A stretch of 17,891 bases of DNA from Thermoproteota archaeon (lineage in GTDB: Archaea > Asgardarchaeota > Njordarchaeia > Njordarchaeales > Panguiarchaeaceae), in NCBI GenBank assembly GCA_024720975.1, contig JANJXX010000012.1, forward strand, positions 1-17,891, in the 5' to 3' direction. The notes beneath the pieces are model-generated. The model searched no databases, had not been told where the DNA came from, and was given only the letters and a program-made list of their open reading frames with translations. Both the position numbers and the translations under genes were made by a program. This document shows positions 1 through 17,891 of this stretch, one piece after another (positions within the stretch are counted from its first letter, which is position 1; each line of letters opens with the position of its first letter).

Positions 1-1
1 T

Positions 2-2197
2 GAGCTATACATAGATGGCGTTCTTAAGTACACCTGGACGACAGCAGGAACAGTAACATACAACTGGGATACGACACAAGTATCTGATGGATCTCATACA
101 ATTGAAGCTAAAGCATATGATAAGGCTGGAAACACTGCTAGCCACTCAATAACAGTAATTGTTGATAATACAATGCCAACAATAGTTATTACTAGTCCGT
201 CGAATGGTAGTGTTGTTAGTACGACATTCTATGTTTACTGGAATGCTTCTGACAACATTGTTGTTGATAGGGTTGAGGTCTATCTCAATGGAAGCCTGCA
301 AGCAACGTACTACTATAATGAGGCCGAAGTCAGCGGTAGCCACAAATTCGCGGAATTGAGTGCAAATGCATGGTATAATGTTACGGTAGTAGTGTATGAT
401 AAGGCTGGAAACTCAAATTGGGACTACATACTAGTCTACACAATACCGTTAAGTGTAACGATAGTCGCACCTAGTCAGGATCAATTCTTCAACACCACAA
501 CAGTTGTTGTAGAGTGGACATATGGAGGAAGCCCAGAAAACTTCACAATATACCTAAATGGCAACATTATTGCTGTCGTCACACCACCAACAACAAGCTA
601 CACACTAACAGACCTACCAGAAGGAACACACAACGTCACAATCGTTGCAAAAGACCTGGCTGGAAACACAGCCAGAGACTACGTAATATTCCACATAGAC
701 ACAACACCACCAACAGTCCACATAGACGCACCATTAGACGGTGCATACGTTCGAGGTACTGTAACAATACAAGTAACATGGAACGATGCAAACCCAGACG
801 AATGTGAGTTATATGTGGATGGAATCCTCACGTATACTTGGACGACGACAGAAACGGTGACGTACGACTGGGATACAACACAAGTAACTGATGGCTCTCA
901 TACAATTGAAGTTAAAGCGTATGACAAGGCTGGAAACATTGCTAGCTATTCGATAACAGTAATTGTTGATAACACACTGCCATATATTCACATAGATGCC
1001 CCATTAGATTGGGCATATATCAGCGGTATAGTAACGATACAAGTATTATGGAATGATACTAATCCAGACAAGTGCGAGCTATACATCGATGGAACTCTCG
1101 AATACACCTGGACAACAGCAGGGACAGTAACGTACGACTGGGATACAACACAAGTAACTGATGGTTCCCACACGATTGAAGCAAAGGCATATGATAAGGC
1201 TGGAAACATTGCCAGCCATTCAATAACAGTTGTTGTAGATAATATACCACCAACGGTTTCCATAGATGAGCCGCTAAATGGAACATATGTTAGCGGTATA
1301 ACAGCAATACAATTGACGTGGAACGATACGAATCCAAGTAAGTGTGAGCTGTATGTTGATGGGGTTCTCAAGTATACTTGGAATGAAACGGGAACAGTAA
1401 CATACAACTGGGATACAACGCAAGTAGCTGACGGTTCCCACACGATCGAGGCTAAAGCATATGATAAGGCTGGGGACGTTGCCAGCTGCCTAATAACTGT
1501 TATAGTTGACAACACACCACCAACAATAAGTATAATAAGTCCTGAGCCTCTTGCGTGGTTTAATAAGACATCCGTAACTGTCAAATGGAGAGCAACTGAT
1601 AATGGAAGTGGAATCAGCCATTACGAGATACGCATCGATGGAGGGCAGTGGATATATGTTGGAACAAGTACGTCATACACATTTACAAATCTAGCTGAAG
1701 GAAAGCACATCGTAGAAGTCAAAGCAGTGGATAATGTAGGATTTTCAAGTGTTGCAACTGTAACGTTTGGAATAGATCTAACACCACCTTTGATTGAAAT
1801 TCTGAACCCATCGAATGGAAGTGTCTTGAGTGTGACTAAAGTCAATGTTACATGGAAAGGCTCTGATGCACTCAGTGGCATTGATCATTATGAGATTAGG
1901 TTGGATAGCGGTTCATGGATAAACGTTGGTACTAGTACGTCTTATGTGTTTGAGAATGTAGCTCCGGGCGACCATACCATATATGTTAAGGCTGTTGATA
2001 GAGCTGGAAACACTAACATTGCATCTGTGATGTTTAGGATCCCAGCTCCAGCTCCTATACCAATCCAGCAGTTAGTTATTATAATCGCAATATTTACTGC
2101 CATAGCTGCCGTTGTTGCTGCTTTACTTAGGAGAAGGAAAGCAAAGGAAGAAGAGGAACTTGCCGCTGCTATCGAAAAGATAATCGAAGAAGTATAA
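2..2197 (+). CDS. Large cell-surface protein with tandem Ig-like (Big-type) domains and C-terminal TM anchor; 5'-truncated by the window edge
   Basis: The frame is open from position 2 (ELYIDGVLKYTWTTAGTVTYNWDTTQVSDGSHTIEAKAYDKAGN...) into the ATG at 173, so 173 is internal. It has about 8 beta-rich ~90-aa domains with DxTPP...G-x-HT-I-x-V-KA-x-D-x-AGN motifs and many N-x-S/T sequons. It ends with a PAPAPIP linker, a hydrophobic helix, RRRK and a short acidic tail. Confidence 0.9.
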   Translation, partial: ELYIDGVLKYTWTTAGTVTYNWDTTQVSDGSHTIEAKAYDKAGNTASHSITVIVDNTMPTIVITSPSNGSVVSTTFYVYWNASDNIVVDRVEVYLNGSLQATYYYNEAEVSGSHKFAELSANAWYNVTVVVYDKAGNSNWDYILVYTIPLSVTIVAPSQDQFFNTTTVVVEWTYGGSPENFTIYLNGNIIAVVTPPTTSYTLTDLPEGTHNVTIVAKDLAGNTARDYVIFHIDTTPPTVHIDAPLDGAYVRGTVTIQVTWNDANPDECELYVDGILTYTWTTTETVTYDWDTTQVTDGSHTIEVKAYDKAGNIASYSITVIVDNTLPYIHIDAPLDWAYISGIVTIQVLWNDTNPDKCELYIDGTLEYTWTTAGTVTYDWDTTQVTDGSHTIEAKAYDKAGNIASHSITVVVDNIPPTVSIDEPLNGTYVSGITAIQLTWNDTNPSKCELYVDGVLKYTWNETGTVTYNWDTTQVADGSHTIEAKAYDKAGDVASCLITVIVDNTPPTISIISPEPLAWFNKTSVTVKWRATDNGSGISHYEIRIDGGQWIYVGTSTSYTFTNLAEGKHIVEVKAVDNVGFSSVATVTFGIDLTPPLIEILNPSNGSVLSVTKVNVTWKGSDALSGIDHYEIRLDSGSWINVGTSTSYVFENVAPGDHTIYVKAVDRAGNTNIASVMFRIPAPAPIPIQQLVIIIAIFTAIAAVVAALLRRRKAKEEEELAAAIEKIIEEV
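698..1507 (+). repeat. Three tandem 270-nt (90-aa) Ig-like repeats, plus a partial fourth copy at <1-163
   Basis: Units start at 698, 968 and 1238 (DTTPP/DNTLP/DNIPP), exactly 270 nt apart, and share DNA blocks such as actgggatacaac and gataaggctgg/gacaaggctgg. The same unit occurs at the window start. Confidence 0.9.
1508..2040 (+). repeat. Two tandem ~267-nt (89-aa) Ig-like repeats of a second type
   Basis: Units start at 1508 (DNTPP) and 1775 (DLTPP); compare SGISHYEIRIDGGQWIYVGTSTSY with SGIDHYEIRLDSGSWINVGTSTSY. Confidence 0.85.
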
Positions 2198-2204
2198 CCT
2201 CCAA

Positions 2205-2250
2205 CTTTTATTCCCTTTGGTTTTTTACTTTTTCTTATTCATAAAAAGTA
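2205..2250 (+). terminator. Oligo-T terminator region after the surface protein gene
   Basis: Several T runs directly after the TAA at 2197. An 8-bp inverted repeat tacttttt (2226-2233) / aaaaagta (2243-2250) lies between convergent genes. Confidence 0.55.
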
Positions 2251-2403
2251 GATAAGAATTCTACCATTTCAGGGCATAAATAACCTAAAGGAAGTGTAAG
2301 GTCGTATATTATTAGCTTTAACAATAGAAAAATGCGACTTCGGTAAGATTTAAAAATGGTAGTAAGAGTTTCTGAGGGGTATCAGGAGTTTCTAAAGATG
2401 GGC

Positions 2404-2766
2404 TCACTTTTCGGCTGTTACTATTTTTACATCCTCCTTTTTAAGGCCGTAGAGGTGATAGTCAGGGGTCAATTCAATAGCTTTCGTTGGACAGTGTTCT
2501 GCACATAAGCCACAAAATATGCATTTATAGTGTATGAATTGAGGCTCCTTTTTCAATTGTGTTCTTTCGCTTGGAACCATAACAATGGCGTTAGCTGGGC
2601 ATACTGTTGCGCACATACTGCAACCTGTACACTTGCTCACGGTCCACTTTATTCGACCTCGGTATCCCTCTGCTGGTTTTATCTCTACAAATGGATAGTG
2701 GATTGTGAATGGCTTTTCCACAGATTTTCTGAATACTTCCTTGATGATTTTGGGTATTAGGCCCAT
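2404..2766 (-). CDS. nuoI: NuoI/HycF/MbhN-like 2x[4Fe-4S] subunit of the complex-I-like hydrogenase
   Basis: Motifs FTIHYPF, YRGRI, CTGCSMCATVCP and CIFCGLCAEHCP. The ATG at 2766 (MGLIPKII) is preferred to the ORF-track start at 2799. Confidence 0.9.
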   Translation of the reverse strand: MGLIPKIIKEVFRKSVEKPFTIHYPFVEIKPAEGYRGRIKWTVSKCTGCSMCATVCPANAIVMVPSERTQLKKEPQFIHYKCIFCGLCAEHCPTKAIELTPDYHLYGLKKEDVKIVTAEK

Positions 2767-2847
2767 AGGAATCCCTTTAAGAAAGAGTGAGAAATGCATT
2801 AATTAAAATACCACATATTAGCAAAGGATACTATTCCAAATGCAAGA

Positions 2848-4335
2848 CTAGCTAATTAATGCTTTTCCTGCAGCAGCTCTTGCAAAGGTTTCTGCGAGTC
2901 CTGGGTATACACCAAGGGCTATTAGTATCAAAGTTGGGAGTCCTAATGCTAAGCTAACATAGGCTGGTGTTCTGATTTTAGCTATTTTCTCACTAGGTTC
3001 GTCGATGAAGATTCTCTTAACTAATAGACCATAATAACCTGCTGATATTCCGGAGTTTACTACTAGTGCTAATCCAAGCCAAAGTAAATTCGCATCTAGG
3101 GCAGCGAAGAATAGATAAACTTTGCCGGCAAATCCGGCTAATGGTGGCATTCCAAGTAGACTCAACAGGCCAAGGGCGAATACGAATGATATGTATGGAT
3201 TTCTACTTGACAATCCGCTAATTTCGTCTATTGTCGTTATATTTAGATGCTTCCAGACAATTCCAGTAATGGAGAAGACTAGCACTTCCGCCATTGCGAA
3301 TACCAATGCATAGAATATAGCTGCTGTTGCCCCATAGAGTGTACCTGCAACGAGACCCATTAGGATGTATCCTACTTGGGATATGCTTGAGTATGCAAGC
3401 ATTCTATAAATATCTCTCTGCTTCAGGGCCACGATATTTGCATATGTCATTGTTAGGAATGCTAGTATGGCGAAATATGCTTGAGCACTGATTCTTAGTA
3501 CAGGTGCTAACATGAGCACTATTCGAAGAAGCGCCGCAAAGCGAACGGCTTTTATTGTTCCTGATAGGTAAGCTGTCACAGGATGTGCGGAACCTGTGTA
3601 TGTATCTGGAGCCCAGCTGTGGAAGGGCACGATTGTCATCTTTACACTAAACCCTATTACTAGAAGCAGTACTGCAAGACCAAGCAATATGTCATTGAAT
3701 GTACTTTCGAGGGCTTGCTCTAGAGCAGGTTTTAGCATATATATGTTTGATTTTCCACTTATGGCAATGAGTATGGCTAACCCAAGCCCTAAGAAGGCAG
3801 AGCTCGTGGCACCCATCACATAGTACTTCAACGCACCCTCAGTACTTCTTCTCCAGTTGAATGCATATAAGACAAGACCGTAAAGTGGTACTGAAAGAAG
3901 CTCCCAGGAGACATATAGGGTTATCAGGTCTGTTGCTGCTGGAAGCAATATTAATCCTATTGATGTTCCAGTCATGCATGCAAAGAAAACTGGTATCGCT
4001 GGTAGCCCCTTGATATAGTGCTGAGAGATTAGTATCACAATTAATGTCGCAAAAATGCCGAGTGATGCGAAGAATTTTGCGAATTCATCGAATAGGAAGT
4101 ATTCTTTGGTAGGATCAAACGCTTCTGCTGGGGATATCAGTAATATTGCTTCAGTGATCAGCAATGCTGACAGAACCACCACGAAGGCCAATATATTTCG
4201 CTTTGTTTTGCTGAACCGCTCTATTAGCAAGCACAAGAATGTTGCTATGAATAATATTGCTACAGTTGTTACGAGGGCAGGTCTCGCTGTGAATATATTA
4301 ATTAACTCCGTAAGCTTTTCAATAACTCCTGTCAT
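2848..4335 (-). CDS. nuoN: NuoN-like antiporter-like membrane subunit
   Basis: Motifs SWELLSVPLY, EGALKYY, GFSVKMTIVPFHSWAPDTY, RMLAYSSISQVGY and GMPPLAGFAGK, with the conserved Glu/Lys/Lys/Lys axis of NuoN. Confidence 0.9.
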   Translation of the reverse strand: MTGVIEKLTELINIFTARPALVTTVAILFIATFLCLLIERFSKTKRNILAFVVVLSALLITEAILLISPAEAFDPTKEYFLFDEFAKFFASLGIFATLIVILISQHYIKGLPAIPVFFACMTGTSIGLILLPAATDLITLYVSWELLSVPLYGLVLYAFNWRRSTEGALKYYVMGATSSAFLGLGLAILIAISGKSNIYMLKPALEQALESTFNDILLGLAVLLLVIGFSVKMTIVPFHSWAPDTYTGSAHPVTAYLSGTIKAVRFAALLRIVLMLAPVLRISAQAYFAILAFLTMTYANIVALKQRDIYRMLAYSSISQVGYILMGLVAGTLYGATAAIFYALVFAMAEVLVFSITGIVWKHLNITTIDEISGLSSRNPYISFVFALGLLSLLGMPPLAGFAGKVYLFFAALDANLLWLGLALVVNSGISAGYYGLLVKRIFIDEPSEKIAKIRTPAYVSLALGLPTLILIALGVYPGLAETFARAAAGKALIS

Positions 4336-4337
4336 CT

Positions 4338-5873
4338 TTACCAGCTTCGTAGGAATTGATTTACTACTGTTGTTGTCATGTATGAAGTTATAATCCCTGG
4401 AAGTATGCCGAACAGTATTATTAGTAGACTAAATGCTATGTATGGCATAGTTTCACGTATGGATAGATCCTTTGCTTCTTTCACTATTGGTGTTTCCTCG
4501 GACATTATTAGTCTTCTTATAGCCCATAGATACGTCCCAACTATAATACATGGAGCGAGCAGGATGACTAAAGTCCAAAGCATGTTAGCACTGATAAATA
4601 TGCTTAATGCCCCGATGAATACCTGAACTTCGGCAGCAAAGACAATCAACCCGGGCAGGCCAAAAACGGCTAGACTGCCAAAGATTATTAGCACTGCTAT
4701 TCTTGGAGTTGCTTTCCCGAGGCCGCCAAGTTCGCTGATGTGATATGTTCCTATGTGGTTTAAGAGCACACCAGCCATCAGAAACATAAGACCTATTGCT
4801 ACTCCATGTGCAAACATCTCGAATACACTGCCTATTATAGCAAATTGTATGTAGTCGTGTCCTATACCATTGATAATAGCATATGTTGCTGCCACAATTC
4901 CAAAGAATACATAGCTCATGTGATTTATTGATGTATAAGCGACTAGCCTCTTGAAGTTATCCTGTCCCATTGCAACAATGGCTGCATATACGCCGCTTAT
5001 AACTGCTATTGGTAAGTAAATCCATAACAGCCCGGTGAATCCGTGGGGTATTATCCAAGCCATTCTAACGAATCCGTAACCTCCCATCTTAAGTAGTAGA
5101 CCTGCCAAGAGGACACTTACGGGTGCTGGTGCCTCTACGTGAGCGTCCGGTAGCCATGTATGGAGCGGAAATAGGGGTAACTTTACTGCTAATCCTATGA
5201 ATATTAGTCCAAAGGCAAATACTTGTGCATGTGTAGGTATTCCACTTTGGGCTAATTCTATCATTTCGAATGTGTGGATGGGTGACATCATGTATAGGTA
5301 TATAAATCCTAGTAGCATGAATATTGAGCCTACAAACGTGAATATGAAGAACTTTATCGCCGCGTGTCGGGCTTTTTCAGGATGAGGGCCCCACCATCCT
5401 ATTAATAACATCATTGTTGGTAGTACTAGCTCCCAGAATAAGTAGAATATTATCAGATTTAGGGATATAAAGGTGCCTAGTATACCAACACTGAATAGCA
5501 AGTAAACGATAAAGTATAGGGGTCTATTCTTATCTTCTGGTATATGGTATAGAGATGACCAAGCAGCTAGAAAGCAAATTATACCTGTTAGGATTAGTAA
5601 CACCATACCAATACCATCGACGCCGAAGTGAAAGTTTATCCCTAGATTAGGCAGCCATGGGGCATACCACTCATATTGGAAGCTTCCAGAATTGAAGTCA
5701 AACCTGAGTGCCATAGCAATTATTATTAGTAGGTTAACTAGAGTTGCACCGATAGCTATGTAATCTGCAATCTTTTTAGACCATTTCATTACAGCAGCGA
5801 TCAGAAAGGCGCCAATAATGGGAACTATCAGCACTATTAGCATTGCGTTATTCCATAACCAATCTAGATTCAT
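4338..5873 (-). CDS. nuoM: NuoM-like antiporter-like membrane subunit
   Basis: Motifs FHFGVDGI, FWELVL, AVKLPLFPLHTWLPDAHVEAPAPVSVLLAGLLLKMGGYG and GLPGLIVFAAE (NuoM-type TM12 Glu). The ATG at 5873 is preceded by GGTGG; the track start is GTG 5882. Confidence 0.92.
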   Translation of the reverse strand: MNLDWLWNNAMLIVLIVPIIGAFLIAAVMKWSKKIADYIAIGATLVNLLIIIAMALRFDFNSGSFQYEWYAPWLPNLGINFHFGVDGIGMVLLILTGIICFLAAWSSLYHIPEDKNRPLYFIVYLLFSVGILGTFISLNLIIFYLFWELVLPTMMLLIGWWGPHPEKARHAAIKFFIFTFVGSIFMLLGFIYLYMMSPIHTFEMIELAQSGIPTHAQVFAFGLIFIGLAVKLPLFPLHTWLPDAHVEAPAPVSVLLAGLLLKMGGYGFVRMAWIIPHGFTGLLWIYLPIAVISGVYAAIVAMGQDNFKRLVAYTSINHMSYVFFGIVAATYAIINGIGHDYIQFAIIGSVFEMFAHGVAIGLMFLMAGVLLNHIGTYHISELGGLGKATPRIAVLIIFGSLAVFGLPGLIVFAAEVQVFIGALSIFISANMLWTLVILLAPCIIVGTYLWAIRRLIMSEETPIVKEAKDLSIRETMPYIAFSLLIILFGILPGIITSYMTTTVVNQFLRSW

Positions 5874-5882
5874 ACTAGCCAC

Positions 5883-6081
5883 CGGCCTAATTGCTTAAAA
5901 ATCCTCTGAGTAATTCATTAAATATGCCTTAAAATATTCTGGGTAAATATTTCATCTCAATGAGTCTATGGCATTGGTAAAGATATTAACAAAGTTTCAT
6001 ACTTTTCCTTAGAACGCGGACTTTGTAAATATCTGCAGTTTATTATTAGAGTATTAGCAACAAAATTTTAGGTGCATCTGT
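5883..6081. promoter_or_regulatory. Divergent promoter region (nuoM-N-I / nuoB-C-D) containing a 15-bp inverted repeat
   Basis: AT-rich intergenic region between divergent genes. agatattaacaaagt (5981-5995) and actttgtaaatatct (6020-6034) are reverse complements at 14/15 positions. Confidence 0.65.
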
Positions 6082-6534
6082 ATGCAGAAGAAACTCAAGA
6101 GATGGGCATTTAAAAGAAGTCTTTGGGTGTTTCATGTAAATACTGGAGGATGCAATGGCTGTGACATTGAGATCGTTGATGCCCTTACACCAAAGTATGA
6201 CATCGAGAGATTTGGTATAAAGCTCGTTCCCTCACCTCGGCATGCGGATGTTCTCCTGGTTACGGGCCCTATTACAAAGAAGCAGGCTGACCTACTAAAG
6301 AGAATATATGAGCAAACGCCAGACCCAAAGTTTGTGGTAGCTATTGGAACTTGCGCAACTTCAGGAGCAACATTTGAGGGGGCGTATAATGTGATTGGTG
6401 GTGTAGATAAGGTAATTCCAGTGGATGCATATGTTGTTGGTTGTCCAGCAAGACCAGAAGCAATTATTGATGCTATTGCGACGCTAATTGATAAGATAGA
6501 TAAGGGCGAAGTAGAGAAAGTGGAAAAAGCTTAG
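6082..6534 (+). CDS. nuoB: Group 4 [NiFe]-hydrogenase small subunit (NuoB/HycG/MbhJ family)
   Basis: GGCNGCDIE has the hydrogenase-type CxxC rather than the adjacent CC of complex I NuoB. Other motifs: SPRHADVLLVTGP, IGTCATSG and VVGCPARPE. SD ggtg upstream. Confidence 0.93.
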   Translation: MQKKLKRWAFKRSLWVFHVNTGGCNGCDIEIVDALTPKYDIERFGIKLVPSPRHADVLLVTGPITKKQADLLKRIYEQTPDPKFVVAIGTCATSGATFEGAYNVIGGVDKVIPVDAYVVGCPARPEAIIDAIATLIDKIDKGEVEKVEKA

Positions 6535-6543
6535 GTGATACAT

Positions 6544-7011
6544 GTGGCTTATAAGCAAGGGGAAACTATAAGTCCTCAGGTACAAAACATTACCAGTTGG
6601 CTTAGGGAGGTTGGTGTAGAAACAGAAGTGAAACTTGACAAGTATAAAGTCGCGTGGGCTGAGATTCCTGCAGGAGAAACTAAGAAAGTAATAGGGTTGT
6701 TGAAGGAGAAGGGCTACAGACACCTGTCTACGATAACAGGTGTTGACTTGCCGGAGCAGGGTGTTATAGAACTTATATATCATCTAGCACCAGTAAAATT
6801 AGGCGAGTACCCAATTCTAGCATTAAAGACTAAGGTTCCAAGAGATAAACCTGAAATCGAAACAATAACAGACTTATTTGCTATCGCTATTGTTTACGAA
6901 AGAGAGGTTTATGACTTACTAGGTGTTAAGTTTATTGGGCATGCAGGTCTATCAAGAATTCTTCTACCTCGTGATGTTCCAGAGGATTATCACCCCCTCA
7001 GGAAGAAATGA
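6544..7011 (+). CDS. nuoC: NuoC/MbhK/EchD-like subunit
   Basis: Motifs HLSTITGVD, ELIYHL, YEREVYDLLGVKFIGH and YHPLRK. The GTG at 6544 follows a GGTGA SD; the track start is 6535. Confidence 0.9.
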   Translation: MAYKQGETISPQVQNITSWLREVGVETEVKLDKYKVAWAEIPAGETKKVIGLLKEKGYRHLSTITGVDLPEQGVIELIYHLAPVKLGEYPILALKTKVPRDKPEIETITDLFAIAIVYEREVYDLLGVKFIGHAGLSRILLPRDVPEDYHPLRKK

Positions 7012-7026
7012 TCGGAGGTGTGTAAT

Positions 7027-8238
7027 ATGGGTATGTATGTTCCAATAGGTCCTTATCATCCGGCTTTAAAGGAGCCCATAACAATAAAGATTAAGGTTGA
7101 GGGTGAAAAAATAGTAGACGCTGACATAGAGCTTGGCTACAATCACAGAGGCATAGAGAAGCTTCTGGAGTCAAAGTTATGGATAAGCGTTCCATTTATT
7201 TCTGAACATATTTGCGGTATATGTTCCGGAGTTCATCAGATGACGGCTATAATGGGCATTGAGCGAATATTCGATATGGAGGATAAAATTCCTGAGAGAG
7301 CCAGAATGCTGAGAATAGTAGGACTAGAGCTCGAAAGGATTCACAGCCATCTGCTATGGCTTGGCGTAGCAGCTCACGAATCCGGTTTTGATACAATATT
7401 CATGTATACGTGGAGGGACAGAGAGTCGATTCTGGATTTACTTGAGATGCAGGGAGGGAGGCGAGTAGTATACTCTATTGGTAAGGTTGGAGGAGTTAGA
7501 AGAGACGTCGATGATAAGTTTATAAGAAAGGCAAAGGAAACCATGAATTATATAAAGAAGCGCGCTCAAGAATACATGAAAGCTTTTGAGGAAGATCCAA
7601 CGTTATTGGCTAGATTTAAGAATGTTGCTCTTCTGCCCTATGACGTCGCAGTTAATCTCGGTGCTGTTGGTCCGACTGCCCGTGCCTCTGGCATCGATTA
7701 CGACGTACGATGGGAAGACAGATACTTTGGTTACAGCGAAGAAATAGGACTGAGAGTTGCTGTCAGGAAAGAGGGCGACGCTCTAGCTAAAGCTTTGGTG
7801 CGATTAGATGAAATTATAATCTCAGCGGAAATCATAGAAAATGTTCTTGAAAACTTACCTGCAGGGCCTATAGAATTGAAGTTTCCTCCACTAAAAACGC
7901 CAGCTCCTGGGGAAGCTGTTGCAAGGTCTGAAGCACCAAGAGGCGAATTAATATACTACTACCGCTCGGATGGTAAGAGAACTCCATATAGAGTTAAGGT
8001 ACGAACACCAACAATGGCTAACATCCTATCGGCCGGATACATGGTTCGCGGTGGTTATATAGCTGACGTACCTGTAGCATTCGCAACGATAGATCCATGC
8101 ATCGCTTGTATGGAAAGATGTATAATAGTGGATGACGGTAAACAAGTAAGAAAACTTGATTGGGCTAAGCTTAAGCACTATGCGAATAAGTGGTTTAATG
8201 AAAATTGGCATTGGATTAAAGAAGAGAGAATCTATTAG
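7027..8238 (+). CDS. hycE: Group 4 [NiFe]-hydrogenase large (catalytic) subunit (HycE/MbhL/EchE family; NuoD homologue)
   Basis: GPYHPALKEP carries the proton-transfer Glu. Also GYNHRGIEK, L1 EHICGICS (7204-7227), ELERIHSHLLWLG, EAPRGE, RTPT, L2 DPCIACMER (8092-8118) and a 39-aa tail. The ATG at 7027 follows GGAGGTG; the track start is 7018. The symbol denotes the family, not FHL orthology. Confidence 0.92.
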   Translation: MGMYVPIGPYHPALKEPITIKIKVEGEKIVDADIELGYNHRGIEKLLESKLWISVPFISEHICGICSGVHQMTAIMGIERIFDMEDKIPERARMLRIVGLELERIHSHLLWLGVAAHESGFDTIFMYTWRDRESILDLLEMQGGRRVVYSIGKVGGVRRDVDDKFIRKAKETMNYIKKRAQEYMKAFEEDPTLLARFKNVALLPYDVAVNLGAVGPTARASGIDYDVRWEDRYFGYSEEIGLRVAVRKEGDALAKALVRLDEIIISAEIIENVLENLPAGPIELKFPPLKTPAPGEAVARSEAPRGELIYYYRSDGKRTPYRVKVRTPTMANILSAGYMVRGGYIADVPVAFATIDPCIACMERCIIVDDGKQVRKLDWAKLKHYANKWFNENWHWIKEERIY

Positions 8239-8239
8239 C

Positions 8240-9007
8240 CTATTTTTCTTTACTGAGTATTTTATTCAATATTTGAGCAAATTCCTCCGGCTTCTCAAGC
8301 ATTAAGTTATGGCCCGCTTCATCGATAACTATGATTTCATCACACAGCTCTGAGTATGCTGACTTCTGGTATTCGAATGGAACGGCTAAATCATATTTTG
8401 GAATTATTGCAACCTTGCGAGCCTTAATAGCCTTTAGATCTTCAACTATTGACACCCCATTGAATGTTTTCAGGAACTCTATATATGCCTTTATACTTCC
8501 CTTAGCAGACTCCCTCCAAATGAATTCTAATAGATCTTTTCTGGGCTGATATAGCGTTCTGGGGGTTATGGTCCGTCTTGCAACTGGTGTTAGAAATCTC
8601 AGCAAAAATGCAGTATTCAGGAGCTTAAGTTTCGAGAACTTTATTTCAGGTGGTGTCGCAACTAAAATTAAATCTCTTACCTTAAATTCGCTTGCTTGAG
8701 AAGCGAACTTAGCAGCTATTATTCCTCCGAGACTGTGACCCACAATGCTAAGTTCTGTTACCCTAAGCCCGCGCAGGAGCTCTGATAAATCCATTAGTAT
8801 TCTTTCTAGTGAATAGTCCTTTGACCTATCTGAGTCGCCGTGTCCCCTGAGATCAGGTATTATCTTTCTAAAGCCTGGCAAGTTCCTTACTGGATGCCAG
8901 AATGCCCTTGTTGCGGCCCATCCGTGTATAAACAGAACTGTATGTCCGTAGTCAATAGCATCGTATACGATCCTCGTGCCATCTGACATTATTGCAATAT
9001 ACTCCAC
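8240..9007 (-). CDS. Alpha/beta-fold hydrolase
   Basis: Motifs LFIHGW, PDLRGHGDS, nucleophile elbow GHSLGG, candidate acid in KYDLAVP and His in AGHNLMLE. The GTG start is preceded by ggtgcatc. Confidence 0.9.
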   Translation of the reverse strand: MEYIAIMSDGTRIVYDAIDYGHTVLFIHGWAATRAFWHPVRNLPGFRKIIPDLRGHGDSDRSKDYSLERILMDLSELLRGLRVTELSIVGHSLGGIIAAKFASQASEFKVRDLILVATPPEIKFSKLKLLNTAFLLRFLTPVARRTITPRTLYQPRKDLLEFIWRESAKGSIKAYIEFLKTFNGVSIVEDLKAIKARKVAIIPKYDLAVPFEYQKSAYSELCDEIIVIDEAGHNLMLEKPEEFAQILNKILSKEK

Positions 9008-9107
9008 TCTGATGCACCGAATGACTTTGGTAATAAATAATTAATGCAAAGCTGGATAAATACCTTGTAGATTTTAATTAATATAAGCCCCTATTGATTG
9101 GTAAGTA
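9008..9107. promoter_or_regulatory. Divergent promoter region (hydrolase / nuoL)
   Basis: AT-rich, with TATA-like ttaattaatataa at ~9074-9086. It contains ctttggtaata (9025-9035), matching the motif seen upstream of nuoI and nuoM/nuoB. Confidence 0.5.
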
Positions 9108-11162
9108 GTGGTCCTGCCTATGTTTCTAGAGATGTCATGGCTCATACCTGGGTTGCTATTTATCATCCTACCGCTCGTGGTAATCCTCGAATACAAAAGA
9201 ACGTATCTGGGAGCACTTCTCTCAATATTCGCTGGCACTGTATCTACTATATTATCAATAGGAGGCCTGATTGAAATCCTAAGCGGATATAAACTGCCTC
9301 CCGATGCACTCAAGATCGTTTGGTTAAAGTATGGGACTTTTGAGGTATCATTTGGTATTCTTGCAGATGAACTTTCAATGTTCATGGCTTTTATAGTGTC
9401 ATTTATTGGAACGCTAATTCTAATATATTCGCTAGAGTACATGCGCCATGATAGAGAACATAGTGTATGGGCGTGGCCAAGATACTTTTTTGAGATAACC
9501 TTATTCATAGCCTTTATGCTCATGCTAGTCCTGTCATCAAACCTTCTCCAGCTGCTAATTGCATGGGAAGGCGTAGGACTCTGTTCTTATTTGCTAATAG
9601 GCTACTGGTGGTGGAAACCAGAAGCATCAAAAGCTGCCAAGAAGGCGTTCATAACTACAAGGATAGGTGACCTTTTCCTATACCTGGCCACGGCTTACGC
9701 ATTTTTCGTTTTCCACACACTTGATGTCGCAAAATTAAATGAAATTAGTGGTAGCATGGTCAGTCCTTCATTGGGAATAATTGCCCTGTCCTTGTTTGGA
9801 GCCGCTATAGGTAAGAGCGCTCAGATACCATTATTCACCTGGCTACCATGGGCTATGGAGGGTCCGACAACGGTTTCTGCACTAATTCACGCAGCTACAA
9901 TGGTCAAAGCGGGAGTTTTCCTAGTAGCTAGGTTCTATCCACTCTATATGCATGCTCCAGCCGTATTTGGAATAGAACCGCTTGTATTTGTTGCATACAT
10001 TGGAGGCCTTACAGCGGCTTTTGCTGGCGTACTGGCAGTCTTTAACAACGACGTCAAGGGTGTGCTAGCATACTCAACTATATCTCATCTGGGATTGCTG
10101 TTCCTAGCGCTGGGTGTTGGAGCATATACAGCTGCTCTATTTCACCTACTAAATCACGCATTCTTTAAGGCTGGATTATTCCTCGTAGCTGGAAGCGTTC
10201 TACATGCTACCCATGATCTGAGGGAACTGCATAAGCTCGGCGGGTTAAAAGATCACATGAAATGGACTCTACTATTTGCATTTATTGGAGGCTGGGCCAT
10301 AGCTGGATTTCCATTATCTGGAGGCTTCTGGAGCAAGGATGAAATACTAATAGAGACAGCAGCTACGGGGGATATTACATTATTCTTGCTAGGATTTATA
10401 GCAGCAATAACTGGTGCAGCATATACATTCCGATGGATAAGTCTAATGTTCTACGGCAAACCGAAAAGCAAAGAGGCAGAACATGCTCATGAAGCCAATC
10501 TAATAATGCTCATACCAATTGCTATCTTAGTTACTGGAGCAATTCTTTGGGGTATACCAATACTTCATCACGGTAAACTCGCTCCCATAGGTTTAGTCTT
10601 AACAGAACAAATCTCACAAGCCTTGGGAATAACTATTCACGCAGCAGGACCAGCAGAAAAGTTATTTATGCCTAAAGAAGTGATAATGATCATAACGGTT
10701 GGAGTAAGTTTCGTTCTCGCATTAGTCATGTTCTACACATATGCTATTAAGTGTGTTGACTTCTCCAAGCACAGAAGACTCATCAAAATCCAAAGTGCAT
10801 TGCAGCAAGGAACGATTATAGACGTCATATATGATAAGATGGCATACTTCTTCGGAACCCGCATAGCAAAAGGAGCGGCAACATTTGACACTAAAGTCGT
10901 AGATGCTATATACTATAAGATAACGTACTTATTCGGAATCATCATTGCAAAATGGGCAACATTATTCGATATAAACGTCATAGATGCACTATTCGAAAGA
11001 ACTCCAAGAGCTATGAGAAGACTTGGAAGCTTTCTTGCTAAGATTCAAACCGGTCACATTAACACATACATGGCGACATTGACTGTGGGTATAATCATAC
11101 TCATATGCCTATTCCTCGGAGGACTTCTAGGCTTTAATTTAGTAAGTCTTCTCCTAGGATAA
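9108..11162 (+). CDS. nuoL: NuoL-like antiporter-like membrane subunit with an extended C-terminal amphipathic helix
   Basis: Motifs AWEGVGLCSYLLIGYW, KAFITTRIGD, GKSAQIPLFTWLPWAMEGPTTVSALIHAATMVKAGVFL, HAFFKA, GFWSKDEI and the terminal IQTGHINTY plus final TM. Alternative ATG at 9120. Confidence 0.94.
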   Translation: MVLPMFLEMSWLIPGLLFIILPLVVILEYKRTYLGALLSIFAGTVSTILSIGGLIEILSGYKLPPDALKIVWLKYGTFEVSFGILADELSMFMAFIVSFIGTLILIYSLEYMRHDREHSVWAWPRYFFEITLFIAFMLMLVLSSNLLQLLIAWEGVGLCSYLLIGYWWWKPEASKAAKKAFITTRIGDLFLYLATAYAFFVFHTLDVAKLNEISGSMVSPSLGIIALSLFGAAIGKSAQIPLFTWLPWAMEGPTTVSALIHAATMVKAGVFLVARFYPLYMHAPAVFGIEPLVFVAYIGGLTAAFAGVLAVFNNDVKGVLAYSTISHLGLLFLALGVGAYTAALFHLLNHAFFKAGLFLVAGSVLHATHDLRELHKLGGLKDHMKWTLLFAFIGGWAIAGFPLSGGFWSKDEILIETAATGDITLFLLGFIAAITGAAYTFRWISLMFYGKPKSKEAEHAHEANLIMLIPIAILVTGAILWGIPILHHGKLAPIGLVLTEQISQALGITIHAAGPAEKLFMPKEVIMIITVGVSFVLALVMFYTYAIKCVDFSKHRRLIKIQSALQQGTIIDVIYDKMAYFFGTRIAKGAATFDTKVVDAIYYKITYLFGIIIAKWATLFDINVIDALFERTPRAMRRLGSFLAKIQTGHINTYMATLTVGIIILICLFLGGLLGFNLVSLLLG
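10821..10982 (+). repeat. In-frame 81-nt tandem duplication inside nuoL (lateral helix)
   Basis: 10821-10901 versus 10902-10982: 56/81 nt and 14/27 aa identical by hand alignment, without gaps. Confidence 0.85.
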
Positions 11163-11297
11163 TCCATGATAGCGAAATAATATGTTGATGGAGTATCCAA
11201 TGAGTAAATACCACATAACTTTAAATCTTTTTTTGAAAATGCTAGTTTTAGGTGTCATTTGCTTTCAGATACATGTGACTGCTGAGCGTGACTAGAG

Positions 11298-11609
11298 ATG
11301 ATGGATCCCCTAAGTGTAATCCTGCTAGTGATAATACCTTTCATACTGCTTACAATATTATACTCGTTGGGTAAAGTTGCCAGGAGGGAAACAGGTCGAG
11401 AGCCATTTGCAAGCGGCCACGCATTTCCAAGTACTTATATTCCATATAAGCCACGATGGCTCTATTACATCGCGCTCTTTATTCTGTGGGACATTATAGT
11501 AATTTTCATACTATTCATGGCGTCTGAAATGAGTTTGTATGTTATCACATCCCTGCTAATCTTAATAGCGACAATGCTTGCCTATCCCATTAGAATCTCT
11601 AAGGGGTAG
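11298..11609 (+). CDS. nuoA: NuoA-like membrane subunit (divergent)
   Basis: Three TM segments, loop EPFASG (cf. NuoA xPYECG) and RWLYYIALFILWDII (cf. YYLVAMLFxxFDVE). It lies directly upstream of nuoH. Confidence 0.75.
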   Translation: MMDPLSVILLVIIPFILLTILYSLGKVARRETGREPFASGHAFPSTYIPYKPRWLYYIALFILWDIIVIFILFMASEMSLYVITSLLILIATMLAYPIRISKG

Positions 11610-11614
11610 TTAAC

Positions 11615-12610
11615 ATGCTTGAGAAAGTAATATTTTCCCTCAAAATAATTGCTTGGACTATTGTAGTTATCTTCTTAGCATTCCTCGTGGAGTGGTTCTA
11701 CAGGAAGGTACTCGCACACATGCAACACAGAGTTGGACCTAAACTAGCAGGAAAATTGGGAATTTTGCAGCCAATAGCTGACTTTATAAAGTTGATGAGG
11801 AAACGTCAAATATCCCCGGCTGGAACTGACGAGTTCTTTGTTGACTTTACAGCAATATTTGGACTCTGGCTAATGATAATACCAACAATGTTCCTGCCGA
11901 TATTTGGCCTGGAGGGATTCATAAGCTTTGAGGGAGATGCTGTATTAATAATAATGCTGCTGGCAATTTCTAGTCTTGTGTACATAGTGACACCATACCT
12001 ATTTCCATCACCATACCCAACTATTGGCGCTGGGAGAAGAGCTGAATTATATCTATCTTACGAGATACCAATGTTCCTTGCATTTGCCTCTGCAATCTTT
12101 GCTGCTGGGTCTTTAAGAATAAGTGAAATAATCTTTGCTCCAACAATAATTAGGAATGATATACCCACCGGAATTTTACTAGTACCAGCACTAATTGTTG
12201 CAATATTAAGCAGCATGTCTAGGCTCAAGAAAGTGCCATTCGATGCTCCTGTAGCCGAAACAGAAATTGCTGGAGGTTGGGAAGCGGAGCTTTCGGGGCG
12301 AAGATTGGCTTTCTTTAATTTGCTAACAGATGTAAAGTTGTTCGTAATGGGCGCGATAATAACCACCTTCTTCCTTGGAGGTCCATTAGGCCCAATGATT
12401 CTAATTAGTGGGTTGGAGTGGATACTCGCTCCCGTATGGTACGGATTCTGGTTCTTCCTCAAAACAGTGGTCGTCATATTTATAATAACTGCTGTATCTG
12501 CAGCTACTGCTCGCTTCAGGATAGACCAAGTCTTAAAAATTTTCTGGGATAGGCTTCTATATCTGAGCGTATTCCAAGTAATCTTGCTAATCCTCTGGTG
12601 GAGCCTATGA
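11615..12610 (+). CDS. nuoH: NuoH/HycD/MbhM-like membrane anchor subunit
   Basis: Motifs RKVLAHMQHRVGP, GILQPIADFIKL, LSYEIP, PFDAPVAETEIAGGWEAELSG and ARFRIDQ. Confidence 0.93.
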   Translation: MLEKVIFSLKIIAWTIVVIFLAFLVEWFYRKVLAHMQHRVGPKLAGKLGILQPIADFIKLMRKRQISPAGTDEFFVDFTAIFGLWLMIIPTMFLPIFGLEGFISFEGDAVLIIMLLAISSLVYIVTPYLFPSPYPTIGAGRRAELYLSYEIPMFLAFASAIFAAGSLRISEIIFAPTIIRNDIPTGILLVPALIVAILSSMSRLKKVPFDAPVAETEIAGGWEAELSGRRLAFFNLLTDVKLFVMGAIITTFFLGGPLGPMILISGLEWILAPVWYGFWFFLKTVVVIFIITAVSAATARFRIDQVLKIFWDRLLYLSVFQVILLILWWSL

Positions 12611-12861
12611 TCGGGTTAGAGGAGCTTATTGTATACATATTGGGAGTGGGGCTCGTCCTATTCATAGCTCTGACTGTGGAGACAAAAAAGCTATATAGAA
12701 TGCTAATTTACTTTATGCTAGCAAACTTGTGTCTACTCGGAATTTTAGGGTTATTTGGTCTTTGGATTATCGGCAGCCTTGTAGTACTAGTGAACATTGG
12801 TGTTATTGTCATATTCCTATTCCTAACGATGATAATTGGCGAGAGGTTAGAGGAAAAATGA
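12607..12861 (+). CDS. NuoJ N-terminal half (J1-like)
   Basis: ATGA overlap with the nuoH stop. Three TM helices with VLVNIGVIVIFLFLTMI (cf. NuoJ VYxGAIxVLFLFxxM). Position between nuoH and nuoK. Confidence 0.7.
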   Translation: MIGLEELIVYILGVGLVLFIALTVETKKLYRMLIYFMLANLCLLGILGLFGLWIIGSLVVLVNIGVIVIFLFLTMIIGERLEEK

Positions 12862-13112
12862 TTAGGAGGCAAATAATTGCTGTCCTTTTATCGATAGTAG
12901 CTCTTGCATCCATATTTTGGATACTTAGCTATTTACCCCCAGTGAATCTTACTGCAAAGGAGTTCGAGCTTGAGCAATTCCGGCAGGCTATATGGCTAGA
13001 GTATGGAGCAGTAATGATAATAATTGCGATGATAACTAGCGTGGTCTTGATAGTATCTCTATTCGCAATGAGAATCGCAGAAACAGTAGAAACCATGGGT
13101 GAGAAAGGATGA
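12858..13112 (+). CDS. NuoJ C-terminal half (J2-like)
   Basis: The ATGA overlap with the J1 stop gives the real start at 12858, not 12729. TM-loop-TM with AIWLEYGAVMIIIAMI (cf. NuoJ LFTxYxxxFExxSxxL). It also overlaps the nuoK start by ATGA. Confidence 0.65.
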   Translation: MIRRQIIAVLLSIVALASIFWILSYLPPVNLTAKEFELEQFRQAIWLEYGAVMIIIAMITSVVLIVSLFAMRIAETVETMGEKG

Positions 13113-13411
13113 TCTCAACATTCTTAATGGCAGTATCAATAGTTGTTATTATTCTCGGTTTATACGGCCTCATGTCAAAGAAGAACTTAATCAAGATGTT
13201 CATGACAATAGAGATAATATTCTTTGGAGTAATAATAGCAGTCGCTACCCTAGCGCTAGTAGCAGCAAATCCTTTAACAACTCAGTTTTTCATTCTAATA
13301 ATAGCACTTGTAGCAGCGCTTGAAGAGGCTATCGGAGTTGGTATATTGCTAGTTGTAAAAAATGTAACTGGGACTATCGATGCCGATACTTTGACTGAGC
13401 TAAAGGAATAA
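13109..13411 (+). CDS. nuoK: NuoK/MrpC-like small membrane subunit
   Basis: GLYGLMSKKNLIKMFMTIEII and ALVAALEEAIGVGILL, with both conserved membrane Glu. C-terminal GTIDADTLTELK. Confidence 0.9.
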   Translation: MISTFLMAVSIVVIILGLYGLMSKKNLIKMFMTIEIIFFGVIIAVATLALVAANPLTTQFFILIIALVAALEEAIGVGILLVVKNVTGTIDADTLTELKE

Positions 13412-13436
13412 CACATTGTAGTGTTAGGCTCTCTCA

Positions 13437-13453
13437 TTTTTTCTTTATTTTTT
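13437..13453 (+). terminator. Oligo-T terminator after nuoK
   Basis: ttttttctttattttt T-tracts ~25 nt downstream of the nuoK stop. Confidence 0.55.
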
Positions 13454-13478
13454 CACAAATTAATTCTGGTGAGTCGCA

Positions 13479-13826
13479 TTGAACATAATTGAGAAATACG
13501 ACTTTGGACTAATAATAATCAGTGGACGCATTTTTCATCGCGATGTAATAGTGTTTCCCGATGAGATACATGCGAATTGGTGGCGTAAGGAGGGTCACAA
13601 GCTTTGCATTGAAGATTTAGAAATCGTTCTCAAGAAGAGACCAAATATACTCATCATAGGCACGGGGTACAGTGGGGTTATGAGAGTTCCAGAGGAGGTT
13701 AAAGAGTTCTTAAAGAAGCAGGGTATAGAGGTTATCATAGAAAACACACAAAAGGCTGTCGAAACATACAACAAGCTCGCACGCGAGAATAAGAATGTAG
13801 CTGCAGCACTCCACCTTACATGTTGA
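13479..13826 (+). CDS. Mth938-like domain protein (DUF498/NDUFAF3 family)
   Basis: Motifs YDFGLIII, WWRKEGH, LIIGTGYSG, AVETYN and C-terminal AALHLTC. TTG start with ggtgag SD. Confidence 0.88.
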   Translation: MNIIEKYDFGLIIISGRIFHRDVIVFPDEIHANWWRKEGHKLCIEDLEIVLKKRPNILIIGTGYSGVMRVPEEVKEFLKKQGIEVIIENTQKAVETYNKLARENKNVAAALHLTC

Positions 13827-13837
13827 CCTCCTAGTAA

Positions 13838-14941
13838 TTATACTCTACTCCTTTGGTATATCCTAGTTTTAAGACCGAAACCTGTAAGGATGACGATCTT
13901 GGGACCCTGTATACTTTCGTACTTCTTGGAAGCTGCATATGCCACCGCCGAGCTAGGTTCAACGAAAATGCCCCTGGACGCTAACTCCCAGTACGCCTCC
14001 AGGATTTCTTCCTCATCGACTATTATAGCATCACCGTTAATTTCTCTAAGTTTCCTGACCATGAGTTCTAGAAGAGGCGGATTAGTGCTCACCAGAGCAT
14101 CTGCTACAGTTTTAACCTTTTTTGGAGGTGTGTACTTAAGTCCTTTAAATGCATGATACAGTGGCGAGACTATCCTCGTTTGACAGGCAACTATTAATGG
14201 TATTTCATCGATTAAGCCTGACCCTAGCAAATGTTCGAATCCCTTTATTAAACCAAGCAATAGCGTCCCAGCAGATACAGGTACGAAGACAGCACTAGGT
14301 ACTTTCCCTCCAAGCTGCTCATAGAGTTCATATGCTATAGTTCTCATACCATCTCGAAATATTGGATGGTATATATGACCAATGTAGACTTTATTTGGCT
14401 CGGCCTTAATCGCTTCCTCTGAAGCCTTCGTACGACCACCTTTAACTTTAATAACTTCAGCACCATAAGCTCTTATCTGCTCTAGCTTCAGACCCGAAAC
14501 AGTCTCTGGAACATAAATTTTAGCCTTTATTCCAGCGAGCGCAGCATATGCCGCTATGGAGGCACCAGCATTTCCGGAAGAATCCTCAGCGATAAAGGTA
14601 TTAGAATCAACGAATCTCCTGATTGCTGATATAAGAACAGAAGAGCCTCTATCCTTAAACGATCCCGTCGGATTTAAATAATCAAGCTTTAGAAAAAGCC
14701 CGTTTTTGAACCTTACTATTGGCGTAAAACCTTCTCCAAGGGTTATTATATCACCCTCCCTTATATACGGATAAAATGCTCTATACCTCCATATCGAAGT
14801 ATCATTGCCAACTATCAGCTCCGGCCGAAATTCTACGTCTATGCTAACATCCAAGATTCCTCCACAATACACACATGAGTAGGATAGAACACTTTGAGCT
14901 GCCGCACCACATCTTATGCAACTAACTTTATAACCCTGCAT
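13838..14941 (-). CDS. thrC: Threonine synthase-like PLP-dependent enzyme (fold type II)
   Basis: N-terminal CxxC...CxxC, TLGEGFTP, NPTGSFKDRG (PLP Lys), SSGNAGAS, EPSSA and LTGFGLK. Confidence 0.85.
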   Translation of the reverse strand: MQGYKVSCIRCGAAAQSVLSYSCVYCGGILDVSIDVEFRPELIVGNDTSIWRYRAFYPYIREGDIITLGEGFTPIVRFKNGLFLKLDYLNPTGSFKDRGSSVLISAIRRFVDSNTFIAEDSSGNAGASIAAYAALAGIKAKIYVPETVSGLKLEQIRAYGAEVIKVKGGRTKASEEAIKAEPNKVYIGHIYHPIFRDGMRTIAYELYEQLGGKVPSAVFVPVSAGTLLLGLIKGFEHLLGSGLIDEIPLIVACQTRIVSPLYHAFKGLKYTPPKKVKTVADALVSTNPPLLELMVRKLREINGDAIIVDEEEILEAYWELASRGIFVEPSSAVAYAASKKYESIQGPKIVILTGFGLKTRIYQRSRV

Positions 14942-15378
14942 ACAGATGTACCTGCTTCTGTCATAAATGCCTTTGAAAACAGTTCAAAATAGGTAGATTT
15001 AAATAAATATTGGGTGGCATCCCAACCGAAGAATACGAGTAAGGGGCGCCAAGGCGTAGGAGGATTAATAACAATCGCCAATCCCGAACATTCTAATAAA
15101 GCCAGAAAAGCTGAAACTTACGAGGAAAAAGATAAACTTGCAGAGATTTTCCCCAAGATCATTCAATTAACAAAGCCTTAACGAATTAGTTAATGGTTTT
15201 TCAACATCGTGTATTCTGGTTAGTCAGACAGAAGCATTGAACTCTGCCTAATCTTCGTAACTCATCTCAAAAGACCGCTAAATGATTTTAAATCTATCAA
15301 GGCTCATATGAGCGTTCTGCAAGCATTGAACGATGATTTTAGGAAAAACGCATAGCTCTCAAAGAAACAGAGAGACAT

Positions 15379-16047
15379 TTAAATAAGCAGCGGCGGCCTG
15401 CATAACGGGAGAAGTGTCAGCATATAAGCTATTGTTAGCACTACTATTAATGTGACGATTGGTTCAGGTATTTCGCCCACGCGCAATGGAAAGATAAATG
15501 GAACTCTCTGTTTGTATTGTTGGTATTCTTTTCCAAATTCTCTCAAGAGGCATCGCTCTTCAAGACCCGCCAGCAAGAGATAGCCAAAAACCTCTATTAG
15601 CCACATTAAGACGACTTCAAAGCAAGATGGTGGTGAATACAGTATGGACATAATCGTTAACCCTAAGGTCATAACAATTATTCCTAAGTACTGAGGGTGT
15701 CTTACGATCGAGTAAAGCCCACTGGTTAAAAGCCCTTTTCGCTTTGCTTTAAGCATTTGAATAAAAGCTGCTAGGAATATTATTAGGCCGACTAGCGCAA
15801 CAACCCTCCCAAGCATTAGCCCCGGCCCGAAAAGAAGATAATAGAGTCCACTTCCTACATACTCTGGAAACCGAAAGAACAGCATAAACAAGTAAAAGGC
15901 TAAAGGAAAAACCATCAAACCGTGCCAGGGACCAGCTGCAGGCACGTACTGAAATGAAAAAAGGAAAGCTGAAGACAAAGCCTCAGCAATTTGTCTTAGC
16001 TTCCTTTTCAATCTGCAAAACATACAAATTCCCTTCAAGCAAGGCAT
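15379..16047 (-). CDS. Isoprenylcysteine carboxyl methyltransferase (ICMT/PEMT)-family membrane methyltransferase
   Basis: Motifs LLTSGLYSIVRHPQYLG and EERCLLREFGKEYQQYKQRVPFIFP, with multiple TM helices. The start may be the ATG at 16023. Confidence 0.85.
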   Translation of the reverse strand: MPCLKGICMFCRLKRKLRQIAEALSSAFLFSFQYVPAAGPWHGLMVFPLAFYLFMLFFRFPEYVGSGLYYLLFGPGLMLGRVVALVGLIIFLAAFIQMLKAKRKGLLTSGLYSIVRHPQYLGIIVMTLGLTIMSILYSPPSCFEVVLMWLIEVFGYLLLAGLEERCLLREFGKEYQQYKQRVPFIFPLRVGEIPEPIVTLIVVLTIAYMLTLLPLCRPPLLI

Positions 16048-16248
16048 AGGAATCTACATATACATCAGAATAACGATATCTAGAGGAATCATTGAGATAT
16101 ATGAAAGAAATAGAAGCAGACACAAAACATTAGCTATAAACGCATTCTTTGTTTTGATGCGATGAATAAGAGCTCAAGGAGAGATGTATAGCGACATAGC
16201 AGAATTTTTATTGCACATTTTGTAAAATAGTAGGAAAATAGAAAATGA

Positions 16249-16707
16249 GTGGTGAGAATGGTAAATCGGAATAAACTTTTAGAAAAATTGGTAAAAGAAA
16301 CTCTAAGTAGACTTTCAAAAGAATCGATAGAAAAAGCTAAAAAGGCACTCGAGGAAGCTTTAAGATGGGTAAAAATAAACTACCCCTACGCAAGCGCAGA
16401 AGAAGTACACGCAAATAGACTTACATTCATGTTTAAACCTGAAAGCGATATCGAGGATGATGAGGCAGAAGAAGATTCATTAACACTCACCGCTATTTTG
16501 TTTGAACTAGGGGCCGATTATTATGATGAGGTTTCTCAAATCATATTTGAGATGATTTACGCCACAGAGTACAAAAGAAAACATGGAGTGATAAAGTTTG
16601 GATTGCACATCAAGTGGGACCCAGAAGTTGCAAGAATCGCCCGAAAATATCAGATAAGATACCTCAGAAGCGTAGGCGCAGGAGGATTTAAAGAAAATGC
16701 CTGCTAA
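16249..16707 (+). CDS. Hypothetical soluble, probably helical protein
   Basis: 152-codon ORF with K/E-rich, protein-like composition; no family recognised. Alternative ATG at 16258. Confidence 0.7.
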   Translation: MVRMVNRNKLLEKLVKETLSRLSKESIEKAKKALEEALRWVKINYPYASAEEVHANRLTFMFKPESDIEDDEAEEDSLTLTAILFELGADYYDEVSQIIFEMIYATEYKRKHGVIKFGLHIKWDPEVARIARKYQIRYLRSVGAGGFKENAC

Positions 16708-16789
16708 GAATAAACTCTACGCCTATATATTTCCCTACACATTTTAGTAAAACATGGGAGAGACAACTATGCTAACGAAGAGTATCCTA

Positions 16790-17870
16790 CTTTCAATTCT
16801 CTTTGTGAGATTCCTCGCTAGTAGCTGTAGCAATAGCAGAGCCTTTCAATTCTCTTTGTGAGATTCCTTACCTCAACGTACGGGCGTAGAGCTTGTGCTA
16901 CAAAGCTTTCAATTCTCTTTGTGAGATTCTGGTGAATACTATGATCCTTCTCGTCAAAAGCATTTTCTCCTTTCAATTCTCTTTGTGAGATTCGCCCAGG
17001 GCACAATCTTCTAATTCTTCTATGTCTAACTTTCAATTCTCTTTGTGAGATTCAGGCGATGCATATCTGTTTAAATGCAAAACAATGCAGTGCTTTCAAT
17101 TCTCTTTGTGAGATTCAATTTGACGGAATCGACCCAGAGTGGATCTCCAAAGTCGTTGACTTTCAATTCTCTTTGTGAGATTCTGATTACTATTCTCTTT
17201 GTCATGACTAGACACTCTCATATATTTTACTTTCAATTCTCTTTGTGAGATTCCTGTTTCTTCATCAAAGTATGACGTTACTCTAACTGCCCTTTCAATT
17301 CTCTTTGTGAGATTCAATGAGATACACATATATACCAGCGAAAGAATTAAAGAAGCTTGACTTTCAATTCTCTTTGTGAGATTCGAAGCTGACTACATTT
17401 TTAAAGACTTTGTTGTGACGTTCCTTTCAATTCTCTTTGTGAGATTCATTCTACTTGAAAAACTTGGTGAGGGCGAAGAAAAGTTCTTTCAATTCTCTTT
17501 GTGAGATTCTCGCTGCTTTTCGGTTGGGCTCCTTTGCCTTCAGTGAACTTTCAATTCTCTTTGTGAGATTCCTGTGATAGTCTTCTTATCAATGCGCTCT
17601 TAGCAGTACCCTTTCAATTCTCTTTGTGAGATTCCTTCTTTAGCACGTAGGCTCGAGGCCGAGCTTGCGAGCTTTCAATTCTCTTTGTGAGATTCCAGCA
17701 TCATATATGGTGATGTATAAAAATTTTCTATTTGCTTAAAACTTTCAATTCTCTTTATGAGATTCAAAGAGGTACAAAGCTCACTTTCAATTCTCTTTGC
17801 GAGATTCTCCACCTGGCGCATCGGATTCATTACCAATGCTCTCGAGCTTTCAATTCTCTTTGCGAGATTC
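16790..17870 (-). CRISPR. CRISPR array: 18 repeats of 24 nt (GAATCTCACAAAGAGAATTGAAAG on the minus strand) and 17 spacers; may continue past the window end
   Basis: ctttcaattctctttgtgagattc starts at 16790, 16843, 16906, 16970, 17030, 17093, 17160, 17230, 17292, 17361, 17424, 17486, 17548, 17611 and 17672, with variants at 17742, 17784 and 17847. Spacer lengths are 29,39,40,36,39,43,46,38,45,39,38,38,39,37,46,18,39. Orientation is inferred from the ATTGAAAG 3' end (archaeal type I-A/III-like repeats). Confidence 0.98.
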
Positions 17871-17891
17871 GATGATTAAACGATGGGGTTT

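Follow-up and report, generated by a model that had tools for sequence, protein, structure and literature searches.

In complex I and its relatives, the length of the NuoL lateral helix (HL), or strap, has served to recognize complexes with an additional proton pump. In the 2M complex I of Nitrospira and other organisms (Chadwick et al. 2018 ISME J 12:2668, as cited in PMC9040806, PMC6606698, and PMC7300363), an HL insertion of ~26 amino acids (aa) was postulated, for Nitrospira, to span four pumps (PMC9040806). Yu et al. (2022) reported the same insertion in the NuoL of Complex_I_1 and Complex_I_2 of Candidatus Manganitrophaceae, where no extra NuoM accompanies it; the complexes with the insertion were not those with extra pumps, and the meaning of this mismatch was left open (PMC9040806). 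In Escherichia coli, HL insertions of 6 to 7 aa lower pumping efficiency, and most HL substitutions and insertions yield a normal growth phenotype (PMC3274701). Given the loss of pumping efficiency, a mismatched strap is not obviously harmless.

Here we describe an archaeal enzyme from a class that has been proposed as a link between hydrogenases and complex I. Its NuoL contains a tandem repeat within the strap, and the relatives that we surveyed permit us to ask how such a strap lengthens and whether additional pump genes accompany the change.

The gene cluster and its enzyme

The window, i.e., the entire stretch of DNA that we analyzed, is a whole contig of 17.9 kb from a 1.36-Mb metagenome-assembled genome (MAG) that is 81% complete. 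The host MAG belongs to the Njordarchaeota (Asgard), and the stretch also occurs in public hot-spring metagenome runs. Much of the contig is occupied by 12 clustered genes for a [NiFe]-hydrogenase that resembles complex I (Table 1). They encode all 11 core subunit types, NuoABCDHIJKLMN, and NuoEFG are absent. These genes are spread over several transcription units, including a minus-strand nuoI-N-M block (2404-5882), nuoB-C-D (6082-8238), and nuoA-H-J1-J2-K (11298-13411). NuoA and NuoJ1 were matched weakly by Pfam, and both are syntenic with the contig of a sister lineage (L016). The summed length of NuoL, NuoM, and NuoN is 1693 aa, and that of two NuoM subunits is 1028 aa.

Table 1. Positions of genes, repeat units, and predicted helices in the window
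Feature	Position	Strand	Description
nuoI	2404..2799	-	2x[4Fe-4S] ferredoxin-like subunit; Fer4 family matches
nuoN	2848..4335	-	Best NCBIfam match TIGR01770 NDH_I_N, 312.7 bits, slightly below cut-off of 332.6; PF00361 3.8e-64
nuoM	4338..5882	-	TIGR01972 NDH_I_M, 407.9 bits, above cut-off; sole nuoM in PF00361 whole-genome search
nuoB	6082-6534	+	Pfam/NCBIfam profile matches
nuoC	6535-7011	+	Pfam/NCBIfam profile matches
nuoD	7018-8238	+	Profile matches; CGICSGVH and DPCIACMER kept
alpha/beta hydrolase	8240-9007	-	Between nuoD and nuoL
nuoL	9108..11162	+	684 aa (P0001); distal antiporter-like subunit with lateral helix HL; PF00361 5e-69, PF00662 5.2e-15
TM15	10674..10748	+	Residues 523-547; anchor ahead of HL; AF2 helix
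helix HL	10815..11045	+	Residues 570-646, 77 aa; unbroken in AF2 model
repeat unit 1	10821..10901	+	Residues 572-598; docking-type motif FDTKVVD
repeat unit 2	10902..10982	+	Residues 599-625; probable lineage-specific extra copy; more hydrophobic than unit 1; motif FDINVID
TM16	11058..11129	+	Residues 651-674; terminal anchor past Q-T-G (647-649); AF2 helix
nuoA	11298-11609	+	Weak Pfam match; order same in sister contig L016
nuoH	11615-12610	+	Order same in sister contig L016
nuoJ1	12598-12861	+	Weak Pfam match; order same in sister contig L016
nuoJ2	12858-13112	+	Order same in sister contig L016
nuoK	13109-13411	+	Order same in sister contig L016

NuoL scores 499.8 bits against TIGR01974 (NDH_I_L), above the cut-off of 407.5, and carries both Proton_antipo_N (PF00662) and Proton_antipo_M (PF00361), the domain combination of a NuoL/ND5-type subunit. 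It matches T. thermophilus Nqo12 (1.4e-91) and E. coli NuoL (9.7e-88), and its structural model aligns to solved NuoL chains with VIA Z values of 50 to 52. On the hydrogenase side, NuoD contains the nickel-ligand motifs EHICGICSGVH (L1) and DPCIACMER (L2), together with an N-terminal match to PF00374 (4.3e-09); these cysteine motifs bear out an earlier, sequence-only reading of this DNA that had called the enzyme a [NiFe]-hydrogenase. Judged by its sequence, the enzyme is a putative group-4 membrane-bound [NiFe]-hydrogenase whose membrane arm is of the complete complex-I type.

An 81-nucleotide repeat within the strap

Two adjacent units of 81 nucleotides (nt), both in frame within nuoL, encode DVIYDKMAYFFGTRIAKGAATFDTKVV (unit 1) and DAIYYKITYLFGIIIAKWATLFDINVI (unit 2). 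They are identical at 56 of 81 nt in an ungapped alignment and at 14 of 27 aa. Tandem Repeats Finder reported no repeat here, unit 1 and unit 2 having diverged too far for its scoring, and the repeat was assessed instead by direct alignment and a within-gene null. Across 199,396 in-frame pairs of 81-nt windows in nuoL, the mean number of matches was 22.1 (standard deviation, 4.1); the 15 pairs with at least 50 matches all represent this repeat, and the best of them reaches 58 of 81 at a shift of 6 nt. The tandem duplication claimed by the sequence-only reading is thereby confirmed, in frame and far above chance within nuoL, and its proposal that the repeat reveals a route to such insertions is borne out by a true tandem duplication inside HL.

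The two units have diverged under constraint. Their identity by codon position is 20/27, 22/27, and 14/27; dN is 0.28 and dS 1.12 (dN/dS ~0.25), and the FD..vvD motif is retained in each. Purifying selection has acted on both copies since the duplication. The entire region is also covered, with 18 differences and without a joint, by a contig of an independent hot-spring study, and the two-unit allele is therefore not the assembly artefact of one sample. The joint expected of a one-unit allele was not found in contigs from 4 runs of 4 other studies, a result to be read in light of the 3 runs that do not bridge the unit junction and of the loss of rare variants in contigs.

The AF2 model of NuoL (m226b4ec358b4), a monomer, has a mean pLDDT of 92.5, with block means of 84 to 92 along HL, and places both units within one continuous predicted helix, as had been claimed of the duplication. 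The layout of TM15, a long amphipathic helix, Q-T-G, and TM16 is present in this model and in the alignment to Nqo12 568-601, and G649 of Q-T-G is near-invariant (alignment A4). By alignment count, 102 aa separate the end of TM15 from Q-T-G in this NuoL versus 76 aa to the corresponding Q-T-G/E-N-G in both E. coli NuoL and the sister NuoL (P0003), whose HL spans 51 aa (residues 566-616) in its AF2 model. A net gain in length between the last core transmembrane helix and Q-T-G, which the sequence-only reading had set as a check, is thus evident. HL is 26 residues longer than in either of these proteins, or ~40 Å by arithmetic, and the lengthening by ~26 aa that is one criterion for a 2M complex is present in this NuoL.

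E. coli NuoL (PDB 3RKO and 7P61) has the same fold (VIA Z ~50), and its core and the start of its HL superpose on the model at 2.1 Å up to model residue 592-594, equivalent to E. coli 562-563; between Y-x-D-x-x-Y and E-N-G, E. coli has one FD/D563-type period, whereas the NuoL described here has two. A superposition on E. coli NuoL takes in TM16 only at an rmsd of 12 Å for this model and 13.9 Å for the short-helix control P0003; the control behaves alike, and placement of TM16 by monomer models is unreliable. In a PDB search with a profile of two-unit helices, each of the five solved chains for which alignments were given (three NdhF, one NdhF-type chain [6tjv_F], and Paracoccus NuoL) has one FD..VVDG unit, which aligned to the profile twice, and weaker matches covered part of the profile; we therefore found no two-unit helix among the solved chains of this search.

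The strap is periodic well beyond this lineage. A search of 1.84 billion proteins yielded the best 150 cluster representatives that we surveyed, 114 of which have a recognizable Q-T-G. A D-x3-[VIL]-[DN] motif (usually D-x3-[VIL]-D) lies at -26 from Q-T-G in nearly all of these 114 relatives, is repeated at -52/-53 in 31 of them, and appears again at -78/-80 in a few. The strap of the surveyed NuoL proteins thus consists of 26- to 27-aa periods with acidic motifs (Y-x-D-E-x-Y, F-D-x2-[VI][VI]-D, and Q-T-G), and old two-unit families conserve both the spacing and the motifs. Such regular spacing implies that HL changes in length by quanta of 26 to 27 residues.

Pump genes, relatives, and the age of the extra period

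A crucial question is whether the longer strap is accompanied by a fourth antiporter-like gene. A PF00361 search of the host MAG recovered three loci, L, M, and N, and the earlier remark that only one nuoM is visible holds for the whole MAG by this measure. Four congeneric MAGs likewise contain L, M, and N alone; the one extra match is a second nuoL in G001, a large and possibly mixed bin. No second nuoM was found by PF00361 in the host MAG or its four congeners, which are 75 to 83% complete. Elsewhere in the order, a second family (f3) has a contiguous cluster in which hypA and an NBP35-like ATPase precede nuoAB-CD-H-I-J-K-L-M-N; its helix is long, and it has one M. L-M-N alone is also what we found in five unrelated clusters with a NuoL of at least two units, three of which are complete A-to-N operons. 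Every long-helix cluster type examined (7/7, archaeal and bacterial) encodes L, M, and N alone, and none of the complete clusters of the nearest representatives has a two-unit NuoL followed by M-M-N; three further clusters are short contigs or are cut at a contig end.

These gene inventories weigh on the proposal, made from the sequence alone, that the repeat is the signature of a fourth pumping module. The proposal is unsupported at the gene level, with L-M-N alone in the MAG, the four congeners, f3, and the five unrelated clusters, and its suggestion that the extra module is a paralogue encoded elsewhere fared no better in the genome search for PF00361 paralogues of this 81% complete MAG. 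The same reading had noted that nuoM and nuoN are transcribed apart from nuoL. They do lie on the opposite strand, but the argument drawn from this arrangement, that one NuoM could be used twice, carries no weight, because f3 displays the same mismatch within a single operon. The present case adds to the evidence that strap length fails at the gene level as a marker of an extra pump. The strap extension so appears, from these sequences, to be a recurrent and quantized length variant that comes and goes through unit-sized insertions and deletions, rather than a sign that an additional pump gene is present.

The closest relative of this NuoL apart from the same species is that of the sister lineage, P0003, which is 72% identical overall and has exactly one unit fewer. 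Its contig is fully syntenic with the window (I-N-M / B-C-D / hydrolase / L / A-H-J1-J2-K), and its NuoM is 74% identical, differing in length solely through the called start. A syntenic sister with a short helix indicates that the same gene set goes with both helix lengths. In the closest species (G003), NuoL is 85% identical and is cut by the contig end at residue 493, ahead of the helix. The second clade of the genus (G002, G004, contig C196 of G001 [P0004], and P0007) has NuoL proteins that are 59 to 60% identical to the one described here and 70 to 74% identical among themselves, and no nuoA-H-J-K follows nuoL in that clade. All second-clade congeners, as well as f3, have two units.

Several lines of evidence bear on the relative age of these extensions. 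The head of unit 2 in the window is closer to the head of unit 1 (score of 27) than to the head of the tail (11), whereas in the congeners and f3 it is closer to the head of the tail (16 to 35) than to that of unit 1 (1 to 10); these opposite resemblances indicate that the duplication breakpoints differ. The two units of the window match the single unit of the sister at 45/80 and 47/81 nt, versus 56/81 between each other. Within the other clade, unit 1 and unit 2 resemble each other at background level (52 to 59% of nt), and orthologous units reach up to 69%. Identity at third positions is 52% between the two units of the window versus 37% (32% in the helix) between orthologues of the window and the sister, and unit 2 of the window has no similarity beyond background to unit 2 of the congeners. 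Head scores, nucleotide identities, and third positions together indicate that the extra unit is a separate and younger event than the extension in the congeners.

By this evidence the extra unit is probably lineage-specific, having arisen either by fresh duplication in a one-unit ancestor or by conversion of an older unit. This Asgard genus records at least two changes in strap length, each of exactly one period and each with its own breakpoints. The conversion route corresponds to a history in which two units were ancestral to the genus, the sister lost one, and gene conversion replaced unit 2 of the window with a copy of unit 1. Apart from the sister, every member of the genus and order that we examined has two units, and P0003 can be aligned with the beginning of unit 1 followed by the end of unit 2, the pattern expected of a deletion by unequal crossover. 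We nevertheless consider this history improbable, if worth keeping in view, as it requires more events and unit 2 retains no residual likeness to its counterpart in the congeners beyond background. The outcome of re-duplication or conversion is the same: a young second copy of unit 1.

A probable three-pump complex with a longer strap

With confidence somewhat above even, we favor an explanation in which one HL period was duplicated in tandem and in frame in this lineage alone, giving a three-pump complex whose strap exceeds the canonical length by one period and whose added period makes a specific contact. HL is the amphipathic strap that extends from NuoL TM15 past NuoM and NuoN to the anchor helix TM16. 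Duplication of the middle period, 81 nt long, supplied a second FD..vvD motif and, in the model, 26 additional residues of unbroken helix. The complex presumably keeps its three pumps, and the extra period would make a specific contact instead of looping out; most plausibly it carries TM16 one module further toward the NuoK/J/A/H end or allows a longer path for the strap. Strict quantization by 26 to 27 aa and retention of the motifs would be no less compatible with a period that docks on a further antiporter-like module than with one that docks on the NuoK/J/A/H region.

That last observation leads to an alternative in which four pumps are built from three genes, HL serving as a molecular ruler that accommodates the single NuoM (or NuoN) in duplicate between NuoL and NuoN. 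The extra length is one HL period, which matches in size the insertion proposed to reach over a fourth pump in Nitrospira 2M complex I (PMC9040806). A periodic partner is also suggested by strict unit quantization and by a docking-type motif conserved in every unit, both units are under purifying selection, and L, M, and N are paralogues that each match PF00361. We nonetheless judge this arrangement unlikely: the sister pairs a NuoM that is 74% identical with a short helix, the support sought in separate transcripts fails with the single-operon mismatch of f3, and DNA is mute on stoichiometry. To our knowledge, there is no precedent for one antiporter-like subunit at two non-equivalent positions. 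Were HL such a ruler, a single 81-nt duplication in nuoL could seat two NuoM copies and raise the pumps of an H2-evolving complex from three to four with no gene added, and long-helix enzymes with one nuoM could be precursors of 2M complexes; we hold this extended scenario to be doubtful as well. If true, however, it would make the window enzyme and its one-unit sister a natural before-and-after pair.

A true 2M-type complex, with its second nuoM or an mrpD paralogue in the unassembled 19% of the genome, might be entertained for a MAG that is 81% complete and whose nuo genes lie in several separate transcription units. We regard it as highly improbable, for the five congeneric MAGs, host included (75 to 83% complete), yield L, M, and N, the only extra match being the second nuoL of a possibly mixed bin; the sister contigs hold the same gene set; and distant long-helix relatives, as well as the five unrelated clusters, have one M. 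It is also conceivable that the additional 27 residues are nearly neutral slack that bulges, kinks, or lies on lipid while L-M-N and TM16 pack as usual, with unequal recombination among repeats accounting for the recurrence. Units that come and go inside a single genus at unchanged gene content would be consistent with slack, as would the normal growth of most E. coli HL mutants (PMC3274701). We find this a poor explanation all the same. Against it stand the dN/dS of ~0.25 between units that both carry FD..vvD; the 26- to 27-aa spacing and the motifs kept by old two-unit families, neither of them expected of slack; an AF2 helix that is unbroken at block-mean pLDDT values of 84 to 92; and the recurrence of the two-unit form in an independent sample. 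The one-unit/two-unit sister pair is a good system in which structural or proteomic work could show what role the extra 40 Å of helix plays.

Among described systems, the 2M complex I resembles this enzyme in the length of its strap and differs from it in several respects: its clusters encode a second NuoM, of which none was found here or in the four congeners, and the enzyme described here is archaeal and keeps its [NiFe] cysteines (2M features as given in PMC9040806, PMC6606698, and PMC7300363). Complex_I_1 and Complex_I_2 of Manganitrophaceae share with it the same mismatch between insertion and pumps (PMC9040806); those enzymes are bacterial, however, and their insertion was described neither as a recognizable young tandem duplication nor alongside a one-unit sister. 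With the group-4 [NiFe]-hydrogenases of Asgard archaea (Heimdallarchaeia, including Njordarchaeales), the enzyme shares a NuoBCDI arm without NuoEFG, the hydrogenase motifs of NuoD, and a complex-I-type membrane arm (bioRxiv 10.1101/2024.07.04.601786, section 7); the portions consulted of that study of Asgard hydrogenases, by Appler et al., do not discuss the length of the NuoL helix. Long NuoL straps in enzymes with one nuoM are known already, and what the present locus adds is a lineage-specific duplication and a syntenic one-unit sister in a hydrogenase-type complex of the Asgard archaea.

Subunit divergence and a variant in a duplicated helix unit

Our per-subunit estimates of divergence rest on a single pair, the complex encoded in the window and that of its one-unit sister (NuoL P0003), and in this comparison the NuoL tail together with its terminal anchor, TM16, is the most diverged part, at 51% identity. 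NuoJ2 (52%), NuoJ1 (65%), and NuoN (66%) are likewise among the least conserved parts; identity is 74 to 88% for B, C, D, H, and M. The most diverged subunits, NuoJ and NuoN, are the canonical neighbors of TM16, and the high divergence of all of these parts may simply be the fast evolution of small membrane subunits. NuoJ is made up by two genes, J1 and J2, in the window and is divided likewise in the sister (83 plus 84 aa); the J2 start listed below is the most likely one and gives a 4-nt overlap with the J1 stop.

The first repeat unit of the NuoL lateral helix carries a T-to-C change in a contig from one independent hot-spring run (X6). This turns its DV... into DA..., the state of unit 2. 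Two origins are possible: point mutation, or small-scale conversion between the units.

Coordinates of the features discussed, in window positions
Feature	Position	Strand	Description
NuoN	2848-4335		
NuoD L1 motif	7204-7227		EHICGIC, with His
Alpha/beta hydrolase gene	8240-9007	(-)	Between nuoD and nuoL, strand opposite to theirs
Variant site in unit 1	10825		T to C in X6
NuoL tail and TM16	10983-11162		
NuoJ (J1 and J2)	12598-13112		
NuoJ2	12858-13112		
DUF498/Mth938-type protein gene	13479-13826		PF04430, 3.2e-31; immediately after nuoK
CRISPR array	16790-17871		18 repeats, ~24 nt each (CTTTCAATTCTCTTTGTGAGATTC)

Nuo genes in related genomes

The congeneric MAG G001 (2.7 Mb, 5% contamination) carries two versions of NuoL, one with a single unit and nearly identical to P0003, the other, P0004, with two units (contigs C148 and C196; stretches L007 and L018), together with only a single full nuoM and a partial nuoN. 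G001 probably combines two species in one bin and is not a single genome with two complexes. Neither nuoA/H/J/K nor nuoB/C/D was found around nuoL in the stretches examined from two MAGs of the second clade within the genus (L022 and L030 on contig C18 of G004; L005 and L027 of G002), and the scattering of nuo genes therefore varies within the genus. Stretch L025 (10001-15331) encodes an A-H-J-K-L-M-N membrane module whose 758-aa NuoL, P0128, has three to four helix units; FlpD- and HdrB/C-like genes lie upstream in place of nuoB/C/D/I.

Surroundings of the nuo cluster

The contig ends ~20 nt beyond the CRISPR array, in which the final three repeats are sequence variants and repeat spacing is 53 to 70 nt apart from a single short interval of 42 nt. 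The alpha/beta hydrolase gene keeps its position in sister contigs, with 71% identity to the window copy. A member of the DUF498/Mth938-type family adjoins nuoI in the sister contig L016. NDUFAF3, an assembly factor of complex I, belongs to this family.
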